A stretch of 64,000 nucleotides of DNA from contig JBMORG010000027.1 of the NCBI GenBank assembly GCA_049322355.1, positions 139,808 through 203,807 on the forward strand, read 5' to 3'. The position numbers and the translations under genes were made by a program. This DNA is from Thermodesulfobacteriota bacterium (GTDB lineage Bacteria; Desulfobacterota; Desulfobaccia; Desulfobaccales; 0-14-0-80-60-11). The notes beneath the pieces are model-generated. The model saw nothing but the letters and a program-made list of their open reading frames with translations. It was not told where the DNA came from and ran no database searches. Shown here in pieces: positions 1-64,000 of the stretch (its first letter is position 1; the number at the start of each line of letters is the position of its first letter).

Positions 1-343
1 GCAGACTTTTAGGCGGCAACGGGCCTGGCGCCCGCCGGTTCTCCTGACCCAGGCCAAGGATGAGGAAGGTATCGAGGAGTTGATGGCGGCCCTAGAGGAT
101 CACCAGGAATACTTGGTCCAAGACGGCGGCGCTGCGCTGCAGGAGGCCCATGCCTCCCGGGCCCGCCAGGAGTTTCTGGAACTCCTGAAAGAGGGGATTT
201 ACCGGCACCTGGTCAAACAACTGGAGGCGGACGGCCGCCTGGACCATATTCTTAATGACATGCTCACGAAACAGACCGATCCCTACTCCGCCAGCGAGGC
301 CGTGATACTTCAGACCCTGGGACCGTTAAACACCCAGGCATAA
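1..343 (+). CDS. meaB: MeaB/ArgK-type G3E GTPase (methylmalonyl-CoA mutase accessory protein), C-terminal fragment; 5' end outside window
   Basis: Frame 2 is open from the window edge. Translation ...WRPPVLLTQAKDEEGIEELMAALEDHQEYL... resembles the C-terminal region of MeaB/ArgK. TAA stop at 341-343. Confidence 0.7.
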   Translation, partial: QTFRRQRAWRPPVLLTQAKDEEGIEELMAALEDHQEYLVQDGGAALQEAHASRARQEFLELLKEGIYRHLVKQLEADGRLDHILNDMLTKQTDPYSASEAVILQTLGPLNTQA

Positions 344-373
344 ATAATGTGTCCTGGATAAGGAGAGCAACCG

Positions 374-1135
374 GTGAACATACTACTGACCAACGACGAC
401 GGTATTTACGCCCCGGGGCTGGCCGCCCTCTACCGGGAACTTCAGCGCCTGGGGGAAGTGACGGTGGTGGCCCCGGAGGGCGAACAGAGCGCGGTGGGGC
501 ACTCCATCAGCCTGATTACACCGTTGCGGGTGAAGGAGGTGTCCATCAACGGCGGGGTCGAAGGTTGGGCGGTGAGCGGCACCCCCGCCGATTGCGTCAA
601 GATCGCCCTGGCGGAGCTGCTCCCCGCCTACCCGGAACTGGTGGTGTCAGGCATTAATTTAGGCCCCAACGTGGGCATCAATGTGCTTTATTCCGGGACC
701 GTGTCCGCAGCTACCGAAGCCTCTATCCTGGGGGTGCGCGGGGTCGCCTTTTCCTTGAACTCCTACGACAAAAACTCCGACTTTGCCACCGCCGCCCGCC
801 TGGCCCGGGACCTGCTGACGCAGGTCAAGGGATGGTCCCGCTGGACCAACGGCGTCTGTCTCAACGTCAATCTGCCGGCCCTGCCAATGGACCAAGTCAA
901 AGGTATTAAGGTCACCCGTCAGGATACCGGCCCCCTGGTGGAGCATTTTGAACGCCGGGTGGACCCCCGGAAGCACGTCTATTATTGGCTGGCGGAAATC
1001 CACGAACGCCAGGAGCCGGATTTGGACACGGACTACGGGGCCTTGTCCCAAGGCTATATTACCGTAACTCCCATCCATCACGACCTCACCGATTACTCCA
1101 GTCTGAGTGATCTGCAGACTTTGAAGTGGGAATAA
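374..1135 (+). CDS. surE: 5'/3'-nucleotidase SurE
   Basis: 253 aa. GTG start 6 nt after AGGAGAG. N-terminus MNILLTNDDGIYAPGL is the SurE signature, and the protein is full-length and colinear. Confidence 0.95.
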   Translation: MNILLTNDDGIYAPGLAALYRELQRLGEVTVVAPEGEQSAVGHSISLITPLRVKEVSINGGVEGWAVSGTPADCVKIALAELLPAYPELVVSGINLGPNVGINVLYSGTVSAATEASILGVRGVAFSLNSYDKNSDFATAARLARDLLTQVKGWSRWTNGVCLNVNLPALPMDQVKGIKVTRQDTGPLVEHFERRVDPRKHVYYWLAEIHERQEPDLDTDYGALSQGYITVTPIHHDLTDYSSLSDLQTLKWE

Positions 1136-1249
1136 GCACCGACTTGGTTTACCGAAAATCGCCGATAAGTACGGCTTCTTGATTTATATCGAACAATGCC
1201 TATGCTTCAGATATTAGGTTAAAATTATCAGAAAGAGGCTCGACCAATA

Positions 1250-1840
1250 ATGACTCCACCGGTGACTGCCGCTGAGCCGGGAAAAGACCCCAAAAGCATC
1301 GTTTTTGATGCGCAGGATCGCTTCCTGGCCCGGGATATCGAGCGGCTCAGCCAGAGCAACCTGAGCCGCTGCTACCACTGCCGCACCTGCGGCAACGGCT
1401 GCCCGTTCGTCCGGGCCATGGACTATCCGCCCAACGCCGTCATTCGTTTGCTCCAGTTCGGATTGCGCCAGCAAGCCCTGGAATGCTCCACCATCTGGAT
1501 CTGCGTAGGCTGCCACACCTGTTCCGTCCAGTGTCCCATGGGCATCGATATTGCCGCCATTATGGCCACGTTGCGGCGTCTGGCGTTGGAAGAGGGGGTG
1601 ATGATCCCCGAGTCCAACATCCTGGATTTCCACCGGGAAGTCCTCCATTCCATCAAACGCTATGGCCGGGCGCATAAGTTGGGGATTATGTTGCGCTACA
1701 AGACCAGGGTGCGCCAGTGGTTCGCCGATATGGATGTGGGCTTGAGATTGCTGGCCAAACGTAAGATGGACCTTCGGGCCTCCCGGGTTCAGGCCATCGG
1801 CGAAATCACCCGGCTGTTCATCCCCCATTGGAAGAGATAG
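1250..1840 (+). CDS. hdrC: HdrC-like 4Fe-4S dicluster protein (heterodisulfide reductase subunit C family)
   Basis: Two ferredoxin-type Cys motifs (CYHCRTCGNGCP and CVGCHTCSVQCP). Size and helical tail are as in HdrC. Immediately followed by a CCG-domain gene. Confidence 0.8.
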   Translation: MTPPVTAAEPGKDPKSIVFDAQDRFLARDIERLSQSNLSRCYHCRTCGNGCPFVRAMDYPPNAVIRLLQFGLRQQALECSTIWICVGCHTCSVQCPMGIDIAAIMATLRRLALEEGVMIPESNILDFHREVLHSIKRYGRAHKLGIMLRYKTRVRQWFADMDVGLRLLAKRKMDLRASRVQAIGEITRLFIPHWKR

Positions 1841-1842
1841 CC

Positions 1843-2706
1843 ATGGGCGGCAAAGGCAATCGGCTCACGGACATCTCTTATTTTCCCGGTTGTTCCATGG
1901 AGAGTTCGGCCCGGGAGAGCAACATCTCCCTAATGGAAGCCGCCAAGATTCTGGGCCTCAACCTCATCGAAGTGGAGGACTGGAATTGCTGCGGCTCCTC
2001 CTCAGTCAATATCCTGGATAAGGAGATCGCCTTCTCTTTAGCGGTGCGGAACCTTGCTCTGGCTTCGCCCCACCGCCCCCTCATGGCCATGTGTCCCCGC
2101 TGCTTATATCAGCTCCGGGAGGCCCATCAGCGCTTGCGGCAAGAGCCCGAAACCCTCCGGTCCCAGGAACGCCGCTGGGGCCGGACCATTTCCCTGGACC
2201 TGGAAATTATCCACTTTCTGGAGGTACTGGTGCGCCTGGGGCCGGAGCGCCTGAAACAGGGAGTGATGCGGAATCTGGGCGGTCTGAAATTTATGCCCTA
2301 TTACGGCTGCACCGTCTTTCGACCTCCGGCATTGCGTAAGGGCACCTATTACCAGGGAGAATTGGGAAATGTCCTGACCACGCTGGGCGGCGTCGCTATC
2401 ACCAGATGCCTCACCCACCGCTGCTGCGGCAGTTTTCTCACTGCGGCCCGGGCCGACGTGGTCACCCCCCTGGTGAACGAGATTATCGAAAGCGCGGTGT
2501 TAGCGGGGGCCGAATGTATTGTCACCTCATGCGCCATGTGCCAGCTCAACCTGGAAATCCGCTGCACCTGGGAGCCTCGCCTGCCCATCTTCCACTTTTC
2601 CGAAATCCTGGCCCTGGCCCTGGGCGCCCAGGATTACGAGGGCTGGTTCACCCGGCACCTGGTGGACCCGCGGCCGCTGCTCAAAGCCAGAAACCTGATT
2701 GCTTGA
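1843..2706 (+). CDS. hdrB: HdrB-like CCG-domain protein (heterodisulfide reductase subunit B family)
   Basis: Two Cys-rich CCG motifs (DWNCCGSS; HRCCGSF plus CAMCQLN). ATG 1843 is preceded by GGAAGAG; the ORF-track start at 1828 is an alternative codon. Confidence 0.8.
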   Translation: MGGKGNRLTDISYFPGCSMESSARESNISLMEAAKILGLNLIEVEDWNCCGSSSVNILDKEIAFSLAVRNLALASPHRPLMAMCPRCLYQLREAHQRLRQEPETLRSQERRWGRTISLDLEIIHFLEVLVRLGPERLKQGVMRNLGGLKFMPYYGCTVFRPPALRKGTYYQGELGNVLTTLGGVAITRCLTHRCCGSFLTAARADVVTPLVNEIIESAVLAGAECIVTSCAMCQLNLEIRCTWEPRLPIFHFSEILALALGAQDYEGWFTRHLVDPRPLLKARNLIA

Positions 2707-2728
2707 TGTCCAAGCTTGCATTCTATTC

Positions 2729-3691
2729 TTAAGGAATCAGCACGATCTTGCCGTAGGCCTTGGCTTCCATGATTTCGTGTTGAGCCCGGGGGGCCTCGCT
2801 CAAGGACATTTTCTTGCCGATGATGGGTCTTAAGGTGCCGTTGGCCAGGCCCGCACCCAGGGCGGCGTGAATACTCAAGGTCTCCTTGTCACTGGCGTTC
2901 CAGATATACATGCCCAGGATGCTGGTCTCCTTGGCGATGGTGTCCCGGGGGTCGACGTTCACCACGCCCCGACTGCCAATAACCACCACCCGCCCGCCGT
3001 TGGCCAGGATCTTCAGATCATCTCCCAGGTTTTGGTTGGCCAGCAATTCCAGGATAATATCCACCCCGCGCTGTTCGGTGAGGTCCAATACTTGCTGATA
3101 ATGGTCGGGATCGTGGTGGTTCAGGACGTGCTGGGCGCCCTGGACCGTGGTGAGGGTGCGGCCTTCCTCCGTGCCCGCGGTGCCGATGACGGTGAGGCCG
3201 AAGGCCGCGGCCAGTTGCACCGCAGCCACACCCACGCCGCCGCTGGCCCCGTGGACCAGCACTACCTCGCCCGCCGCGGCCTTCGCCCGCTGAAACAGGG
3301 CGCGGTAGGCCGCGGAATAAGGCACGTTGATCCCGGCCCCCTGTTCAAAAGAGACCCCTTCCGGCAACGGATGGACCTGGGACTCCTGGCACAGGGTCTT
3401 TTCGGCATAGGTGCCGCTGAGGCTAAAAGAGGTATAGACCCGGTCGCCCAACTCCACCCGGCTGACCCCGGGACCCACGGCCTCCACTATGCCGGCCGCG
3501 TCGGTCCCCGGCGTGTAGGGCAAGACCGGCCCCTGGGGGTAGATGCCGGCCCGGATGTAGGTTTCCACCGGGTTAACTCCGATGGCGTAGACCCGCACCA
3601 AGACCTGGCCAGGCCCCGGCTGGGGCTCGGCAACGTCGGTAAGAAGCATGACTTCCGGTGCACCAAATTCATGGACGCGAATCGCTTTCAT
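2729..3691 (-). CDS. qor: NADPH:quinone oxidoreductase / zeta-crystallin-type MDR oxidoreductase
   Basis: MKAIRVHEFGAPEVM... N-terminus. GASGGVGVAAVQLA nucleotide-binding motif, with no structural-Zn Cys cluster. ATG 3691 is preferred over the TTG at 3703. Confidence 0.8.
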   Translation of the reverse strand: MKAIRVHEFGAPEVMLLTDVAEPQPGPGQVLVRVYAIGVNPVETYIRAGIYPQGPVLPYTPGTDAAGIVEAVGPGVSRVELGDRVYTSFSLSGTYAEKTLCQESQVHPLPEGVSFEQGAGINVPYSAAYRALFQRAKAAAGEVVLVHGASGGVGVAAVQLAAAFGLTVIGTAGTEEGRTLTTVQGAQHVLNHHDPDHYQQVLDLTEQRGVDIILELLANQNLGDDLKILANGGRVVVIGSRGVVNVDPRDTIAKETSILGMYIWNASDKETLSIHAALGAGLANGTLRPIIGKKMSLSEAPRAQHEIMEAKAYGKIVLIP

Positions 3692-3795
3692 CGCCTTCCC
3701 CAAAGATAGCCTTCAGCTTGCGGTCAGCTTTCAACAGAAAGTAATACTTTTACAAATAATAATACTCCGGTTCAGTAAAACAGTAACGAAAATTT

Positions 3796-3874
3796 TGTCA
3801 CCCTGAGCCGGAGGCGAAGGGTCTCAGTTTTATGTTTGAGATTCCTCGCCGCCTTTTGCGGCTCAGAATGACCA
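3796..3874. repeat. Palindromic element, family GTCAyyCTGAGC...GAGAyTC / ...GCTCAGAATGAC (copy a)
   Basis: Imperfect inverted repeat: gtcaccctgagccggaggcgaagggtctca / tgagattcctcgccgccttttgcggctcagaatgac. The same core occurs at 35461 and 57439. Confidence 0.8.
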
Positions 3875-3933
3875 GATTGAATCTGTAGTCTATGAAAATG
3901 TGTAATTTGTGTTCCGCTAACTGCAACTGTTGC

Positions 3934-4500
3934 TCACTGCTTAACCGCCACTGCCAGGATGCCCAGCATTTTGTGCTCCCGGCGGGCTTGGAGCGCAAAA
4001 CCCGCCTCAGTCAGGGCTAGATGCAGGTCATGGCTGTGGAAGCGGTTGTGTTCCGGGTGCCGGAAGAGGCGCCGGGTCAAAAAATTCAGGTAGAGGGGAG
4101 GATAAAACTCCTCCAGGAAGTAAATGCCGCCTGGTTTCAGCACCCGGGCCACTTCCCTAAGGCCGCCCTCCCAATCCGGCAGATGGTGCAGCACCCCGAA
4201 GCCGAAAACTGCGTCCAGGACGCTGTCGCGGTAAGGGAGGCTGAGGGCATCCCCCACGTAGAGGGAAATTTTTTCCTGGTGTCGGGACCCAATATATTTG
4301 CCGGCCATAAGAATCATTTGGTGGTCCAGGTCGAAGGCATGAAGCCGCGCGGGGTTGAACTCCTCCTGAATAAAACAGGCCCCCACCCCCCGGCCGCAGC
4401 CCATCTCCAGGATCCGGGCTCCCGGTGGAATCCGGGTTACCCTTTTGATCCACCTGATAATCAGGCGCTGGATCAGGACCCGGACGGGGTTGTTGACCAT
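3934..4500 (-). CDS. Class I SAM-dependent methyltransferase (Methyltransf_11-like), substrate unknown
   Basis: Motif I ILEMGCGRGVG, acidic loop FDLD, post-II LKPGGIYFLEEF. Confidence 0.7.
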   Translation of the reverse strand: MVNNPVRVLIQRLIIRWIKRVTRIPPGARILEMGCGRGVGACFIQEEFNPARLHAFDLDHQMILMAGKYIGSRHQEKISLYVGDALSLPYRDSVLDAVFGFGVLHHLPDWEGGLREVARVLKPGGIYFLEEFYPPLYLNFLTRRLFRHPEHNRFHSHDLHLALTEAGFALQARREHKMLGILAVAVKQ

Positions 4501-4523
4501 CAGGCGCTCGGCCCAATTAACCT

Positions 4524-5318
4524 TCAGGGCTTCACCCCCAGATAGATCACCGCGATGCCGTTGGTCAGGCGGCGGTATCGCACCTTGGTAAACCCGATGG
4601 CCTCCAGGGTCGCGCTCAATTCATCGGGTTGGGCAAACATCCGAATGGATTCAGGGAGATAGGTGTAGGCCTCCCAGGAGCCCACCATGATCTTGCCCAC
4701 CGCGGGCATGACGTAAAAGGAGTAGAGGTCGTAGAGCCAGCGGAACCAGGCGGTCTTGGGTTTGGAGAACTCCAGGCACATTAAGGTCCCACCGGGCTTC
4801 AAGACCCGGAACATCTCTTGAAACCCCTTTTCCGGGTGAGTCAGGTTGCGGATGCCGAAACCCACCATGGCCGCGTCAAAGCAGGCATCCGGACAGGCAA
4901 GGTGCTCCGCATCCCCCTGGATATAGCCGATGCAGCGGGCCCGCGGAGAATTAACCACTTTGGGCCACCCCGCCGCCATCATGGCCCAATTGATGTCATA
5001 CACGAACACCCGGCCGGTGCCGCCGATAACCCTAGCAGCCCGGATAGCCAGGTCGGCGGTGCCGCCGCACACGTCGATGACCCGGTCTCCTGGTTTGAGG
5101 TGCATCATCCGCACCGCGGCGCGCTTCCACAGGTGGTGCATACCGAAACTCAGAAGGCTGTTCAGCAAGTCGTATTTCCGGGCCACCGTGTCGAAGTGCT
5201 GGTGCACCAGCCGGCCCTTATCCGCCGCACTCACCCGGCGATAGCCGAAACAGGCGGTTTGGTTATGGTGGTCCGTAAGTGAGTTTATTTCGCGATCAGA
5301 CGACATGACAATCCTCAT
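4524..5318 (-). CDS. ubiE: Demethylmenaquinone/ubiquinone C-methyltransferase UbiE/MenG
   Basis: YDLLNSLLSFGMHHLWKR, VIDVCGGTADL and LKPGGTLMCLEFS are the UbiE/MenG family signature. Confidence 0.85.
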   Translation of the reverse strand: MRIVMSSDREINSLTDHHNQTACFGYRRVSAADKGRLVHQHFDTVARKYDLLNSLLSFGMHHLWKRAAVRMMHLKPGDRVIDVCGGTADLAIRAARVIGGTGRVFVYDINWAMMAAGWPKVVNSPRARCIGYIQGDAEHLACPDACFDAAMVGFGIRNLTHPEKGFQEMFRVLKPGGTLMCLEFSKPKTAWFRWLYDLYSFYVMPAVGKIMVGSWEAYTYLPESIRMFAQPDELSATLEAIGFTKVRYRRLTNGIAVIYLGVKP

Positions 5319-5419
5319 TCCCTCCCCCTTGATGGGGGAGGGCTAGGGTGGGGGTGATAAGATTCATTGAGACCTTTCTTATCTCCCCTCCCCCCACCCC
5401 CTCCCACCAAGGGAAGGGA
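5319..5419 (+). repeat. Bipartite G/C-homopolymer palindromic element (family 1, copy 1)
   Basis: Left arm TCCCTCCCCCTTGATGGGGGAGGGCTAGGGTGGGGGTGA, about 30 nt variable core, right arm CCCCACCCCCTCCCACCAAGGGAAGGG. It abuts the ubiE start codon, so its reverse complement supplies GGGGGAGGGA directly before the ubiE ATG. Confidence 0.85.
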
Positions 5420-5508
5420 AGATGAAAGGAGAATTTGTTGAAGATGGAGATAGGGCAAAATATTTGTGTTTACATTGTCCTATCGATTAAGCCTGCTGGT
5501 CAGCCAGC

Positions 5509-8031
5509 TCAAAGAATCGACAAACGCTCGTCGTAGATGTATTCCCGGGTATGCCTGGCCACCCGTTCCGGTTCCAGATGGATGCGGGCGGTTCCTGTGG
5601 CCATGGCGGCCCGGGCCACGGCCTCGGCCACCACCGGAGGCACCCGGAAGTCCATGGCCCCGGGCAGGATATATTCGGGATGCAATTTCTCCCCCACCAG
5701 TCCGGCAATGGCGTGGGCCGCAGCAATATTCATCTCATCATTGATGGCCCGGGCTCTGATGTCCAAGGCCCCCCGGAAGATGCCGGGAAAGGCCAGGCAG
5801 TTGTTCACCTGGTTGGCAAAATCGGAACGGCCCGTGGCCACCACCGCCGCGCCCGCCAGTTTGGCGGCTTCGGGGTGAATTTCCGGATCAGGATTGGCCA
5901 GGGCAAAGACCACCGGGTCCGGCGCCATGGACCGCACCATTTCCGGAGTGAGGACGTTGGGGCCGGACAGCCCGATAAAGATTTCCGCCCCTTTTATGGC
6001 GTCGGTTAAGGAACCTTGCAAACGGTCCGGGTTGGTAATTTCGGCCAATTCATTCTTGATAAAGTTCATGCCTTTATCCCGGCCTTTGTAAATGACCCCG
6101 GTAGTGTCGCAAACCACGATGTGGCGGGCCCCGGCCTGGATGAGAATCTTGGCCACCGCGATAGCCGAGGCTCCCGCCCCGTTGAAGACAATCTTAACCT
6201 CGGCCAATTTCCGGTCCACGATCTTCAAGGCGTTCATCAACCCCGCCAGGGCCACCACCGCGGTGCCGTGCTGGTCGTCGTGAAAGACCGGGATTTCCAG
6301 GCGCTCGCATAATCTCTGTTCGATGTCGAAGCACCTGGGGGAAGAGATGTCCTCCAGGTTTATCCCGGCAAACACCGGAGAAATATTCTCCACCACCTCC
6401 ACGATGCGGTCGGTTTCCTGGGTGCTGAGGCAGATGGGGAAGGCCTCCACGCCGCCGAAGGTTTTGAACAGGATGGCTTTGCCTTCCATCACCGGCAGGG
6501 CTGCCCTGGGGCCGATATTCCCCAACCCCAAGACCGCGCTGCCATCCGTCACGATGGCCACCAAGTTGTTTTTACAGGTATAGTCGTAGGCGCTCATGGG
6601 GTCCAGAATGATCTGGTTACAAACCTCGGCCACTGCCTGGGGGGCATAGAGCCGCCTGTAAATAACTTCATCTTTAATGGGAACCTTGGCGTTGACCTGG
6701 ATGCATCCCTGGTAACGGCGGTGAAGCTCCAACGCCTCCTCGTTGTGGCTGAGCTTGCCGTAATCCTGGCCTTCCGAGGGCAGCCAGGCCAGCTCCCCTT
6801 CATAGATATAGCTTTCGGTGCGCTCGTGAATCCGCTCCGGAGTGATGCTCTCCCGGGTAAGCTGGGCCGCCCCGGTTTCCTGGGCCGCCCTGGCCACCGC
6901 CTCGGCAATGACCGGGGAAATATGCCAGTCCATCTGCCGGGGGATAATATGGCTGGGGGATAATTTATTTTCCGGGATCATATCCGCCAGGGCCTTCGCC
7001 GCGGCCAGATACATTTCGATATTGACTTTGTGGGCCCCCACATCCAGACAGCCCCGGAAAAAGCCCGGAGTCACCAGCGAGGAACGGATTTGGTTTTCGC
7101 TGTCGGCCTGGCCGGTGGCCACCACCGCCCCGCCTCCGGCTTTGGCCTCGGCTTCGCTGATTTCCGGTATCGGCAGAGCCAGGGCAAAGACGATGGGGTC
7201 TTTGGCCATGGACGCGATCATTTCCCGGGTGACTAAGCCACCGGCGGAAAGTCCGATAAAGACATCCGCTCCCTTGATAACCTCTTCCAGGCTGCCTTTG
7301 ACATCCTGGGGACCTACCAGGCGGGCGATCTCGGATTTGGACCAATCCATGCCCACCGTGCGGTAAACGCGCAACGCGCCATGCCGGTCGCAAATCACAA
7401 TATTATTATTGCCGGCCACCAACAGCCCCTTGGCCACACCGATACCGGCGGCCCCGGCCCCGTTAATGACGATGCGCACTTCGCTCAAGGACTTGCCCAC
7501 TACTTTGAGGGCGTTATACAGGGCGGCCAGAACGATGATCCCGGACGCATGGTTTTCGTGGTGCAACACTGAAACCCGAACTGCATGCCGGATGCAATTT
7601 TCAATGGTGAAGCATTTGGGGGCGGCGATGGACTCCAGGCAAAAACCCCCGAAGGATGGAGCCAGAACCCGCACCGTTTCAATAATTTCGTAAGGATCTT
7701 GGGTCCTTAAGGCTATGGGGACGGCATCGACGTTGGCAAAGGTCTTATAGATTACCGATTTGGCTTCCAATTTAGGCAAAACCGCGGCGGCTCCGATGTT
7801 GCCGAACTCAAAGACCCGGCTGCCGTCGGAGATCAAGGCGATGGAGTTGCCCCGGCAGGTATACTGGTATGACGAGGCCGGGTTTTTTTCGATCTCTTTG
7901 CACACCGCGCCCACCCCCGGGGTGTAAACCCGGCTTAACACTGACACATCCCGGATGGGCATCTTGCTTTTGACGCCGATTAAACCCCGAAAGCGCCTAC
8001 GATAATCCAGAGCATCCGATTCTTTATCCAT
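5509..8031 (-). CDS. Tandem double malic-enzyme protein: two complete NAD(P)-malic enzyme modules in one 840-aa chain
   Basis: Module 1 (aa 7-412) and module 2 (aa 432-840) each run from ALxxxRRxxGxIxVxxKxPI to E(S/Y)IY(E/D). Module 2 carries VTDGSAVLGLGNIG, MEGKAILFK, INLEDI, FHDDQHGTA and NGAGASAIA. Confidence 0.85.
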   Translation of the reverse strand: MDKESDALDYRRRFRGLIGVKSKMPIRDVSVLSRVYTPGVGAVCKEIEKNPASSYQYTCRGNSIALISDGSRVFEFGNIGAAAVLPKLEAKSVIYKTFANVDAVPIALRTQDPYEIIETVRVLAPSFGGFCLESIAAPKCFTIENCIRHAVRVSVLHHENHASGIIVLAALYNALKVVGKSLSEVRIVINGAGAAGIGVAKGLLVAGNNNIVICDRHGALRVYRTVGMDWSKSEIARLVGPQDVKGSLEEVIKGADVFIGLSAGGLVTREMIASMAKDPIVFALALPIPEISEAEAKAGGGAVVATGQADSENQIRSSLVTPGFFRGCLDVGAHKVNIEMYLAAAKALADMIPENKLSPSHIIPRQMDWHISPVIAEAVARAAQETGAAQLTRESITPERIHERTESYIYEGELAWLPSEGQDYGKLSHNEEALELHRRYQGCIQVNAKVPIKDEVIYRRLYAPQAVAEVCNQIILDPMSAYDYTCKNNLVAIVTDGSAVLGLGNIGPRAALPVMEGKAILFKTFGGVEAFPICLSTQETDRIVEVVENISPVFAGINLEDISSPRCFDIEQRLCERLEIPVFHDDQHGTAVVALAGLMNALKIVDRKLAEVKIVFNGAGASAIAVAKILIQAGARHIVVCDTTGVIYKGRDKGMNFIKNELAEITNPDRLQGSLTDAIKGAEIFIGLSGPNVLTPEMVRSMAPDPVVFALANPDPEIHPEAAKLAGAAVVATGRSDFANQVNNCLAFPGIFRGALDIRARAINDEMNIAAAHAIAGLVGEKLHPEYILPGAMDFRVPPVVAEAVARAAMATGTARIHLEPERVARHTREYIYDERLSIL

Positions 8032-8109
8032 AGAGTCCTGCCTTCCGAGTAGATGAGCCAGCGATCCAGGCGATTATAGCGTTTGCCAAAATTTCCTTCC
8101 GATTGCTGG

Positions 8110-8207
8110 TTTTTAAATCCCCCTTAAATCCCCCTTTGTCAAAGGGGGACTTTTAAAGGAAATCCGCTAAGTTCCCCCCTTTGGAAAAGTGGGGATAGGG
8201 GGGATTT
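8110..8207 (+). repeat. About 95-bp AAATCCCCC/GGGGGATTT composite element (family 5, copy 1)
   Basis: tttttaaatcccccttaaatccccctttgtcaaagggggac...tccgctaagttcccccctttggaaaagtggggataggggggattt. It is colinear with 35575-35670, about 75% identical by eye. Confidence 0.8.
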
Positions 8208-8309
8208 GGTCCTTGGACCATGTGCCTTATAAGGAAGAAACTTTTGGCAACGAGTATATTCCTTTACATAATGGGGTCTAACCTTCGAATTGGCAAGGTC
8301 AGCCGTGCC

Positions 8310-10940
8310 CTATTCCCTCTCATCTTGGCTATCCGGACGCCGGGGCAGAGAAAAATAAAAGGTAGCCCCGCCATCGACTTGGCTTTCGGCCCAGATGCGG
8401 CCGCCATGACGCTGGATGATGCGCTGCACCAAGGCCAGCCCCACCCCGGTCCCTTCAAATTTCTCATAGGGGTGCAAACGTTGAAACACTCCAAAGAGCT
8501 TGTGGGCATATTGCATGTCGAACCCCACTCCATTGTCTTTGACGTAATAGATATCTTCCTCTGCGGTGCTTTGGCAGCCCACTTCAATAACCGCAGCATC
8601 CCGGGGACGGGTGAATTTCAGGGCATTTCCCAGGAGATTGATCCAGACCTGGTGCATCAAGGCCCGGTCGGCCCAGGTCTCGGCCAACGGCTTCAGGTCC
8701 CAGTGAACCGTACGGCCCTCCAGGGTTTCATTAAGTTCCCTCACTATGTCTGCAACCTGTTTTTCCATGTCCAGGTCGGCCACCCTCATTTCCAAGCGTC
8801 CCAACCGGGAAAATGCCAGGAGATCATCAATGAGTTGACCCATCTTTTGGGTATTGTCCCTGATAATATTCAGCAACCGCTGCCCTTCCGCATCCAGGTG
8901 CTGGACCTGGTCTTTCAGGAGAAGCCGGGAGAAGCCGTCGATGGCCCGGAGCGGGGCGCGCAGGTCATGGGAGACGGAGTAGGAAAAACTTTCCAGTTCC
9001 CGGTTGGCCGCTTCCAATTGGGCCGTCCGGAGCCGCACCCGCTGTTCCAGTTCTTCATTGAGTTTGATGATCTCTTCTTCGGCCTTTTTCCGGTCTGTGA
9101 CGTCATTGAGGACAAAGACCAGGAAGTCCACCTCCCCCGCTTCATCCAGGATGGGCACCAGGGTCCAATCCCAGTAGGTCACTCCCCACTCCGGGTGATC
9201 GGGAAAGACAAAGGCTTTGGCCACGGCCTGATACGGCGTCTTGGTTTGAACTACCTGGGTGAAGATGGCCCGGTTCTCTTCGTGGGGGTAGAAATCGAAA
9301 TGGTTGCGGCCCGGAAACTCGGAAACGTCGCGGTGACAACCCTGCGCATAAGCCGCATTCACCCGGATGAAGTTGAAGTCCCGGTCCAGGAAGACCAGGG
9401 GGGTAATGGTGTGGGCAAAAAAGGCTTCCAGAATGCGGGTTTGTTCCTTGAGGATTTCTTCGGCCTGTTTCCGTTCAGTAATATCGATGCCCAATTCCAG
9501 GACCAGGGGAGAGCCGTCGCTGTCGGCAAAAGGATAAACATAGGTGCGGTAACTCCGGCCTCCCCGGTGGTGGGTCCACTCCCGCTCCTGTGGTTCTCCG
9601 GTGGTAAGGACTTCAAAGGGCCGGCAGTTCTCACACTGGTCTTGAAATCCATGCATGACCTCAAAACAGGGGCGATCTTCGGGATCGCCGAACCGCTCCC
9701 GGAAAAAGCGGTTGGCAAACTTGATGGAGAAATCCGGGGCCTTCAGATAGACGTAGGCGGGCAGCTCTTCCAGGAGGGACAGGAGGCGCCTGCGTTCCGT
9801 CTCCACGGCCGCCTCCGCACGGCGCAAGGCCGTAACGTCCCGGATCACCCCGATGACCCCCATAGGCCGGCCCTGGGGGTCAGTGATGAGGGAAGCATTA
9901 ATCAATACCGGGACTTCCCGGCGGTCTTTGGTTAAAAGGACGCATTCCAGGTCCCTTTTATAGCCGTGCTCCAGACAGACGTTGAGGCCGGACAGGATTG
10001 TGGCGGTATCCTGGTCAGCCACCAGCGTGGTGGCCAGTCCTCCCACCACTTCCTGGCCCCACCCGAAGTACTGTGTCAGGGCTTTATTGATATGGGTGAT
10101 GCGCCCCCTGAGGTCGGTGATGATCACCCCGTCCAGCATGCCTTCGACGGTTTGGACGGCCATGGTGGCCGCCGCCGCGGCTTCCTGGGCGTGTAAGGCT
10201 GTGGCGGTGCTGGCGCCCAGTTGCCGCACCCCCAGGACGATCCCCGCCACCCCCAACATCCACAAGGCCAGATGACTTAATATTATGGACCAGCTATGCC
10301 AAGTCTCTGCCACAATGGGACCCATGGGGACCGCCACACTGATGCCGCCCCGGATGTCGCCCACCTTGTAACCTTGTTTCGCATGACATTGCAGACAGCT
10401 GGCATCGACCCGGAAAGAGCGCATCAAGCGCATATGAGGCTTGCCGTTTATGGATACTATCTGGCTGACCTCCTCTTTCCCCTGTTCAAAGTCTTCCAGG
10501 GCCTTCTTCTCCCAGGGGTCGGGGGCGTTTTCTGGGCGCAGGGGCTTCAAACTGGTGAGATGGCCCCGGGGCAGGCCTGATTCTTGGGCCAGGGCATAAA
10601 CCTGGCGGGTCATATAAGCCGGGTTGAGCAGAGTCAGCCGACGGCCCGAAGGAGTGGTCAGATCTCTCTCCGGCAGGTGGGCCAGATAGGGAGTGGGAGG
10701 CGAATCAGGGGTGACCGGGACATAAACACCTCCGTGGGCCGCGGCCCAGCGGCGATAGAGCACATCCCGCTCATAGTTGGTCAGGGCGATATGCCGGGCG
10801 ATTTCCATGGCCTCCTGCTCATGATGGAACAGGTTCCAACCCAGCGATGCCGCCGCTACCAGGGTCCATATTCCTATGAGAATCCAGCCGTAAAGTTTTA
10901 CGGGTATGGGGTATACTTTGGTTTTCGAGTCAGTATTCAT
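8310..10940 (-). CDS. Membrane sensor histidine kinase: DUF3365-like CxxCH domain, three PAS, HisKA, HATPase_c
   Basis: N-terminal TM. SCLQCHAKQGYKVGDIRGGISV is a DUF3365/Tll0287-like haem-c motif. Second TM, PAS repeats, H-box FSYSVSHDLRAPL and a G-box GTGVGLALV. Confidence 0.9.
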   Translation of the reverse strand: MNTDSKTKVYPIPVKLYGWILIGIWTLVAAASLGWNLFHHEQEAMEIARHIALTNYERDVLYRRWAAAHGGVYVPVTPDSPPTPYLAHLPERDLTTPSGRRLTLLNPAYMTRQVYALAQESGLPRGHLTSLKPLRPENAPDPWEKKALEDFEQGKEEVSQIVSINGKPHMRLMRSFRVDASCLQCHAKQGYKVGDIRGGISVAVPMGPIVAETWHSWSIILSHLALWMLGVAGIVLGVRQLGASTATALHAQEAAAAATMAVQTVEGMLDGVIITDLRGRITHINKALTQYFGWGQEVVGGLATTLVADQDTATILSGLNVCLEHGYKRDLECVLLTKDRREVPVLINASLITDPQGRPMGVIGVIRDVTALRRAEAAVETERRRLLSLLEELPAYVYLKAPDFSIKFANRFFRERFGDPEDRPCFEVMHGFQDQCENCRPFEVLTTGEPQEREWTHHRGGRSYRTYVYPFADSDGSPLVLELGIDITERKQAEEILKEQTRILEAFFAHTITPLVFLDRDFNFIRVNAAYAQGCHRDVSEFPGRNHFDFYPHEENRAIFTQVVQTKTPYQAVAKAFVFPDHPEWGVTYWDWTLVPILDEAGEVDFLVFVLNDVTDRKKAEEEIIKLNEELEQRVRLRTAQLEAANRELESFSYSVSHDLRAPLRAIDGFSRLLLKDQVQHLDAEGQRLLNIIRDNTQKMGQLIDDLLAFSRLGRLEMRVADLDMEKQVADIVRELNETLEGRTVHWDLKPLAETWADRALMHQVWINLLGNALKFTRPRDAAVIEVGCQSTAEEDIYYVKDNGVGFDMQYAHKLFGVFQRLHPYEKFEGTGVGLALVQRIIQRHGGRIWAESQVDGGATFYFSLPRRPDSQDERE

Positions 10941-11263
10941 ACCGGCTCCATGATGCCAGTGCCTTTGAAAGCCAAAACCGGCGCAAAGTCCGCTACTGCC
11001 CAGCTTGGATTGGTTCCCAGGCCCGGAAGCGATGACGCAATTTATTTTATCACCAAACTAAGCATAACAAAGAATTATAAAATCCGTGGCAAGATTGGTA
11101 AGGTTGACAAAATAAATTCTGGGGGAGGGGGCGGCCAGAAATTGCGGTTTTGAGGGGATTCGGCTATAGTTTTTTCATTCCAAATAGCAGGATTCAAAAA
11201 GTCATGAGATTATGATCGCCTCTTTATCTTTAATAGACTGAAAACAGGATAAAGGTTGGAAAA

Positions 11264-11476
11264 ATGATTAACCTGGAAGAGTTTCGCGCCGGACTATACA
11301 GCGTGCCCTTTTGCTGCGGGGACGAACTCCCGGAATACTGTTTTACCTGCGTCTACCTGTGTTACGATGAGAGGGACGCCTGCCTGTGCAACTCGGGCTC
11401 TACCTACTTCTGCGGCTACTCCTGGCCGGACAAACTGACTCACACTGTACCCCCTTGCCTGCTGGCTCCTGCGTAA
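11264..11476 (+). CDS. Hypothetical small Cys-rich protein (70 aa, 10 Cys)
   Basis: ATG ORF in an otherwise empty 640-bp spacer. Third codon positions are mostly G/C, as in neighbouring real genes. No family recognised and only a weak SD. Confidence 0.3.
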   Translation: MINLEEFRAGLYSVPFCCGDELPEYCFTCVYLCYDERDACLCNSGSTYFCGYSWPDKLTHTVPPCLLAPA

Positions 11477-11582
11477 GCCCCCTTTACCCTGTCGGTTCTT
11501 TCCCTAAGTCGATAGTCCCCGGCCCCGGCTAAGATTTGACAACTACCACCCCTTCATTTATTTTGAGGTCAGGGGAGGATTC

Positions 11583-12107
11583 ATGGATACGACCAAGCGT
11601 TGTCTCATCACTCAAGCAGAAATATCCCAGCGGGTGGCCGAACTGGGAGAGCAGATCGGCAAGGATTATGCCGGTCGGGACCTGGTGATGGTGGGAGTTT
11701 TGAAAGGGGCGTTCATTTTCCTGGCGGACCTGGTGCGGGCCCTGCCTTATCCCGTGGAAGTGGATTTCGTGCGCCTGCGCAGCTATGGAGCTGGCACCAC
11801 CTCCAGCGGCGAAGTCAACATCACCAAAGACGTGGAATCATCCCTTAAAGATCGGGATGTGCTTATCGTGGAAGATATTGTGGATACGGGTATTACTTTG
11901 GCTTTTCTGAGAAACCATTTGGCTACCCACAGGCCCCGTTCCCTCAAGATCTGCTGCTTCATCGACAAAAAGGAGCGCCGGGAAGTGGAAATCCCCTTGG
12001 ATTACGTGGGCTATACTGTAGAAAAGGGTTTTCTGGTGGGCTACGGCCTGGATTGTGGTGAACAAAGCCGCACCTTGCCGGAGATTTTTGTGATTGAAAA
12101 GGATTGA
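11583..12107 (+). CDS. hpt: Hypoxanthine-guanine phosphoribosyltransferase
   Basis: 174 aa. PRPP-binding motif VLIVEDIVDTGITL. GGGGAGGA SD upstream. Confidence 0.95.
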   Translation: MDTTKRCLITQAEISQRVAELGEQIGKDYAGRDLVMVGVLKGAFIFLADLVRALPYPVEVDFVRLRSYGAGTTSSGEVNITKDVESSLKDRDVLIVEDIVDTGITLAFLRNHLATHRPRSLKICCFIDKKERREVEIPLDYVGYTVEKGFLVGYGLDCGEQSRTLPEIFVIEKD

Positions 12108-12166
12108 AAGCCGCAAGAATAATCAACTTTTATAACTGTAATCCCCATAAACATATAGCGTCGTAG

Positions 12167-12187
12167 GGGCGGGTTTGAAACCCGCCC
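12167..12187 (+). repeat. GC hairpin GGGCGGGTTTGAAACCCGCCC downstream of hpt (weak terminator-like element)
   Basis: 7-bp GC stem GGGCGGG/CCCGCCC with no clean T-tract. Member of a family of GC hairpins seen throughout the window. Confidence 0.5.
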
Positions 12188-12214
12188 TTACCCCATTTTC
12201 AACTTCGGGAAGCT

Positions 12215-13204
12215 ATGACCGACTCGGCTAACTTCAATCATTTTGCGGCCATCGATGTCGGCAGTCTGACGGTGCGTCTGGCGGTGGCTGAGTCACTCCC
12301 TGAAAGCCGATTTCGGGTGCTTCTCCACCGCCGCGAAATCACCGGTTTGGGGCAGGGGTTGGCCGCCACCGGCGAGTTGGCCCCGGAGGGCATGGCCCGG
12401 ACTCTGGCAGCCCTAAAGGACTTTCAGCAGGTAATGGCTTCCCAGCAGGTGGGAGCCTACCGGGCCGTGGGCACCCAGGCCCTGCGCCAGGCCCGCAACC
12501 GCCAGGTTTTCTTGGATATGGTGCGAAATGATTTGGGGCTGGCCGTGGAGGTGCTAACGCCAGAGGAAGAAGCCCGGCTGGCGCTCGCCGGGGTTTTGTC
12601 CGCCCTGGATTCGCAGGTGCTGACGGCCCCCGCGGTGCTGGTCTTCGATGTGGGCGGCGGCAGCTCCGAGTTCGCCCTGGTGCGCCCAGGCCAGGAGCCG
12701 GTCTTTGCCAGCCTGCCCCTGGGGGTCCTGACCCTGAGCCAGGCCCGGCCGTTGGGAGACCCGCCGCAGCCAGACAAGGTGGCGGCCCTGAAAAAGGAAC
12801 TGGCTACCCGTTTGCTGGTTTTTTACCAGGAGAGGATCGAGCCTAACCTCCAGACGGCCCCTCGCCTGGTGGGTACCGCCGGCGCGGTAACCACCCTGGC
12901 GGCCATGCACTTGCAGTTGCGGGAATATGACGCGGATAAAGTCAACAACTTGTTTTTGACCCGAATCCAGGTGGCAGGCCTTGCGGAGCTTATGTGCGGC
13001 CTGCCCGAAGCCGACCGGGCCCGATTGGTCGGCATCGAGCCCGCCAAAGCCGGGGTCATGGTGGCCGGGGCTTTGATAGTGCTGGCCATACTTGACGTCT
13101 GTCACCAGGATTCCCTGGTAGTTATCGACGCCGGACTTTTGGAGGGGGTCTTGCAGGAGATGGCCCTCAAGTTTTGGGTTTCAGGATTTGACAAAATTGG
13201 GTAA
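12215..13204 (+). CDS. Ppx/GppA family phosphatase (exopolyphosphatase / pppGpp phosphohydrolase)
   Basis: ASKHA-fold motifs AAIDVGSLTVRLAV and VFDVGGGSSEF. Length of 329 aa fits the catalytic two-domain core. Confidence 0.85.
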   Translation: MTDSANFNHFAAIDVGSLTVRLAVAESLPESRFRVLLHRREITGLGQGLAATGELAPEGMARTLAALKDFQQVMASQQVGAYRAVGTQALRQARNRQVFLDMVRNDLGLAVEVLTPEEEARLALAGVLSALDSQVLTAPAVLVFDVGGGSSEFALVRPGQEPVFASLPLGVLTLSQARPLGDPPQPDKVAALKKELATRLLVFYQERIEPNLQTAPRLVGTAGAVTTLAAMHLQLREYDADKVNNLFLTRIQVAGLAELMCGLPEADRARLVGIEPAKAGVMVAGALIVLAILDVCHQDSLVVIDAGLLEGVLQEMALKFWVSGFDKIG

Positions 13205-13329
13205 TATTTAAATTTATTCTCCGGCGACTTGTTGGCCCCGATTTTATTCATATTATTAAGACTGCCATCTTCTTTTCCATGGCCCAAGATTAATCACTGT
13301 AAAATCCAATCAGTATTAAAGGAAAGCTT

Positions 13330-14793
13330 ATGGCGCCAGACCCCATTCCCTACGCTTATACCTTCGATGATCTGCTGTTGCTGCCTGGGGCGTCGTCGGT
13401 GCTCCCCAGCGAAGCCGACCTCAGCACTAACCTGACCCGGCGCATTTCCCTCAATATTCCGCTGCTCAGTTCCGCCATGGACACGGTCACCGAAGCGGAA
13501 ACAGCCATCTCTTTGGCCCGCCAGGGCGGTATCGGGATTCTGCACCGCAATATGACCATCGAAGCCCAGGCCCTGGAAGCGGAAAAGGTCAAGAAGTCCG
13601 AGTCCGGCATGATCATCGATCCCGTGACCATCGGGCCCGAGGCCCGGATCGCCGATGTTTTGCAGCTTATGGAGCGCTACCGCATCTCCGGCATCCCGGT
13701 GGTGGAGGGGCGGAAGTTGGTGGGCATCGTCACCAACCGGGACCTGCGCTTTGAAACCAACCTGGAGCAAAGGGTGAAGGAGGTGATGACCAAGGACCAC
13801 CTGGTCACTGCCAAGGTGGGGATCACCCTGGAGGATTCCAAGGCCCTGCTCCATAAATACCGCATCGAAAAACTCCTGGTGGTGGACGAAAACGGCGATC
13901 TCAAGGGGCTCATTACCATTAAAGACATTGAAAAGATTCGCAAATACCCCCAGTCCTGCAAGGACGAGTTCGGGCGCCTGCGGGTGGGGGCCGCCATCGG
14001 GGTGGGGGCGGACCGGGAGGCCCGAATTGAGGCTCTGATCAAGGCCGGGGTGGATGTTATCGTCATCGATACCGCGCATGGGCATTCCTGGCGGGTGATC
14101 GAGACGGTGGAGGACACCAAACGGAATTTCCCCACCATAGAGTTGATTGCCGGAAACGTCGCCACCGCCGAAGGCGCCCGGGACCTCATCCAGGCCGGGG
14201 TCGACGCGGTCAAAGTGGGGGTGGGGCCCGGCTCCATCTGTACCACCCGGGTGATTGCCGGGGTGGGAGTGCCGCAACTGAGCGCCATCATGGACTGCGC
14301 CAAGGCCACTCGCAAAGCCGAGATTCCCCTGGTGGCCGACGGCGGCATCAAGTACTCCGGCGACCTTACCAAGGCCCTGGCCGCGGGCGCCGACGTGGTG
14401 ATGATCGGCAGCCTCTTTGCCGGCACCGATGAGTCCCCCGGTGAAACCGTGATCTTCCAGGGCCGCAGTTACAAAATCTACCGGGGCATGGGAAGCGTGG
14501 AAGCCATGAAGGCGGGCAGCCGGGACCGCTATTGCCAGGAGGACATCAACCTGGAGCACAAACTGGTGCCGGAAGGCATCGTGGGGCGGGTGCCCTCCCG
14601 GGGCAAGCTGGCGGAGGTCATCTTTCAGCTTATGGGAGGCCTCAGGTCCGGCATGGGCTATGTGGGGGCCAGGACCATCAGGGAACTCCAGGACAAGGCT
14701 AAATTCGTGCGCATCAGCCCCGCGGGCCTGAAAGAATCCCACGTCCACGACGTCATTATCATGAAGGAAGCGCCCAATTACTGGGTGGATTAG
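13330..14793 (+). CDS. guaB: IMP dehydrogenase
   Basis: 487 aa with a CBS pair. Catalytic loop [13 protein letters not shown] and GGIKYSGD motif. Confidence 0.97.
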
Positions 14794-14851
14794 GGGATTG
14801 AGCAGTTAGCGGTTAGCATTCCGCAGTTAGTTTTCTGCCAAAATAATGTAG

Positions 14852-14878
14852 GGGCGGACCCATGTGTCCGCCCTTTTT
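14852..14878 (+). terminator. Rho-independent terminator after guaB
   Basis: GGGCGGAC-ccatgt-GTCCGCCC, an 8-bp stem followed by TTTTT. Confidence 0.75.
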
Positions 14879-15013
14879 CGCGCAAGGTTACTATCCCAAA
14901 TTTCATAACTAATTCTGATAGATAATATAAATAATATTAATTTTACTTATATAAAATGGTGATTTAACATGAAGAAAAAGCTGGCATAGTGCTCTTGAGT
15001 AGGGGGTAATCCC

Positions 15014-15520
15014 ATGTTGATCAAGGGGTACACCAAATCTTTTGTCCGCCCGCCCAATCCCAGCGCCCAGCACCTTCGCTGTTTCGCCGCGCTGGACGCA
15101 GACGTCACCGAAGTGCTGCCTTATTTGAATACTATACTCAAGGGTTATGAATACCTGACCGACCCGCCCTCGCTGACACTGAAATTGCTGGGGAAACTCG
15201 TCACGATTCATCCCCGGAAGGTTGCCATTAATATTGTTAAAGATGAACAGGAAGCCGATGAGATTTTGGAGTGGCTGACTCGAAACATCAACGAAACCTG
15301 GGACCGGAAGAACCAAATCGCCCCAAGTTTTAAGGCCGCGCCTAAACCCCGGGTCCTGGATATTCTGAGACTTTTGCCCAAGACCAACTGCGGTAAATGC
15401 GGCGCCCCCACCTGCATGGTCTTTGCAGTGGGGCTGAGCACGGGAGAGAAGGTTCCGGAACTATGCCCGGCATTGGGCCAGGAGAACCGGGAAAGACTAG
15501 GGAATATCTTGGGTGTTTGA
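15014..15520 (+). CDS. Fe-S protein with C-terminal PF04060-type (RnfB/CFeSP-like) putative 4Fe-4S motif; N-terminal domain unknown
   Basis: LLPKTNCGKCGAPTCMVFAVGL matches the LPxTNCGxCGxPTCxAFA motif of RnfB N-termini and corrinoid Fe-S protein subunits. SD AGGGGG upstream. Confidence 0.6.
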   Translation: MLIKGYTKSFVRPPNPSAQHLRCFAALDADVTEVLPYLNTILKGYEYLTDPPSLTLKLLGKLVTIHPRKVAINIVKDEQEADEILEWLTRNINETWDRKNQIAPSFKAAPKPRVLDILRLLPKTNCGKCGAPTCMVFAVGLSTGEKVPELCPALGQENRERLGNILGV

Positions 15521-15665
15521 AGCAGGCGGTGGCGTAAAGGGAGTAATGATTTGGGTGGTGCCCAAGCAGAGCTTGGGCGATATGGGCTTTCCCAAGCTGT
15601 AAGCGACCCACCGGGCCGCCCGTACTTATGGGATGGGGGGGGCTTGGGGGAGGGGGTTAGAGGTT

Positions 15666-15688
15666 CACAGGCGAGACGCCTGTGCCAC
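15666..15688 (-). repeat. GTGGCACAGGC...GCCTGTG hairpin (family 3, reverse-oriented copy)
   Basis: cacaggcgagacgcctgtgccac lies in the convergent spacer between the Fe-S gene and mvhD. Confidence 0.7.
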
Positions 15689-15727
15689 TGCCCTTTGCCC
15701 CCTCCTCCAAAAACATCCCACCAGCTA

Positions 15728-16192
15728 TTAACCTGCCGCGGCTTTGGGCTGTTCGGCCAGCCAGGCCGCCCGGGCTTCCCGGTTCACCGGGCTGGGGCCC
15801 AGTTTCAAGGTCCGCTCCACCATTTCCTTGGCCAGGGCGGCGAATTTCGGCCCTTCCGAAGACGACAGGTTGAACATTTCCAACCGTTCCGGCTCGAACA
15901 CCCCCATCTGGGCGAAGTCCTTTTTTACCTTGTTGACCCGTTTTTTGGCCCGGATGTTGCCCATGAGATAATGGCACTCGCCCTCCAGGCACCCCGCCAC
16001 GAAGACTGAATCCGCCCCGGCTTCAAAGGCCTTGAGCAGGTGGATGATGTCCACCCGTCCGGTGCAGGGCATCATGATGACCTTGATATCCGGGGGGTAT
16101 TGCAGTCGCATCGAACCTGCCAGGTCCGCAGCGCTGTATGCTCAGTAACGGCAGCAAAAGCCGATGATTTTGGGAGACCACGCAGCAGTCAT
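15728..16192 (-). CDS. mvhD: MvhD-like (methyl-viologen-reducing hydrogenase delta subunit family) protein with in-frame UGA, predicted selenocysteine at codon 17
   Basis: The track ORF (15728..16111) starts at MRLQYPPDIKVIMMPCTGRVD. The same frame upstream reads ATG(16192) MTAAWSPKIIGFCCRY-TGA-AYSAADLAGS, with AGGAGG before the ATG. The TGA aligns with the second Cys of the MvhD FxCNWCSY motif. Confidence 0.75.
16108..16144 (-). promoter_or_regulatory. UGA (16144..16142) plus candidate bacterial SECIS hairpin
   Basis: The mRNA UGA-GCAUACAGCGCUGC-GGACCUG-GCAGGUUCGAUGC can form an imperfect stem of about 13 bp starting right after UGA. The G-rich apical loop lies 15-21 nt downstream. Confidence 0.5.
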
Positions 16193-16206
16193 AATTCCTC
16201 CTATTT

Positions 16207-19200
16207 TTATCCCGCAGCCAGAGCCGTTTCCTGGGCAATGATCTGGGCGTCGGTAAAGTTTTTCAGGGTGATGGCTTTGGCCGGGCACTCCGAGGGGCAT
16301 ACGCCGCAGCCCTGGCACTTGGCCGGGTCAATATAAGCCGCGTCCACGGTATAGTCGATGACCGGCACGTTGAAGGGGCAGGCCCGGACACAGGTGAGGC
16401 AGACGGCGCACTTGTCCTGATCCACCACCGCCACGATACCGCCCACCTCCACCATGGCTTTGCCCAGGAAGGTGGCAGCCCGGCCGGCCGCAGCTTTGGC
16501 CTGGGCGATGGACTCGTCGATGGGCTTGGGATAATGGACCAGCCCCGCCAGGAACATGCCGTCGGAGGGCAAATCCACCGGGCGCAGCTTGGCGTGGGCC
16601 TCATTGAGGAAGCCCTCGGCGTTCCGGGGCACCTTGAAGATTTCCCCGATGTCCTCCACCGGGTTGGGCAGTATTGCGGAAGCCAGGGTCAGAAGGTCGG
16701 GCTTCAGAACCACCGGGCGGTCCAGGATGGGATCAGTGATGGTCAATTGAAGCTTGCCCTCAGCCGATTGTTCCACTTTGGGTTTGCTGTCCAGATCGAA
16801 GCGGATAAAAATCACGCCCAGCTCCCGGGCCTCTTTGTAGAGCAGTTCCTTTTCGCCGTAGGTGCGCAGATCCCGGTAAAGGATGAAGACATCCATGTCG
16901 GGTTTGAGGCGTTTGAGTTCGATGGCGCCTTCCACCGAGTGGGTGCAGCACAGGCGGCTGCAATATGGCCGCTGGGGCTCCCGGGAGCCCACGCACTGGA
17001 TGAACACCGCCTGATTGGCCCCCATGATCTTGGGGTCTTTGGCGGCGACCAGTTTGTCGAACTCGAAGGCTGTCATGACATTGGGGTTTTGGCCGTACAG
17101 ATACTCTTCCGGCTGATAGGCTTGTCCGCCCGTGGCCATGATGGTGACGCCGTGATCCAACTGGCGCTCGCCCGCGGGCGTCTGAATCACCGTGGAGAAG
17201 TTGCCGATGAAGCCGCTGGTGTCCTTGACCGTGGAGTTGAAGATGATTTCGATATTGGGATGGGTCTCCACCTTCTTGATGAGGTCTTCCAGGTAGCCCC
17301 GGTAGTTGTAGCCCCGGGCGCTGGTCACCAGGTTCCAGGCCTGGCCGCCCAATTTATCGCCCTTTTCAACCAGATAGGCCTGGAAGCCCATATCGGCGAT
17401 GGAACGGGCCGACTCCATGCCCGCGACGCCGCCGCCGATGACCAGGCCGGCTTTCTGCACCGGGAAGGCCTGCTTGTGTAAGGGTTCCAGCTGCACCACC
17501 CGGGCCACCGCGCCCCGCACCAGGTCCTTGGCTTTTTCCAGGGCCTTTTCCGGTTCGTGCATGTGCACCCAGGAGTCCTGGTCCCGGATGTTGGCCATCT
17601 CAAAGAGGTAGGGGTTGAGACCCACCTGCTGAATGGTCTCCTGGAACATGGGCATGTGGGTCCGGGGGCTGCAAGATGCCACCACTACCCGGTTGAGTTT
17701 GTGTTCCTGAATGGCCGCCAGGATCTTGTCCTGGGTGTCGGCGGAACAGGTGAACAGGTTCTGGTCGGCCAGGACCACTCCCGGCAGGGAAGCGGTATAC
17801 TCCGTAAGGGCCGGGACGTTGATGACCCCGCCGATGTTGATGCCGCAGTTGCAGACAAAGACGCCCACCCGGGGCTCCTGGCCGGCCACATCGATCTCCG
17901 GCGGCAGTTCCCGCTTTTTGATGGCCGTGCCCCGGGCCGCGTGGAGAAGCTCACCCGCAGCCGCAGCCGCGGCGGAGGCCTCCATGACCGACTGGGGAAT
18001 GTCCTTGGGAGCCTGGAAGACGCCGCAGACATAAACGCCTTCCTTGTTGGTGCTCACCGGGGTAAAGGGAGAGGTGTCGGCAAACCTGGTTTCGGTCTTG
18101 ATCTCAATGCCCATGGTTTTGGCCAGGTTCAAGGCATCCCGGGAGGATTCCAGGCCCACGGAGAGGACCACCATATCGAAGGTTTCCGTTTTCAGCTCGC
18201 CCTTCTCCGAGAGGTAGCGGATGGCCACATCATCGGTGCCCGGCACCTGGTCAATGGTGTGGACCCGGGAGCGCAGGAAGCGGACGCCGTGTTCCTGTTC
18301 GGCCCGCCAGTAATACTTCTCGAAGTCCTTGCCGTGGGTCCGCATGTCCATGAAGAAAATGGACGTATCCAGCGTATAGTCTTTGCAATGCTCTTTGGCG
18401 ATGACCGCCTGCTTGATGGCATACATGCAGCACACCGCCGAGCAGTAGCTGTTGTCGCAGTGGTTCAGGTCCCGGGAGCCCACGCACTGGAGCCAGGCGA
18501 TCTTCAGGGGCTCCTTGTGGTCCGAAGGCCGGACCAGGTGGCCGGCAAAAGGCCCGGAGGCGCTCAAGATGCGCTCGAATTCCAGGCTGGTGACCACGTT
18601 GGGGAAATTGGCATAGTGATAGGCTTCGTATTTCTTAGGGTCATAGACCTGGAAGCCCGGAGCCAGGATGACTGCGCCCACGTCCAACTCCACCTTCTCC
18701 GGTCCCAGTTCATGGGCTACCGCTTTCGCCTGGCAGGCCTGGGCGCACTGCATGCACTCGGAGCAAATGCCGCAGTTGATGCAGCGGGCCGCTTCCTCCA
18801 CAGCCTGCTCTTCGCTGTAGCCCAGGTTGATTTCCTTGAAGCCCTTGATCCATTCCTCCACCGGCAGGGTCTCCATGAGGGCCCGTTGTTTCTTCTGGAT
18901 ATCTTCCGGAATCCGGTTCCACTGGCCTTCTTCCTTGGGAATGGGCCGCACCGGCAATTCCCGGTCGGCTTTCAGGTCTTTGCCCTCAAGGTAGCGCTCA
19001 ATGGAAGTTGCGGCTTCCCGGCCTGCCGCCACTGCGGCGATGGCGATCCAGGGGCCGGTTTCCACGTCGCCGCCGGCAAAGACACCTTCGCGAGAGGTGG
19101 CCTTGGTGACCGGGTCGGTTTCGATGAGTCCCCGGGGGGTCAGCTTGAGGCCGTCGGCTTCGGTGATGAACTTCAGGTCGGTCTTCTGGCCGATGGCCAT

Positions 19201-20679
19201 GATGACTATGTCGGCATCCTGGGTGGTGGTTTTATCTTCAAAGTAGGTGGGGGAGAACCGTCCCTGCTCGTCGAAGACCCGCTCCACCGCCTTGAGGGTG
19301 AGCCCGGTTACCTTGCCGCCCGCGGCGTTGATTTCTTTGACGCCCCAGCGGTTAATGACCGTGACACCCTCGTGCTCGGCCTCTTCCACTTCCCACGAGG
19401 AGGCAGGCATCTCTTCCCGGGTCTCCAGGCAGATGAGGGTGATGTTCCCTCCCTGGCGCCGGGCGGTGCGGGCCACGTCCATGGCCACGTTGCCGCCGCC
19501 GATGACCACCACTTTTTTGCCGCTGAAATCGAACTTCTTGCCTGAGGTGGAATCCTTCAAGTATTCCACGCCCCAGAGCACGCCCTGGGCGTCAGACCCT
19601 GGCACCGGCAGGCGGATGGAGTCCTGAGCCCCCACACCCACAAACACGGCGCTGAAGCCGTCCCGGGTGAGGAGATCGTTGATGGTGCGGTCGCCGCCGA
19701 TGGGGGAGTTGTAGTGGATTTCCACGCCGCAGCGCTTGATGTAGTCCACTTCCCGGTCCAGGACTTCCCGGGGCAGCCGATATTCCGGGATGCCGTAGCG
19801 CAGCCAGCCGCCCGCAGCGGGCGCGGCCTCAAAGATCACCGGTTTAAAGCCTTTCAGGGCCAGGTGGTAGGCGCAGCTTAACCCGGAAGGGCCGGCGCCG
19901 ATGATGGCCACCGACTGGCTCTTTTTGGGCGCCTCCGGCACCGGCAGGGCGCTCCAGTCCACCGCGTCCGCCACAAAGCGCTTCAGGTTGCAGATGGCAA
20001 TGGGCTCATCCACGTCCTGGCGGCGGCAGTCGGTCTCGCAGGGGTGGGGGCAGATGCGGCCGATGGTCCCCGGCAGGGGCAGCCGGTCCATGATCAGGGC
20101 CAGGGCCTCAGGGTACTTGTGTTCCTTGATGAGCTGCACATAGCCCTGGGCGCTCAAGTTGGCAGGACAGGCCCTTACGCAGGGGGCCCGGTCCGCCTTC
20201 TTGATGGCGAAGGTGGCGGGAATGGCCTGGGGATAGAGGCGGTAAACGGCCTTGCCTTCGGCCAGCCCCAGGTTGAACTCGTCGGGCACCCGCACCGGGC
20301 AGACCTCAGCACAGGTCCCGCAGCCGGTGCACTTGGCAGGGTCAATGTAGCGGGGTTCTTTTTCCACGCTGACCTTGAAATTCCCCGGCGTGCCGGCGAT
20401 GGCCTTCACTTCCGACAGGGTGTGGATTTGAATGTTCAGGTGCCGGCCGCATTCCACCAACTTGGGGGAAATGATGCACATGGAGCAGTCATTGGTGGGG
20501 AAGGTCTTGTCCAACTGGGCCATAACCCCGCCGATGGCCGACTTGTTTTCCACCAAATGGACATAAAAGCCAGAATTAGCCAGGTCCAGGGCTGCCTGCA
20601 CCCCGGCGATCCCGGCGCCGATCACCATAACTTGACCTACTGGACCTTGTGTTTCGGCTGCCATAAATATACCTTCCAT
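16207..20679 (-). CDS. hdrL: Giant HdrA-type fusion (HdrL-like): HdrA module interrupted by a GltD/NfnB-like NAD(P)H oxidoreductase module, followed by a second HdrA module
   Basis: 1490 aa. Motifs: VIGAGIAGVQAALDLA, FPTNDCSMC and CTGCGTCAEVCP (HdrA); CPHPCETDCRR, IIGAGPSGL, VVVIGGGNVAMD and FAGGD (GltD/NfnB-like, aa about 165-565); WLQCVGSRD...CSAVCC; second FAD module VIGGGVAGM...FIQCVGSRE...CSRLCC; C-terminal 2x[4Fe-4S]. The start could instead be ATG 20664. Confidence 0.9.
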   Translation of the reverse strand: MEGIFMAAETQGPVGQVMVIGAGIAGVQAALDLANSGFYVHLVENKSAIGGVMAQLDKTFPTNDCSMCIISPKLVECGRHLNIQIHTLSEVKAIAGTPGNFKVSVEKEPRYIDPAKCTGCGTCAEVCPVRVPDEFNLGLAEGKAVYRLYPQAIPATFAIKKADRAPCVRACPANLSAQGYVQLIKEHKYPEALALIMDRLPLPGTIGRICPHPCETDCRRQDVDEPIAICNLKRFVADAVDWSALPVPEAPKKSQSVAIIGAGPSGLSCAYHLALKGFKPVIFEAAPAAGGWLRYGIPEYRLPREVLDREVDYIKRCGVEIHYNSPIGGDRTINDLLTRDGFSAVFVGVGAQDSIRLPVPGSDAQGVLWGVEYLKDSTSGKKFDFSGKKVVVIGGGNVAMDVARTARRQGGNITLICLETREEMPASSWEVEEAEHEGVTVINRWGVKEINAAGGKVTGLTLKAVERVFDEQGRFSPTYFEDKTTTQDADIVIMAIGQKTDLKFITEADGLKLTPRGLIETDPVTKATSREGVFAGGDVETGPWIAIAAVAAGREAATSIERYLEGKDLKADRELPVRPIPKEEGQWNRIPEDIQKKQRALMETLPVEEWIKGFKEINLGYSEEQAVEEAARCINCGICSECMQCAQACQAKAVAHELGPEKVELDVGAVILAPGFQVYDPKKYEAYHYANFPNVVTSLEFERILSASGPFAGHLVRPSDHKEPLKIAWLQCVGSRDLNHCDNSYCSAVCCMYAIKQAVIAKEHCKDYTLDTSIFFMDMRTHGKDFEKYYWRAEQEHGVRFLRSRVHTIDQVPGTDDVAIRYLSEKGELKTETFDMVVLSVGLESSRDALNLAKTMGIEIKTETRFADTSPFTPVSTNKEGVYVCGVFQAPKDIPQSVMEASAAAAAAGELLHAARGTAIKKRELPPEIDVAGQEPRVGVFVCNCGINIGGVINVPALTEYTASLPGVVLADQNLFTCSADTQDKILAAIQEHKLNRVVVASCSPRTHMPMFQETIQQVGLNPYLFEMANIRDQDSWVHMHEPEKALEKAKDLVRGAVARVVQLEPLHKQAFPVQKAGLVIGGGVAGMESARSIADMGFQAYLVEKGDKLGGQAWNLVTSARGYNYRGYLEDLIKKVETHPNIEIIFNSTVKDTSGFIGNFSTVIQTPAGERQLDHGVTIMATGGQAYQPEEYLYGQNPNVMTAFEFDKLVAAKDPKIMGANQAVFIQCVGSREPQRPYCSRLCCTHSVEGAIELKRLKPDMDVFILYRDLRTYGEKELLYKEARELGVIFIRFDLDSKPKVEQSAEGKLQLTITDPILDRPVVLKPDLLTLASAILPNPVEDIGEIFKVPRNAEGFLNEAHAKLRPVDLPSDGMFLAGLVHYPKPIDESIAQAKAAAGRAATFLGKAMVEVGGIVAVVDQDKCAVCLTCVRACPFNVPVIDYTVDAAYIDPAKCQGCGVCPSECPAKAITLKNFTDAQIIAQETALAAG

Positions 20680-20923
20680 TTACTCAGGATATTTATATTT
20701 TATAACAAATTTTGTGCAGATATTGTGAAATTACCCACTAGTCCATCCTAAAAGATAATGTTCAATATGTCAAGAGAGAATGAAAACTCTTGCTGCCAGG
20801 CAAACTGTTGTCCCCTATCTTGATTAGGGCCGGAAAATGCTTAAGATTATGACAACTGCATCTTCCGGCCCGAGGAAAAAAAGTAGCAAGGCTATACTTC
20901 TAATACCATTTTGCAGTCGAATG

Positions 20924-20972
20924 GTGGCACAGGCGTCTAGCCTGTGCAGCGCAGGCTAAAGCCTGCGGCTAC
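20924..20972 (+). repeat. Double-hairpin element GTGGCACAGGCGTCTAGCCTGTGCAGCGCAGGCTAAAGCCTGCGGCTACC (family 3, copy 1)
   Basis: Two adjacent hairpins (CACAGGC/GCCTGTG and GCAGGC/GCCTGC). Flanked by outer inverted arms TTGCAGTCGA (20911) and TTGACTGCAA (20986). Confidence 0.8.
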
Positions 20973-21051
20973 CAAAAATAGCCCTTTGACTGCAACTCGG
21001 TATGATGGGGCAAAAAGGGACAGGACATGGCTGCCATATCTGTTAGTGCAA

Positions 21052-21113
21052 GTGGCACAGGCCTCTGGCCTGTGAAAGGCAGGATATGACCGCACATCAG
21101 AGGCCTGTGCCAC
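21052..21113 (+). repeat. Family 3 copy 2: GTGGCACAGGCC...GGCCTGTGCCAC long palindrome
   Basis: gtggcacaggcctctggcctgtgaaaggcagg...cagaggcctgtgccac; the terminal 12-nt arms are perfect inverted repeats. Confidence 0.8.
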
Positions 21114-21140
21114 TTAGATATTTGTGATTAAGAAAGTATA

Positions 21141-21162
21141 GGACAGCCGCCCTCGGCTGTCC
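21141..21162. repeat. GC hairpin GGACAGCCGCCCTCGGCTGTCC
   Basis: Inverted arms GGACAGCCG/CGGCTGTCC in the hdrL/DUF169 divergent spacer. Confidence 0.7.
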
Positions 21163-21220
21163 GGAGGTGTAGGGGAGGCACTGCCCGCCGGCTTCTTTTT
21201 GCGAAAGTTGTTGAGGTTTT

Positions 21221-21279
21221 GTGGCACAGGGTTGTAACCTGTGCAGCACAGGCCGAAGGCGGGCACGGAGGCCCGCCCC
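21221..21279 (+). repeat. Family 3 copy 3 fused to a GGCGGGCACGGAGGCCCGCC hairpin
   Basis: gtggcacagggttgtaacctgtgcagcacaggccgaaggcgggcacggaggcccgcccc. The 3' hairpin is the reverse complement of the one at 29786-29806. Confidence 0.8.
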
Positions 21280-21364
21280 ACCGGATTCTTCATTGTTTTG
21301 AGAGAGTCGCGGGCTCGTGAGCGACTATTCCAATTGATATAGGCGATATGAGGAGATAAAATTA

Positions 21365-22204
21365 ATGATTCCCTTATCCGATATCCAGGCGGCAGTGCCG
21401 GGTTTTCTGGAAATCCTGGGCCTTACGGAGGAACCCCTGGGGATGTTGTATGCCTCCGTGGAGCCCGCCGAAGGCTTCTCACCCCAGAGTGCTGTTTTGC
21501 CCAGCGTGGATATGGAAGCCCGGGGTGAAGTGGATTGGGCTGCGACCTTTCAGAATTTTTCCTGCGTCATTAGCCATATCTGGCGGGCGCGCAAGTTGGG
21601 CAAGCCCGCCTTCTTCCACCAGGCCCGCTTCGGCTGCCTGGGGGGCGCCTTTTACCTGGGCTTTTTAAAACCGCAACTGGACTTCATCGTGCATTACGTC
21701 TCCACCGGCATCCCCAACGTCCTGGAAGGGGAGTGCTACCTGGATTCCCCCGCGGCCGTCCGCCGCTTCTTTGAAACCGTGGACCCGCGGCCGGCGCCGG
21801 CGCCCTTCTGTGTGTTCAAGGCCTTGAGCCAATTCACCCCCGAGGAGACCCCGGAAGTGGTGATCTTTTTTGCCCGGGGGGAGGTCATCGGCGGCCTCAA
21901 TCAGTTGGCCACCTTCGTCACCAACGACTTCGAGGCGGTGATGTCCCCCTTCGGCGCCGGGTGCTCCAATATCGTGACCTGGCCCTTGAAATACCTGGAA
22001 CAGGGGCGGCTGAAGGCGGTTCTAGGGGGCTGGGACCCATCCGACCGGCGGTTCTTGAAGCCTGATGAAATCACCTTTGCGGTGCCCTGGGAGATGTTCA
22101 CCAGGATGATTGAGCGCTACCGGGACTCCTTCCTCACTAAACCCACCTGGGCATTAGTCCGCAAAAAGATCGAACTGAGCCGCAAGGTATGGAAGGAGAA
22201 GTAA
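21365..22204 (+). CDS. Hypothetical protein, DUF169 (COG2043)-like
   Basis: 279 aa with a good SD (GAGGAG, 9 nt). The FGCLGGAFYLGF region and the size recall DUF169. This assignment is from memory and is not certain. Confidence 0.55.
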   Translation: MIPLSDIQAAVPGFLEILGLTEEPLGMLYASVEPAEGFSPQSAVLPSVDMEARGEVDWAATFQNFSCVISHIWRARKLGKPAFFHQARFGCLGGAFYLGFLKPQLDFIVHYVSTGIPNVLEGECYLDSPAAVRRFFETVDPRPAPAPFCVFKALSQFTPEETPEVVIFFARGEVIGGLNQLATFVTNDFEAVMSPFGAGCSNIVTWPLKYLEQGRLKAVLGGWDPSDRRFLKPDEITFAVPWEMFTRMIERYRDSFLTKPTWALVRKKIELSRKVWKEK

Positions 22205-22244
22205 GAAAAGTTATCTATGATAGCTTCGTAAAAAGTCAAAAATT

Positions 22245-22347
22245 TCCTCCCCCTTGATGGGGGAGGGTAGGGTGGGGGTGAAATAATTTGCATCTTTGAA
22301 CAGTTATATTCCCCCCTCCCCTTAATCCCCTCCCACCAGGGGAGGGG
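22245..22347 (+). repeat. Family 1 bipartite element, copy 2
   Basis: TCCTCCCCCTTGATGGGGGAGGGTAGGGTGGGGGTGA ... CCCCCCTCCCCTTAATCCCCTCCCACCAGGGGAGGGG. Flanked by an outer imperfect inverted repeat (GTAAAAAG 22228 / CTTTTTAC 22352). Confidence 0.85.
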
Positions 22348-22445
22348 AAAAACCTTTTTACAAGTTCATCAATCTTTAGGGGAGGGGCTAGGGGCCAGGA
22401 CCCCCGTCACCCTCCCCTTCGTCCACATCCTGGCCCTCCCAAAAC

Positions 22446-22838
22446 CTAAGCGCGCCACTCTTTCTTCACGGCAATGGCGTCGATCTCCACAGAGACATTC
22501 TTGGCCAGACCTGCGGCTTGAATGGTAGTGCGGGCCGGCGGGTGCTGGGGGAAGAACTCACCGTAAGCCCGGTTCATCTCAGGGAAATCGGCCATATCCG
22601 CCAAATAGACCGTGGTCTTTACTACATCTTTCAAGGTCAGACCCACCGCCGCCAAAATGGCTTTGAGGTTCGCAATCACCTGGACCGTTTGCACCACAAT
22701 GTCCCCTTCTACCAAACGGCCCTTCGCATCCATGGGGATTTGTCCGGAGATGAACACAAAGGGACCGGCGGCCAGGGCCTGGGTATAGGGGCCGACCGGG
22801 ACCGGGGCTTGATCCGTTTCAATGACAATTTTCTTCAT
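22446..22838 (-). CDS. ridA: RidA/YjgF family reactive-intermediate (enamine/imine) deaminase
   Basis: 130 aa. APVPVGPYTQA...FISGQIP and TTVYL...F..MN..Y..FF motifs. Confidence 0.9.
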   Translation of the reverse strand: MKKIVIETDQAPVPVGPYTQALAAGPFVFISGQIPMDAKGRLVEGDIVVQTVQVIANLKAILAAVGLTLKDVVKTTVYLADMADFPEMNRAYGEFFPQHPPARTTIQAAGLAKNVSVEIDAIAVKKEWRA

Positions 22839-22962
22839 ATTCGATTCCTCCTGCCTGCAAATTTTCCGGCTGGGTCAGGGGCAAAGCCGCCCCGACAACA
22901 TAAAAGTCTTGAAGATTCGTTAACGTTTTGTTAATGGTAGGGTAAAACACTGGAGGCGAACG

Positions 22963-23259
22963 ATGGGGTTGTGGTTGAAGTGCCCGGGGTGCCAAGCGTC
23001 AAATCCCCTCTCATTAAAGGTCTGCCCCAATTGCGGGCAAGACCTGACCAGGCTTTCCGCAGACCAGCGGGTTTACGTAATCGGGCCGGCAATAGTGGCC
23101 CCGCCGGCGCCATCTCCATCACCTGCCACGGCAGCAGTCCCGGCCGCGCCTGAGCCCATGCCAGCTGCCGCCGCTCCACCAAGCCCGCCGTCACCTGAGG
23201 CGGAAACGCCCCCGAAGGCCAACAAGAAGCCCAAAAAGGCGAAAAAAAAGAAGAGCTAG
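22963..23259 (+). CDS. Hypothetical zinc-ribbon protein with Pro/Ala-rich linker and poly-Lys tail
   Basis: CPGC-x13-CPNC at the N-terminus, about 45 aa of P/A/S low complexity, and C-terminal KANKKPKKAKKKKS. No family recognised. Confidence 0.5.
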   Translation: MGLWLKCPGCQASNPLSLKVCPNCGQDLTRLSADQRVYVIGPAIVAPPAPSPSPATAAVPAAPEPMPAAAAPPSPPSPEAETPPKANKKPKKAKKKKS

Positions 23260-23266
23260 CTGCCCG

Positions 23267-24100
23267 TTAGGAACCTTCCTGCATCACTCCCAGCAACAAC
23301 TCCACCAGTTGGGGTTCTGCTTGGGATACCGTGTCGATGATGGCCTCAATGGCGATGGGGGCCATGGCATCCGGGAGATTGAGGTTGCTGATCACTGAGA
23401 TTCCCAGGACCCGGAGACCGGCATGCACGGCGGCGATGGCTTCCGGCACCGTGGACATGCCCACCGCATCTGCCCCGGCCAGCCGCAAAAGTCTGGTCTC
23501 GGCCGGGGTCTCCAGGCTGGGGCCCTTGACCGCCACGTACACCCCCTGGCGCAGCCCGATTCCCAGACGGCGGGCCACCCGCTCGGTCACATCCCGCAAG
23601 CCACGATCGTAAACCTGGCTCAAATCGGGGAAGCGGGGGCCCCAGGCGTCGATGTTGTTTCCCACCAAGGGATTGTCCCCGATAAAATTGATGTGGTCGG
23701 TGATGAGCATCAGTTCCCCGGCCTTGAACAGGGGGTTAAGGCCGCCCGCGGCATTGGTCAGCACCAGGGTCTTGACCCCCAGGCCCGCCAACACCCGCAC
23801 CGGAAAGGTCACCTGGCGCAGGGAATAACCTTCATAGGCATGGAACCGGCCTTGGCAAAGTACGACTTGCTTGTCGGCCAGGCGTCCCCAGCAGAGGCGT
23901 CCGGCATGGCTGGGACTGGTAGCCTGGGGAAAATGGGGCAGCTCCTGATAGGAGAGGCAGTCTCCATTTTCCAGCCGGGAGCTCCAACCCTTCTGGCCGG
24001 TCCCCAAGACGATTCCCCATTCGGGAGCAACCGGGAGGTGCGGGGCCAGAAACCGGACGCATTCCTCCACCTGGGCCTGATAGGATCCGATCACAACCAC
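23267..24100 (-). CDS. punA: Purine nucleoside phosphorylase (PNP family I, PunA-type)
   Basis: GRFHAYEGYSLRQVTFPVRVLAGLGVKTLVLTNAAGGLNP closely resembles the PunA/PNP-I core. Also VGMSTVPE. Confidence 0.9.
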   Translation of the reverse strand: MVVIGSYQAQVEECVRFLAPHLPVAPEWGIVLGTGQKGWSSRLENGDCLSYQELPHFPQATSPSHAGRLCWGRLADKQVVLCQGRFHAYEGYSLRQVTFPVRVLAGLGVKTLVLTNAAGGLNPLFKAGELMLITDHINFIGDNPLVGNNIDAWGPRFPDLSQVYDRGLRDVTERVARRLGIGLRQGVYVAVKGPSLETPAETRLLRLAGADAVGMSTVPEAIAAVHAGLRVLGISVISNLNLPDAMAPIAIEAIIDTVSQAEPQLVELLLGVMQEGS

Positions 24101-24195
24101 CTCCTATTCGGATGCGATACAAAGTTATATAAGCATAAGTCGCGATCCCCGGTTCGTCAATGACTGGAAGTTTCGGGGAGGTTTTCGCTTTATCC

Positions 24196-24224
24196 TTGAC
24201 AGTTTCCCCCTTTACCTTAAAAAT
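24196..24224 (+). promoter_or_regulatory. Candidate sigma70 promoter for the DUF134 gene
   Basis: TTGACA (24196-24201), 16-17 nt spacer, then TAAAAAT. It lies 25-30 nt upstream of the SD and ATG at 24250. Confidence 0.35.
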
Positions 24225-24249
24225 AAAGCATTACGGCGAGGTAGGAAAG

Positions 24250-24663
24250 ATGGGTAGACCCAAAAAGTGCCGATGGGTGGAAACCGAGCCGGGGGTAACC
24301 TTTTTTAAGCCCCGGGGCATTCCTCTTAGATCCCTGCAGCAGATAGTGATTACGGTGGACGAACTGGAGGCCATGCGCCTGGCCGACTTTCTGGAGTTGA
24401 CCCAGGAAGAGGTGGCCCAAAGAATGCAAGTTTCCAGACCCACAGTGACTCGGATGTTGTCCCGGGCCCATAGGGCGGTGGCCGAAGCCCTGGTACACGG
24501 CAAGGCCATTTGCATCGAGGGGGGAGATTATCGCGTCGGACAGCATTGTCAGTCCTGCGGGCAATGGTCCGTTTTGGGGGAGGAGGGCGCAGTCCCCGAA
24601 GGATGCGCTTGCCGGGATTCCGAAGCCGAGGAGACCCAGTCGGACCCAAGCAAGAAATTGTAA
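24250..24663 (+). CDS. DUF134 (UPF0251) predicted DNA-binding protein with extra C-terminal Cys cluster
   Basis: MGRPKKCRWVETEPGVTFFKPRGIP is the DUF134 N-terminal signature, followed by a sigma70-r4-like HTH (LTQEEVAQRMQVSRPTV). The track start at 24160 lacks an SD. Confidence 0.75.
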   Translation: MGRPKKCRWVETEPGVTFFKPRGIPLRSLQQIVITVDELEAMRLADFLELTQEEVAQRMQVSRPTVTRMLSRAHRAVAEALVHGKAICIEGGDYRVGQHCQSCGQWSVLGEEGAVPEGCACRDSEAEETQSDPSKKL

Positions 24664-24717
24664 GATCCAGCCTTTCCAGATCTTGGCCGGTACGCCTTTG
24701 AAGGGGAGACAAAGGGG

Positions 24718-25761
24718 ATGGCCGAATTCAGCACCTATAAAGATGCCGGGGTCGATATCGAGAAGGCAGACGCCTTCATTAAAAATATCCGGCCTTTGGT
24801 TAAAGCCACTTACCGTACCGGGGTCCTGGGGGAGATCGGGTCCTTCGGCGGCATGTTTCATCTGGGGGTGGACCGCTATCGCGACCCCGTATTGGTATCC
24901 GCCACCGACGGGGTGGGGACCAAGCTGAAAATCGCTATCCTCATGAACCGCCACGACACAATCGGCATCGACCTGGTGGCCATGTGCGCCAACGACATTG
25001 TGGTCCATGGCGCCACCCCGTTGTTTTTTCTGGATTACCTGGCCATGGGGAAGCTGTCCACTGAAACCGCCACGCTCCTCATTGAAGGCATCGCTCACGG
25101 CTGCCGGTTGGCCCGCTGCTCCCTGATCGGCGGAGAAACCGCGGAGATGCCCGGCATCTATCAGCCCGGCGACTACGATTTGGCCGGCTTTGTGGTGGGG
25201 GTAGTGGAACGGGACGCCATCATCGACGGCTCGGATATTGCCGTAGGACACCGGATCATCGGCATCGCCTCCAGTGGCCTCCATGCCAACGGCTACTCCC
25301 TGGTGCGCCAGGTGCTGTTTGAGCGGCACCATTTGCAGGTGGACGACGAGATTCCGGAATTGGGCGGGCCCCTGGGAGAAGAACTCTTGAAACCCACCCG
25401 CATCTATGTAGAGACGGTGCTCAATCTGCTCCGGGACTTCCCGTTGAGCGGCATCTGCCATGTCACCGGCGGCGGCTTGACCGACAACCTGCCCCGTATT
25501 TTGCCCAAATCGTGCCAAGCCATCATCAAAAAGCACTCCTGGCCGGTGCCTCCTATATTCCATCTGCTTCGGGACCGGGGCAACATCCCGGAAGCTGAAA
25601 TGCTCAGGACCTTCAATAACGGCATCGGCCTGGTGCTCGTGGTCAGGGAAGAACACGAAGCCGATGTCCTTCTGCGTCTCCAAGGCCTGCACGAGGCAGG
25701 CTACGTCATCGGGGAAATCGTGGAACGCAAAAATGACGACCCGGCGCTGGTGTATATGTGA
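24718..25761 (+). CDS. purM: Phosphoribosylformylglycinamidine cyclo-ligase (AIR synthetase)
   Basis: 347 aa. YKDAGVDI, DGVGTK and GGETAEMPG motifs. Confidence 0.97.
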   Translation: MAEFSTYKDAGVDIEKADAFIKNIRPLVKATYRTGVLGEIGSFGGMFHLGVDRYRDPVLVSATDGVGTKLKIAILMNRHDTIGIDLVAMCANDIVVHGATPLFFLDYLAMGKLSTETATLLIEGIAHGCRLARCSLIGGETAEMPGIYQPGDYDLAGFVVGVVERDAIIDGSDIAVGHRIIGIASSGLHANGYSLVRQVLFERHHLQVDDEIPELGGPLGEELLKPTRIYVETVLNLLRDFPLSGICHVTGGGLTDNLPRILPKSCQAIIKKHSWPVPPIFHLLRDRGNIPEAEMLRTFNNGIGLVLVVREEHEADVLLRLQGLHEAGYVIGEIVERKNDDPALVYM

Positions 25762-25835
25762 TATCTTCCACCGCGCCAATCCAGCTTAGACGAGATGCGG
25801 CCGGGGTCCCAGACTGGATAAAATCTAACAAAATA

Positions 25836-25961
25836 TTGACAATTCTCTTTCAAATATGGTAAAAACTAGCAGTTTTTTAGCCCAGAGCTTGGATCCGGTT
25901 TAAGGCGGACTGAGACTCGGAGGGTGGTCTACCCCCAGAGGATCAGGTCTGGGGTTTTTTT
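25836..25961 (+). promoter_or_regulatory. Candidate promoter plus structured leader/attenuator (or small RNA) directly upstream of panC
   Basis: TTGACA at 25836 with an A/T-rich -10-like TAAAAA. Terminator-like hairpin CCCCAGA-ggatcagg-TCTGGGG followed by T7 (25933-25961) runs into the panC ATG. A second CCCAGA (25881) could pair with TCTGGG instead. Confidence 0.4.
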
Positions 25962-26825
25962 ATGGAGATAATCAGCGATCCACGAGATGTGGGGACCCTG
26001 GCCCGGCTATGGCGGGAGCAGGGATTTAAAGTGGCATTGGTGCCCACCATGGGCTTTTTCCACCAGGGGCATGTGAGCCTGATGGAATATGGGCGCACCA
26101 TCGCCGACCGGCTCGTGGTGAGCCTGTTTGTCAATCCCGCCCAGTTCGGGCCCGCCGAAGATTTGGCCCGTTATCCCCGGGATTTGGACCGGGATGCCCG
26201 CCTGGCCCTGGACGCGGGCGTTGACTGCCTCTACACCCCTGAGGTCGGGTCTATGTACCCGGCGGGGTACCAGACATATGTCGAGGTGGAGCAGCTTTCC
26301 CACGGCCTGTGTGGCGCTTCCCGGCCGGGCCATTTTCGGGGCGTGGCCACGGTGGTGCTCAAACTGTTCAATCAGGTAACACCTGAGGTGGCCATTTTTG
26401 GGGAAAAAGACTATCAGCAGTTGATGGTCGTGAAGCGCCTGGTAGCAGACCTGGACGTGCCGGTGGAAATTATTGGCCGGCCCATCGTCCGGGAGCCCGA
26501 CGGGCTGGCCATGAGCTCCCGGAATACTTATTTAAACCCGGAAGAACGGGCCGCAGCCCTCTGCCTCTTCCGGGGCATCCAGGCCGCCCGGGAATTGGTG
26601 GGTTCTGGGGCCAAAAGCCGGGAGGATATTTTGGCAGCGGTGGGTCAGATTATTACTGCGGCTCCTTACACCCGTATCGACTATGTGGATTTAGTGGACC
26701 CCCAGACCCTCCGGGAAGTTGACACCATTGAGGACGAAGCCCGATTGTTGCTGGCAGTATGGATCAATAAGACCCGCCTCATCGACAATACTTTGCTATC
26801 GGAGTCCCGTTTATGTTGCGTGTAA
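25962..26825 (+). CDS. panC: Pantoate-beta-alanine ligase
   Basis: VPTMGFFHQGHVSLM (HIGH-like motif), FVNPAQF and MSSRN motifs. Confidence 0.95.
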   Translation: MEIISDPRDVGTLARLWREQGFKVALVPTMGFFHQGHVSLMEYGRTIADRLVVSLFVNPAQFGPAEDLARYPRDLDRDARLALDAGVDCLYTPEVGSMYPAGYQTYVEVEQLSHGLCGASRPGHFRGVATVVLKLFNQVTPEVAIFGEKDYQQLMVVKRLVADLDVPVEIIGRPIVREPDGLAMSSRNTYLNPEERAAALCLFRGIQAARELVGSGAKSREDILAAVGQIITAAPYTRIDYVDLVDPQTLREVDTIEDEARLLLAVWINKTRLIDNTLLSESRLCCV

Positions 26826-27208
26826 TGATGAAATCCAAAATCCACCGGGCCACCATCACCCAGGCCGATATGCACTATGAAGGATCCCTCACCATATCCG
26901 CTGAACTGATGCGGGCGGCTGACATCCTGCCATATGAAATGGTCCACGTCTACAATATCTCCAACGGTGAGCGTTTCGAAACTTACGCCATTGAGGGCGC
27001 AGAAGATACCGGGGTGATCTGTTTAAACGGGGCCGCGGCCCGCAAAGGGGCCCCGGGAGATTTAATCATCATCACTACTTATGCCTCTTACGAGGGTTTG
27101 GAGTTGTCCCAGCATAAACCTAAAGTGGTCCTGGTGGACAGCAGCAATCGCCTGAAAAATACCTCCTCGGCGGAAAAACCCCTCGCTTTTTTCTCGGTTT
27201 CCAATTAA
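26813..27208 (+). CDS. panD: Aspartate 1-decarboxylase proenzyme
   Basis: MLRVMMKSKIHRATITQADMHYEGSLTI, including the self-cleavage G-S site. Overlaps panC by 13 nt. Confidence 0.95.
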   Translation: MLRVMMKSKIHRATITQADMHYEGSLTISAELMRAADILPYEMVHVYNISNGERFETYAIEGAEDTGVICLNGAAARKGAPGDLIIITTYASYEGLELSQHKPKVVLVDSSNRLKNTSSAEKPLAFFSVSN

Positions 27209-27223
27209 ACTAAGTCGGATATG

Positions 27224-27257
27224 GCGCGGGAGCTATCCCGCGCTTTGATTATTCTTT
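27224..27257 (+). terminator. Rho-independent terminator after panD
   Basis: GCGCGGGA-gcta-TCCCGCGC, an 8-bp stem followed by TTTGATTATTCTTT. Confidence 0.7.
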
Positions 27258-27277
27258 AATAAAGGAGTCCCCTAAGG

Positions 27278-28492
27278 ATGGCCAAATCCGAATTTCTCTT
27301 TACCTCGGAGTCCGTAACCGAGGGACATCCCGATAAAGTTGCGGACCAGATCTCCGACGCGATTTTGGACGGTATCCTGGCCCAAGACAAGTTCTCCCGT
27401 GTTGCCTGCGAAACTATGGTAACCACCGGCCTGGCCATGATTGCCGGAGAGATCACCACTAACGCCCGGGTGGATTTTCCCGTGATCGTGCGTGAAACCA
27501 TCAAAGAGATCGGCTATTGTGACTCCTCCATGGGCTTCGACTGGGAAACCTGCGCCGTGCTCACCTCCCTGGACCGGCAGTCTCCGGACATCGCCCAGGG
27601 GGTGGAAGGCCGGGGGTTGTCGGCGGAACAAGGGGCCGGCGATCAGGGACTGATGTTCGGCTATGCCTCCACCTCCACGGAACACCTGATGCCTATGCCC
27701 ATCTGGTACGCCCACCGGCTGGCCGAACGTCTGGCTAAAGTGCGAAAAACCGGCCGGTTGCCGTGGTTGCGCCCCGACGGCAAGACCCAGGTAACGGTGC
27801 GCTATGAAAACGGCACCCCCAAAAGCATCCACACCGTAGTCATCGCGGCCCAACATAACCCCGACATAAAATATGATGATTTGAAAGAGGCCATCGTAGA
27901 GGAAGTCATCAAAAAGACCATCCCGGCCGAACTTTTGGTGGACACCAAATTCCTGGTGAACACCACCGGCCGCTTTGTGGTGGGCGGTCCCTTAGGCGAC
28001 TGCGGCATCACCGGCCGCAAGATCATCGTGGATACCTATGGCGGCCGGGGCTATCACGGTGGCGGCGCCTTCTCGGGCAAAGATCCCACCAAGGTGGACC
28101 GCACCAGCTCTTACATGCTGCGCCACGTGGCCAAGAACGTGGTGGCCGCGGGCCTGGCCAAACGCTGCGAAGTCCAGGTAGCCTACTCCATCGGCTTGCC
28201 CGATCCCCTGTCCATCATGGTCTATACTTACGGCACCGCGGTCATTCCCGAGGAAAAAATCCTGAGCATCATCAAGGACACCTTCAGTTTTAAGCCCGCA
28301 GCCATGATCCAATACCTGGAGCTCCAGCGGCCCATCTTTAAGAAGACCGCAGCTTACGGCCATTTTGGCCGCACAGATCCTGACTTTACTTGGGAATACC
28401 TCAATAAAATTGATATCTTGCGGGAAAAGGCCGGGCTTAAAGGCCCCTCCCCCATCTGCACCTGCCAACCGGAAATTGCCCTGGTAAAATAA
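27278..28492 (+). CDS. metK: S-adenosylmethionine synthetase
   Basis: [27 protein letters not shown] and [16 protein letters not shown] motifs. Confidence 0.97.
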
Positions 28493-28508
28493 GCGAAATG
28501 AGGCTCGC

Positions 28509-29765
28509 ATGAATTACGATGTGAAGGATATCAACTTGGCGGACAAAGGCCGCCTGCGGGTGGAGTGGGCCCGGCGGGATATGCCGGTGTTGAACGCCAT
28601 CCGGGAACGGTTTGAACGGGAAAAACCCCTGACCGGCCTTAGGCTTGCCGCCTGTTTGCACGTTACCACCGAAACCGCGGTGCTGGCCGCCACCTTGAAA
28701 GCCGGCGGGGCGCTGGTGCATGTCTGCGCCTCCAACCCCTTGAGCACCCAAGACGATGTTGCGGCCTACCTGGCCCTGCAAGAAGGCATTCCCACCTTTG
28801 CCATCAAAGGCGAGGACGGGGACACTTATTATCGTCACATTCACCAGGCCCTGGAGGTCAAGCCCCAAATGACCATGGATGACGGGGCCGACTTGGTCTT
28901 CACCGTCCACACCAAGCGCCAGGACCTCCTCCCCGACATTTTTGCCGGCACCGAAGAGACCACCACCGGGGTCATTCGCCTTAAGGCCATGGCCAAGGAT
29001 GGGGTATTGCGCTATCCCATCATCGCAGTGAATGACGCCATGACCAAGTATCTCTTCGACAACCGCTACGGCACCGGCCAGAGCACCATGGACGGTATCC
29101 TGCGGGCCACCAACCGGTTGATGTCCGGCAGCATCTTTGTGGTGGCCGGCTATGGTTGGTGCGGCCGGGGCTTGGCCATGCGGGCCCGGGGCATGGGCGC
29201 CCGGGTGATCATCACCGAAGTCAACCCCCTCAAAGCCCTGGAAGCCCTGATGGACGGCTATGAAGTCCTGCCCATGGAGCAGGCTGCGCGTGTCGGCGAC
29301 ATTTTCTGCACCCTCACCGGCGACATCAATGTCATCCGGGAAGAGCATTTCGTCCTGATGAAAGACGGTGCCATCCTCTCCAATTCCGGGCACTTTAACG
29401 TAGAGATCGACATTCCGGCTCTTGAGCGCATCAGCACTACCCGGCGCCCGATTCGGGAGTCGGTGGAAGAATTTACCCTGAAAAACGGTAATTGCCTCTA
29501 TGTGCTGGCCGAAGGCCGCCTGGTCAATCTGGCTGCGGCGGAAGGCCACCCCTCGGCGGTTATGGATATGAGCTTTGCCAATCAGGCCCTGGCCGCGGAA
29601 TTCATTTCCAAAAACCACCAGAAGTTCGCCAAACAGGTCTATCCGGTCCCCGAGGATATCGATAAAGAAATCGCCCGCTTGAAACTCGCGGCCATGCAGG
29701 TGGAAATCGACACCCTGACGCCCGAACAGGAAAAATATCTGGCCTCCTACGATTTAGGGACCTAA
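28509..29765 (+). CDS. ahcY: Adenosylhomocysteinase
   Basis: 418 aa. [33 protein letters not shown] and HFNVEID motifs. Confidence 0.97.
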
Positions 29766-29785
29766 AAGCAGGGGTCAGTCTGGCA

Positions 29786-29806
29786 GGGCGGGCCTCCGTG
29801 CCCGCC
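29786..29806 (+). repeat. GC hairpin GGGCGGGCCTCCGTGCCCGCC after ahcY
   Basis: Stem GGCGGG/CCCGCC. The same motif occurs reverse-complemented at 21258-21278, and variants at 45878-45896 and 55028-45. Confidence 0.7.
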
Positions 29807-29855
29807 GCCAACCGGGTATTTTTAAGGGTCAGGGGTAATATGCTATTGAAATTAT

Positions 29856-30140
29856 CCGGTTGACTCCCGTAACCACTATATGTTGATTTTTAATTAAAGA
29901 CCCCATAAATGGATTTTTAATAAACTTTCGCTCATAACAAAGCGGCTTTATTCCCTCCCCCTTGATGGGGGAGGGTTAGGGTGGGGGTGGAATCTTAGGT
30001 TATACAGAGGTGTTGCCCAGACAACCCCCTCCCCACCAACCCCCTCCAACCAGGGGAGGGGGAGTTTCCGAATCAGGTTTATCTGATGGAACTTCGGGCT
30101 TCCGCTCATGCCATATATAGTGGTAAAGAGAATCAACCGG
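29856..30140. repeat. About 285-bp MITE-like unit: outer about 26-bp inverted arms enclosing family 1 copy 3
   Basis: Left arm CCGGTTGActcccgtAACCACTATAT (29856-29881); right arm ATATAGTGGTaaagagaATCAACCGG (30115-30140). Family 1 element sits centrally at 29952-30063. Confidence 0.7.
29952..30063 (+). repeat. Family 1 bipartite element, copy 3
   Basis: TCCCTCCCCCTTGATGGGGGAGGGTTAGGGTGGGGGTGG ... CCCCCTCCCCACCAACCCCCTCCAACCAGGGGAGGGGGAG. Confidence 0.85.
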
Positions 30141-30245
30141 ATAGCCCCACATGCTTTTAACTTTTAGCATTGAACTCATCGAGCGGTGGCTTTACTGACT
30201 CTAATCCCTGGTTCCTAACCCCTGGTCCCTGACTCCTGCAACAAA

Positions 30246-31664
30246 ATGACTGAAATCAAATTCGGCACTTCCGGTTGGCGTGGAATTCTGGCGGAGGATT
30301 TCACTTTTGCCAACGCCCGCTTGGTGTGCCAGGGCATTGCCGATTATCTGAAACAGGAAGCTTTGGCTCATCAGGGAGTGGTAATTGGCTATGATACCCG
30401 CTTTCTCTCCGAAGCCTTTGCCGCGGCCGCAGCCGAAGTGATGGCTGGAAACGGCATCACCAGTCATTTCACCCTCCGGGATTGTCCGACACCGGCGGTG
30501 AGTTGGGCCATCCGGGAAGGGAAGAACGCCGGTGGCATCAACATTACGGCCAGCCACAATCCCCCCGAATATAACGGCATCAAGTTTTCTCCTGCTACCG
30601 GCGGGCCTGCACCCTCAATGGTTACCAATGCCATCGAATCTCTCATCGCCGATCTGAACCCTGCCGTGATAAAAACCATGCCCCTGGACCAGGCCCGGAA
30701 ACAGGGTCTGGTTCTGGATCTGGACCCTCGAGGTTCCTATTTTCAGCATCTCCAGGAACTGATAGACACCGAAGTGCTAAAGCGCTCGGGCCTCAAAGTG
30801 GTGGCGGATGTCATGTTCGGCACCGGCCGGGATTATCTGGATGCCTTCCTGGAGGAGGCGGGAGTGCAGGTGGAAACCCTCAACGGCTATCGGGACGCCT
30901 ACTTCGGTGGGCACCGGCCGGAGCCAGCCGAGGAATTCCTTCAGGATCTTTCGGTCCGAATCAAGGCCACCGGCGCCCATTTGGGCCTGGCGGTGGACGC
31001 CGACGCCGACCGCTTCGGGGTTATGGACGCCGCAGGCGTTTATCGGGATGCCAACACCATCCTGGCCCTGCTTTTCGATTATCTCATCGAAACCCGGGGC
31101 TGGGAGGGGGGCGTGGCCCGCAGTGTAGCCACCACCCATCTGATTGATCGGGTCGCCGCCCGTCACCGCCGCCCGGTCTTCGTCACCAAGGTGGGCTTCA
31201 AGCATCTGGGGCAATTTATTATTGAAGACCAGGTCCTCATGATAGGAGAAGAGAGCGATGGCTTCTCCATGAAACACCATCTGCCTGAAAAGGATGGAAT
31301 TTTAGCCTGCGTCTTGGTGGCCGAAATGGTGGCCAGGACAGGCAAGGGCCTCCCGGAACTGATCGACGGCCTGTTCGCCAAGGTCGGCCCGGTTTACAAC
31401 CGCCGCCTCAATTTCTCCCTGGCCCCTGAGGTTAAGGAACGGCTTTTGGTTAAACTTCAGACCGCTCCGGTCCGTTTTGCCGGCCTGGCAGTTAAGGAGC
31501 ACCTCACCCTGGACGGACACAAGTACGTCTTAGAGAATGGCAGTTGGGTCTGTTTCCGCCCTTCCGGCACTGAACCCGTAGTGCGCTTCTACTTCGAAGC
31601 ATCCTCACTGGAGGAACTGGAGCGGTTGCAGCGCGCGGGAGAAGCTTTGATCCGGGGAGCCTGA
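30246..31664 (+). CDS. Phosphoglucomutase/phosphomannomutase family (alpha-D-phosphohexomutase)
   Basis: FGTSGWRG N-terminus, active-site loop NITASHNPPEYNGIKF, metal loop AVDADADR. Confidence 0.9.
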   Translation: MTEIKFGTSGWRGILAEDFTFANARLVCQGIADYLKQEALAHQGVVIGYDTRFLSEAFAAAAAEVMAGNGITSHFTLRDCPTPAVSWAIREGKNAGGINITASHNPPEYNGIKFSPATGGPAPSMVTNAIESLIADLNPAVIKTMPLDQARKQGLVLDLDPRGSYFQHLQELIDTEVLKRSGLKVVADVMFGTGRDYLDAFLEEAGVQVETLNGYRDAYFGGHRPEPAEEFLQDLSVRIKATGAHLGLAVDADADRFGVMDAAGVYRDANTILALLFDYLIETRGWEGGVARSVATTHLIDRVAARHRRPVFVTKVGFKHLGQFIIEDQVLMIGEESDGFSMKHHLPEKDGILACVLVAEMVARTGKGLPELIDGLFAKVGPVYNRRLNFSLAPEVKERLLVKLQTAPVRFAGLAVKEHLTLDGHKYVLENGSWVCFRPSGTEPVVRFYFEASSLEELERLQRAGEALIRGA

Positions 31665-31665
31665 A

Positions 31666-32292
31666 ATGCCGGCAATGAACCTGCCTTACCTCATGCAAGC
31701 CGCCCTCATGGCCATAGTGCTGCTGTTTTCCGTCATAATCCATGAGGTGGCCCACGGGTACGTGGCCCTCCTGAACGGCGACCCTACCGCCAAAATGCTG
31801 GGCCGCATTACTTTAAATCCGGCGCCCCACATCGACCTCATCGGCACCATCATTCTGCCTCTGCTGCTCCTGATCTCCCAATCCGGCATTATCTTCGGCT
31901 GGGCCAAGCCGGTGCCGGTCAACCCCCTTAACTATCGCAACTACCGCTGGGGAGAGTTCGCGGTGAGCGCCGCTGGTCCCGTGAGCAACCTGGTCCTGGC
32001 CGCACTCTTTTCCGTCTTGGTGCGTATGGGGTTCGACAACCCGGGTCTTATGCAGATGGCCTACTTTGGCGTGAGCATCAACATCTTTCTGGCCCTGTTC
32101 AACCTGATCCCCATTCCGCCTCTGGACGGCTCCCATATCCTGGCTCTCTTCCTGCCTCGGGAACTGGCCCGAATGTATGACTACCTGCAACCGGTGGGGT
32201 TCATCCTCATTCTGATCCTGTTTTACACGGGGATCATGGGGTATATCCTCATGCCGGTATATCGCCAAATTGCCTCAATGCTGCTGGGATAA
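31666..32292 (+). CDS. Site-2 protease family (peptidase M50) membrane metalloprotease
   Basis: HEVAHG zinc motif within TM1, several TM helices, NLIPIPPLDG motif. Confidence 0.8.
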   Translation: MPAMNLPYLMQAALMAIVLLFSVIIHEVAHGYVALLNGDPTAKMLGRITLNPAPHIDLIGTIILPLLLLISQSGIIFGWAKPVPVNPLNYRNYRWGEFAVSAAGPVSNLVLAALFSVLVRMGFDNPGLMQMAYFGVSINIFLALFNLIPIPPLDGSHILALFLPRELARMYDYLQPVGFILILILFYTGIMGYILMPVYRQIASMLLG

Positions 32293-32516
32293 GTTCAAGG
32301 TTCAAGATTTAGAGAAAAAAAGAAGGCCCCATAGCCGCCAGATGCCGATGTAAAAGCCACTGCCTATATCTGCCAAGAATTATTATTTAATTGACTTTTG
32401 TTCATAAATTCTGTCTTGCGCAGAAGAGATTTAAAGTTATACAATTAAAAAGGTACAAGAGGATTCATAAATCCTCCTGCCGATTTCTCTGATTACCTTC
32501 ACGAGGAGTTCTTGAT

Positions 32517-33791
32517 ATGGATAAATGTCCTCATGGAGCCGATCCCAAGTCCTGCGGCGAAGACCCCAAGTCTTGCGAGGGCTGTGATCCGGCTCATCAT
32601 GCCCAAGCTAAAGACCAGGAAGAGCGGGAACTGGCCCGGGCTCTGAAGCAGATTCGTCATAAACTGGTGGTGATGAGCGGCAAGGGCGGCGTAGGCAAAA
32701 GCAGCGTCGCGGTCAGCCTGGCCCTATCCCTGGCCCGCCGGGGCAAAAAGGTGGGGTTGATGGATGTGGACCTCCATGGCCCCAACGTCCTGAGGATGCT
32801 GGGCTTGAAGCAGCCTCTGGATTTGACCCACGCCCAGTTTGCCTTGCCCCCGGACCTCTTTGACAATCTCCGGGTCATCTCCATCGAGGTCCTGATGCGG
32901 GACCGGGACATGGCGGTGATCTGGCGGGGCCCTTTGAAGCACCAGCTTATCCGCCAGTTTATCAGCGAAGTGCAGTGGGGCGACCTGGATTATCTGGTGG
33001 TGGATTCGCCTCCAGGTACCGGGGATGAGCCTATGAGCGTGGCCCAGACCATCCCCGATGCCCAGGCCGTCATCATCACCACCCCCCAGGAGATTTCCCT
33101 GGCGGATGTGCGGAAGTCCCTAAATTTCTGTGAAAAAATCAATATGAAAGTGGTGGGGATCGTGGAGAACATGAGCGGCTACGCCTGCCCCCACTGCGGG
33201 GAGAACCTTCCCTTGTTCAAAAGCGGCGGCGGCCTAAAAACCGCCCAGGCCGCCAAGGTTCCCTTCCTGGGGGCTCTGCCTTTCGATCCCCAGGTGGTGG
33301 AGGCCGCGGACCAGGGCCGGCTCCTGGAAGTTAAAGAGGCGGACAGCCCCTTTTTCCAGGCAATAAAGCCCATCGTGGAATACATCCTGGAGACCCTCCC
33401 CGCAACGGCGGCCCCCAGACGGGAACCCGGGGTTATGAAATTTGCTCTGCCGGTGGACGACGGCAAATTGAGCGATAAGTTCGGCCATGCTTCCCACTTC
33501 GCCATCTTCAAGGTCAAAGACGGCACAGTCGGCCCCAAGGAACTCTTGGCCAGTCCGCCCCACGAACCCGGGGGCATCCCCGAATGGTTGGACGACTTAG
33601 GCGTAACCCATGTCATCGCCGGGACTCTGGGTGAGAAGGCCCAGGGATTGTTGAGCAAAAAAGGCATCGAAGTGGTGGCTGGCGCTCCCCTGGAAGCTCC
33701 AGAAGCATTGGTCGAGAAGTATCTCAACAAGACCCTGGCCACCAGTCCCCGGGAACATCCGGGCGCCTGCGGTCAGTGTTCCACGCCCTGA
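32517..33791 (+). CDS. mrp: Mrp/NBP35 (ApbC) Fe-S cluster carrier ATPase fused to a C-terminal NifX/NifB-type (dinitrogenase FeMo-cofactor-binding-like) domain
   Basis: Deviant Walker A MSGKGGVGKSSV, CPHCG cluster-bridging motif. C-terminal roughly 110 aa, MKFALPVDDGKLSDKFGHASHFAIF...VTHVIAG, resembles PF02579. Cys/His-rich N-terminal leader. Confidence 0.85.
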   Translation: MDKCPHGADPKSCGEDPKSCEGCDPAHHAQAKDQEERELARALKQIRHKLVVMSGKGGVGKSSVAVSLALSLARRGKKVGLMDVDLHGPNVLRMLGLKQPLDLTHAQFALPPDLFDNLRVISIEVLMRDRDMAVIWRGPLKHQLIRQFISEVQWGDLDYLVVDSPPGTGDEPMSVAQTIPDAQAVIITTPQEISLADVRKSLNFCEKINMKVVGIVENMSGYACPHCGENLPLFKSGGGLKTAQAAKVPFLGALPFDPQVVEAADQGRLLEVKEADSPFFQAIKPIVEYILETLPATAAPRREPGVMKFALPVDDGKLSDKFGHASHFAIFKVKDGTVGPKELLASPPHEPGGIPEWLDDLGVTHVIAGTLGEKAQGLLSKKGIEVVAGAPLEAPEALVEKYLNKTLATSPREHPGACGQCSTP

Positions 33792-33833
33792 AGGCCAAAA
33801 GTAGCCCAGACTAAGCTTGAACTGATCGTCACC

Positions 33834-33870
33834 GGGGGAAAAGGGAGTCAGCCTTTTCCCCCTTTCTGTT
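33834..33870. terminator. Strong hairpin terminator between convergent mrp and nuoN
   Basis: GGGGGAAAAGG-gagtcag-CCTTTTCCCCC, an 11-bp stem followed by TTTCTGTTT on the plus strand. Confidence 0.75.
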
Positions 33871-33951
33871 TAAAGGGTTGCCGCCCTCTGCCTTCCATAC
33901 TCTTCCAGTTGCAGTCTCTTGACAACATTTGATAGCAGAGACCGGATATGT

Positions 33952-35391
33952 TTAAACCGGCTTGGGCAAAGCCGCGGCGATGGCGGAAATCGCCTGCAAC
34001 AAGGGATCGGGAAGAATGCCCAGCCACAGAATCGCCGCCAGGATCAACGCGCCGGCCAAACCGATGCCCGGGTCCACGCCGGGGACGGGGATCCCCGGCC
34101 CTCTTTCGTGCATATAGAGGTGGATCACAAAATTAATATAGTAGTAAACGGAAATTATTGCAGTGAGCATTCCCAGCACCGCCAGGGTGATGAAATTGGC
34201 GTTCAGCACCGCTCGGAAGAGCACTAATTTCCCCATGAAACCCGCGGTGGGGGGCAGCCCCAGCAAAGAGATGAGGCAGACGGCCAGGATAGCGGCGCGC
34301 CAGGGGTGCGTATAGCCCAGACCCTGGTAATCCGAAAGCTCCTCCAGGTGGGTGTCCCCCCCGGAAAAGCTGCCGATAAGCCCGAAGGCCCCCAAATCCA
34401 TGATGGCATAGACCGCCAGGTAAAACATTATTGCGGGCAGGCCGCCGTCCTTGACGGCCACCAGGGTCATGAACAGGTAACCCATCTGGGCGATGGAGGA
34501 ATAGGCCAGGAGCCGCTTGACTTTGGTTTGATAAAGCGCGGTGAGGTTGCCCACGGCCATGGTCAAGAGCGCCAGGACCCACAGAACCGGCCAGGCGTAG
34601 TCCCAGACCAAGGGCGCCGCCAGCCATGCAAAGCGTAATAACGCCGCAAACAGGGCCACCTTGGAGCCGGTGGATAAAAACGCGGTGATGGGGGCCGGGG
34701 ATCCCTGGTAGACGTCGGGGGTCCAGAGGTGAAAGGGCACCAGGGAGATTTTGAACCCCATACCCGTCAATACCAGGGCCAGGGCCAGAAGGATGACCGA
34801 CAACTGCTCGGGGTAGGACTGGGCCGCGGCCAGGGACGCCGCGATCTGGAGGGTCCCGGTCATGGCATAGAGGAGCGCCAGGCCGAAGGTCAGGAAGGCG
34901 GAGGCCACCGCGCCCATGATGAAATATTTCAGGGCCGCCTCATTGCCGTAAGGTTCGCCCTTGTTAATGGCGATGAGGACATAGAGGGACAGGGACAGAA
35001 GTTCCAACCCCAAAAAGAAGATCACCCAGTTGGCGCTGGACACCACCAGCACCATCCCCAGGACGGCAAAAATCAGCAGGGCGTACAATTCATCCCCGGA
35101 GAAGCCACGAATCAGGCTGTATTGGCGCATGAAGAGCAGAGTGATGAGGGTGATGAAGATCAGGAGCAGGGAAAAGAAGCGGGAGTAGCCGTCCAGATCC
35201 AACATGCCTTCGAAGCCAGGGTTGGAATATGGCAGAAGGAAAACCACCCCCGCGGCCAGGGCGGTGAGCAGGGCCAGGGCAAAGAGCAGACTTTGCGGCC
35301 GCCCTTGCCAAAAGGCGCCGACCAGGAAGATGAGGGTGCCCCCGCCCGCGAGGCTCAGGAAGGGTAGGAGGCTAATCCAGTCGGTGGCCAT
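33952..35391 (-). CDS. nuoN: NADH-quinone oxidoreductase subunit N
   Basis: 479-aa polytopic antiporter-like subunit. KxxLVPFHLWTPDVYQG motif. Last gene of the nuo string. Confidence 0.9.
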   Translation of the reverse strand: MATDWISLLPFLSLAGGGTLIFLVGAFWQGRPQSLLFALALLTALAAGVVFLLPYSNPGFEGMLDLDGYSRFFSLLLIFITLITLLFMRQYSLIRGFSGDELYALLIFAVLGMVLVVSSANWVIFFLGLELLSLSLYVLIAINKGEPYGNEAALKYFIMGAVASAFLTFGLALLYAMTGTLQIAASLAAAQSYPEQLSVILLALALVLTGMGFKISLVPFHLWTPDVYQGSPAPITAFLSTGSKVALFAALLRFAWLAAPLVWDYAWPVLWVLALLTMAVGNLTALYQTKVKRLLAYSSIAQMGYLFMTLVAVKDGGLPAIMFYLAVYAIMDLGAFGLIGSFSGGDTHLEELSDYQGLGYTHPWRAAILAVCLISLLGLPPTAGFMGKLVLFRAVLNANFITLAVLGMLTAIISVYYYINFVIHLYMHERGPGIPVPGVDPGIGLAGALILAAILWLGILPDPLLQAISAIAAALPKPV

Positions 35392-35430
35392 GATTTTATT
35401 GTGCCCTTAAAGAGTTTGACATAACTTAAT

Positions 35431-35572
35431 CACATGAGCTTCTTGCAAAATTCTCCTTATTTGTCATTCTGAGGGAGCGCAAGCGACCGAAGAATCTCAA
35501 TAAGGTCAGTAACATAAGAGATCGTTCGCTGCGCTCAGGACGACAAAACGCCTTTTTGCAAGCTCACATGTG
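35431..35572. repeat. Nested palindrome: outer arms CACATGAGCTTCTTGCAAAA / TTTTGCAAGCTCACATGTG enclosing family 2 copy b (35461-35547)
   Basis: Inner element ttgtcattctgagggagcgcaagcgaccgaagaatctc ... gagatcgttcgctgcgctcaggacgacaa. The outer arms are imperfect inverted repeats. Confidence 0.8.
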
Positions 35573-35574
35573 GA

Positions 35575-35670
35575 TTTTTAAATCTCCCTAAATCCCCCAT
35601 TTACAAATGGAGACTGTTCAAAGGATTCCGCTAAGTTCCCACCTTTATTAGGGGGGGGTTAAGGGGATTC
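35575..35670 (+). repeat. Family 5 about 95-bp element, copy 2
   Basis: tttttaaatctccctaaatcccccatttacaaatggagac...tccgctaagttcccaccttt...ggggggggttaaggggattc. Colinear with 8110-8207. Confidence 0.8.
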
Positions 35671-35714
35671 TGATTTTTATCGCATAACGATATGGAAAGA
35701 TTTTAACCATCGCC

Positions 35715-36329
35715 CTAACCTTTGAGCTTTTTGGCAATTTCCGCCACCCGGCGCCCCAGGGCCTTGGCGATCTCCAGGTCTTCCGGGGTGGGGTTAAGCT
35801 CGTTGCGTCCCCCGGCTATGGTGGTGGCGGCATACGGAGTGCCGCCCCGGCCTTCGGTGTGGAACATACCAGGCGTGGAATAGGGCACGCCCACGATGAG
35901 AAAACCCAGATGCAGCAGAGGGGCCATCATGGTCATGGCCGTGGTCTCCTGGCCGCCGTGGGTGGTGGCTGTGGAAACTAGAATTCCTGCAGGTTTGTCC
36001 TCCAACGCCCCGGAGAGCCACAGATCGATGGTTTGATCAAAGTACTGTTTCATCTGGGCGCACATGTTGCCATAGCGGGTCGGGGTGCCGAAGATGACGC
36101 CGTCCGCGTCCCGCAGGTCATCCATGGTAGCGATGGGGATGTCCTGCTGTTGGGCCAGAACTTCCTGGGCATGCTTGCTGCCCTGCAACTTGGGGAGGTT
36201 GTAATCCAGGTCCTGGACCCGGCGCAGGACCACTTCGACACCGGTCACTGCCTGGGCCCCTTCCGCTGCGGCCCGCGCCATTTTCAGGACGTGTCCGTAC
36301 ATGGAGTAATAGACGATCAGGATTTTCAT
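35715..36329 (-). CDS. wrbA: WrbA-type flavodoxin-like NAD(P)H:quinone oxidoreductase, embedded between nuoM and nuoN
   Basis: MKILIVYYSMYGHVLKMARAAAEGA is the WrbA N-terminal signature. 204 aa. Confidence 0.9.
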   Translation of the reverse strand: MKILIVYYSMYGHVLKMARAAAEGAQAVTGVEVVLRRVQDLDYNLPKLQGSKHAQEVLAQQQDIPIATMDDLRDADGVIFGTPTRYGNMCAQMKQYFDQTIDLWLSGALEDKPAGILVSTATTHGGQETTAMTMMAPLLHLGFLIVGVPYSTPGMFHTEGRGGTPYAATTIAGGRNELNPTPEDLEIAKALGRRVAEIAKKLKG

Positions 36330-36365
36330 GGTGTTTTCCCTTTATGAAATGAGTTGATGGTTTGG

Positions 36366-36462
36366 CTCGTCCCCAACTTGCACTTGGAAACGAACTGGGG
36401 CCCAAGGGCCCAAGCTCAGCCTGAAAACATCATCCCGTCCCCAAACACAGCCTGGGAACGAG
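36366..36462. repeat. Family 4 (CCCAAG...CTTGGG) degenerate hairpins in the nuoM-wrbA spacer
   Basis: ctcgtccccaacttgcacttggaaacgaac and gtccccaaacacagcctgggaacgag. Related to the perfect copies at 41282-41367. Confidence 0.65.
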
Positions 36463-36471
36463 TGTAAACCG

Positions 36472-37974
36472 TTATCCCCCTGTCGCCAGCACGCTGAATT
36501 GGGCCAACAAGTGTTGGACGGGCTGGTCCAGGATACGCAAGACCGGCCCGGGATGTAAACCTATGAATAGGATGGGAAGGGCTAGGACCGCCAGGATAAG
36601 CCCTTCCCGGAAGCAGAGATCGGCGATAACCTCGTTTTTCCGGGGTTGGCCGCAGACTGCGTCCTGGACCATCCTCAGGATATAGACCACGGCCAGAACC
36701 AGGCCGGTGAAACTCAAGATGCCGATTATCGGTTTGGCCTGGAAGGTGCCGATAATGACCAGAATCTCTCCTACGAAATTATTCAACCCCGGCAGACCCA
36801 GGGAAGCCATGGCAAAGAACAGGAAAAATCCGCTGAAAACAGGTATTTTGCTCCAGAGGCCACCCATGTCCTCGAACTTCCGGGAGTGAATGCGTTCATC
36901 CAGCATGCCCACCATGATGAACAGGGCGGTGGTGGAGAGCCCATGGTTGATCATTTGCAGGATGGAGCCGGTCAGGGTCATCATATTCCAAACCGCCAGG
37001 CCCACAACCATGAGGCCCATGTGGCCGATGCTGGAATAGGCCACCAGGCGTTTCATATCGGTTTGGGCCAGGGCCACCCACGAGGCGTAGAACATGCCGA
37101 CTAAGCCCAGGCCGATTAGGACCGGGATGGAGCCCCGGGCGGCCTCGGGAAAGAGAGGAAAGCCGAACCGGAAGAGGGCGTAAAACCCCGCCTTCAGCAG
37201 CAGACCGGCCAGGTCCAGGCTCCCCGCAGTGGGGGCATGGGTATGAGTATCCGGCAGCCAGGTATGGAAGGGGATTACGGGGATCTTGATGGCAAAGGCT
37301 AACAAAAAGGCGGCATAGATCCAGGCTTGAGCAGCAGCGCTCAAATGGGTCTGCATCAGTTGGGCGTAAGCGAAGGTGTAAACCCCGGTTTGGGCCCCGT
37401 GGATTAGGTAAAGAGTGATCAGGGCCACCAGCATCAAGAGGCTGCCGCAAAAGGTGAACAGGGCGAACTTGACGGCGGCCTGGACCCGCTTTTCGTGCCC
37501 CCAGATGCCCACCAGGAAGAACATGGGAATGATCTGGACTTCCCAGAACAGGTAAAAGAGCAGCAGGTCGGTGGCCAAAAAGAGGCCCATGACGCCGGTT
37601 TCCAAAAATAATAAATAGAAGTGGAAAGCCCCGATCTTGGTGGTGACGGACCGCCAGGAGATGAGGACGCAGAGGACGTTGATAAAGGCCGTGAGAAGTA
37701 TGAGCAGGAAGCTGATGCCGTCCAGCCCCAGGCTGTAGCGGACGCCCAGGCTGGGGATCCAGGGGTAATCCTCCACCAGGAGCCAGGCACCGGTGGGCCC
37801 GGCCTGGTACTGGAGGTGGGCAAACGCCAGGGAGAGCACCATCCCCAGTTCCATCATGGTAACGCTAAGGGCCAAAGACCGGCACCAAAAGGGACGGCCG
37901 CCGGTGGCCAGAGTGAGCAACCCGCCCAGCAGAGGCAAGAAGATAATGCTCGTCAGGATGGGGAAATCGGTCAT
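36472..37974 (-). CDS. nuoM: NADH-quinone oxidoreductase subunit M
   Basis: 500-aa antiporter-like subunit. FAIKIPVIPFHTWLPDTH motif. Confidence 0.92.
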   Translation of the reverse strand: MTDFPILTSIIFLPLLGGLLTLATGGRPFWCRSLALSVTMMELGMVLSLAFAHLQYQAGPTGAWLLVEDYPWIPSLGVRYSLGLDGISFLLILLTAFINVLCVLISWRSVTTKIGAFHFYLLFLETGVMGLFLATDLLLFYLFWEVQIIPMFFLVGIWGHEKRVQAAVKFALFTFCGSLLMLVALITLYLIHGAQTGVYTFAYAQLMQTHLSAAAQAWIYAAFLLAFAIKIPVIPFHTWLPDTHTHAPTAGSLDLAGLLLKAGFYALFRFGFPLFPEAARGSIPVLIGLGLVGMFYASWVALAQTDMKRLVAYSSIGHMGLMVVGLAVWNMMTLTGSILQMINHGLSTTALFIMVGMLDERIHSRKFEDMGGLWSKIPVFSGFFLFFAMASLGLPGLNNFVGEILVIIGTFQAKPIIGILSFTGLVLAVVYILRMVQDAVCGQPRKNEVIADLCFREGLILAVLALPILFIGLHPGPVLRILDQPVQHLLAQFSVLATGG

Positions 37975-37987
37975 TAAGGCACCCGGC

Positions 37988-39859
37988 CTACCAGTTCCAA
38001 CTCATGGCTAAAACCATGAAAATCACGGTTAGTCCCAAAAACAGCATGGTCAAATAGGTGGACAGCCTTCCGGTGGTCCATAAACCCATGAAACCGGAAA
38101 AGGCCTTGAAGCCGCCCGCGGCCTTCTCGAAACCGGCGTCCACGCCTCTTTCATCTACGTTCTGCCACAAGATGTCTGCAAGCCGCTCATAGGGCCGGAC
38201 AAAAACCCTGAGATAGAGCCGATCCAGGTAGAAGGCGTTAAAGAGTGGGTCCTGGAAGGCACCCCACAAGTCGGGCCGGGGCTGCCGGAAAACCGCATAC
38301 GTCAGCCACAAGGTCAGGAGCACCAGGAGCGCGCCGGTCAGCCCCAGACCCCAGGAAACCACGGAAGAGGCCCCGAGGTCCGGACGGGCGCCGGGCACCG
38401 AGGCCAGAAAGTTGGCCAGCCAGTTTTTCCCTGGGCCGAAGGGCAGATTGAGGAGACCGTCGCCAAGGGCCAGGATGGCCAGGGGCCATAACACCCAGAC
38501 CATGAGCCGGGGGACGGTTTTGACGGACTCGGCTGTGCGGCCGTCGGGACGTGCCAGGAAGGCCGCAAAGAACATGCGAAAGGTGTAGAGCACCGTCAAC
38601 GCGGCCCCCAGGAGCCCCGTGGCCCAAAACACCTTATAGATGGGCTGGGGATGGAGGAAGGCGGCTTCCAGAATCCGGTCCTTGCTGAAAAAACCGCCGA
38701 TCATGGGGAAGGCCGCCAGCGACAGGGCCCCGATCAAAAACGGCCAATAGACCTGGGGCATCAGGCGGCGCAGGTTGCCCATCTTAAAAATAGAGTGTTC
38801 CTCATCCAGGGCCTGGATGATGATGCCCGCCCCCAAGAACAGCAGGGATTTGAAAAAGGCGTGGGACAGGAGGTGGAACATGCTGCCGATAATATCCCCG
38901 GCCCCCACCGCCAGGATCATGTAGCCCACCTGGCTGATGGTGGAGTAAGCCAAGACCTTCTTGATGTCGATTTGGGCCAGCGCGGCAAAAGATGAATAGA
39001 GGAGGGTCACCGCGCCTACCGCGGCGATGATGAGCATGGCGCTGGCCGACATCTGCACCACCGGAAAGAGCCGTATGAGGAGATAGACGCCGGCGGTGAC
39101 CATGGTGGCGGCGTGAATCAGGGCGGAAACCGGGGTGGGACCGGCCATGGCGTCGGGCAGCCATACTGTTAACGGCAACTGGGCCGATTTGCCTACGGCC
39201 GCCCATAGGAGCAGCAAGGCCAGGGCGGTGGCCATGGCGTTGCTCAGGGTGGCGGCCTGGGCGTTGATGGACATGATGGATAAGGTCTGAAAAAGAAAAA
39301 AAAGCAGGGCCAGGGCCACCCCGAAGGCCACATCCCCGATGCGGGTCAGAATGAAGGCCTTGCGGCCGGCGTTGGCATAGTCCACGTTGGTGTACCAGAA
39401 GCCGATGAGCCCGTAGGAACAGAATCCCACCCCTTCCCAGCCCAGGTAAACGAAAAGAAGATTATCCGCCAGGGCGATGACCAACATGGAAAAGACGAAG
39501 AGGTTCAGATAGCAGAAGTAGCGGACGTAATCGGCGTCCTCCCGCATGAAGGCCACGGAATAGATATGGATGAGGCTGGAGACAAAGGTGACCATGAGGA
39601 CCATGATCGCGGCCAGGGGATTGAAATAGACGTCCATGGCGGTGGCAAAGGTCCCCACTTGAATCCACTGGAAAAAGGTGATATGGAGCGTGTCTCCCCA
39701 GCCCAATACAAAGGCGATAACCGCCATCACCAAAGCTCCCAGGACACCTAAGCAGGCGATGGCTTCGGAGACCCGCCGGGGCAGCAACCGGCCCACCAGG
39801 GCGTTGATGATGCCCCCCGCCAGGGGAAAGGCCAGCAGGAGCAAAAGAACGGTGGTCAT
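37988..39859 (-). CDS. nuoL: NADH-quinone oxidoreductase subunit L
   Basis: 623 aa. GKSAQLPLTVWLPDAMAGPTPVSALIHAATMVTAGVYL motif and the long C-terminal lateral-helix region. Confidence 0.92.
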   Translation of the reverse strand: MTTVLLLLLAFPLAGGIINALVGRLLPRRVSEAIACLGVLGALVMAVIAFVLGWGDTLHITFFQWIQVGTFATAMDVYFNPLAAIMVLMVTFVSSLIHIYSVAFMREDADYVRYFCYLNLFVFSMLVIALADNLLFVYLGWEGVGFCSYGLIGFWYTNVDYANAGRKAFILTRIGDVAFGVALALLFFLFQTLSIMSINAQAATLSNAMATALALLLLWAAVGKSAQLPLTVWLPDAMAGPTPVSALIHAATMVTAGVYLLIRLFPVVQMSASAMLIIAAVGAVTLLYSSFAALAQIDIKKVLAYSTISQVGYMILAVGAGDIIGSMFHLLSHAFFKSLLFLGAGIIIQALDEEHSIFKMGNLRRLMPQVYWPFLIGALSLAAFPMIGGFFSKDRILEAAFLHPQPIYKVFWATGLLGAALTVLYTFRMFFAAFLARPDGRTAESVKTVPRLMVWVLWPLAILALGDGLLNLPFGPGKNWLANFLASVPGARPDLGASSVVSWGLGLTGALLVLLTLWLTYAVFRQPRPDLWGAFQDPLFNAFYLDRLYLRVFVRPYERLADILWQNVDERGVDAGFEKAAGGFKAFSGFMGLWTTGRLSTYLTMLFLGLTVIFMVLAMSWNW

Positions 39860-39860
39860 G

Positions 39861-40172
39861 TTAACCCTTCATGAGGTTGTAACGGTCCGCATCCACCGTG
39901 CCGGTGCGCCGCTGGGAATAGACGATCAGGGCCAACCCCACGGCCACCTCGCTGGCTGCCACGGCCATGATGAAGAGGACGAAGGCCTGGCCGTCCAGGT
40001 GCTGCCAGCGCATGGCGGCCCCGATGAAGGCCAGGCCTGCGGCGCTGAGCATAACTTCCACCCCGATCAGGATCATGATGAGGTTGCGGCGGGCGATGGC
40101 GCAGCCGGCCCCCAGCAAAAACAGGATCACCGCCAGGATGAGCACGTGGCTGTAAGGTACGAGTTCCACCAT
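39861..40172 (-). CDS. nuoK: NADH-quinone oxidoreductase subunit K
   Basis: 103 aa with three TM helices. GVEVMLSAAGLAF...AAASEVAVGLALIV motif. Confidence 0.9.
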   Translation of the reverse strand: MVELVPYSHVLILAVILFLLGAGCAIARRNLIMILIGVEVMLSAAGLAFIGAAMRWQHLDGQAFVLFIMAVAASEVAVGLALIVYSQRRTGTVDADRYNLMKG

Positions 40173-40175
40173 GGT

Positions 40176-40682
40176 TCAGCCTCCGGTTTTCTCGCCCCGG
40201 CCCAGGTATAAGCCGCCCACCAGGGCCACGAACAACAGGAAAGAAGCAATCTCCACCCCCAGCCAGTATTTTTGGAAAATAAAGCGGCCAAAATCCAAAG
40301 GCGAGGCCATTACTAGAGGTAGAACCCGGTTGCTGCCCGATTCCAGGAGAATAAACACAAACATGACAATGAAGGAGATTCCGCCCAGGGCCAGGGCCGG
40401 AAACCAACGCCGCAAAAAGGGCCATAGGGTGGCGTCGTCTGTTTTGATTTCCAGCATCATGACGATGAACAGGAAGAGCACCATGATGGCCCCGGCATAA
40501 ATGACCACCTCCAGGATCGCCAGGAAGGGCGCTCCCAACAGATAGAACAGCAGGGCGGTGGCGATGAACGAACCCACCAGATAGACAATGGCGTGCATGA
40601 CGTTGCGGCGGGTGATGGCCATAATGGTAAAGGCCACGATGATTGCGGCAAGTATGTAGAAAATAACGGCATAAAGGTTCAT
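40176..40682 (-). CDS. nuoJ: NADH-quinone oxidoreductase subunit J
   Basis: 168-aa membrane protein. NVMHAIVYLV...LGAPFLAILEVVIYAGAIMVLFLFVVMML-type motif. Position is between nuoI and nuoK. Confidence 0.88.
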   Translation of the reverse strand: MNLYAVIFYILAAIIVAFTIMAITRRNVMHAIVYLVGSFIATALLFYLLGAPFLAILEVVIYAGAIMVLFLFIVMMLEIKTDDATLWPFLRRWFPALALGGISFIVMFVFILLESGSNRVLPLVMASPLDFGRFIFQKYWLGVEIASFLLFVALVGGLYLGRGEKTGG

Positions 40683-40701
40683 GGCAAGGTCCTGTACATC
40701 T

Positions 40702-41256
40702 TCAGGGGAGATTGCTCCTGAGGTTTACCGGCTTGGCTTCGCCGACGTGGGTGCCCTTGGCTCCCACCATGGCCACCCCGGCATGGCGGTAAAAATTGTA
40801 GTCGGGATGTTTGCCGCCGTGATTCACCAGCAAATCGCGCTTTTCCGCCACCAGGTTCAGGAGGTCCCGTTCACAAAATTCGAAATGAGGGGTCAGTTGG
40901 ATGGCCAGCGTGGGGCAGGCCTCTTCGCACAGGCCGCAATAAATGCAGCGGGCGAAGTTGATGCGAAACCACCTGGCCCAGCGGCGGCCGTCGGCCCGTT
41001 CCTCGCCTTCCATGGAAATGCAGGACACCGGGCAGACCGCGGCACAGAGATAGCAGGAAACGCAGCGTTCCTCGCCTTCCGGGTCCCGGGTGAGGATGAT
41101 CCGGGCCCGTGTGCGCTCCGGCAGGGGCCGCTTGTATTCCGGGTACTCTTCGGTGACGGGACGGCGGAAAAGGTGCCGAAGCACAACGGCAAAGGCATCC
41201 CACAGCCCGGCCGCGGCCCGTCCGCTTTTCTGCAACCAGTTGAACTTCTCGGCCAT
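40702..41256 (-). CDS. nuoI: NADH-quinone oxidoreductase subunit I (2x[4Fe-4S])
   Basis: True start is MAEKFNWLQKS (ATG 41256). CVSCYLCAAVCP and CIYCGLCEEACP motifs. The track extension to 41397 is read-through of palindromic repeats. Confidence 0.9.
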   Translation of the reverse strand: MAEKFNWLQKSGRAAAGLWDAFAVVLRHLFRRPVTEEYPEYKRPLPERTRARIILTRDPEGEERCVSCYLCAAVCPVSCISMEGEERADGRRWARWFRINFARCIYCGLCEEACPTLAIQLTPHFEFCERDLLNLVAEKRDLLVNHGGKHPDYNFYRHAGVAMVGAKGTHVGEAKPVNLRSNLP

Positions 41257-41281
41257 CTTTTTGATTCCTGTCGCCTTGCCT

Positions 41282-41367
41282 CGTTCCCAAGTTGCACTTG
41301 GGAACGCTTTATTGGAGCCAAGCTGGGCTTGGCATCCATTGTCATTCCCAAGTTTAACTTGGGAATG
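41282..41367. repeat. Three consecutive perfect hairpins (family 4) in the methyltransferase-nuoI spacer
   Basis: CGTTCCCAAG-ttgca-CTTGGGAACG (41282-41306), GCCAAGC-tgg-GCTTGGC (41317-41333), CATTCCCAAG-tttaa-CTTGGGAATG (41343-41367). Confidence 0.85.
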
Positions 41368-41412
41368 AGTTGATAAAGCCATGGAAACCAGGCGCAAAGG
41401 CCCGACTACCGG

Positions 41413-41994
41413 TTATTTTCGGATAAATATAATCAAATAGTTGTAAGGCCCTAATTTTGCCGCCTTTTGCCGCTTAAAGCCATAGGGGGAAACCAGATTT
41501 TCCACTTCCTCCGGGTCCAGCCGGATATGCCGGGGAGGGCCCGGGGGGCCGTCGATCTTGTCGAATTCCACAATGGCAAGACAACCGCCGGGCTTGAGCA
41601 CCCGGGCCAATTCATTCAGGGCGACGGCGTCCGTCCCGGCTTCCACCAGGTCATGGAGCACGGTGGCCATAAAGGCCACATCCACGCTGTGGTCTGTCAA
41701 AGGGACCTTTCCCGCCGAAGATACCATGGCCTTGATGTTGGTTCGTCCTGCTTTGGCAGCCCTTTCTTTTAGGGCGGCAATCCCTTCTTCCCATAAATCC
41801 ACGGCGTAAATTACACCGGTAGGTCCGATAATTTCTGCCGCGGCCAGGGCGTAATTGCCAGCCCCGCAGCCCAAATCGAGGAAAGTCGTTTCCGAAGGTA
41901 GATTTAGTTCGCTCCAGAGGGCTTCAGGATTAATCAGGTCAAAGCTGCTTTTTCCCGCGCCCGGGGGTTTGTGGGGGTCACTATGATTTGCCAT
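41413..41994 (-). CDS. Class I SAM-dependent methyltransferase embedded between nuoH and nuoI
   Basis: Start is MANHSDPHKPP (ATG 41994). Motif I FLDLGCGAGNYA and LKPGGCLAIVEF. The track extension to 42240 runs through the family 1 repeat. Confidence 0.75.
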   Translation of the reverse strand: MANHSDPHKPPGAGKSSFDLINPEALWSELNLPSETTFLDLGCGAGNYALAAAEIIGPTGVIYAVDLWEEGIAALKERAAKAGRTNIKAMVSSAGKVPLTDHSVDVAFMATVLHDLVEAGTDAVALNELARVLKPGGCLAIVEFDKIDGPPGPPRHIRLDPEEVENLVSPYGFKRQKAAKLGPYNYLIIFIRK

Positions 41995-42068
41995 TTTGCC
42001 TCTATCTTTTCTGTAAGGAGGTCCTGGTGTAGCATCCCGGGTAAAAATTGCACAAACCACCTGTTTTT

Positions 42069-42168
42069 TCCCTTCCCCTTGATGGGGGAGGGTCAGGGTG
42101 GAGGTGAACCTGACTGATTTCGTTGCCTTTCCCCCTCCCCCCAACCCCCTCCCACCAGGCGAGGGGGA
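42069..42168 (+). repeat. Family 1 bipartite element, copy 4
   Basis: TCCCTTCCCCTTGATGGGGGAGGGTCAGGGTGGAGGTGA ... CCCCCTCCCCCCAACCCCCTCCCACCAGGCGAGGGGGAG, in the nuoH-methyltransferase spacer. Confidence 0.85.
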
Positions 42169-42258
42169 GTTTAAAGGCCTGGCTTTTCGAAATGTCTTTG
42201 CGGAACACAATACCAGGTGTCCTTTATCCGGGGAGGGCAAATAGGTGCGCCTTCCGGA

Positions 42259-43260
42259 TCATAACTTAAATCCCAAGGCCAGCATAACCCCACCGGTGAT
42301 AATGATGTTGAGCAGGGCCACCGGAATCAGGAATTTCCAGCCCAGGTGCATGAGCTGATCATAGCGCAACCGCCCCAGGGTGCCCCGAATCCAGATAATC
42401 ACAAAGACTACAAATGCGATCTTGAGCAACAACCACAACAGCGGCGGCAGGAACGGCCCCCGCCAGCCCCCCAGGAAAAAGACCGAGACCAGGGCCCCCA
42501 GGGTCACCATGGTGACGTACTCACCCAGAAAATAGAGGCCGAAGCGCATGCCGCTGTATTCCATGTGGTAGCCGGCGATGAGCTCATGTTCCGCCTCCGG
42601 GATATCGAAGGGAATGCGCTTCATTTCGGCTACCGAACTCATGAAAAAAATGATGAAGGCTAGGGGCTGAAACACGATAAAGGGGCAGCGGGCCTGGGCG
42701 TTGACGATGTCCACCAGGCTGAAGGACCGGGCCATCATGACGATGGGGACCAGGGACAGCCCCAGGGCCAATTCGTAGCTGATCATCTGGGCCGCGCCCC
42801 GGATGGCCCCCAGGAGACTGTACTTGGAGTGGGAGGCCCAGCCGCCCAGGGCCACGCCGTAGACCGCCAGGGAGGACAGGGCGTAAACATAAAGCAGGCC
42901 GACGTTGAGGTCCACCACCACCCCGGGGATGGGATGGCCTCGAATCGTCCACCCAGGGGCAAAGGGCACTACGGCAAAGATGAGGATGGCAGTGCCGGCC
43001 ACCACCACCGGAGCGTAGAGAAAGATAAACCGGTCTGCGCCCGCGGGGATGAGGTCTTCTTTGGTGAGGAGCTTGACGGCGTCAGCCAGGGGTTGCAAAA
43101 GTCCTAAAGGACCGGCCCGGTTGGGACCCAGGCGAATCTGGAGGAATCCCAGGAGCCGGCGTTCCACGTAAATCAGGTAAGCCGCCAACAGCAGCAGGGC
43201 CACCAGCACCACCAGCAATTTCACGATCAATAAGCCGATTCCGGCAACCCAGAGGCTCAT
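42259..43260 (-). CDS. nuoH: NADH-quinone oxidoreductase subunit H
   Basis: Start at MSLWVAG (ATG 43260). ERRLLGFLQIRLGPNR and AEMKRIPFDIPEAEHELIAGYHMEYSG motifs. Confidence 0.92.
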   Translation of the reverse strand: MSLWVAGIGLLIVKLLVVLVALLLLAAYLIYVERRLLGFLQIRLGPNRAGPLGLLQPLADAVKLLTKEDLIPAGADRFIFLYAPVVVAGTAILIFAVVPFAPGWTIRGHPIPGVVVDLNVGLLYVYALSSLAVYGVALGGWASHSKYSLLGAIRGAAQMISYELALGLSLVPIVMMARSFSLVDIVNAQARCPFIVFQPLAFIIFFMSSVAEMKRIPFDIPEAEHELIAGYHMEYSGMRFGLYFLGEYVTMVTLGALVSVFFLGGWRGPFLPPLLWLLLKIAFVVFVIIWIRGTLGRLRYDQLMHLGWKFLIPVALLNIIITGGVMLALGFKL

Positions 43261-43264
43261 GGGG

Positions 43265-45877
43265 TCATCCCTGTACCTTGTTGATGTGGTGGTGGGCCAG
43301 GTAAACCGGGGTCTCAAAGAGCTTGCGCCAATCCAGTCGGCGGTGCCGGGGCAGCACCACCACCCCGGGGGCCATGGCTGGCGTTAGCTTGACCTTGACT
43401 GCCAGAGACCCTTTGGGGAGGTGGACGGCGGCCTGGTCATCATCCCGCAGCCCCGATTTTTCGGCATCTTCGGGATGCATAAAGAGGACCGGAGTGGCTT
43501 CCGCCTGCCGGAGGATATCTGAATAGCCGGCCAGTTCTTCGGTGCCGAAGGTCGCCTCCACCAGCAGGAGTTCCACCTTATCGGGAGGCGGTGCTTCCGG
43601 CGGCGCCAAAACTGAAGCAAAATCTTGCGCAGGCTGCGCCTCCGGGAGCAGCCGCAGCCCTTCCGGATGCTGTGCTAAGGACTTCATGCGCCCAAAAACC
43701 GGGTTATGCCGGGCCAGCCAGGTCCAGAGGTCCACAGAATCAAAGACTTTGAGTCCGGAGGTGGCCTGAGTCAGTTCTTGAAAAATCTCCGCCGGGGTGC
43801 GGGGGTCGCTGCCGGGGACATAATTGATAAAAGTCCGGGGCGGATGCAGATCGGGGCTGATGAGGGTGATGGGCGTCCCCCCGAAGTGCACCGGCGGCGC
43901 GGTTTGCGCCCGGCCCTCCTGGTTGACGAAGCAGCTCCCAGTCCGTTCGAACAGAGGGCGGGTGGGCAGCAGCACGTGGGCCCGGCTTACTGTGGGCGAA
44001 GGCAGATAGTCCAGGACCACCAGGAGTTCGAGTCTTTCCAGGGCCCAGGCCAGCCGCTCCTCATCGTAAAAGCTCCAGAAGGGGTCGTTCTCCACCAGGA
44101 CCAGGGCCTTGATCTCCCCCCGGTCAATGGCTTCCACAATCTGGGGGCCGCTTAGGACCGGTTGCCCTGGACCCAGGGGCTCCCCCGGCGCGGCCGGCCC
44201 CCAAGGCCACCAGGCGTTGGGTTGTTCACCGGCTTCAGGCTGGTCTGGCGCAGACATGAGCCCGGCGCCGAAGGCATTGGCCCCGGGCAACAGATAAAAT
44301 AATCCCGCCGCCTTCCCGACGGCCTGCAGGAGCAGAACCAGGTCTGCGGACACGCCGGGTGTGGTCTCCCGGACAATATCGGTGCCGCAGACCACCACGG
44401 GCTCCCGGCTCTTTTGCAGGGCCTCAGCCAGGACCGCAAGTCGGGAAGCCGTTCTGGGGTCTCCGGGATACCGGCCGGGGAGGGCGTCATAGAATTTGCG
44501 GGCCGGCTCCGGCAACCCTGCTCCCTGTTCGGCAGTCAAGGCCCCTTTGGCCAGGACCCCCAGCGCAGCGTCGAGATAACCGGGGGGAACCGCCAGATGT
44601 TCAAACTCACAGGTGAGGGAAACCGGCCTGGGGTCCAGGACCGCGATTTGTGCTCCCCGGCGCCGGGCCTGGCGCAGCGCCAGGGCCAGCATGGGGGCCT
44701 CATTCACCGGGTCCGCCCCTGCCGCCAGAACGAAATCCGCGTCCTCGATCTGGCGCATGGAGACCGCCACCCGTTCATCTAAGCGTTCTACCGCGGTTTT
44801 AGCCTTGCGCTCCAGGGCCGGGTCCCAGAAAAATTGAGGGTCCCGCCAGCCTCGGGTGCGGCAAAAGAGCTTAAGGGCCCCCTGGGTTTCCAGGCTGCTG
44901 CGGGTCCCACCCACGCAGGCCACCGCGCCGGGACCGTATTTGCGGCTGATTTCGGCCAGCCCCTGGGCCGCCGCCTGGATGGCCTCCTTCCAGGGAACTT
45001 CCCGGCCCTTTACGCATGCCTGGCGGGGGCGGTCCGGGCGGTTGGCATAATAAAAACCGTAGCGGCCCCGGTCACAGATGAAATAGCCGTTCACGGCCTC
45101 ATGCAACCGGGCTTCCAGGCGCACCATTTCCCGGTATTGGGCGCTCCCCACGGTGTTGCACCCCAGGGAGCAATGGAGGCACAGCGATGGCCCCCGCTCA
45201 AAATTCCACCGCCGCCCTTTGTATCGGGAGGGTTTATCGGTATAGACCCCGGTGGGGCAGACATCGATGAGATTGCCGGCAAAGGGGCTTTCCAGGGGGC
45301 CGTCGCTGAACCGCCCAAAGTAAGTGCGGCGGCCGATCTGGAGCGCCCCCAGGTCCCGGCCGCCGGCAAATTCCTGGTAGTAGCGGCGGCAGCGCCAGCA
45401 CTGGATGCAGCGGTTCATTTCGTGCTGGACGAACAGACCCAGGTCTTGGTCCTGGTAGGTACGCTTAAGGCCCAGGAAGCGCCTGATGCCATGGCCGCCG
45501 GAGACGGTTTCGTCCTGCAGGAGGCAATGCCCCCCTTCGTCGCATACCGGACAGTCCAGGGGGTGGTCCATCATCAGCCACTCGATGACATATTTCCGGT
45601 AATCCACCGCCTCTGGGTGGGTAGTGGAGACCACCATGCCGTCTTCGGCTTCCACCATGCAGCTCATCTCAATCCCTTTGACCCGTCCCTCCAGGAATTT
45701 GACGGCGCAGACCCGGCAGGCGCCCACGGAGCCCAACGCCGGATGGTAGCAGAACCGGGGAACCATGATTCCCAGGCGCTCCGCGGCCTCCAGCACGTTG
45801 GTGCCCTTGGGGACCTCGATTTCCCGGCCGTCGATGATGAGTTTCGGCAATGGCGGACCTTGTTTAAATTTATCCAT
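43265..45877 (-). CDS. nuoG: NADH-quinone oxidoreductase subunit G (75-kDa, molybdopterin-oxidoreductase fold)
   Basis: Start at MDKFKQG (ATG 45877, GGAGG 7 nt upstream). 2Fe-2S and 4Fe-4S Cys motifs: CYHPALGSVGACRVC, CPVCDEGGHC, CIQCWRC. Confidence 0.9.
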   Translation of the reverse strand: MDKFKQGPPLPKLIIDGREIEVPKGTNVLEAAERLGIMVPRFCYHPALGSVGACRVCAVKFLEGRVKGIEMSCMVEAEDGMVVSTTHPEAVDYRKYVIEWLMMDHPLDCPVCDEGGHCLLQDETVSGGHGIRRFLGLKRTYQDQDLGLFVQHEMNRCIQCWRCRRYYQEFAGGRDLGALQIGRRTYFGRFSDGPLESPFAGNLIDVCPTGVYTDKPSRYKGRRWNFERGPSLCLHCSLGCNTVGSAQYREMVRLEARLHEAVNGYFICDRGRYGFYYANRPDRPRQACVKGREVPWKEAIQAAAQGLAEISRKYGPGAVACVGGTRSSLETQGALKLFCRTRGWRDPQFFWDPALERKAKTAVERLDERVAVSMRQIEDADFVLAAGADPVNEAPMLALALRQARRRGAQIAVLDPRPVSLTCEFEHLAVPPGYLDAALGVLAKGALTAEQGAGLPEPARKFYDALPGRYPGDPRTASRLAVLAEALQKSREPVVVCGTDIVRETTPGVSADLVLLLQAVGKAAGLFYLLPGANAFGAGLMSAPDQPEAGEQPNAWWPWGPAAPGEPLGPGQPVLSGPQIVEAIDRGEIKALVLVENDPFWSFYDEERLAWALERLELLVVLDYLPSPTVSRAHVLLPTRPLFERTGSCFVNQEGRAQTAPPVHFGGTPITLISPDLHPPRTFINYVPGSDPRTPAEIFQELTQATSGLKVFDSVDLWTWLARHNPVFGRMKSLAQHPEGLRLLPEAQPAQDFASVLAPPEAPPPDKVELLLVEATFGTEELAGYSDILRQAEATPVLFMHPEDAEKSGLRDDDQAAVHLPKGSLAVKVKLTPAMAPGVVVLPRHRRLDWRKLFETPVYLAHHHINKVQG

Positions 45878-45952
45878 GGGCGGGCCTCCGCCCGCCATCA
45901 TTACTATCAGGCTAAACTTTAAATAAAGACACGTGTCTTACCCCCGGCGATG

Positions 45953-46000
45953 AAAAATCCCCCCGCCCCCCCTTTTTCAAAGGGGGATTTAAGGGGATTT
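45953..46000 (+). repeat. Family 5 partial copy in the nuoF-nuoG spacer
   Basis: aaaaatccccccgcccccccttttttcaaagggggatttaaggggattt. Confidence 0.7.
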
Positions 46001-46049
46001 TCTTTTTCGGCTTTCACGATAAATCCTGGGGCTACCAATACCATTATCC

Positions 46050-47339
46050 TCACTTAAACGGGCATTTCTTCTGGCTGATGTGCTCCCGCACTTCGTCTTC
46101 GAAGTACTGCAACATACCTTTAACCGGCTCCGCCGCGCCGGGGGCGAAGGCGCAGTAAGCCTTGCCCAGGTGTCCGGTCATTTCCCGGAGCATGGGGATG
46201 AATTCTTCTTTGCCCTCGCCATTTTCCAGGCGCTGAAGCAGATCCTGGATATACGGTATCCCCTGACGGCAGGGGGTACAGAAACCGCAGGATTCCCGGG
46301 CGAAATAATTAATCAGGTTCAGGGTGGCGCCCAGGATGCAGGTCTTCTGGTCAAAAACCATGATGGCGCCGGTGCCGAAGCGGTGCCCCACCGCTTTCAA
46401 TGACTCGATGTCCATGGCCACGTCCATGAACTTGGGAGGCATAAAGCTGGTGGAAGCTCCTCCGGGGATGAAGGCCTTGAATTCGGAACCGGGCAGCATA
46501 CCCCCGGCCACCTCCTCCAGGATCTCCCGGAAAGGAATGCCCATGGGGAGTTCATAGCAGCCGGGCTTATTGACTTTGCCGCTGATGCAATAGAGTTTGT
46601 TGCCGTCCCCGGTTTCGGTGCGGGCCAGCTTCTTGAACCAGGGGCCGCCGTTGCGGATAATCAGCGGCACACAGGCCAGGGTTTCGGCATTATTGACGAT
46701 GGTGGGCCGGTCCCAGAGGCCGGAGTCGGTCATGTGGGCGGTCTTATCGGGATGGGGCCTTTTGCCCATGATGGCCTGGACCTGGGCCGTGGCCTCGCCG
46801 CAGATGTAGCGGCCGGCGCTGCGGTGCACTGCAATGTCAAAGGAAAATTCGCTGCCCAGGATGTTTCTTCCCAAAAGCCCCGCCTCCCGGGCCACTTTCA
46901 GTTCCCGTTCGATGAGCTCGGCATCAATTTCATAGGTGGGCCGGATGAAATAGAAGGCCTTTTGAGCCTTGATGGCGTAGCCGGCCAGGATGATGCCCTC
47001 GATGACCAGATGGGGATTGATGTTGACCAGATAACGGTCCTTGAAGGTGCCCGGCTCCATTTCATCGGTATTGGCGGAGATGTACCGGGGATGGGGGGCG
47101 TCTTCCCGGACAAAGCTCCATTTGCGCCAGGTGGGGAAGCCGGCGCCGCCCCGGCCGGTCAGACCGGATTCTTTGAGGATTTCGATGAGGTCTTTGGGGG
47201 TATATTTCCGCACCGCGTCGGTCAGGCCCTGATAGCCGCCGCCGGCGCGATAGTCCTCCAGGCTGGCGGGACAGGTTATCGGGCAATCTTTTAAGAGCGC
47301 TTGCTCGTACATGCAGTCACCGGCATACGATGAGGTCAC
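46050..47339 (-). CDS. nuoF: NADH-quinone oxidoreductase subunit F (FMN/NADH-binding, 51 kDa)
   Basis: GLTGRGGAGFPTWRKW, ANTDEMEPGTFKDR and ESCGFCTPCR motifs. The start is either GTG 47339 or ATG 47312. Confidence 0.93.
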   Translation of the reverse strand: MTSSYAGDCMYEQALLKDCPITCPASLEDYRAGGGYQGLTDAVRKYTPKDLIEILKESGLTGRGGAGFPTWRKWSFVREDAPHPRYISANTDEMEPGTFKDRYLVNINPHLVIEGIILAGYAIKAQKAFYFIRPTYEIDAELIERELKVAREAGLLGRNILGSEFSFDIAVHRSAGRYICGEATAQVQAIMGKRPHPDKTAHMTDSGLWDRPTIVNNAETLACVPLIIRNGGPWFKKLARTETGDGNKLYCISGKVNKPGCYELPMGIPFREILEEVAGGMLPGSEFKAFIPGGASTSFMPPKFMDVAMDIESLKAVGHRFGTGAIMVFDQKTCILGATLNLINYFARESCGFCTPCRQGIPYIQDLLQRLENGEGKEEFIPMLREMTGHLGKAYCAFAPGAAEPVKGMLQYFEDEVREHISQKKCPFK

Positions 47340-47811
47340 ATTGATCAGTCTTCAATTGCTCCAGAATTTCGTCGATCCGTTGCGGGTTGAGGTTGCCGAA
47401 AAACCGGCCGTTGACCACCATGGCCGGGGCCTGGTCGCAGTAGCCGATACAGGCGGTGGGCAGCACGGTGAACATGCCGTCGGCGGAGACCTCTCCGACG
47501 CAGACCTCCAGTTTCCGGCACATATAGTCGAACAGCGACCCCTCGTGGAACATCCAGCAGACCACGCCGTCACAGACATGGAGGACAAACCGGCCCACGG
47601 GCTCCCGGTAAATGAAATCATAAAAAGTGGCCAGCTCCTCCAACTCCAGGGGAGTCATCCCCAACAAGGCTGCGGCTTCATGTACGCCTTCGTCAGTGAG
47701 ATAACCATAATGCCGCTGAATCTCGTACATGACATTAATGGCCTGTTCCCGGGGGGACTCGGCTTCAGCGATCCGGCTTTTAAGCTGGCGGCGTAATTCG
47801 TCAGGGATCAT
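47317..47811 (-). CDS. nuoE: NADH-quinone oxidoreductase subunit E (24 kDa, 2Fe-2S)
   Basis: 164 aa. HVCDGVVC ... CIGYCDQAP thioredoxin-like 2Fe-2S motif. Confidence 0.9.
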   Translation of the reverse strand: MIPDELRRQLKSRIAEAESPREQAINVMYEIQRHYGYLTDEGVHEAAALLGMTPLELEELATFYDFIYREPVGRFVLHVCDGVVCWMFHEGSLFDYMCRKLEVCVGEVSADGMFTVLPTACIGYCDQAPAMVVNGRFFGNLNPQRIDEILEQLKTDQCDLIVCR

Positions 47812-47817
47812 AAGCCC

Positions 47818-50214
47818 TTACCGGTCAATGTCCGGCATGACGTAATCGATGGAACCGATAATGACGACCAAATCCGACAAGAGGTGGCCCACGGCCATGA
47901 GGGGCAGGGCCTGGACGTTGGCGAATCCCGGGGACCGGATACGCAGACGGTAGGCCATGCTGAGGCCGTCGCTCACCACGTAGAAACCCTGCTCCCCCCG
48001 GGGATGCTCCGTGGCGGCATAGGCTTCGCCCCGGGGAATCTTGGGTCCCCGGGTAACATTGATGAAATGGTGGATCAGGCTTTCAATGTCCTTTAAGGTG
48101 TCTTCTTTCCGGGGGACCGCGTAGCGATAGTCGTCGGTGATGTAGCGCCCCGGAGGCATCCGGTCAGCCGCCTGCCGGATTATCCTGAGACTCTGGCGCA
48201 TCTCCGCCACCCGCACCTGGTAACGGGCATAGGTGTCGCCCTCGCTGGCCGTGGGGATGTCAAACTCAAAGGCTTCATAGGCCGAATAGGGGAACTTTTT
48301 TCGCAAGTCCCATTCCAGGCCGCAGGCCCGGAGGTTAACCCCCGTCACTCCCCAATCCATGGCGTCATCCAGGGAAAGATAACCAACACCCCGGGTCCGG
48401 GCCTCCCAAATGGGGTTGCGGGTGATGGCCTTTTCGAGCTCGTTAAGCTGCCGGGAGAAGCCTTTGATGAAGGCGTCCACCGGCTCTTTCCAGCCCTCCG
48501 GCAAATCCATGGCCACGCCCCCCAACCGGAACCAGGAGGGATGGAGCCGCCCCCCGGTGATCAACTCGACGATGTCCATGATTTTTTCCCGTTCCGCAAA
48601 GGCGTAGAAAGTGGGGGAGATGGCGCCCGTATCCACGGTGTGGGTGGAGAACCACACCAGGTGGTTCGCCAGGCGGAAAAACTCGGTGAGCATCACCCGG
48701 ATGAACTGGGCCCGGTCCGGGACCTTGATGCCCGCCAGGGTTTCCACGGCGTGGAGGTAGCTCAGGTTGTTGGCCACACCGGTCAGATAATCGGCCCGGT
48801 CGGTATAGGGGATGAACTGGTGCCAGGACTGGCGCTCGCCGATTTTTTCCACGGCCCGGTGGTGGTAGCCGATATCGGTGTCCATGGCGGTGATTTCCTC
48901 GCCGTGGAGGGCCAGGATAAACCGGATGAGCCCGTGGGTGCTGGTGTGATGGGGACCGACGTTGAGAATCAGCTCTTTTTCCCCTACCCGCCCCGCCATA
49001 TATTTGCCGGCGTCCAGGGGCTGGTATTTCCGGGCCTCCGCCTGGGTATAAGGGGGCATCCGGGTGGCCCGGTCCGGGTAGCTCTTCCGCAGGGGGTGGC
49101 CCTCCCAGTCGTGGGGCATGAGGAGCCGCCAGAGCCGGGGGTGGCCATCGAAGCGGATGCCGAACATATCAAAGCATTCCCGTTCGTACCAGTTGGCCGA
49201 GGGCCAGATATCGGTAATGCTGCCGGTGACGGGACTTTCTCCGTGCAGGGGCACCTTCAACCGCAGCCGGGAGGGGGGGGCGAAGGAGAGAAGCTGGTAG
49301 ACCAGGGTATAATCCGGGTAAGCCTGCCGCTCCTGCCGAGCGGATTCATCCACCGCGGTGAGGTCATCCAGGCGGCGGAACCGGGGAGACGCCTCGGTCT
49401 TGAGAAACCGCAGCACCTCTTTGACCCGGTCCGGGGCCACCTGGAAGGTGGGCATGTCCGAGGTTTCGGCTGCAGGGGTAACCGCATCACCGAATCTCTC
49501 CTGGAGCGTCTGGGCGAGAGATTTGTCTGTCTCAGTCAGTTCCATGCGGGCCGGGGGCGGGGTCCACATGAGTTCGGAGCGGCTCTCCCAAAACCACGGC
49601 GGGCTCACCGCAGTGCCCCGGGGGGGCGTGCCGTAATAGCCGGGTCCCCGGGGGTCCCGGGATTTGTTGACGCCGTCCACTGCCAGCGGTCTCTGGGTGC
49701 CCTGGGTGCCGCCGGCCAGGTGGAGAATCTTCCGGGTTGGCCGTTCGGATTTAACCTTTTCCTGGAGGAGCACCAGGCCCTGGAGCACCGCTTCGGGCCG
49801 GGGCGGACAGCCGGGAATGTAGATATCCACCGGCAATATCTGGTCCACACCCTGCACCACGCTGTAGCAGTCGTACATCCCACCGCAGTTGGCGCAGGAC
49901 CCCATGGAGATCACCCACTTGGGTTCGGCCATCTGTTCGTAGAGCCGGAGCACCACCGGGGCGATTTTTTTAAAGACCGTGCCGGAGATGATCAGGAGGT
50001 CGGCCTGCCGGGGCGAGCCTCGCAGGACTTCCGCGCCGAACCGGGCCATATCATAGCGGGAGGTCAGCGCGGTGGATTCTTCGATAAAACAGCAGGAGAG
50101 CCCGAAAAACATGGGCCAGAAGCTGTAGGACCGAAACCAGTTGATCAGCCCGTCGATGCGGCCAAGGATCAGGTTTTCGGGCTTATCCGGCGGGGCGGGG
50201 CAGCGGCCCTCCAA
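47818..50214 (-). CDS. nuoBCD: Fused NADH-quinone oxidoreductase subunits B, C and D in one 798-aa polypeptide
   Basis: NuoB: FGLSCCFIE...[13 protein letters not shown]...IPGCPPRPE. NuoC: a central region of about 160 aa. NuoD: [16 protein letters not shown]...to the C-terminus. TTG start 6 nt after GGAGG. Confidence 0.9.
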
Positions 50215-50594
50215 TCCAGACCTCCTTTTTTCCAGATATAGAAGAGGCTAAGGAGTAGAACGGTGATGAAAAAGGTGATCTGCAGCCAACCGCGCCAGCC
50301 CAAATCCTCCATGGCTACGGCCCAGGAATAGATGAAGGCGGCTTCCACGTCGAAGATGAGGAAAAAGACCGCCACCAGATAAAAGGGGACCGGGTAGCGA
50401 AAGCCAGGCCACCCGGTGGGAATCACTCCGCATTCATAAGGCCGGGCTTTTTCGGGATCTGGTTTTTTCTCCCCCAGCCAGCCGGTGAGAAACAGCAGGA
50501 CCCCCAGCAAACCCAGAACGATGACGACATAGCAGCCAAAACTCAATAACTCCGGGGTCCAGGGGGATAACGCCGCGGAGGTTACCGGATGCAT
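50169..50594 (-). CDS. nuoA: NADH-quinone oxidoreductase subunit A
   Basis: 141 aa. PYECG...[12 protein letters not shown] motif. The 3' end overlaps the nuoBCD start by 46 nt. Confidence 0.88.
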
Positions 50595-50670
50595 AGTCTA
50601 CTTCTCCACAGGTCGGAATCGGACCTTGCTCACCGCCATGCCGAGCGCAAAAAGCCAAACCAATTTCTAA

Positions 50671-50691
50671 ATCCGGGAATTGATCCCGGAT
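50671..50691. promoter_or_regulatory. Operator-like perfect palindrome ATCCGGGA-attga-TCCCGGAT upstream of nuoA
   Basis: 8-bp perfect inverted arms with a 5-nt spacer, about 80-100 nt upstream of the nuoA start. A second 7-bp palindrome, CCTTGAC-N7-GTCAAGG, lies at 50708-50728. Confidence 0.35.
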
Positions 50692-50945
50692 AATGAAATC
50701 CTAAGACCCTTGACCACTCCTGTCAAGGTGGGATCCAAACGTGCTTTCCAAGAAGCCTCGGAAAGGATTGGGAAATTAACAGATTATGATTAGTCGCAGA
50801 TATTATGCGGTTGAGACATTGACAAACCATCGACTATGGCCCCCTGGGGAGGCTGGTTGGCTACGATTCCCAGGGGTAAGCAGTCCTTGACAGACTTGGT
50901 GCGGTCCTTATTTTAATTAAAGAAAAGCATGGCAGACGCGGCAGT

Positions 50946-51890
50946 GTGGACAGGAGGCGGCCCCTGAACATCACTTCTCTCCAGATGGCCCGGATAAAGC
51001 TTTTTCTGGCCCTGTCCCGGACGCCCCACGGCCTGTTGGACCTGGCCACTCCGGCTTTGGCGGCCGTTCTCTGGCATGGCGGCCTGCCGCCTCCGGGGGT
51101 GACTGCCCTGGGTATTTTGACCATGTTCGCCGGTTATACCGCGGTGTATGCCTTAAACGATGTGGTGGACTACCGGGTGGATCGGGAGAAGCTGAAGGCG
51201 GCGACGGGACAGGCAAAAGCCGGATACCTCGACGCCCTGCTCATGCGCCACCCCATGGCCCAGGGAGAGCTGAGTTTCGGGGAAGGCCTCCTGTGGACTT
51301 TGGCCTGGGCGGTCGTGGCCCTGCTGGGCGCTTACCATCTCAATCCCGTGTGCGCCTATATTTTCCTGGCGGGATGTTTGCTGGAGACGGTATACTGCCT
51401 GCTATTGCGGGTTAGCCATTTGCGGACCCTGGTGAGCGGTCTGGTCAAAACCCTGGGCGGGGTGGCCGCGGTCTTTGCCGTGGACCCGCACCCTTCATCC
51501 TGGTTCCTGCTGCTCCTCATTCTGTGGCTGTTCTGTTGGGAGATTGGCGGGCAGAATATTCCCGCCGACTGGCATGATGTGGAGGAGGATCGCCACCTGG
51601 GCGCCCAAACCATAGTTGTGCGGTATGGCCCCGACCGGGCCGCCGCCCTGGTCCTGGGGACTTTGGCCTCCAGCGTGGTTTTAAGCGCAGTGCTGGTTCT
51701 GGTTTCTCCCCTTAAGTATTCGCCGGTCATGGTGGCCCTGGCGATGGCAGTGGGGATTTTTTTTCTGCTTCTCCCGGCCCTGGGGCTGTATCGCAGCAAA
51801 GAGCCGGAGCAGGCCGCGGCGCTGTTCAACCGGGCCAGTTACTATCCTTTGGCCATGTTAATCCTGACCCTGATCAATCTGATGGCATAA
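50946..51890 (+). CDS. UbiA-family aromatic prenyltransferase
   Basis: YALNDVVDYRVDREK (NDxxDxxxD) motif and 8-9 predicted TM helices. The start is uncertain (GTG 50946 or ATG 50985). Confidence 0.8.
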   Translation: MDRRRPLNITSLQMARIKLFLALSRTPHGLLDLATPALAAVLWHGGLPPPGVTALGILTMFAGYTAVYALNDVVDYRVDREKLKAATGQAKAGYLDALLMRHPMAQGELSFGEGLLWTLAWAVVALLGAYHLNPVCAYIFLAGCLLETVYCLLLRVSHLRTLVSGLVKTLGGVAAVFAVDPHPSSWFLLLLILWLFCWEIGGQNIPADWHDVEEDRHLGAQTIVVRYGPDRAAALVLGTLASSVVLSAVLVLVSPLKYSPVMVALAMAVGIFFLLLPALGLYRSKEPEQAAALFNRASYYPLAMLILTLINLMA

Positions 51891-51893
51891 TAC

Positions 51894-52226
51894 TTGTTTC
51901 TGTTCACCCACTGGCTGAATTTTCCCGGGGAGTTGCATCAAACTGCGCACATCGAGATAGGACTGTCCTACGCGGTGCTGATCGTCGCCGGTGTGGCCTT
52001 TTTCTGGCGTTGGTCGAATCCCTTGGCTCTGCATGACCTCAATGGCCTCAATATTCTTTACTTTTTCCTGGTTCTGTCCCTGGCGCCGCTGGTGTCGGCC
52101 AACGGCTATTTCGGAGGCCTGGTTACTTTTCCCCTGGAGGAGGAAGCGAATCGAGGCTTATATAAACACCTGAAAGATAACTGCGAAGTCCACAGAAAGG
52201 ATAACGCCTTTGGCAAGGAACTCTGA
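51894..52226 (+). CDS. Hypothetical small membrane protein
   Basis: 110-aa ORF (TTG start) with two hydrophobic helices. It overlaps the next gene by 17 nt, which suggests translational coupling. No family recognised. Confidence 0.35.
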   Translation: MFLFTHWLNFPGELHQTAHIEIGLSYAVLIVAGVAFFWRWSNPLALHDLNGLNILYFFLVLSLAPLVSANGYFGGLVTFPLEEEANRGLYKHLKDNCEVHRKDNAFGKEL

Positions 52227-52965
52227 CAAATCCCGGAAATTCACGCCCGCCGACCTGGCCGCCTGCACGGGGAAAGATGGCCGTCCAGTCTGCATTGCCT
52301 TCCAGGGCAAGGTTTACGACGTCAGCGGCAGCGCCTTATGGCAGGGGGGCCGGCACATGGGTCTGCATGACTCCGGGGCCGACCTTACCATAGAGTTTGC
52401 CGACGCTCCCCACGGCGAGGAAGTCTTCGCGCGGTATCCCCAGGTGGGGGTCATCAAGGAAGAGGAGGCCCCCGAGACCCCGGAAGCCCGGCAGTCGGCG
52501 GCCCGGGAGTTCTGGCGGCGGCAGGTGCAGCGGGTGCCTTTCATCCGCCGCCATCCCCATCCCATGGTGGTGCACTTTCCCATCGTTTTCATGATCTCCA
52601 CCACGGGATTTACCTTGCTTTATCTTTTCACGGGGGTGAAATCCTTTGAGGTTACGGGATTTCACTGCCTGGGCGGCGGGGTGCTCTTCACCCCGGTGGC
52701 CATGGTCACCGGCTGGTTTACCTGGTGGCTGAACTATGAATCACGCCCCCTTAAGCCCGTAGTTATCAAGTTGATCCTGTCCCCTATCCTGTTGTTAGCG
52801 GGCGCGGGAGCCTGGGTCTGGCGTTTTCTGAACCCTGAAATTCTGGCCCAGTTGCGGGATTGGCCGTCCCTGGGCTACCTGGCCTTGATTTGCGCCCTAA
52901 CCCCGCTGGTGGCCCTCATCGGAGGCTATGGGGCAGTATTGACCTTCCCGTTGCACCACAAATGA
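52210..52965 (+). CDS. Cytochrome b5-like haem/steroid-binding domain fused to a DUF2231-like four-TM membrane domain
   Basis: FTPADLAACTGKDGRPVCIAFQGKVYDVSGSALWQGGRH resembles the cyt-b5-like (PF00173) fold. Then HPMVVHFPIVFMISTTGF and further TM helices. TTG start 7-8 nt after GAAAGGA. Confidence 0.65.
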   Translation: MARNSDKSRKFTPADLAACTGKDGRPVCIAFQGKVYDVSGSALWQGGRHMGLHDSGADLTIEFADAPHGEEVFARYPQVGVIKEEEAPETPEARQSAAREFWRRQVQRVPFIRRHPHPMVVHFPIVFMISTTGFTLLYLFTGVKSFEVTGFHCLGGGVLFTPVAMVTGWFTWWLNYESRPLKPVVIKLILSPILLLAGAGAWVWRFLNPEILAQLRDWPSLGYLALICALTPLVALIGGYGAVLTFPLHHK

Positions 52966-53140
52966 ATCATCTTTGTGAACATGGAATATTGCCAAGCGCA
53001 GTTTCGTTATTATGTTTTGAAACAAGCAGTTAAACTGCGTCTGCAAATATTTGGGTAGCCGCGGGTTTAGCCTGCAGTTCCACAGGTTGAAAACCTGCGC
53101 CGCCAGATTCTCCAAGAAATTTGGTAGGAGGAAATCTGAA

Positions 53141-54985
53141 ATGCCTGATACCGCGAAGTTGGACCACCTTAAGAAACTGGCCACTCTGATTCGCTACTAT
53201 ATACTCAACATGACCACCCAGGCCGGCTCCGGCCACCCCACTTCGTCCCTGTCGGCCACCGAACTCATGGCTGGCCTGATGTTCGGGGGCATTTTCAGAT
53301 ACGACCTCAACAACCCCAAGCACCCCAACAACGACCGGCTCATCTTTTCCAAGGGGCACGCCACGCCCCTGTTTTATTCCCTGTGGGCTGCAGCCGGCAA
53401 GCTGACCGAAGACGAAATCATGACCTACCGCCATTTCGGCAGCCCCCTGGAGGGGCACCCCACCATGACCTTCCGCTACACCGAAGCGGCCACCGGCTCC
53501 CTGGGGCAGGGCCTGTCCATCGGCCTGGGCATCGCTTTGAACGCCAAGTACCTGGATAAACTGCCCTACACTACCTACGTGCTCCTGGGGGACAGCGAAA
53601 TGGCCGAGGGCTCCCAGTGGGAGACCATGCAGTTGGCGGCCCATTACAAGTTGGATAATCTGGTCGCGGTGCTGGACGTCAACCGGTTGGGGCAGCGGGG
53701 CGAAACCATGTATGGCTGGGACCTGATGGCTTATGAGGACCGGGTTGCCGCGTTCGGCTGGGAGACCATCATCGTCAACGATGGCCATGCCTTTCCCGAG
53801 GTTTTGGCGGCTTACGAAAAAGCCATGACGGTGACCGACAAGCCCATAATGATCATCGCCAAGACCATCAAGGGCAAGGGAGTCTCCTTCATAGAGAATA
53901 TCAACGGCTGGCATGGAAAGCCCCTGAACCAGGAACAGTTGGAGAAGGCCTTGCCTGAGTTGGGCGCCGTGGATAAGTCGGTCCGGGGTGAGGTAAACCG
54001 GCCCGAAGACCTGAAACCGGCGGAGCTTACACCCCAGCCCGCGGCTGCCATGTCTTACCAGCCAGGAGACTCCCTGGCCACCCGGAAGGCTTACGGCAAC
54101 GCCTTGAAACGGCTCTATCCCCAGTTTCCCAACCTGGTGAGCCTGGACGGGGAGGTGAGCAACTCCACCTATGCGGAAATCTTTGAAGAGGCCTACCCCA
54201 AGAAGTTTTTTGAGATGTACATCGCCGAACAGAACATGGTGGGCGCCGGCTTGGGGCTGGCCACCCGGGGCAAAATCCCCTTTGTCTCCACTTTTGCCGC
54301 CTTTTTCTCCCGGGCCTGCGATCAGATCCGCATGAGCCAGTACTCCGATCCCAATCTAAAGTTCGCGGGGTCTCACGCCGGAGTCTCCATCGGTGAAGAC
54401 GGGCCGTCCCAGATGGGCCTGGAAGACCTGGCCATGTTCCGGTCGGTCCGGGACAGCGTGGTGCTCTACCCGGCGGACGCAGTGTCCACCGAGCGCCTGG
54501 TGGAGGCGGCCCTGAAACATCACGGGATTGTCTATATCCGCACCACGCGCTCGGCTACTCCAATCATTTATGGTCCCGATGAGGAGTTTCCCATCGGGGG
54601 CTGCAAGGTGCTGCGCCAGAGCGCCAGCGACGTGGCCACGGTCATCGGGGCCGGTATCACCCTGTTTGAGGCCCTGGCGGCCTATGAGGAATTGCAGAAA
54701 GAGGGCATCAATATTAGGGTCATCGACCTCTACAGCGTCAAGCCGGTGGACGCGCCTACCCTGTTGGCTGCGGCCAAAGCCACCAAAGGCCTGGTCACCG
54801 TGGAAGACCATTACCCTGCCGGTGGCATCGGCGAGGCCGTGTTGGGAGCCCTGGCTCCCAATCCCGTGGCGGTTTATTCCCTGGCGGTGACCAAGAAACC
54901 CAGGAGCGGCAAGCCCGGGCAGCTTTTGGATTTTGAGGAGATTTCCCGGAGCGCCATTATTAAGCTGGTGAAGCAAATTAAGTAG
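53141..54985 (+). CDS. tkt: Transketolase (614-aa short-type)
   Basis: ATG 53141 after GGTAGGAGG. GSGHPTSSLSATE (ThDP motif), GDSEMAEGSQWE and EDGPSQMGLEDLA motifs. Confidence 0.95.
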   Translation: MPDTAKLDHLKKLATLIRYYILNMTTQAGSGHPTSSLSATELMAGLMFGGIFRYDLNNPKHPNNDRLIFSKGHATPLFYSLWAAAGKLTEDEIMTYRHFGSPLEGHPTMTFRYTEAATGSLGQGLSIGLGIALNAKYLDKLPYTTYVLLGDSEMAEGSQWETMQLAAHYKLDNLVAVLDVNRLGQRGETMYGWDLMAYEDRVAAFGWETIIVNDGHAFPEVLAAYEKAMTVTDKPIMIIAKTIKGKGVSFIENINGWHGKPLNQEQLEKALPELGAVDKSVRGEVNRPEDLKPAELTPQPAAAMSYQPGDSLATRKAYGNALKRLYPQFPNLVSLDGEVSNSTYAEIFEEAYPKKFFEMYIAEQNMVGAGLGLATRGKIPFVSTFAAFFSRACDQIRMSQYSDPNLKFAGSHAGVSIGEDGPSQMGLEDLAMFRSVRDSVVLYPADAVSTERLVEAALKHHGIVYIRTTRSATPIIYGPDEEFPIGGCKVLRQSASDVATVIGAGITLFEALAAYEELQKEGINIRVIDLYSVKPVDAPTLLAAAKATKGLVTVEDHYPAGGIGEAVLGALAPNPVAVYSLAVTKKPRSGKPGQLLDFEEISRSAIIKLVKQIK

Positions 54986-55076
54986 GGACAAATAGAGATT
55001 CTGGTTGGGAAGGGGCTTTGGATTATGGCGGGCACGTAGGCCCGTAGCAACGACTTCGGCGGCACCGGGATTTATT

Positions 55077-55106
55077 ACCGAAAACCGAAAACTGAAAACC
55101 GAAAAC
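55077..55106 (+). repeat. Tandem heptamer (CCGAAAA)x4 upstream of rpiB
   Basis: ccgaaaa ccgaaaa ctgaaaa ccgaaaa cc, 19 nt upstream of the rpiB ATG. Preceded by a GGCGGGCACGTAGGCCCGT hairpin variant (55028-55045). Confidence 0.85.
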
Positions 55107-55124
55107 CCAAGAAGGGAGCATGCC

Positions 55125-55568
55125 ATGCGTTTAGGCGTCGCCGCGGACCACGGTGGCTTTGAACTGAAGGAGCAGATGAAGGAAGACCTCAAGACTATGG
55201 GATATGAGGTCATAGACTACGGCGCCCATGAGTATGCCCCCGAAGACGACTTTCCCGACTTGGTGGTGCCCCTGGCCCGGGCCGTGGCCGCAGGCGAGGT
55301 GGAACGGGGCATTGCCTTTTGCGGCAGCGGCGTGGGGGCCTGCGTGGCGGTAAACAAGGTGCCGGGCGCCCGGAGCGCGCTTATCACCGACTCCTACTCC
55401 GCCCACCAAGGGGTGGAAGACGACGACATGAACATCATGTGTTTGGGGGGCCGGGTGACCTGCTATGCCCTGGCCTTGGAGTTGATCAAGAGTTTCCTGG
55501 AAGCCAAATTTAAAGGCGAAGAGCGGTTCAGGCGGCGGCTGGACAAAATTAAGGCCCTGGAAAAATAG
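55125..55568 (+). CDS. rpiB: Ribose-5-phosphate isomerase B
   Basis: MRLGVAADHGGFELKE..., CGSGVGACVAVNKVPGAR motif. 147 aa. Confidence 0.93.
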   Translation: MRLGVAADHGGFELKEQMKEDLKTMGYEVIDYGAHEYAPEDDFPDLVVPLARAVAAGEVERGIAFCGSGVGACVAVNKVPGARSALITDSYSAHQGVEDDDMNIMCLGGRVTCYALALELIKSFLEAKFKGEERFRRRLDKIKALEK

Positions 55569-55579
55569 GAGAATCAGGC

Positions 55580-56707
55580 ATGAAAGCAAACCCTTTGGTG
55601 AAATTGGGTGCCTTTGGCCAGAGCATCTGGCTGGATTATATCCGCCGGCAAATGATCGACTCCGGGGAACTGAAAAAATTCATCGATGAAGACGGACTTA
55701 AGGGGGTCACCTCCAACCCGGCTATTTTCGAAAAGGCCATTGCCGGGTCCGACGACTACAACCAGGCGATCCGCACCCTGGCTCTAGCGGGCAAGTCCAT
55801 CCAGGAAATTTACCAGGTTCTCACCGTAGAGGACGTGGGCCGGGCCGCAGACCTGTTTCGGCCTCTCCATGACCATTTGCACGGCCAAGACGGTTTCGTC
55901 AGCCTGGAGGTCAACCCCCACCTGGCCCACGACACCCAGGGCACCATTGCCGAGGCCCGGCGCTTGTGGCAGGCCCTTAACCGCCCCAATGTTTTGATCA
56001 AGGTCCCGGCCACCAAAGCCGGACTGCCCGCCATCCGGCAGCTCATCAGTGAGGGCGTCAACGTCAACGTCACCCTGCTTTTCGGCCTGCCCCGCTATAA
56101 GGAGGTGGCGGAGGCCTACCTTTCCGGCCTGGAAGCCCGGGCGGCAACCGGCGCAACCCTGAACCGGGTGGCGTCGGTGGCCAGTTTCTTTTTGAGCCGC
56201 ATCGACGTGCTCCTGGACCCCCAACTTGAGGCCATGGCCGCGGCAGGCGGGGCCAACGCCAAAGGGGCCAAGGAGCTGCAAGGGCAGATTGCCATCGCCA
56301 GCGCCAAAATTGCCTACACCATCTATCAGGAAATCTTCGGGAGCGACCGTTTTAAGAAACTGGCCGCCCAGGGGGCCAGGCCCCAGCGCCTTCTTTGGGC
56401 CAGCACCAGCACCAAAAACCCGGCGTACCCGGACGTCAAGTATGTGGAGCCCCTCATCGGCCCCGAGACCGTGAACACTCTGCCCTTAGAGACCCTGGAG
56501 GCCTACCGGGACCACGGCGACCCCGCCTCCCGCCTCACGGAGGGCGTGGACCGGGCCGCCAGTTACCTGCAACGCCTGCCGGAATTGGGCCTTGACCTCA
56601 ACCAGGCGACCCAGCAGTTGGAAGACGAGGGGGTGGAGAAGTTTAATAAACCCTTTGACTCCCTCATGTGCACTCTGGAGGGCAAGCGCCGGGAGGCCCT
56701 GCCGTGA
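55580..56707 (+). CDS. tal: Transaldolase (about 370-aa type)
   Basis: GQSIWLDYIRR, GVTSNPAIFEKAI and LIKVPAT motifs. Confidence 0.93.
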   Translation: MKANPLVKLGAFGQSIWLDYIRRQMIDSGELKKFIDEDGLKGVTSNPAIFEKAIAGSDDYNQAIRTLALAGKSIQEIYQVLTVEDVGRAADLFRPLHDHLHGQDGFVSLEVNPHLAHDTQGTIAEARRLWQALNRPNVLIKVPATKAGLPAIRQLISEGVNVNVTLLFGLPRYKEVAEAYLSGLEARAATGATLNRVASVASFFLSRIDVLLDPQLEAMAAAGGANAKGAKELQGQIAIASAKIAYTIYQEIFGSDRFKKLAAQGARPQRLLWASTSTKNPAYPDVKYVEPLIGPETVNTLPLETLEAYRDHGDPASRLTEGVDRAASYLQRLPELGLDLNQATQQLEDEGVEKFNKPFDSLMCTLEGKRREALP

Positions 56708-57321
56708 GCGCCACCTCCATTACCCATATCTTTTCGGATATCGGCGGGGTTTTGCTCACCAACGGCTGGGACCGCCACATGCGCCAAGACGCAGCCATAA
56801 GCTTCGGCCTGGACCTGGAGGAATTGAACGACCGGCACAAGATGAGCTTCGACACCTACGAGGAAGGCAAACTCAACCTGGACACCTATCTGAACCAGGT
56901 GGTGTTCCACCAGGAACGGCCCTTCACCCGGGAGGACTTCAAGGAATTCATGTTCGCCCAGTCCAAGCCCAAGGTGGAGATGATCAACCTGGTGAGCACC
57001 CTCAAGTGGAAATACCGCTTGAAGACCGCAGCCATCAGCAACGAAGGGCGGGAGCTGACCATTTATCGGATCAGGAAATTCGACCTCACCGCGCTGTTCG
57101 ATTATTTCGTGTCGTCCTGCTTTGTCCATTTCCGCAAGCCGGACGTGGACATCTACCGCATAGCCCTGGACATCTCCCAGGCGGACCCGGCCCGGTCCGT
57201 CTATATCGATGACCGGGCCCTGTTTGTGGAGATCGCCCAGAGCCTGGGACTCCATGGCATTCATCATACCGACTTTGCGGTCACTCGCCGCAAATTGCAG
57301 GAGCTGGGCCTGGAAGAATAG
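56704..57321 (+). CDS. HAD-superfamily phosphatase, YihX-like motif I (DxGxV)
   Basis: GTG start overlaps the tal stop (GTGA). IFSDIGGVLLTNGWD motif I; ISNEGRE motif II; the YIDD region is motif IV. Confidence 0.75.
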   Translation: MSATSITHIFSDIGGVLLTNGWDRHMRQDAAISFGLDLEELNDRHKMSFDTYEEGKLNLDTYLNQVVFHQERPFTREDFKEFMFAQSKPKVEMINLVSTLKWKYRLKTAAISNEGRELTIYRIRKFDLTALFDYFVSSCFVHFRKPDVDIYRIALDISQADPARSVYIDDRALFVEIAQSLGLHGIHHTDFAVTRRKLQELGLEE

Positions 57322-57375
57322 TCAATGAACGGAACTTATTTCTGCATTAGGCTAAAGGGGGATTAGGGGCAATAC

Positions 57376-57552
57376 GGTTCACTTAAGCGGTTTTTTCTAA
57401 GGAATTAGAGGGCAGGGCCCACCCCGCATTACATTTTCTTGTCATGCTGAGCGCAGCGAAGCATCTCGTGTTTGGAGATTCTTCGGTCGCCTTTGGCTCC
57501 CTCAGAATGACAAGAGAGATAGATTCATAGTTCCTCTCGGGCTTAAGTGAAC
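57376..57552. repeat. Nested palindrome: perfect 12-bp outer arms GTTCACTTAAGC / GCTTAAGTGAAC enclosing family 2 copy c (57439-57513)
   Basis: Inner element ttgtcatgctgagcgcagcgaagcatctc...gagattcttcggtcgcctttggctccctcagaatgacaa. Family-5-like GGGGATTAGGGG / GGGATTAAGGGGATT motifs flank the outer arms. Confidence 0.85.
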
Positions 57553-57719
57553 AGCATTGGGATTAAGGGGATTATCAAACAGTTATTTAATCCCCCCTGC
57601 CCCCCGAGAAAAGGGGGAAATTCTTTTCTGCGGGAATTTCCTTGGCTGATTCAAGATTATGTCTGAATTAGGTTTTGAAAGGGCTGCAGTTTGCAGCGAA
57701 TCTAGGAGTGGAGATCGTT

Positions 57720-59132
57720 ATGAGCAACCAGGATTGTGATATCGGCCTGATCGGCCTGGGGACCATGGGTCGCAATTTTATCCTGAACATGGCGGACCAC
57801 GGTTTTTCCGTGGCTGCGTATAACCGCACCACCGCGAAAACCAAAGAGTTCATGGAAACCGAAGTTGGCCCCCGTAATATCCAGGCCGGTTATGACTTGA
57901 AAGAGTTTGTCGGCCTGCTGAAACCGCCCCGGGCGCTGATTATGCTGGTGGCGGCCGGCGATCCGGTGGATGCAGTGATCCGGGAATTGCTGCCATTGCT
58001 GGAGCCTGGCGACCTGATCATCGACGGCGGCAACTCCCATTTCACCGACACCAACCGGCGGGGCAAATTCCTGACCGGGAAAAACCTGCAATTTATGGGC
58101 ATGGGAATCTCTGGGGGTGAGGCCGGCGCCCGCTATGGCCCCAGCCTGATGCCCGGCGGCTCCCGAGAGATGTACGACCGGGTGGGCCCCATCCTGGAGG
58201 CGGCCGCGGCCCACGTCAACGGCGACCCCTGCGTCACCTATCTCGGGCCGGGCTCCGCCGGCCACTATGTCAAGATGGTCCACAACGGCATCGAATACGG
58301 CATCATGGAACTGATCGTAGAGACCTATGATCTCCTGAAGCGGGGTCTGGGCCTGACGCCGGAGGATTTGGCCACTATCTACGACACCTGGAACCGGGCC
58401 GAGCTTAACTCCTACCTCATGGAGATCACCGCCAAAATCTTTACCCGAAAAGACGACCGGTCCGATAAGTTTTTAGTTGATATGATTCTGGACAAGGCCA
58501 AGCAGAAAGGCACCGGCATGTGGACCTCCTGGGATGCCATGGACCTCCAGGTGGCGACGCCCACCATCGATGTGGCGGTAGTCATGCGGGACCTGTCGGG
58601 CGCTAAGGAGGAGCGCCAAGCTGCGGCCCGGTTCCTGGTGGGGCCTTCCCCCACCTTTACGGGAGATAAGGAGGGCTTCATCGGCCAGTTGCGAAGCGCC
58701 CTCTACGCTTCCATAATCGCCACCTATGCCCAGGGGATGGCCTTGCTCCAGAAGGCTTCCGCCGTCTATGGCTATAACCTGGACCTGGAGGCCGTGGCGC
58801 GTATCTGGCGGGGCGGCTGCATCATCCGGGCGGCCCTTCTGGAGGATATCCGCAACGCCTACAAAGCCAAGCCTGATTTGGCCAATCTTCTCCTGGACCC
58901 TCGCCTGGGCAAGGAATTTCTGAGCCGGCAATCCGACTTGCGGGAAGTGGTGAAAATGGCCGTCACCCTTGGCCTGCCGGCCCCGGCTTTTATGGCGACC
59001 CTGGGATACTTTGACGCTTATCGCAGCGCCGTGCTGCCCGCCAACCTGATCCAGGCCCAACGGGACTTTTTCGGGTCGCACCAATATGAACGCGTCGACA
59101 CCCCCGGCAGTTTTCATACCGAATGGGAGTAG
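57720..59132 (+). CDS. gnd: 6-phosphogluconate dehydrogenase (decarboxylating)
   Basis: ATG 57720 after AGGAGTGGAG. IGLIGLGTMGRN, GGNSHF and MVHNGIEYG motifs. 470 aa. Confidence 0.95.
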   Translation: MSNQDCDIGLIGLGTMGRNFILNMADHGFSVAAYNRTTAKTKEFMETEVGPRNIQAGYDLKEFVGLLKPPRALIMLVAAGDPVDAVIRELLPLLEPGDLIIDGGNSHFTDTNRRGKFLTGKNLQFMGMGISGGEAGARYGPSLMPGGSREMYDRVGPILEAAAAHVNGDPCVTYLGPGSAGHYVKMVHNGIEYGIMELIVETYDLLKRGLGLTPEDLATIYDTWNRAELNSYLMEITAKIFTRKDDRSDKFLVDMILDKAKQKGTGMWTSWDAMDLQVATPTIDVAVVMRDLSGAKEERQAAARFLVGPSPTFTGDKEGFIGQLRSALYASIIATYAQGMALLQKASAVYGYNLDLEAVARIWRGGCIIRAALLEDIRNAYKAKPDLANLLLDPRLGKEFLSRQSDLREVVKMAVTLGLPAPAFMATLGYFDAYRSAVLPANLIQAQRDFFGSHQYERVDTPGSFHTEWE

Positions 59133-59270
59133 TCAGTAGCCAGTAGTCAGTGGTCAAAAAGACTGGGCTTGGGGAGAAAAAGGGAGGGTAGCCAGGGAAT
59201 AATGTTGCAAAATAATGCAAAACGGATTTGAGTTTTTGCTGACTGCTGGCTACTGACCACTGACTACTGC
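59129..59270. repeat. Long inverted repeat of (AGTAGTCAGTGGTC/AGTAGCC) units spanning the gnd-zwf spacer
   Basis: Left arm gtagtcagtagccagtagtcagtggtca (it overlaps the gnd TAG stop). Right arm gctgactgctggctactgaccactgactactgc. About 80 nt lie between the arms. Confidence 0.8.
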
Positions 59271-59286
59271 TTTTTCAGGAGGCCCT

Positions 59287-60840
59287 ATGGGAAGCGATCA
59301 CCGGCCGGACCCCACGATTTTCATCATTTTCGGGGGCGCCGGCGACCTCGCCTGGCGCAAGCTCATTCCTGCCCTCTATAATCTCTACCTGGACCAGTGG
59401 CTGCCGGAGAAATTTCTGATTATCGGCACCGGTCACCGGCATGCCAACGAGGAACAATTTCGCCAACACCTGCGGGAGGGGTTGGACAAATTTTCCCGCC
59501 GGGGCAAAACGTTAGACGATGAATGGCAGCGGTTTGCGGCGCATCTGAATTTTATGGCGGCAGACCTGGACAATCTCGAGGTCTTCGGGGACCTGGCCAA
59601 GAAGCTGGCCGACCAGGACAAAACTTGGGATACCAAGGCCAACCGCATCTTTTATCTAAGTCTGCCCCCCAGCATGATCGACCCCATCGCCCGGGAACTG
59701 GGCAAAGCCAAGCTCAACCTGGATCGCAAGCGCAGCCGCATCGTGGTGGAAAAACCCTTCGGCCATGATTTGGAGTCCGCCCAAAAGCTAAACCGCGACT
59801 TGGGGGAGATCTTTCATGAATCCCAGATTTTTCGTATCGACCACTATCTGGGCAAAGAAACGGTTCAGAATATTTTGGCCTTTCGTTTTGCCAACACCCT
59901 GTTTGAGCCCATCTGGAACCGCCACTACATTGACCATGTGCAGATTACCGTGGCGGAGGCCGAAGGGGTAGGCAGCCGGGCCCATTACTACGACCATGCC
60001 GGGGCCTTGCGGGACATGATCCAGAACCACCTGCTCACCATCATGTGCCTCATTGCCATGGAGCCCCCCATCTCTTTCAGCGACAACGAAGTGCGCAACA
60101 AAAAGGTAGACGTGCTGCGGGCCATCCGGCCCATCCCGCCGGATCAGGTCCACCGCTTCGCGGTGCGGGGGCAATACGGTCCCGGGACCTTGGACGGGGA
60201 AATGGTCAAGGACTACCGCTCCGAAACCGACGTGGCTCCCAATTCTCCCATCGATACCTTTGCCGCGGTGAAACTCGAGGTTGATAATTGGCGCTGGCAG
60301 GGAGTGCCCTTTTACCTGCGCACCGGCAAACGCTTGCCCACCAAGATCTCAGAGGTCTCCATCCAGTTCCGGGGGGTGCCTCATCAGAGCTTCCCGGCAG
60401 CCTCGGTGATGGACTGGCGGCCCAACCGGCTTATCATCGCCATCCAGCCGGAGGAAGGTATCTTTCTGCGGTTTGAGTCCAAGTATCCGGGCCCCACCAT
60501 GCGGTTGTCTCCGGTAATGATGCAATTTTTTTACCGGGAGGCCTTTAAAGTGGCGACGCCGGAGGCCTATGAGACTCTGCTGCTGGACGTGATGTTGGGG
60601 GACGCCACCCTGTTTATGCGGGCCGACCAGACCGAAGTCGCCTGGTCCATTCTCATGCCGATCCTGCAAGTTTGGAACACCATAGCCCCCACGGACTTTC
60701 CCAACTATGCCGCAGGCACCTGGGGGCCTGATGCGGCCGACACCTTGATAGCCCAGGACGGGCGCAATTGGCTGACCCCCACCTTTCTTCAGTGTCAGGG
60801 AGACCAACCCGTCTGCCGGGTGACCATGGTGAAGCCATGA
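59287..60840 (+). CDS. zwf: Glucose-6-phosphate 1-dehydrogenase
   Basis: [22 protein letters not shown] and EKPFG motifs. 517 aa. Confidence 0.96.
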
Positions 60841-61577
60841 TCAAAGTATATCCCGATCTGGAGTCTTTGAGCTATGCGGCGGCCACTTTGTTGGTGGAAC
60901 AGGCCAATCAGGCCGTATCCGCCCGGGGCCGGTTCAGCGTGGCCCTCTCTGGAGGCCATACTCCCCGGCGCACCTATGAATTGCTGACCGCTCCACCCTT
61001 CAAGGATCAGGCTCCCTGGGACCGAATCCATATCTTCTGGGGGGATGAACGCTGCGTGCCCCTGGACGACCCCCGGAGCAACGCCCGCATGGCCAAAGAG
61101 GCTTGGCTGGACCACGTGCCCATTCCTGAAAATCAGATTTACCCTATGGACTGCGCTAAAGCTCCAAGGGAGGCGGCCCTCCAATACGAGGCGGAACTGC
61201 GGGAGTTCTTCACCGGAGGGCCTCCTTACCTTGATCTGGTGTTGTTGGGATTGGGCGACAACGGCCACACCGCCTCGCTGTTTCCGGGCACGCCGGTGCT
61301 GAAGGAAACCCAGCGCTGGGCTGCGGAAGTTTACGTGGCCGAGCAGGATATGTATCGGGTCACTTTGACCGCGCCTTTTATTAATCAGGCGGCGCTGGTG
61401 GCCTTTTTGGTGGCGGGTGAGGCCAAAGCCGGCGTCTTACGGGAAATCCTATATGGCCCCCGGGCCCCGGAACGCCTGCCGGCCCAACTCATCCACCCTC
61501 AAGCCGGTGAACTCTTCTGGTTGACTGACCTTAAAGCTGCGGCTCAGCTAGCGGATAAAAAGAATTACATTGCTTAG
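60837..61577 (+). CDS. pgl: 6-phosphogluconolactonase
   Basis: ATG overlaps the zwf stop (ATGA). [17 protein letters not shown] and [15 protein letters not shown] motifs. Confidence 0.9.
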
Positions 61578-61770
61578 CATGCCAAAACTGACGCTTGCCT
61601 GAAACTCCTGCCAACTAACTTGTATTATTTTCTTTATTTCAATTTATAAATTTATTATAAGATAAAACCATAAACGAGATACTATCTCTCCCGGTTAGAG
61701 GATGATGTTGGGGTCAGGATGATGTATTTTCTTTTTTCCTCCAAATAATAATGGGGCCTGGAGATAGGTC

Positions 61771-63657
61771 ATGGAAGATTTAAATCTTCTCAAAAAAGTT
61801 CCTCTGTTTTCCGATCTCCCTGATCAGGATTTAAAGGTGCTGGCTGAAGTAGGTCACGAAGAGCATTATCCCCAGGACAGTATCATTATCGATGAAGGCG
61901 AGATTAATAATTCCCTATATTTCCTGGTTGCGGGTCAAGTAAAAGTCTGCCTGGAAAAAATTTCTGGAAGACCGGTTACTCTCTCGGTATTAAAAAAGGG
62001 AAGTCTATTCGGAGAGGTTTGCCTAATAGGAAATGAAAGACCATCACCCAAAGTAGTGGCATTAACAGACACTACATTGATACGCTTTGAAAAAAATGAT
62101 TTTCTTCATGGAATAAGTAATGATCCAGTTATTCTAGCTAATATACTGCGAGAAACATGCTTTAGACAAAGTCATAATACTGATAATTTGTTTGATAATG
62201 GAGATGATATTGAGTGTGAAAGTAAGTTACATAAGGAGATATCAATATTTGAAAAAAGATTTGCCATCGAACTGGAAGGGATAAAATTAATCTCAAAAAA
62301 AATTGAAGACATTTCAAATGATACCAGTTCCTATATTAAAGATAAATCTGAAGAAACTATATCATGGGTAGAACAGAGGTCCAAGGAAGCGATTGAATCC
62401 AGCGAAAAAAGGTCCCTGGAAGTCACCGAGCGCGCCGAAAAACAGGCAAGGCTAGCCATTGACTTGGCTGAAAAAACTATTGCTAAAGCCTTAGAAGAGG
62501 CTAACACCCGCACCGAAGCAATGATCTCCCAGATTGAAAAAGCCATCATTTCGACACGGGCTGAAACTGAGGCATCCATTAAAAAAGTGGAGCTATTCTG
62601 GAACAATATTAAGAAAGGAGTAGTTTTATTAAGTTCCGGTCTGGCGATACTTGGATCAATATTGGTATGGCTTGGTTATCCAGAATTTAAGCGCGTTATG
62701 GAAGTAAGGGAAAACATAAAAGAAAATCAAGAATATATTGAAAAAATCAAAAAGAATGTGGAATTAGACTCTTCGCAGTTAAAAGACAAAATGCAAACGT
62801 TTAAAAATCAGTTGGGTGAGTTGGCCGCGCTGAAAGCCATGGTTTTGACTATCGGCAGGATTAGGCATGAATCTCAATTAGGAAGGGATGAGGTAGACAG
62901 TTATAAAAAGGCACATATTACCTATAATGAAAACCGGGAAAAATTGTTAATTTACTTTTCCCCTCCTAGTAGTAATGAGTATCAACCGGAAGTAATTGTA
63001 GAGGCTTTAAATAATTTTTTACATTTGATATATTATTCGAATTTTGATACAATAAAAGAGAAGGAAAAAAATAATATCTTGAGTACTTGTCGGGAAAGTT
63101 TAACGTTAGTAAAAAATAAAGACTTTCGGTACCGTTTAAAAGTGCGTGAAAATCTTATTATTTTTGGTCAAATTCTTAAGAAAAGAAGTCCTGATTTCTA
63201 TAATGATCAGTTTATTCCAACATTTAATAGTATCTTGATAGAAAAAGAAGTTGATGACGATGCAAAATTTACTGTGGCCGAGGTTCTGGCAGCGTTAGGG
63301 GAAGGCAGTGATGAATGCGTTAATTTTTTAGTAAAGTATTTTGAAAAGACTGACAAAAAATGGAGACGGGCTAGCGCTGCTGTAAGCTTGCTTTATCTCA
63401 AAAACCAGAAAGGTCACGATTATCTGTTCAACGAATTGAAACAACCCCACGGAGAGCGGCGCGAAATTGCCGTCCTCACTTTAGGTGAGGCCGTGGCCAA
63501 AAGTGATGCTATAAGTCTTGATGACAATGATCGCAGAATATTATTGCGCCGCATTGAAGAAGAAATAAACCTCGCCCATAACCGGTTTCGAAAGGATTAT
63601 GCGGAGGCCATACTGAAGAAGTTGAAGGAAAAGGAAACTTTACGGAGTGCGAGATAG
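61771..63657 (+). CDS. Hypothetical cNMP-binding-domain protein with coiled-coil, single TM and C-terminal HEAT-like helical repeats; AT-rich, probably horizontally acquired
   Basis: aa 5-125 are a CAP/Crp-type cNMP-binding fold (VPLFSDL..., GSLFGEVCL). aa 150-280 are a charged coiled coil. TM at GVVLLSSGLAILGSILVWLGY (aa 283-303). A second coiled coil follows, and aa about 400-628 are helical repeats. Sampled 60-nt lines are 20-35% G+C, against 60-70% in the flanks. Confidence 0.8.
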   Translation: MEDLNLLKKVPLFSDLPDQDLKVLAEVGHEEHYPQDSIIIDEGEINNSLYFLVAGQVKVCLEKISGRPVTLSVLKKGSLFGEVCLIGNERPSPKVVALTDTTLIRFEKNDFLHGISNDPVILANILRETCFRQSHNTDNLFDNGDDIECESKLHKEISIFEKRFAIELEGIKLISKKIEDISNDTSSYIKDKSEETISWVEQRSKEAIESSEKRSLEVTERAEKQARLAIDLAEKTIAKALEEANTRTEAMISQIEKAIISTRAETEASIKKVELFWNNIKKGVVLLSSGLAILGSILVWLGYPEFKRVMEVRENIKENQEYIEKIKKNVELDSSQLKDKMQTFKNQLGELAALKAMVLTIGRIRHESQLGRDEVDSYKKAHITYNENREKLLIYFSPPSSNEYQPEVIVEALNNFLHLIYYSNFDTIKEKEKNNILSTCRESLTLVKNKDFRYRLKVRENLIIFGQILKKRSPDFYNDQFIPTFNSILIEKEVDDDAKFTVAEVLAALGEGSDECVNFLVKYFEKTDKKWRRASAAVSLLYLKNQKGHDYLFNELKQPHGERREIAVLTLGEAVAKSDAISLDDNDRRILLRRIEEEINLAHNRFRKDYAEAILKKLKEKETLRSAR

Positions 63658-63844
63658 AATTTGCTTCGACTAAGATGCTTGCTTACGATAAGAACCGGCA
63701 ACTTCCGGTTACCGGGGGTGCAGGGTTTTTCCAGATAAAAATGATTCAGGCAGTATTCCCGCCTTGATTTTTGCCCAACACCGGGGGTAAGTTTAACCCT
63801 AACCCCTCAGCCCGCAACTGATAAAAAGAAAAACTGGAGCGCCC

Positions 63845-64000
63845 ATGAAAAAGCTGTCTGCCTCGATTTTATCGGCGGATTTCGGCCGCCTGGCGGAGCA
63901 GGTGAAGGCCGCGGAAGACGCTGGCGTCGATTGGATTCACGTGGATGTCATGGACGGGCATTTCGTCCCCAATATCACCATCGGCCCGGTGGTGACCCAG
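63845..64000 (+). CDS. rpe: Ribulose-phosphate 3-epimerase, N-terminal fragment (continues beyond window)
   Basis: [48 protein letters not shown] is the Rpe N-terminal signature. Confidence 0.9.

Follow-up and report, generated by a model that had tools for sequence, protein, structure and literature searches.

An in-frame UGA in an mvhD-like gene beside hdrL of a Desulfobaccales bacterium is very probably decoded as selenocysteine

The gene at 15728..16192 on the minus strand of the 64-kb stretch of DNA analysed here (hereafter the window) is, with high confidence on comparative grounds, a selenoprotein gene in which the UGA at codon 17 is decoded as selenocysteine (Sec). The first-pass annotation had taken this in-frame UGA for a Sec codon and not for a truncation, and the alternation of TGA with Cys codons at related loci, the translation start signal and a conserved hairpin all support that interpretation. 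The evidence consists of an intact reading frame with its own 5' start signal, membership of the product in a known family, conservation of the TGA and its exchange with Cys codons, and constraint at the RNA level on the downstream hairpin.

Reading frame and protein family

The minus-strand frame runs from an ATG at 16192..16190 to a TAA at 15730..15728, a length of 154 codons plus the stop, and its sole interruption is the TGA at 16144..16142. The strand reads AGGAGGAATT-ATG at this start and continues as MTAAWSPKIIGFCCRY-TGA-AYSAADLAGSMRLQYPP. The list of open reading frames (ORFs) contains only 15728..16111 for this gene, a product of 127 aa with the first residues MRLQYPP. The features of the gene are as follows.

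15728..16192, minus strand: full mvhD-like gene, M1..U17..G154, with Sec predicted at codon 17 (from the translation, the PF02662 match and a frame kept in 76 TGA loci)
16142..16144, minus strand: UGA codon 17, read as Sec, in C14-R-Y-U17, a CxxU motif (from alignment with Cys homologues)
16197..16202, minus strand: Shine-Dalgarno (SD) sequence AGGAGG, 4 nt before the ATG at 16192
16109..16111, minus strand: internal ATG (Met28), the gene caller's start of the shortened 127-aa product (from the ORF list and database relatives)

The frame, coordinates, sequence and AGGAGG given in the first-pass annotation, including the ATG at 16192, the TGA at 16144..16142 and the listed start at MRLQYPP, were all found to be correct. 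The G+C content at third codon positions (GC3) was 0.75 and was high across all 154 codons. No in-frame ATG, GTG or TTG lies between the TGA and Met28. Two plus-strand ORFs that overlap mvhD (15551..16009 and 16040..16336) had a flat GC content by codon position.

With Cys put at the TGA, the read-through product matched the Pfam FlpD/MvhD profile (PF02662, methyl-viologen-reducing hydrogenase, delta subunit) from end to end (profile positions 1-123 of 123, residues 9-132; E 2.9e-45, 153.7 bits, cut-off 22.3). The match was full-length only when the TGA was read through; thus the 27 N-terminal residues belong to the domain. Six MvhD/VhuD chains in the PDB matched the product with E values of 4e-37 to 2e-34, and in the MvhD chains 5odc_D (Cys16) and 7bkb_F the second Cys of C-N-W-C stands opposite residue 17, in agreement with the earlier placement of the TGA at the second Cys of an FxCNWCSY motif. 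In the VhuD chain 9sfi_K (F420-non-reducing hydrogenase subunit delta), an X (..FVCYQXGYG..) is aligned to U17 and a second X occupies the C68 position; X in this chain presumably denotes Sec. Residues C14, U17, C43, C68 and C73 align with Cys residues of 5odc_D, 7bkb_F and 8rvu_F that make up the Cys set of a predicted [2Fe-2S] adaptor, and the Cys set of the family (CxxC/U at the N-terminus, PC(T/S)G, GC and C-H-Y) is present in the product. By its sequence, the protein belongs to the MvhD/FlpD family and is an MvhD-like adaptor of HdrL. Identification as VhuD, or as the delta subunit of Mvh hydrogenase proper, was rejected because the product scored 148.7 bits against the NCBIfam VhuD model NF045873, below the cut-off of 215, and because the 64-kb window contains no hydrogenase subunit genes, mvhA and mvhG included; the sole Complex1_49kDa match in the window is NuoD in the nuo cluster.

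Conservation of the UGA codon, the start signal and the downstream hairpin

A scan of one genome per species yielded 80 related loci, mostly from metagenome-assembled genomes (MAGs) of Desulfobaccales, Syntrophobacterales and Desulfobacterales, with protein identities to the window mvhD of 58-92%. The homologous codon was TGA in 76 of these loci, TGC in three and TGT in one, and in none was it TAA or TAG. The scan was not biased toward TGA, since the only search pattern covering this codon (FCCRYCAY) matches Cys codons only. The window and the 76 loci together form a set of 77 TGA sequences with nucleotide identities of 54-98%. Throughout this set, codons -10 to -1 and +1 to +4 relative to the TGA are conserved in amino acid while using two to five synonymous codons each, with Ala at +1 encoded about equally by all four of its codons, and residues conserved with synonymous variation extend from codon -10 to codon +100. 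Protein-level conservation combined with variable synonymous sites was likewise seen over the 16 codons ahead of the TGA and the 10 that follow. Selection on the protein at codons +1 to +10, together with the lack of a start codon between the TGA and Met28, means that read-through is required.

Start signals were compared at both candidate initiation codons, an SD-like motif being defined as GGAG, GAGG or AGGA located 4-16 nt before the start. All 77 TGA sequences possess a 5' ATG with such a motif, 15-17 codons before the TGA, and none has one ahead of the internal ATG, which argues strongly against independent initiation at MRLQYPP. Relatives with a stop or frameshift at this point and a start of their own at MRLQYPP were looked for, and the codon proved to be TGA or Cys in every case, with no SD at the internal ATG. 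The closest relatives in the protein database (81-97% identity) are for the most part products of 122-129 aa whose first residue is the internal Met or one close to it (e.g., P0009), as had been anticipated from the behaviour of standard gene callers. In the full-length relatives (153-158 aa, 79-84% identity) the motif is CRYC or CHYC, with Cys at this site, and close Cys orthologues include P0001-P0007.

The minimum-free-energy (MFE) fold, taken on 66 nt around the TGA, placed a hairpin directly downstream of it, with these components.

16103..16136, minus strand: whole imperfect hairpin of 34 nt and 13 bp, made up of a lower stem and the apical hairpin
16112..16128, minus strand: apical hairpin CGGACCU-GGC-AGGUUCG, 17 nt, a candidate Sec insertion element (SECIS) starting 13 nt after the UGA (from the MFE fold and the frozen codons)
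16113..16127, minus strand: hairpin core GGACCUGGCAGGUUC, nearly invariant, coinciding with the frozen codon stretch

The lower stem pairs CAGCGC with GCG-CUG and the upper stem pairs CGGACCU with AGGUUCG, leaving an apical loop GGC, which widens to UGGCA when the closing U-A pair does not form. An imperfect hairpin of 34 nt and 13 bp had been proposed from the outset and was recovered here, although its loop had been given as GGACCUG; in the MFE fold GGACCU is a stem arm and GGC is the loop. The fold with the GGACCUG loop (stem CUGC/GCAG) was rejected, as 42 of 61 distinct sequences cannot form its pair 15-27 and 15 of 61 cannot form its pair 17-25, and covariation is absent. The energy of the fold was ordinary in comparison with shuffled sequence (z = 0.13), so stability alone proves nothing and the evidence was drawn from comparative data.

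Among the 77 TGA sequences, 54 degenerate codons encode an amino acid that is at least 95% conserved. The 49 of these that lie outside the hairpin core all vary, with a median share of the major codon of 0.61 and a maximum of 0.935, whereas codons +6 to +9 (GAC CTG GCA GGT) are represented by a single codon in 77, 77, 77 and 76 of the 77 sequences, respectively. The core GGACCUGGCAGGUUC occurs once in the window, and in 75 loci it follows the TGA at a fixed spacing of 14 nt; in most sequences the frozen stretch corresponds to the apical hairpin of the MFE fold. Its closing pair is C-G in 39 of the 61 distinct sequences, G-C in 15 and unpaired in seven, and the switch from C-G to G-C was probably a single clade-level evolutionary event. 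Because the apical stem never varies, there is no covariation beyond this switch. Pairing of the lower stem (columns 9-14 with 36-42) persists mostly in Desulfobaccales and Syntrophobacterales and is often absent in Desulfobacterales. Thus, the hairpin, which the first-pass annotation had described as placed for a bacterial SECIS, is kept in orthologues with its synonymous sites frozen. A predicted SECIS core that is nearly invariant across three orders is a mildly new point. An Rfam scan of 15000..17000 at E values up to 10 returned nothing at this hairpin, the only matches being weak, chance-level, miRNA-like ones on a separate hairpin after the mvhD stop.

One to three mismatches to the core are present in seven of eight Cys-type genes, and the eighth, at locus L081, keeps it. 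This orthologue (L081:5001-5462; CHYC, with TGC) retains the core as GGACCTGGCAGGTTC with zero mismatches, in what resembles a fossil SECIS that has outlasted a recent change from Sec to Cys; SECIS remnants in Cys genes have been described earlier (PMC1794560).

Other accounts of the TGA have to be weighed against its decoding as Sec. If it were a true stop, the 16-residue upstream peptide would be either made or meaningless, and the functional protein would start independently at Met28. This account can draw on the ORF list entry and dozens of database entries that start at or next to Met28, on the invariance of Met28 itself, and on the position of the frozen stretch just upstream of Met28, where it could in principle be a translation-initiation signal. 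Met28 is just as conserved in the full-length Cys forms, however, and a product beginning there would be without the first 19 Pfam positions, including C14 and Cys/Sec17, which are kept in all solved homologues. The distribution of SD-like motifs favours the 5' ATG throughout, the stretch from the TGA to Met28 evolves in the manner of coding sequence and offers no in-frame start, and the stop is always TGA and is swapped only with Cys codons. On this evidence a true stop is very improbable.

We attach the same very small likelihood to read-through with an amino acid other than Sec, in which, for example, Cys or Trp would be inserted through near-cognate suppression or a mis-charged tRNA, either always or under selenium starvation. 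In some systems Cys can be inserted at Sec UGA codons when selenium is limiting, and the Sec machinery was not seen in the 64-kb window, both of which fit this possibility. Against it stands the hairpin at SECIS distance, which is constrained in the 77 TGA sequences and lost in seven of the eight Cys genes, since the SelB pathway needs a hairpin and plain suppression does not. The family is, moreover, already established as a selenoprotein family, and TGA terminates at least 15 other genes in the window and is therefore not reassigned. Still less probable, to the point of being negligible, is a pseudogene or a sequencing or assembly error: although TGA is a single base change from TGC or TGT, the same TGA recurs in 76 genomes from different species that were assembled independently, with the frame intact on both sides, and GC3 is high throughout the 154-codon frame. 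Decoding of the UGA as Sec is accordingly the reading that we adopt below.

The hdrL-mvhD module and the rest of the window

The gene immediately upstream of mvhD encodes an HdrL-type protein.

16207..20679, minus strand: hdrL-type gene, 1490 aa, with its stop at 16209..16207, 14 nt before the mvhD start (from Pfam and NCBIfam matches)

The predicted HdrL has two HdrA-like modules separated by a GltD/NfnB-like NAD(P)H module and carries a ferredoxin domain at its C-terminus, the architecture described under the name HdrL in Desulfobacterium autotrophicum (PMC2702500). Homologues of HdrL occur at 74 of the 80 loci, their genes ending just short of mvhD where the contig is long enough. The CxxC motif of HdrL (NDCSMC) is encoded by Cys codons in the window, and it is CSMC or CAMC, again with Cys codons, in 64 of the 64 loci in which the motif was found. 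Sec in HdrL was accordingly rejected; its ORF is uninterrupted, and many stop codons fill the frame ahead of its start. The confinement of predicted Sec to the adaptor subunit of the hdrL-mvhD module is a second mildly new point.

A DUF169 gene lies upstream of hdrL and is divergent from it, across a non-coding gap of 685 nt (20680-21364), and downstream of mvhD is a convergent gene for a small Fe-S protein. Directly after the mvhD stop, between the convergent genes, is an imperfect long hairpin (15628-15725; -53.3 kcal/mol, z = -1.9) with a G-rich arm GGAGGAGGGGG and a C-rich arm CCCCCUCCCCC, to which the chance-level miRNA-like Rfam matches refer. It has no T run and may be a transcript-end structure of a kind that lacks one.

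No selA, selB, selD or tRNA-Sec gene was found in the 64-kb window, all of whose approximately 52 likely genes were scanned against Pfam or NCBIfam. Because 64 kb is a small part of a genome, the absence of Sec genes from it is uninformative. The window contains no tRNA genes of any kind, and the absence of tRNA-Sec from 60 related loci likewise says little. When the window was extended by way of its end genes, short contigs (4.9 and 1.6 kb) of a single sequencing run were all that was reached. A protein with AIRS and AIRS_C domains (24718..25761) was considered as SelD and rejected, as it is PurM (TIGR00878, 433.8 bits). No in-frame TGA selenoprotein candidate other than mvhD was found in the window; a TGA shared in frame by nuoJ and nuoK was rejected as simple gene adjacency. 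That the source organism is a Sec user is nevertheless probable, given an intact TGA, start signal and predicted SECIS held in common with 76 other species.

The rest of the window carries housekeeping genes, the nuo cluster and pentose-phosphate genes. Within the nuo cluster, a single 798-aa ORF (47818-50214, minus strand) has NuoB, NuoC and NuoD domains and is thus a BCD fusion, and a SAM-methyltransferase gene (41413-42240, minus strand) is situated between the NADHdh (nuoH-type) and 4Fe-4S (nuoI-type) genes. A malic-enzyme homologue of 840 aa (5509-8031, minus strand) has its malic domains at residues 460-809, and its first ~450 residues are without a Pfam match at E 1e-8.

Relation to known selenoproteins, proposed mechanism and implications

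The FrhD/MvhD/VhuD family (PF02662) is a listed prokaryotic selenoprotein family with the motif CxxU, and proteins of the VhuD type have up to two Sec residues (PMC13188914); the first-pass annotation had likewise named VhuD/MvhD as a recurrent selenoprotein family. In 2006 it was the third most numerous family among bacterial selenoproteins, with 19 genes, eight of them in Syntrophobacter fumaroxidans (PMC1794560), and a 2016 count gave 131 bacterial FrhD/MvhD/VhuD selenoproteins in 53 organisms (PMC5029168). An MvhD gene with Sec is thus an already known kind of gene, and because MvhD/FrhD is a long-known bacterial selenoprotein family, the case in the window amounts to a valid correction of the annotation rather than to a discovery, and it leaves knowledge of selenoproteins as it was.

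The nearest parallel is Desulfobacterium autotrophicum HRM2, in which Sec-containing mvhD genes (mvhD1, 2, 3 and 5) lie next to hdrA/hdrL (PMC2702500). As in the window, a small PF02662 gene with an in-frame UGA directly follows an HdrL-type HdrA/glutamate-synthase fusion in a deltaproteobacterium of the sulfate-reducer type, and two Desulfobacterium MAG loci (L063 and L069) have the same TGA and the same SECIS core as the window mvhD. HRM2, compared here by its published description, differs in that its HdrL1 and HdrL3 are reported as selenoproteins (PMC2702500), whereas HdrL in the window has Cys. The solved VhuD/MvhD chains belong to the same fold family and length class and are likewise [2Fe-2S] adaptors bound to HdrA. 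VhuD 9sfi_K differs from the window protein in its second X, read as Sec, at the position where the latter has C68; archaeal SECIS elements lie in untranslated regions and not, like the window hairpin, right after the UGA; and the window mvhD has no MvhA/MvhG hydrogenase genes near it.

A further MvhD homologue, BamF of the class II benzoyl-CoA reductase of Geobacter metallireducens, has a Sec19 seen by cryo-EM, for which a selenenylsulfide intermediate was suggested in a step that the authors call unresolved (bioRxiv 10.64898/2026.04.10.717634). It too is a bacterial adaptor homologous to MvhD, with an N-terminal Sec near its [2Fe-2S] cluster, and it connects a module for electron input with a bifurcating subunit of the HdrA type; judged by position, Sec19 would be the equivalent of U17. 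BamF differs in its length, which is greater by over 100 residues and includes extra domains, and in being part of the BamB-I complex, and no Bam genes were found in the 64-kb window.

A second MvhD-like gene, at L081:5592-6053, was called as fragments of 65 and 63 aa. Its frame reads ...ADAIFVGG*EAGSCHFLEGN..., with the TGA at the second conserved Cys, which is the C68 position and that of the second X in 9sfi_K, and its N-terminal motif has Cys (CTYC). This gene probably encodes a Sec-containing MvhD of a MetFV-Hdr module, an assignment made because MTHFR and DUF5981 genes adjoin it.

The minimal SECIS of Escherichia coli fdhF is a 17-nt upper stem-loop located 11 nt after the UGA, with a GGUC loop and essential G23 and U24 residues ~20 nt downstream. 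The candidate hairpin in the window resembles it in being an in-coding hairpin right after the UGA, with loop residues G24 and G25 (counted from the U of UGA) at a matching distance. Its sequence differs, it has no evident bulged U, its loop is GGC (or UGGCA) in place of GGUC, and its spacer is 2 nt longer.

Translation would start at the ATG at 16192 behind AGGAGG and would reach the UGA at 16144..16142, where the 17-nt hairpin, 13 nt downstream, would act as a bacterial SECIS and recruit SelB with Sec-tRNA(Sec). Sec would then be inserted at codon 17 and translation would go on to the TAA at 15730..15728; we infer this insertion of selenium for the source organism from the comparative evidence. 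The expected product is a 154-residue adaptor that would bind a [2Fe-2S] cluster, dock on the HdrL encoded immediately upstream and pass electrons between the cluster and the HdrA-type flavin, as MvhD and VhuD do in the Hdr complexes of methanogens. Beside the cluster, Sec17 (in C14-x-x-U17) would replace a Cys for which a redox-active disulfide has been proposed.

We put forward, as a speculation that is rather unlikely to hold in full, that the Cys/Sec17 site beside the MvhD [2Fe-2S] cluster is a rate-limiting switch between one- and two-electron transfer, operating by way of a selenenylsulfide, in a bifurcating HdrL enzyme of Desulfobaccales that stands alone and is linked to NAD(P)H. The idea is prompted by the finding that the HdrL CxxC is Cys in every locus examined, while MvhD has a Sec codon in 76 of 80. 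The occurrence of an identical SECIS core in three orders (Desulfobaccales, Syntrophobacterales and Desulfobacterales) might also be due to lateral spread of the module.

In annotation, the entry ought to be a selenoprotein of 154 residues, in place of a 127-residue fragment or a pseudogene, and the miscall is widespread. The corrected gene marks the HdrL-MvhD module as selenium-dependent, which matters when the energy metabolism of uncultured Desulfobaccales is reconstructed.

Follow-up and report, generated by a model that had tools for sequence, protein, structure and literature searches.

In a sulfate-reducing Desulfobaccales bacterium, hdrL and mvhD form a two-gene operon that has genes for DUF169, RidA, PunA, an Fe-S protein, IMPDH, and Ppx as neighbors (Table 1). 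The operon lies in what we call the window, the whole 64-kb stretch of DNA that was analyzed. Genes were called by a codon-usage score, since greedy longest-ORF calling produced spurious antisense ORFs in this GC-rich DNA. The two genes are spaced by 14 nt, with a GGAGG and with no terminator-like site between them, and a candidate promoter match is found 66-94 nt upstream of the hdrL ORF. Because hdrL orthologues begin at Met6 (ATG at 20664, with GGAAGG ahead of it), the true start is probably there, giving a protein of 1485 aa. The BamBCDEFGHI benzoyl-CoA reductase cluster is absent from the neighboring genes checked around hdrL, and a literature search on DUF169 returned nothing relevant.

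Table 1. Features of the hdrL-mvhD locus, in window coordinates
Feature	Position	Strand	Details
Candidate operon promoter, TTGACA-17-TAGGAT	20745..20773	(-)	sigma-70-like, 10/12, consensus match only
hdrL ORF	16207..20679	(-)	1490 aa as listed; free of stops
HdrA unit 1, first part, aa 1-161	20197..20679	(-)	aligns to 5ODC_A residues 143-290
Codons C65-S-M-C68	20476..20487	(-)	C68 (20476-20478) is the TGA/Sec position in six relatives
GltD/NfnB-like insert, aa 162-638 (type I cassette)	18766..20196	(-)	profile matches, alignment
Codons C417-L-E-T-R421	19417..19431	(-)	end of beta-2, NAD(P)H Rossmann fold
HdrA unit 1, second part, aa 639-930	17890..18765	(-)	ferredoxin motif, TrxR-domain ligands, Lys756
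Crossover zone, aa about 920-1000	17680..17922	(-)	upstream, hdrL-a/AA1; downstream, AA2
HdrA unit 2, aa 934-1490	16210..17880	(-)	N-terminal-type domain, TrxR-like FAD domain, C-terminal ferredoxin domain
mvhD, 154 aa	15728..16192	(-)	in-frame TGA at codon 17 (nt 16142-16144), Sec17 in FCCRYUAY

An earlier note on this DNA had described a single-chain HdrA/GltD-NfnB/HdrA fusion of the HdrL type followed by a selenocysteine-containing MvhD, and matches to NCBIfam, PRK12771, Pfam, and FlpD models confirm this description. A sequencing frameshift that artificially fuses separate genes, which the same note had considered, is contradicted by the 1485-aa frame itself, which recurs in at least nine further members of the genus and across more than 50 protein clusters, with some copies on contigs of 0.9-3.4 Mb. 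HdrL has more than 7,900 close homologues, and this Desulfobaccales genome holds four HdrL paralogues.

With TGA read as Sec, the mvhD product matches the full FlpD/MvhD domain (FlpD, PF02662; 2.9e-45, positions 1-123/123), and paralogues have Cys at the position of its U17 (FLCNWCSY). The mvhD orthologue in sister genome G001 carries the same TGA, and the window genome encodes both tRNA-Sec and SelB. A scan of positions 15000-21500 at E up to 1 returned no Rfam match to a known SECIS family, and the 58 nt past the TGA fold into a hairpin 8 nt downstream that is no stabler than shuffles (z = -0.76). The use of Sec by MvhD, proposed earlier and upheld here, thus rests on homology, the TGA conserved in orthologues, and the tRNA-Sec and SelB genes rather than on a SECIS hairpin.

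The name HdrL goes back to HdrL1-HdrL3 of Desulfobacterium autotrophicum HRM2 (Strittmatter et al. 2009, PMC2702500), in agreement with the earlier note, which mentioned similar large fusions annotated as HdrL in some sulfate reducers, and Syntrophobacter fumaroxidans has an HdrABC/HdrL cluster (Sfum_0819-0824) whose HdrL is abundant in sulfidogenic proteomes (PMC5947623). We assign the window protein to this family by its architecture and by the published descriptions of these proteins, each described as a "heterodisulfide reductase/glutamate synthase fusion", large and soluble, that has an NAD(P)H site and whose gene is followed by mvhD. In these two organisms HdrL and/or MvhD use Sec, whereas in the window HdrL has Cys and MvhD has Sec; their loci neighbor dsrABC, fdhAB, or hdrABC, none of which occurs at the window locus. 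NADH-linked electron cycling or confurcation has been proposed as the role of HdrL (PMC2702500, PMC5947623). Our literature search found no purified HdrL and, as the earlier note had stated, no biochemical characterization. What is new here is the recombinant origin of the gene and its exchanged nucleotide module; the HdrL kind itself is already named.

Architecture of the HdrL chain

The NCBIfam model HdrA2 matches HdrL with 959 bits in four stretches, PRK12771 (a GltD/NfnB-like model) matches aa 161-667 with 535 bits, above its cut-off, and Pfam identifies Fer4_20, Pyr_redox_2, and Fer4 domains, all in agreement with the domain content first described. Four pieces of the chain align with archaeal HdrA: aa 14-161 with HdrA residues 143-290, aa 639-859 with 293-511, aa 934-1112 with 2-180, and aa 1341-1483 with 501-645. 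All four domains of the archaeal HdrA of MvhAGD-HdrABC (5ODC, 8RVU) are recognizable, at 40-60% local identity and with ligands conserved, but HdrL divides them between two complementary units fused in one chain and has an NAD(P)H module in addition. Judged by these alignments, HdrL is a domain-permuted, fused HdrA pseudo-dimer like BamE, its two units being complementary halves. Among its cysteines, 44 are invariant or nearly so in an alignment of 52 relatives, from which nine [4Fe-4S] sites are predicted.

Unit 1 carries the hallmarks of a bifurcating site, namely a flavin-N5 lysine, the Cys pair DCSxC, and four adjacent-cluster cysteines. Its first part holds the FAD GxGxxG motif, the redox pair C65/C68, and the first CxxCxxCxxxCP of the inserted ferredoxin domain; its second part holds the second ferredoxin motif (C639, C642, C645, C649) and the invariant TrxR-domain [4Fe-4S] ligands C732, C746, C750, and C751. 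Lys756 (nt 18412-18414), invariant in 52/52 aligned relatives, corresponds to K409 of HdrA and K280 of BamE at the bifurcating FAD. Where relatives carry a TGA, it occupies the position of the second Cys in FPTNDC(A/S)M[C/U], equivalent to C68 in HdrL and Cys197 in archaeal HdrA; the earlier note was right that this Sec-equivalent residue is Cys here but placed it at Cys65 (nt 20485-20487), three codons away. Alignment to archaeal HdrA reveals neither the N-terminal nor the C-terminal HdrA domain in unit 1.

Unit 2 has an N-terminal-type domain with a [4Fe-4S] cluster (C943, C945, C978, C1003), a TrxR-like FAD domain with its own cluster (C1229, C1240, C1244, C1245), and a C-terminal ferredoxin domain with 2x[4Fe-4S]. 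In the same alignment it has no inserted ferredoxin domain, Cys pair, or flavin-N5 lysine, the last being replaced by Glu1250, so its earlier description as a complete second HdrA module was wrong.

A similar architecture, known from a solved structure, is that of BamE in the class II benzoyl-CoA reductase of Geobacter metallireducens, a domain-permuted fused HdrA dimer with seven [4Fe-4S] clusters, a bifurcating FAD at Lys280, a nonbifurcating FAD at Gln768, and a Cys59-Cys62 disulfide, which is accompanied by BamF with Sec19 (bioRxiv 10.64898/2026.04.10.717634). HdrL shares with it the one-chain HdrA dimer, the Lys-bearing FAD in unit 1, the Lys-less FAD in unit 2, and the Cys pair at the flavin; window MvhD, like BamF, is an MvhD-type adaptor with Sec beside a [2Fe-2S] cluster. 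BamE differs in having no GltD/NfnB insert, NADH entering via BamGHI, and in working with BamD (HdrD-like) and BamBC, none of which is linked to the window hdrL. The window genome itself holds about six BamE-like proteins of ~1000 aa, and insert-less paralogues measure 1000-1100 aa.

The insert splits the inserted ferredoxin domain of unit 1, separating its two cluster motifs. It has eight invariant cysteines for two [4Fe-4S] clusters (C167, C171, C210, C214, C218, C230, C633, C636) and two Rossmann folds, for FAD (aa 256-295) and NAD(P)H (aa 389-430). The earlier placement of an NfnB-type NAD(P)H module after the first ferredoxin motif was thus correct, but its closest kin of solved structure are the corresponding domains of NfnA(Bfu) (9BOV_A, 388 bits) and StnC (8OH5_C, 339 bits) rather than NfnB proper (4YLF_B, 260 bits across 403 residues). 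In NfnA(Bfu) (PMC11829005) and StnC (PMC10482914), the GltD-like domain is itself nonbifurcating: it takes in electrons from NADPH and relays them to a bifurcating site that is distinct from it. The modules of NfnB in NfnAB (4YLF, 5JCA), of StnC (8OH5), and of NfnA in Bfu-type NfnABC (9BOV) all share with HdrL the FAD/NAD(P)H/2[4Fe-4S] content and a trailing RCxxCG, but that of HdrL sits inside an HdrA ferredoxin domain. R301 of HdrL aligns with StnC R239 and NfnB R201, and K233 with the StnC K170 ligand position. The proximal cluster has a Glu in NfnB and a Lys in StnC; HdrL has Lys233 at this position and, near the cluster, an extra invariant Cys230. No nfnA is adjacent to hdrL, and no NfnA-type partner is linked to it.

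Glu419, found where beta-2 ends in the NAD(P)H fold, takes the place of the YRR(S/T) carried by NfnB, StnC, NfnA(Bfu), and type II cassettes. Because LE(T/S) thus replaces the YRR of NfnB, StnC, and other paralogues, the HdrL module is probably specific for NADH rather than NADPH, a prediction based on this one motif and the general Rossmann-fold rule.

Recombination between tandem paralogues

In six sister genomes (G001, G003, G004, G009, G011, G015), the same site, with the DUF169/RidA/PunA and IMPDH/Ppx flanks shared with the window, holds a tandem locus in the order hdrL-a, a bamF-like mvhD, a double hdrA (AA2, encoding a BamE-type protein), and a second mvhD. Identities and segment trees (SH-aLRT 96-99) place the first part of unit 1 in the hdrL-a lineage and unit 2 in the AA2 lineage, the two halves being 78% and about 85-90% identical to their respective parents. 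A triplet informative-site test for a breakpoint gave 95/24 vs 31/104 sites (Fisher p about 4e-20), a result repeated with three donor pairs and three chimeras. Single-clade AU tests rejected neither alternative, for segment A (chimeras with AA2, p = 0.15) or segment D (chimeras with hdrL-a, p = 0.48), the test being weakened by long hdrL-a/AA2 stems that are cheaply re-attached; the case for a chimera therefore rests on the triplet test, the identities, and synteny.

In these comparisons the window hdrL emerges as a recombinant of hdrL-a and the double hdrA. As reconstructed from them, recombination between the tandem paralogues deleted about 3.9 kb and gave the window gene, a fusion of the first ~950 residues of hdrL-a with the last ~500 of the double hdrA, whose MvhD was kept. 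The tandem hdrL-a and AA2 are 75-78% identical in nucleotides over about 2.2 kb, with exact matches of 38-45 nt, and no separate copy of either remains in the window genome. MvhD is 82-89% identical over its C-terminal 127 aa to the MvhD after AA2 in the tandem loci, which makes it the cognate partner of the C-terminal half of HdrL. The long BamF-like MvhD is retained at the ancestral tandem locus only.

For the insert, the AU test rejects the topology of the backbone (p = 5e-46), and the reconstructed history includes an independent replacement of the nucleotide module by another type. By sequence comparison, the fusion and the module replacement are both old and maintained under purifying selection, dN/dS being 0.12-0.13 in every hdrL segment at dS 0.44-0.54. 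Decay is nevertheless seen at the tandem locus, hdrL-a being disrupted in G004 (by a TAA) and in G011 (by frame changes).

Proposed mechanism and partners

Methanogens, sulfate reducers, acetogens, and degraders of aromatic compounds conserve energy by means of HdrA-type flavin-based electron bifurcation. The reading we prefer, to which we give a probability of about 60%, is that the operon encodes an HdrL pseudo-dimer of recombinant origin that acts as an NADH-linked bifurcating core and docks a partner encoded elsewhere; the core and its trans-acting partner are what we infer of the mechanism. Unit 1 would contain the putative bifurcating FAD (Lys756, Cys65/Cys68), the adjoining [4Fe-4S] cluster, and the two-cluster inserted ferredoxin domain, and unit 2 a second, probably nonbifurcating FAD (Glu1250), the N-domain cluster, and the two-cluster C-terminal ferredoxin domain, near which Sec-MvhD with its [2Fe-2S] cluster probably docks. 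The GltD-type module, with FAD, a pyridine-nucleotide site, and two [4Fe-4S] clusters, would exchange hydride with NADH, and single electrons would pass via its two clusters and those of the ferredoxin domain to or from the HdrA-type FAD. This FAD would bifurcate or confurcate between two routes, one through the unit-1 cluster to a trans-encoded HdrBC/HdrD-type protein, possibly acting on DsrC, and a low-potential one that reaches ferredoxin by way of the unit-2 clusters, the C-terminal ferredoxin domain, and MvhD. The inserted ferredoxin domain serves HdrA and BamE as their low-potential output branch (bioRxiv 10.64898/2026.04.10.717634), and a mid-potential NADH module at this domain does not fit neatly into the canonical scheme.

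The surroundings agree with the earlier statement that no hydrogenase or HdrBC partner lies nearby. The 64-kb window contains no [NiFe] hydrogenase, and the operon contains no hydrogenase, formate dehydrogenase, or HdrBC, in contrast to the archaeal MvhAGD-HdrABC complex with its HdrBC and hydrogenase. No CCG (HdrB-type) gene is found in the operon or within about 13 kb of hdrL; the sole one in the window (1828-2706) is preceded by an HdrC-like gene (1250-1840). Nothing links this HdrCB-like pair (1250-2706), which sits between surE and an alcohol-dehydrogenase-like gene, to hdrL, and we do not retain it as the partner.

No linked partner gene appeared in about 17 genomes examined, and the window genome encodes dsrAB, dsrC, and about 11 CCG-domain genes. 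Most HdrL paralogues in the order Desulfobaccales belong to (hdrCB-)hdrL-mvhD-metV-metF clusters. In the Moorella thermoacetica MetFV-HdrABC-MvhD methylene-tetrahydrofolate reductase (Mock et al. 2014, as summarized in PMC5861303), an NADH-oxidizing HdrA with two FAD is combined with MvhD; three Desulfobaccales-order paralogues have the matching order (hdrCB)-hdrL-mvhD-metV-metF, whereas the window copy lacks the metFV and hdrCB of that system. Since most paralogues are cluster subunits and BamE works only within a multi-subunit complex, a partner encoded elsewhere seems more likely than self-contained operation.

The earlier note saw a self-contained unit here, and HdrL and MvhD could indeed suffice for NAD(P)H-linked bifurcation or confurcation, needing no further subunit if two soluble carriers docked directly: ferredoxin, and either a thiol or a small protein, for example DsrC, which is encoded in the genome. 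This would agree with the retention under purifying selection, in at least 10 genomes, of a pair to which no other redox gene is linked, with an ancestral tandem locus likewise devoid of HdrBC or catalytic subunits, and with the thiol/selenol chemistry available from the Sec beside the MvhD cluster and the Cys pair at the HdrL flavin. We consider it unlikely, since all HdrA-type systems studied leave the high-potential substrate to a CCG-domain subunit (HdrB, HdrD, BamD), HdrCB and/or MetVF accompany paralogues in the window genome, and the protein has a single pyridine-nucleotide site.

Alternatively, HdrL could be a nonbifurcating oxidoreductase between NADH and ferredoxin or another one-electron carrier, its HdrA flavins being relays or structural, as with the second FAD of BamE. 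The kinship of the insert with the nonbifurcating GltD-like domains of StnC and NfnA(Bfu), the lack of a locally encoded third-substrate subunit, and the loss in this lineage of the bamF-like mvhD and of half of each parent gene point in this direction. The strict conservation of Lys756 (52/52), of the Cys65/Cys68 pair, and of the cluster ligands of both branches argues against it, as do the equally low dN/dS across all segments and the endergonic nature of uncoupled NADH-to-ferredoxin transfer, and we regard it as quite improbable. That the gene is a mis-assembly of two paralogues that stand in tandem in sister genomes, or a remnant decaying as hdrL-a has done in two of them, is effectively refuted by the same junction in at least 10 species-level genomes, more than 50 protein clusters, and contigs up to 3.4 Mb, by halves that have diverged from their parents rather than being 100% identical, by a dN/dS of about 0.12, and by a parental nucleotide identity (75-78%) too low for assembler collapse.

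Anaerobe genomes abound in HdrL, and the locus provides two handles on how NAD(P)H is coupled to the HdrA flavin. The first is its minimal size, two genes without any further linked subunit, for which an experimental source may exist because relatives 72-78% identical to HdrL are found among proteins labeled Desulfobacca. The second is the natural recombinants, with one backbone carrying a YRR or an LE module and one module on different backbones, which are ready-made domain swaps with which to probe nucleotide specificity and what each HdrA half does. In addition, the locus shows how a multi-domain redox protein diversifies, by deletion-fusion of tandem paralogues and by cassette exchange.

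More broadly, and tentatively, since we put it at somewhat less than even odds, HdrL proteins may be plug-and-play assemblies in which homologous recombination at the conserved ferredoxin motifs swaps the entire nucleotide module from one paralogue to another and so switches between NADPH (YRR) and NADH (LE), recombination in tandem arrays re-pairs bifurcating with nonbifurcating HdrA halves, and the stand-alone HdrL-MvhD represents a minimal natural NADH-linked HdrA-type bifurcating unit. If so, it would be a tractable model for the wiring of a two-electron donor into HdrA. All four pairings of backbone (hdrL-a or chimera) and module (type I or type II) are found in nature.

The hdrL-mvhD operon and the architecture of HdrL

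The earlier note's long hdrL frame, with a selenocysteine (Sec)-using MvhD as small partner, is borne out: the frame is free of stops, and reading the mvhD TGA as Sec gives a complete MvhD/FlpD domain (2.9e-45). Both tRNA-Sec and SelB are encoded in the genome (G000), and the same TGA occurs in the orthologous mvhD of one sister genome. We found no terminator-like site between hdrL and mvhD; a sigma-70-like promoter match, TTGACA-17-TAGGAT, is found 66-94 nt ahead of hdrL. Orthologues start at Met6, and GGAAGG precedes this codon, so the true HdrL is probably 1485 aa long.

Searches against Pfam and NCBIfam confirm the HdrA/NfnB/HdrA fusion: HdrA matches fall in four separate regions, and a GltD/NfnB-type model exceeds its curated threshold across aa 161-667. 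The second HdrA module, described previously as complete, is not: alignment to archaeal HdrA shows that the N- and C-terminal HdrA domains are missing from the first HdrA-derived half (unit 1) and that the second (unit 2) has no inserted ferredoxin domain, flavin lysine, or Cys pair. From this four-piece map, the two modules are therefore complementary. Likewise, the Sec-equivalent site is not Cys65, as had been proposed, but Cys68 (archaeal Cys197), since in Sec-containing relatives the TGA is the second Cys of FPTNDC(A/S)M[C/U]. On these two points the original interpretation needs correction, and the observations behind it (frame, Sec-mvhD, and domains) hold.

In an alignment of 52 relatives, Lys756 (CCMYAIK; HdrA K409) is invariant, its unit-2 counterpart being Glu1250, and conserved Cys residues give nine [4Fe-4S] sites: two each in the insert, the inserted ferredoxin domain, and the C-terminal ferredoxin domain, and one each in the N-domain and the two FAD domains. 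Conserved residues to bind three flavins, all nine [4Fe-4S] clusters, and the cluster of MvhD are in place, and the hallmarks of a bifurcating site are located in unit 1. The same complementary arrangement is seen in BamE, the HdrA dimer of class II benzoyl-CoA reductase, in which the two copies are fused and their domains permuted; it has seven [4Fe-4S] clusters, a bifurcating FAD with Lys280 in unit 1, a non-bifurcating FAD with Gln768 in unit 2, a Cys59-Cys62 redox pair, and an MvhD-like adaptor, BamF, with Sec19 beside a [2Fe-2S] cluster (bioRxiv 10.64898/2026.04.10.717634). The window protein is almost certainly of this HdrL/BamE type.

Features of the hdrL locus, the HdrL protein, and related loci (HdrA residues from alignment to solved archaeal HdrA; identities are those of the window protein)
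Feature	Position	Strand	Description
hdrL	16207-20679	-	uninterrupted over 1490 codons
mvhD	15728-16192	-	154 codons; single in-frame TGA (codon 17); 14 nt downstream of hdrL after GGAGG
DUF169 (COG2043) gene	21365-22204	+	divergent from hdrL, 685-bp spacer
168-aa protein	15014-15520	+	C-terminal PF04060 "FeS" motif; converges on mvhD
HdrC-like (Fer4_8), HdrB-like (two CCG) pair	1250-1840, 1828-2706	+	between surE and zinc alcohol-dehydrogenase-like gene
HdrA 143-290	aa 14-161		start of TrxR-like FAD domain, DCSxC pair, inserted ferredoxin domain motif 1
HdrA 293-511	aa 639-859		ferredoxin motif 2, remainder of FAD domain
HdrA 2-180	aa 934-1112		N-terminal cluster domain, beginning of second FAD domain
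HdrA 501-645	aa 1341-1483		C-terminal two-cluster ferredoxin domain
Segment 1	aa 1-160		hdrL-a 82-87%, AA2 55-57%
Segment 2	aa 640-930		hdrL-a 78%, AA2 65-67%
Segment 3	aa 934-1300		hdrL-a 78-80%, AA2 82-86%
Segment 4	aa 1320-1490		hdrL-a 59-60%, AA2 89-94%
Tandem gene 1, hdrL-a			1480 aa; in G015 instead a 1022-aa double HdrA without insert
Tandem gene 2, BamF-like mvhD	L032:3766-4620 (G001)		~295 aa; Sec at FG-U-HLGDCH; C-terminal extension; equivalents in L033, L035, L036, L037
Tandem gene 3, AA2			1008-aa double hdrA
Tandem gene 4, mvhD			82-89% identical to window mvhD (C-terminal 127 aa)
Broken hdrL-a, G004	L033:8199-11807		TAA
Broken hdrL-a, G011	L035:8005-12166		frame changes after ~aa 770
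HdrL cluster, C1	G000:C1:173206-180621 (L002), G000:C1:173115-185096		hdrC-hdrB-hdrL-mvhD(Cys)-metV-metF, then further hdrA-like and mvhD-like genes
HdrL cluster, C29	G000:C29:143765-151168 (L003), G000:C29:143195-150793		metF-like-hdrL-mvhD(Sec)-metV-metF, without hdrCB
Fourth HdrL	G000:C29:1054-5969 (L004)		preceded by 114-aa CGGC-domain protein; without mvhD
869-aa frame	G000:C14:258-2579	-	~6 kb from dsrAB (C14:8787-11090)
Hydrogenase region	G000:C29:323100-332200		[NiFe] large subunit (one TGA)

Origin of the hdrL gene and of its insert

At the same site, between DUF169/ridA/punA and guaB/ppx, six congeneric genomes (G001, G003, G004, G009, G011, and G015) carry a longer operon with two tandem paralogues, hdrL-a and AA2. 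Of the two mvhD genes in this operon, the long BamF-like one has its Sec at a different Cys from that of the window MvhD, is cut by ORF finders into 68-aa and 167-aa pieces, and has a C-terminal extension, possibly a winged helix. Segment trees place the window clade with hdrL-a/AA1 for the first two segments of the protein (SH-aLRT 96-98) and with AA2 for the last two (SH-aLRT 97-99). A triplet informative-site test, repeated with three donor pairs and also with the orthologues of two related genomes (G016 and G005), puts the breakpoint at ~aa 923-990, with 95 hdrL-a-like and 24 AA2-like sites to its left and 31 and 104 to its right (Fisher p 4e-20); at the nucleotide level, the switch from hdrL-a to AA2 falls between aa 940 and 1000. 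We conclude, with a probability of about 0.85, that the window gene is a chimera of hdrL-a and AA2.

The simplest history would be one ~3.9 kb deletion via recombination between the tandem paralogues, with loss of the bamF-like mvhD along with the hdrL-a end before it and the AA2 start after it; the C-terminal half would have stayed in the fused gene, still accompanied by the MvhD cognate to it. Between the tandem genes, nucleotide identity is 75-78% across 2.2 kb, including identical stretches 38-45 nt long; no other copy of hdrL-a or AA2 was found in G000, and the AA2 type is present in one sister genus. The fusion, which is old and successful, occurs in at least 10 genomes of the genus and in more than 50 protein clusters, at identities down to ~72%, and dN/dS is 0.12-0.13 in each segment of the window gene. 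In two tandem genomes (G004 and G011), hdrL-a is broken while AA2 and its mvhD are intact, which suggests that hdrL-a is dispensable once AA2 is present.

The GltD/NfnB-like insert (aa 162-638) occupies precisely the space that separates the first from the second CxxCxxCxxxC motif of the inserted ferredoxin domain. Its relationships differ from those of the remaining protein (the backbone), and the module has very probably been exchanged. Identity of the window insert is 82-90% with the inserts of its nearest orthologues, 81% with the G011 hdrL-a insert, and 73% with that of the hdrCB-metVF-linked paralogue in its own genome, but just 50-52% with those of G005, G001 hdrL-a, and G009 hdrL-a, even though G005 shares the chimeric backbone (flanks 86-91%). 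These divergent inserts are 72-77% identical to those of the other two paralogues of G000, and an AU test on the insert rejects the backbone grouping (p = 5e-46). Similarly, the fourth HdrL of G000 (C29:1497) has a backbone 73-84% identical to the C1 copy and an insert 89% identical to the C29:145256 copy. The two insert types match two sequence motifs (type I, LE; type II, YRR), the public collection contains either insert type on either backbone (hdrL-a or chimera), four combinations in all, and the boundaries of exchange fall at the conserved ferredoxin motifs.

Nucleotide preference and a possible electron path

Among solved structures, the insert matches NfnA of Bfu-type NfnABC (9BOV_A; 388 bits) better than StnC (8OH5_C; 339) and NfnB (260). 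The GltD-like domain of NfnABC (PMC11829005) and Stn (PMC10482914) is a non-bifurcating NADPH entry that passes single electrons via clusters to a separate bifurcating site. Window R301 aligns with StnC R239 and NfnB R201, and K233 occupies the unusual cluster-ligand position (Lys in StnC, Glu in NfnB), with an additional Cys230, invariant in HdrL proteins, three residues ahead. Where beta-2 of the nucleotide Rossmann fold ends, the window protein has I-C-L-E-T-R-E-E-M-P-A, whereas NfnB, StnC, NfnA, and many HdrL paralogues have V-Y-R-R-(S/T)-x-x-E-M-P-A. As a general rule, an acidic residue at this point of a Rossmann fold favours NAD(H) and Arg-Arg NADP(H), and NADH- and NADPH-dependent glutamate synthases differ in the same way; for these reasons, the motif leans toward a preference for NADH.

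A bifurcation scheme with a trans-encoded partner can be put forward tentatively. NADH would exchange hydride with the insert FAD, and electrons would pass singly through the two clusters of the insert and the two of the ferredoxin domain to or from the unit-1 FAD, which would bifurcate or confurcate between two routes, one through the unit-1 [4Fe-4S] cluster to a partner encoded elsewhere and the other through the unit-2 clusters, the C-terminal ferredoxin domain, and MvhD to ferredoxin. The actual wiring may differ from this scheme, because HdrA and BamE use the inserted ferredoxin domain as their low-potential exit (bioRxiv 10.64898/2026.04.10.717634).

HdrL paralogues and neighbouring genes

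The name HdrL comes from the Desulfobacterium autotrophicum genome paper, in which an mvhD follows each hdrL and several of them encode selenoproteins (PMC2702500). Sulfidogenic Syntrophobacter fumaroxidans has an abundant HdrABC/HdrL complex (PMC5947623), and an fdhAB-hdrL-mvhD cluster of Desulfurivibrio dismutans has been discussed in the literature. The literature searched contained no purification or assay of HdrL; the nearest biochemistry is that of Moorella MetFV-HdrABC-MvhD, whose HdrA, according to the summary of Mock et al. 2014 in PMC5861303, has two FAD and oxidises NADH. A protein search at E up to 1e-50 gave at least 7,900 matches, labelled "heterodisulfide reductase subunit A-like polyferredoxin" or "FAD-dependent oxidoreductase", the closest among those listed being Desulfobaccales MAGs. 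The architecture is that of a known, uncharacterised family, and the novelty is the documented recombinant origin and module swap.

G000 (3.6 Mb, encoding dsrAB and dsrC) has four full-length HdrL paralogues and ~6 BamE-like double HdrAs. Its C1 cluster is a Moorella-type methylene-tetrahydrofolate reductase with HdrL replacing HdrA. As the HdrL of this cluster has a type I insert (LE) and that of the C29 metF-like/metVF cluster a type II insert (YRR), G000 appears to hold NADH-type and NADPH-type MetFV-HdrL complexes together. The G016 orthologue of the fourth HdrL lies in hdrCB-hdrL-mvhD-metVF, and most HdrLs across 30 related genomes are in (hdrCB-)hdrL-mvhD-metV-metF clusters, so that in Desulfobaccales HdrL serves principally as the NAD(P)H-binding core in methylene-tetrahydrofolate reductases of the Moorella type, a role that fits acetate-oxidising Wood-Ljungdahl metabolism.

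The window HdrL is the exception among these paralogues, being without a partner. As the earlier note stated, its operon has neither hydrogenase nor HdrBC among its neighbours: the window encodes no hydrogenase, and its only CCG gene (of ~11 in G000) belongs to the HdrCB-like pair. One molybdopterin enzyme lies 23 kb from the operon. The neighbours are, beyond hdrL, the divergent DUF169 gene with ridA and punA and, beyond mvhD, a convergent gene for a small Fe-S protein with guaB (IMPDH), ppx, and hpt. The DUF169 gene keeps its position (81-86% identity) in every genome with that flank recovered, tandem or fused, and a functional link with hdrL is possible. In G016 the gene for the PF04060 protein is an immediate neighbour and in G009 a nearby one; the protein is probably not an HdrL partner, since the site lacks it in G003, G004, G005, and G011.

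Elsewhere in G000, the 869-aa frame on C14 carries two CCG (HdrB/HdrD-type) domains as well as a GltD/NfnB-like region 39% identical to the HdrL insert, and could possibly be an NAD(P)H-linked disulfide or DsrC reductase. The hydrogenase large subunit gene on C29 lies beside HdrA-like, MvhD-like, and double HdrA genes, the last with an mvhD, and this region looks like an Mvh/Hdr-type cluster.

Follow-up and report, generated by a model that had tools for sequence, protein, structure and literature searches.

The window, a stretch of 64,000 nt from an uncultured Desulfobaccales bacterium, contains five sites at which a hairpin-forming repeat lies between a second, outer pair of inverted arms (Table 1). 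The sequence-only reading had described these five nested arrangements, and all five arm pairs were located where it placed them, with deviations of 2 nt at most. Its count of "at least five" holds, and a sixth case, absent from its list, was added between 45909 and 46035. The arms of two sites are longer than it had given, reading TGATAGCTTCGTAAAAAG / CTTTTTACAAGTTCATCA at site 2 and ATACCATTTTGCAGTCGAA / TTTGACTGCAACTCGGTAT at site 5.

Table 1. Composite elements, their parts and neighbouring repeats in the window (positions with a C prefix refer to other contigs of the assembly).
Feature	Position	Strand	Description
Site 1, MITE-like composite S1	29853..30149	+	~297 nt; copies align end to end
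S1 terminal inverted repeats (the outer arms of the sequence-only reading)	29853-29888 and 30113-30149		about 36 nt
Family 1 core within S1, REPIN-like	29948..30065	+	two inverted GGGGAGGG-type hairpin units, variable spacer
Site 2, Family 1 long subfamily	22217..22373	+	~20-nt arms ATGATAGCTTCGTAAAAAGTC and CCTTTTTACAAGTTCATCAAT; core 22241-22350
Site 3, shell-A MITE with Family 2 cargo	35432..35569	+	target-site duplication and recurrent arms
Site 3 target-site duplication	35432-35435 and 35566-35569		ACAT
Site 3 terminal inverted repeats	35436-35451; 35554-35565		GAGCTTCTTGCAAAAT; TTTTGCAAGCTC
Site 3 Family 2 hairpin	35460-35545		8-9 nt from either arm
Site 4, shell-F MITE	57360..57570	+	4-5 related copies
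Site 4 terminal inverted repeats	57370-57388; 57541-57559		CAATACGGTTCACTTAAGC; GCTTAAGTGAACAGCATTG
Site 4 duplicated target, ~10 bp	57360-57369 / 57560-57570		GGATTAGGGG / GGATTAAGGGG; part of F4-type repeat tail
Shell-F relative	C28:82786-82863		site 4 arms around REP hairpin only, without Family 2
Site 5, shell-H arms around Family 3	20903..21003	+	arms ATACCATTTTGCAGTCGAA, TTTGACTGCAACTCGGTAT; Family 3 at 20923-20970
Sixth nested case	45909..46035	+	Family 3 second hairpin (GGCTAAA ... TAAATCCTGGGGCTACC) split in loop
F4 repeat	35571..35678	+	AAATCCCCC...GGGGGATTT; immediately after site 3
Further F4 copies	8107-8206 and 45955-46004		B arm at 8076-8095 precedes the first
REP doublet	41280..41369	.	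CTCGTTCCCAAGTTGCACTTGGGAA; family flanking two RAYT genes elsewhere in the genome
Family-3-type REP doublet and GTAG-type REP	21050..21165	.	doublet with perfect 18-nt arms AAGTGGCACAGGCCTCTG; GTAG-type REP TAGGACAGCCGCCCTCGGCTGTCC

To score arm strength, the 110-nt flanks were compared for local complementarity (match +1, mismatch -1.5). Site 1 (25/29 complementary at 29853-29881 / 30115-30143, score 19) and site 4 (17/19 complementary, score 14) each lie beyond chance, because random pairs almost never reach such scores: among 300 random non-coding pairs per family, at most 0.3% scored ≥14 and none ≥16. Sites 2, 3 and 5 score just 8.5-9 against a random median of 7 and are singly not significant, with the pairing at site 3 requiring indels; their arms are credible only because the same arms recur around other copies.

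The S1 copy of the window is truncated at its left end, complete copies beginning with TGGGGG. Some composites are sparse, and S1 has only two copies in the source genome; together with at least six in two congeners, eight copies could be aligned end to end with unrelated flanks, and Family 1 is central in all eight, across three species. The element folds into one long hairpin (DNA MFE -55.1 kcal/mol, z = -4.6 versus shuffles). The suggestion that outer arms might be terminators did not hold, as the terminator scan at site 1 gave no match to the arms and no arm pair resembles an intrinsic terminator. S1 is missing from the orthologous ahcY-pgm spacer in seven congeners; these spacers, which carry a different element set in each species, are too diverged to yield a base-precise empty site.

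At site 2, the 8-mer arm motif (≤1 mismatch) lies to the left of 13 and to the right of 11 among 76 full Family 1 copies, and longer arms, TGATG..TTCGYAAAAAGTC / GACTTTTTACGAGTTCATCA, are present in about 15 Family 1 copies. Besides site 3, shell A with Family 2 has eight more full-length copies, and the cargo of site 4 comprises a degenerate REP-like stretch plus Family 2 (57440-57513). Site 5 is a long subfamily of Family 3, a repeat in which a REP hairpin, GGCACAGGC..GCCTGTGC, precedes a second one, GCAGGC-TAAA-GCCTGC. H-type arms surround at least six more Family 3 copies, and they also enclose two GTAG-type REPs (C25:119863-119986, C25:141505-141638) and Family 2 (C18:47024-47172). No clear target-site duplication was seen for S1, for the Family 1 long arms or for the H copy of the window (sites 1, 2 and 5). 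The insert of the sixth case, about 100 nt, bears half of one F4 repeat, and its right junction, TTTCACGAT/AAATCC (junction at the slash), conforms to the consensus TTTCACGGT/AAAGCC of the 13 other interrupted copies.

Flanking arms across the genome

Across the genome, 657 segments (85 kb) have at least three further copies, and 123 Family 1, 99 Family 2, 73 Family 3 and 89 F4 loci were counted. The DNA outside long ORFs amounts to only about 10% of the genome and much of it is filled by repeats, the spacers being mosaics of several repeat families with rapid turnover between congeners. The Rfam scan of the whole window at gathering thresholds returned no family.

Flanking inverted arms (score ≥12) were more frequent than in random non-coding DNA for Family 2 (21% of copies versus 1%), Family 3 (22% versus 0.7%), Family 1 (4.9% versus 1.0%) and the fourth family, F4 (11.8% versus 1.0%). 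About half of the complementarity excess was retained when left and right flanks were swapped between copies (Family 2: 21% true, 8.6% swapped, 1% random), and the arms are therefore shared sequences and not site-specific ones. One eventuality that would have told against the sequence-only reading, that the arms are simply part of longer conserved elements, is what was found: the arms recur elsewhere round the same or another core. Judged from this recurrence, the outer arms at the five sites are terminal inverted repeats (TIRs) of longer MITE-like units, and the claim that the inner elements had entered the loops of pre-existing local hairpins was not borne out for the five window cases, whose arms recur as MITE ends. 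Unique local hairpins were rejected as a source of the arms on account of recurrence at other loci, and so were flank-derived palindromes, since nearly all arms here belong to recurrent families and are not copies of the local flank. Several "insertions" returned by the automatic scan for filled and empty sites were discarded. They came down to variability in Family 1 spacers, Family 1 doublets in tandem, differing distances between adjacent REP and F4 copies, and, at C1:292 kb, a repeat in coding sequence.

Shells, cargos and targets

The shells are units of 92-300 nt without an ORF, and their terminal repeats measure about 36 nt in S1, 16 nt in A, 23 nt in C, 19 nt in F and about 20 nt in H, the end repeats including GGGCATAAGCGCTAACTTAAG, GAGCCTCTTGCAAAAT, CAATGCTGTTCACTTAAGC, ATACCAAGTTGC and TGGGGGTATCCGGTTGA. 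Inverted arm pairs were tabulated for shells B (12) and C (4), as well as for D, E, F and H, and solo terminal repeats are abundant, with 87 matches to the B arm as an example. Target-site duplications (TSDs) are 4 bp in shell A (GATT, GCTG, TTTT and AAAA at copies other than site 3), 7-9 bp in C and about 9-10 bp in F, while shell H duplicates TA or TTA, and B carrying Family 2 duplicates TA. The cargos vary within a shell: Family 2, Family 3 or two REPs in A/D; none, Family 2 or F4 in B; a REP alone or a REP with Family 2 in F; and two REPs, Family 3 or Family 2 in H, with GTAG-REP doublets present as cargo in both H and D. A clean empty shell was found for B only (C10:385107-385198), and shell F without Family 2 differs by more than a clean excision. 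Nesting reaches up to four layers. As is characteristic of MITEs, the copies are dispersed with unrelated flanks and have both filled and empty paralogues.

Although it fails for the five window cases, hairpin-loop insertion in general is real in this genome. Shell C lies in the loop of GGGGAGGG-type (Family-1-type) hairpins in 4/4 copies here and in 2/2 copies of congener G006, and thus shows loop-specific insertion of the kind known for IS1397 in 6/6 copies from two species. The host loops read ATCAAAG, ACCAGG, ACTAGG, CTGGTG/CAGGG, TACTGG and ATCG/ATTG, each being duplicated on both sides of the insert, so that the duplicated sequence differs per copy; the host Family 1 unit reaches asymmetrically past the insert. 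Among Family 3 copies, about 35 retain an intact second hairpin and 14 have its TAAA loop interrupted, the inserts ("X") all sharing the same junction and the same orientation (14/14). Both of their junctions read TAAA, a hairpin (TGGCC-GATTTT-GGCCA) lies subterminally on the left, and no such insert was seen outside a Family 3 context. The interrupted copies span three Family 3 subfamilies with identical junctions, and they may represent a single event spread by copying or gene conversion; either a 4-bp target-site duplication or a single origin would give the same picture as single-strand insertion of the IS200/IS605 type.

Other targets lie outside loops, namely AAAA in the arm of shell B, entered by shell A, and T(T)A within the tail of F4, a tail that receives shell-H and shell-F MITEs; for an H element lying in F4, 16 empty paralogues were found. 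About ten shell-A copies occupy one shared TTGCCAAAA/G site. Filled and empty paralogues demonstrate the targets of shells C, A, H and F and of the X inserts.

Transposases and related systems

Inverted REPs flank each of the four RAYT genes detected in the genome, whose ORFs of 170-182 aa contain the HxH motif and reach 87-116 bits against NCBIfam NF047646 (cut-off 80). All four lie outside the window, in agreement with the earlier statement that no such enzyme is encoded there. RAYT-2 is flanked by GGCACAGGC..GCCTGTGCC (Family 3 hairpin 1), RAYT-1 by GTAG-GACAGCC REPs, and RAYT-3 and RAYT-4 by CGTTCCCAAG..CTTGGGAACG; the REP families at 21050..21165 are those flanking RAYT-2 and RAYT-1. No Family 1, Family 2 or F4 sequence occurs in the flanks of the four genes, and Family 1, in spite of its REPIN doublet layout at 123 loci, has no cognate among them. 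The guess of a Y1/RAYT transposase thus stands as far as REP-flanked RAYT genes exist, and falls short where insertions can be read, which show TIRs and TSDs; because the units with a readable insertion direction carry these, DDE-type transposition is favoured over RAYT.

The search for an autonomous partner in this assembly revealed no inverted pair of shell arms 0.5-3.5 kb apart, and the short IS-like contigs gave no match to the shell arms. The transposase matches of the assembly, one IS110 and three DDE_Tnp_1, have ends unrelated to the shells. IS66 was considered as partner of shell C for the ATAAGCG motif in its end repeat and rejected, IS66 being absent from the assembly. No IS200-type TnpA adjoins the Family 3 loop inserts.

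Insertion of repeats into the hairpin loops of other repeats is already known in other bacteria, the insertion point of IS1397 being the loop of a palindromic unit. Shell C resembles it in lying in Family 1 loops (6/6). Shell C differs in being non-autonomous and 190 nt long and in duplicating 7-9 bp, compared with 3-4 bp for IS1397, and its target is a C/G-homopolymer-rich REPIN-like hairpin in place of the enterobacterial REP. As summarised in PMC3184786, REP/BIME sequences are the preferred target of IS1397/ISKpn1, IS621 and other IS110-family elements (Wilde et al. 2001; Choi et al. 2003; Tobes and Pareja 2006). QMITE2 of Coxiella burnetii is a TIR-bounded MITE of 150-190 bp with 7-11-nt direct repeats and a REP hairpin inside, its shorter copies being "essentially REP elements", and IS1111 inserts into the GTAG REP within it (Wachter et al. 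2018, PMC5896051). The Desulfobaccales genome shows the same layout of shell and core and the same targeting of one element by another; unlike QMITE2/IS1111, many shells are combined here with many cargos in up to four layers, and the inserting units are MITEs and not full IS, in an assembly without the autonomous partner. GTAG/CGTC REP dimers within long family-specific palindromes were reported from Anabaena variabilis, Thermomicrobium roseum and Halothiobacillus neapolitanus, empty "target palindromes" lacking in 2/3 of these species and the association not being followed further there (Di Nocera, De Gregorio and Rocco 2013, PMC3733652). The palindrome-in-palindrome arrangement is shared, and empty AAAAGTC/GACTTTT palindromes are likewise missing here: a genome-wide search for AAAAGTC(0-14)GACTTTT as the vacant palindromic target of Families 1 and 2 gave one match only. 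The outer palindromes here, in contrast, behave as MITE ends with TSDs and alternative cargos.

The four REP-flanked RAYT genes, the GTAG tag on some REP families and the REPIN layout of Family 1 are features shared with REP/REPIN-RAYT systems (Nunvar et al. 2010; Bertels and Rainey 2011, PMC3116915; Ton-Hoang et al. 2012), from which Family 1, Family 2 and F4 differ in having no linked RAYT. The Family 3 loop inserts recall IS200/IS605 "peel and paste" in that they are without TIRs, keep one orientation, lie 3′ of a fixed TAAA in the loop and end in TAAA; unlike IS200/IS605, they have no IS200-type TnpA beside them. We know of no description of classical REPINs as cargo of TIR-bounded MITEs, and to our knowledge RAYT-driven DNA insertion has never been directly shown for any RAYT. 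MITE insertion specific to loops and an orientation-locked hot spot next to a RAYT-type REP both occur in clean natural form in this genome, and each could serve to test whether RAYTs can insert DNA.

Origin of the nested arrangements

The reading that we consider probable is that two sorts of non-autonomous palindromic DNA interact in this genome, shells being copied whole with their cargo and landing inside other repeats. The first sort comprises hairpin modules (Families 1-4, GTAG-type REPs, the CGTTCCCAAG REP), and the REPs of the four resident RAYT (Y1/HUH) transposases are among them. The second is the MITE-like shells (A/D, B, C, E, F, H and S1), TIR-bounded and TSD-making, with a hairpin module inside. 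The recurrent copies show that shell and cargo are copied as one unit, each window case being a single composite copy with the shell TIRs as its arms. Deeper nesting would follow from a preference of the composites for targets inside other repeats, with shell C entering the Family 1 loop, X inserts the TAAA loop of Family 3, A the B arm, and H and F the F4 tail. The shells are probably mobilised in trans by DDE transposases from outside the assembly, while the inserts locked in one orientation in the Family 3 loop may stem from a strand-specific Y1/RAYT-type reaction. The first entry of a cargo into its shell is inferred.

For that first entry, it is possible, though rather doubtful, that the hairpin modules (chiefly Family 2, but also Families 1 and 3 and the REPs) are tiny mobile elements in their own right, which enter palindromic MITEs close to or at the apex, a single-stranded loop in the folded MITE, and that the loaded shells then amplify. 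Six shell types with alternative cargos, one of them occurring empty, the central position of Family 2 in A/D (8/8 and 5/4 nt), its arm symmetry across phyla (below) and the REP dimers inside longer palindromes of Di Nocera et al. (2013, PMC3733652) would all be accounted for. However, the cores do not sit centrally in B, C, E and F, nor in A where it carries Family 3 (46/2 nt), no base-precise filled/empty pair was found for a core within a shell, and both the scarcity of "empty" AAAAGTC..GACTTTT palindromes in the genome and the lack of a RAYT associated with Family 1, Family 2 or F4 speak against it.

We regard as unlikely that the nesting is a by-product of arm capture or recombination, in which solo TIRs that happen to flank any hairpin are co-mobilised with it in the manner of composite transposons bounded by MITEs, or palindromes exchange their cargos through template switching or gene conversion. 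The numerous solo arms, the variable and asymmetric arm-to-core distances and the mosaic spacers with their fast turnover between congeners are in line with such a process, and the identical junctions of interrupted Family 3 copies in three subfamilies fit gene conversion; nevertheless, it explains neither why shell C enters loops repeatedly and with base precision, leaving duplications specific to each site, nor why Family 2 is symmetric within its arms across phyla.

The mechanism of the sequence-only reading, in which each core independently entered an unrelated local hairpin loop by means of a hairpin-recognising Y1/RAYT transposase, is very improbable. It can draw on the RAYT genes, one with Family-3-type REP flanks, on loops being genuine targets elsewhere in the genome and on the nearly perfect centring of Family 2 in shell A. 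Yet 5/5 arm pairs recur elsewhere at the same core spacing, swapped flanks keep about half of the signal, no arm pair is terminator-like (scanned at site 1), and at sites 3 and 4 the TSDs lie outside the arms, therefore the whole composite was inserted. Random insertion with survival only in dispensable, repeat-filled spacers is scarcely credible as the sole cause, for although the spacers, about 10% of the genome, are largely repeats and purifying selection surely contributes, shell C falls 6/6 into one kind of 4-6-nt loop that makes up about 0.6% of non-ORF DNA (estimated as 123 loci × 2 hairpins × about 9 nt), about ten shell-A copies share a single site, and the 14 Family 3 inserts have one position and one orientation.

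If shells and cargos are copied as composites, the spacer hairpin "vocabulary", including that inside the nuo operon, would consist of few shells combined with few cargos, with shells targeting other repeats, and composites should not be annotated singly as terminators or regulatory hairpins.

The literature search by sequence string for Family 2 returned nothing relevant. More than 120 contigs from at least 12 phyla contain its 26-nt arm without a single change, and among 54 Family 2 hairpins from many phyla symmetric lineage-specific arms were observed in 24%, against 0.6% with swapped flanks. One speculative proposal, which we rate as improbable, is that the hairpin modules, Family 2 above all, are a separate class of ultra-small mobile DNA inserting strand-specifically into single-stranded palindrome apices, at MITE centres and in REP loops, perhaps through RAYT-type Y1 cleavage beside a bound REP, the lineage-specific arms of Family 2 being its targets; insertion at apices would then stack hairpins within hairpins and supply MITEs with new cargo. 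The occurrence of a near-identical Family 2 arm in many phyla merits a separate study.

Outer arms and the elements they belong to

All five nested arm pairs and their cores were found where the sequence-only reading had placed them (sites 1–5, table). The outer arms had been read as unrelated hairpins entered by the cores; instead, at all five sites they are the ends of longer conserved elements, since the arms recur together with their composites at other loci. The genome under study (3.62 Mb, 29 contigs) is rich in such repeats, with self-comparison giving 657 short segments, 85 kb in total, that have at least three other copies each. Profile searches located 123 loci of Family 1 (two inverted GGGGAGGG-type hairpins forming a doublet), 99 of Family 2 (a hairpin whose arm starts with TGTCATTCTGAG), 73 of Family 3 (GGCACAGGC..GCCTGTGC, then GCAGGC-TAAA-GCCTGC) and 89 of the fourth repeat family, F4 (AAATCCCCC...GGGGGATTT).

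The full 294-nt stretch of site 1 is repeated at C12:31720-31996, with at least six more full copies in two congeners. Eight copies of this MITE from three species can be aligned from TGGGG(G/C)TATCCGGTTGA to TCAACCGGATAGCCCCA; their flanks are unrelated, and Family 1 is central in all eight. The arms of site 2 (~20 nt) are the hallmark of a long Family 1 subfamily. Site 3 is a MITE-like unit with terminal inverted repeats, shell A (GAGCCTCTTGCAAAAT), enclosing Family 2, and eight more full copies exist. A 4-bp duplication borders the unit: ACAT here, and GATT, GCTG, TTTT or AAAA at other shell-A copies. The arm read earlier at this site is present, but part of it is the ACAT duplication. Site 4 is shell F (CAATRCTGTTCACTTAAGC), having 4–5 relatives and a ~10-bp duplication of an F4-type tail, while at site 5 shell H (ATACCAAGTTGC...) encloses Family 3, and its arms recur on at least six more Family 3 copies.

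A simple complementarity score was used for the arms, with random non-coding pairs as the control. Sites 1 and 4 (scores of 19 and 14) exceed what is usual for such pairs, at most 0.3% of which reach ≥14; sites 2, 3 and 5 (8.5–9) were each non-significant taken singly. Genome-wide, 21% of Family 2 and 22% of Family 3 copies lie between arms scoring ≥12, compared with ~1% of random non-coding pairs. With left and right flanks taken from different copies, 8.6% and 11.7%, respectively, still reached ≥12; as swapped flanks keep much of the signal, the excess is real but comes largely from arm sequences common to the copies.

The comparison of orthologous spacers proposed in the earlier reading was run on the ahcY-pgm spacer (64–260 nt) of seven congeners, all without the site-1 element. 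These are different species with fast-evolving spacers, and the spacer (window 29766-30245) is wholly different among the seven, each having its own repeat families, while the coding flanks are 81–90% identical; spacer content therefore turns over much faster than genes. Family 2 was found in this spacer in two of the seven, and GTTGCCAGTAGTCAGTAGCCAGT units, similar to the AGTAGTCAGTAGCCAGT type, fill it in G013 and G010. Elsewhere in G013 (C361:1675-1993), a site-1 MITE copy is apparently split by ~119 nt in the right half of the Family 1 core, on the basis of a BLAST match in two pieces (q1048-1135 and q1139-1250), and may represent a further nested insertion.

Locations of repeat elements and RAYT genes (positions without a contig are in the window)
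Feature	Position	Description
Site 1	29853-30149	Family 1 core
Site 2	22217-22373	Family 1 core
Site 3	35432-35569	Family 2 core
Site 4	57360-57570	Family 2 core
Site 5	20903-21003	Family 3 core
Sixth nested case	45909-46035	remnant of Family 3 second hairpin, TAAA loop split; insert carries half F4
Family 2	35460-35545	
Family 2	57440-57513	
Family 2	3796-3872	
Shell B arm	8076-8095	TATAGCGTTTGCCRAAAGTT
CGTTCCCAAG REP	41280-41369	
AGTAGTCAGTAGCCAGT-type units	59128-59269	29-nt inverted repeat; another repeat family
RAYT gene	C23:61760-62020	inverted REPs around it
RAYT gene	C23:98181-98459	inverted REPs around it
RAYT gene	C10:160040-160225	inverted REPs around it
RAYT gene	C29:175412-175648	inverted REPs around it

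Exchangeable cargo, nesting and hairpin loops

Nesting is a real process in this genome. The same shells enclose different hairpin modules: Family 2, Family 3 or two GTAG-type REPs in shell A/D; two REPs, Family 3 or Family 2 in shell H; a REP alone (C28:82786-82863) or with Family 2 in shell F. Shell B is empty at C10:385107-385198 and otherwise holds Family 2 (12 pairs) or F4. A genome scan gave 56 clusters of paralogues differing by an insert, 34 of them with inserts ≥50 nt, where events are counted as copies, not independent insertions. Curation of the filled and empty paralogues revealed a shell-H element within an F4 tail (16 empty paralogues), B with Family 2 inserted at TA within Family 3, B with F4 inserted into B with Family 2, and a composite of A and Family 3 at TTGCCAAAA/G in the B arm (slash, junction), a site holding ~10 shell-A elements. 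At C23:138106-138365, the layers run in order from B arm through A, Family 3 and an insert in the Family 3 loop to F4. The B arm occurs at 87 sites genome-wide, many of them solo half-sites, often beside F4 or shell A.

Hairpin loops are entered in two settings. All copies of the shell-C MITE (~190 nt, end repeats GGGCATAAGCGCTAACTTAAGAC, cargo Family 2), four here and two in congener G006, lie in a Family-1-type hairpin loop, with the loop sequence duplicated on either side and different in each copy; such loops make up only ~0.6% of DNA outside long ORFs by our own estimate, so these positions are not due to chance. The TAAA loop of the second Family 3 hairpin is intact in ~35 copies and split in 14, all with the junctions ...GCAGGCTAA/A... 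and ...TTTCACGGT/AAAGCCTGCGGC and inserts in one orientation, carrying one REP, two REPs or F4. One such remnant, the sixth nested case, lies between ORFs 43265-45901 and 46050-47339. No such insert was seen outside the Family 3 loop context, and the 14 may share a single origin, having spread through copying or gene conversion.

These behaviours are known from other systems. In Coxiella burnetii, the MITE QMITE2 has 7–11-nt direct repeats and an internal GTAG REP targeted by IS1111, short copies of QMITE2 being "essentially REP elements" (PMC5896051); Di Nocera et al. described longer family-specific palindromes with REP dimers inside in three genera (PMC3733652); and IS1397, IS621 and other IS elements target REPs, as reviewed (PMC3184786). 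By comparison, the nesting here is rich and multi-layer, and in a new lineage.

Family 2 across phyla

Among the matches listed, the 26-nt Family 2 arm GTCATTCTGAGCGNAGCGAAGAATCT has exact copies in at least 120 contigs; at least 12 phyla are represented, among them Nitrospirota, Chloroflexota, Acidobacteriota, Bacteroidota, Planctomycetota and Verrucomicrobiota, as well as Omnitrophota, Cyanobacteria, clostridia, Saccharimonadales and others, with Pedobacter, Mucilaginibacter and Calothrix among the cultured isolates. A literature search by sequence string found no papers on this arm. Symmetric, lineage-specific inverted arms enclose 24% of 54 full Family 2 hairpins, against 0.6% with swapped flanks. 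Family 2 may represent either the conserved centre of a very ancient MITE superfamily or a mobile hairpin entering palindrome centres.

Candidate enzymes

The Y1/RAYT-type machinery suggested earlier is encoded in this genome, where four ORFs of 170–182 aa satisfy the NCBIfam RAYT (REP-associated tyrosine transposase) model. Family 1, Family 2 and F4 have no link to any of the four. Their flanking REPs are the first hairpin of Family 3 (one gene), GTAG-type REPs (one) and the CGTTCCCAAG REP (two). Genomes in the REPIN literature mostly carry one or a few RAYT genes, compared with four in 3.6 Mb here. A Y1-type reaction would be most plausible for the orientation-locked loop inserts beside a RAYT-type REP. 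From their terminal inverted repeats and target-site duplications, the shells look to be mobilised in trans by DDE enzymes; this assembly contains no IS whose ends match those of a shell. The sole IS110-family transposase is on a 1.9-kb contig (C7:1-1942) that ends in Family-3-like REP hairpins (GGTAGCACAGGCTTTCAGCCTGTGACCGGCACAGAC..GCCTGTGCTACC), consistent with the known tendency of IS110-family elements to insert at REPs.
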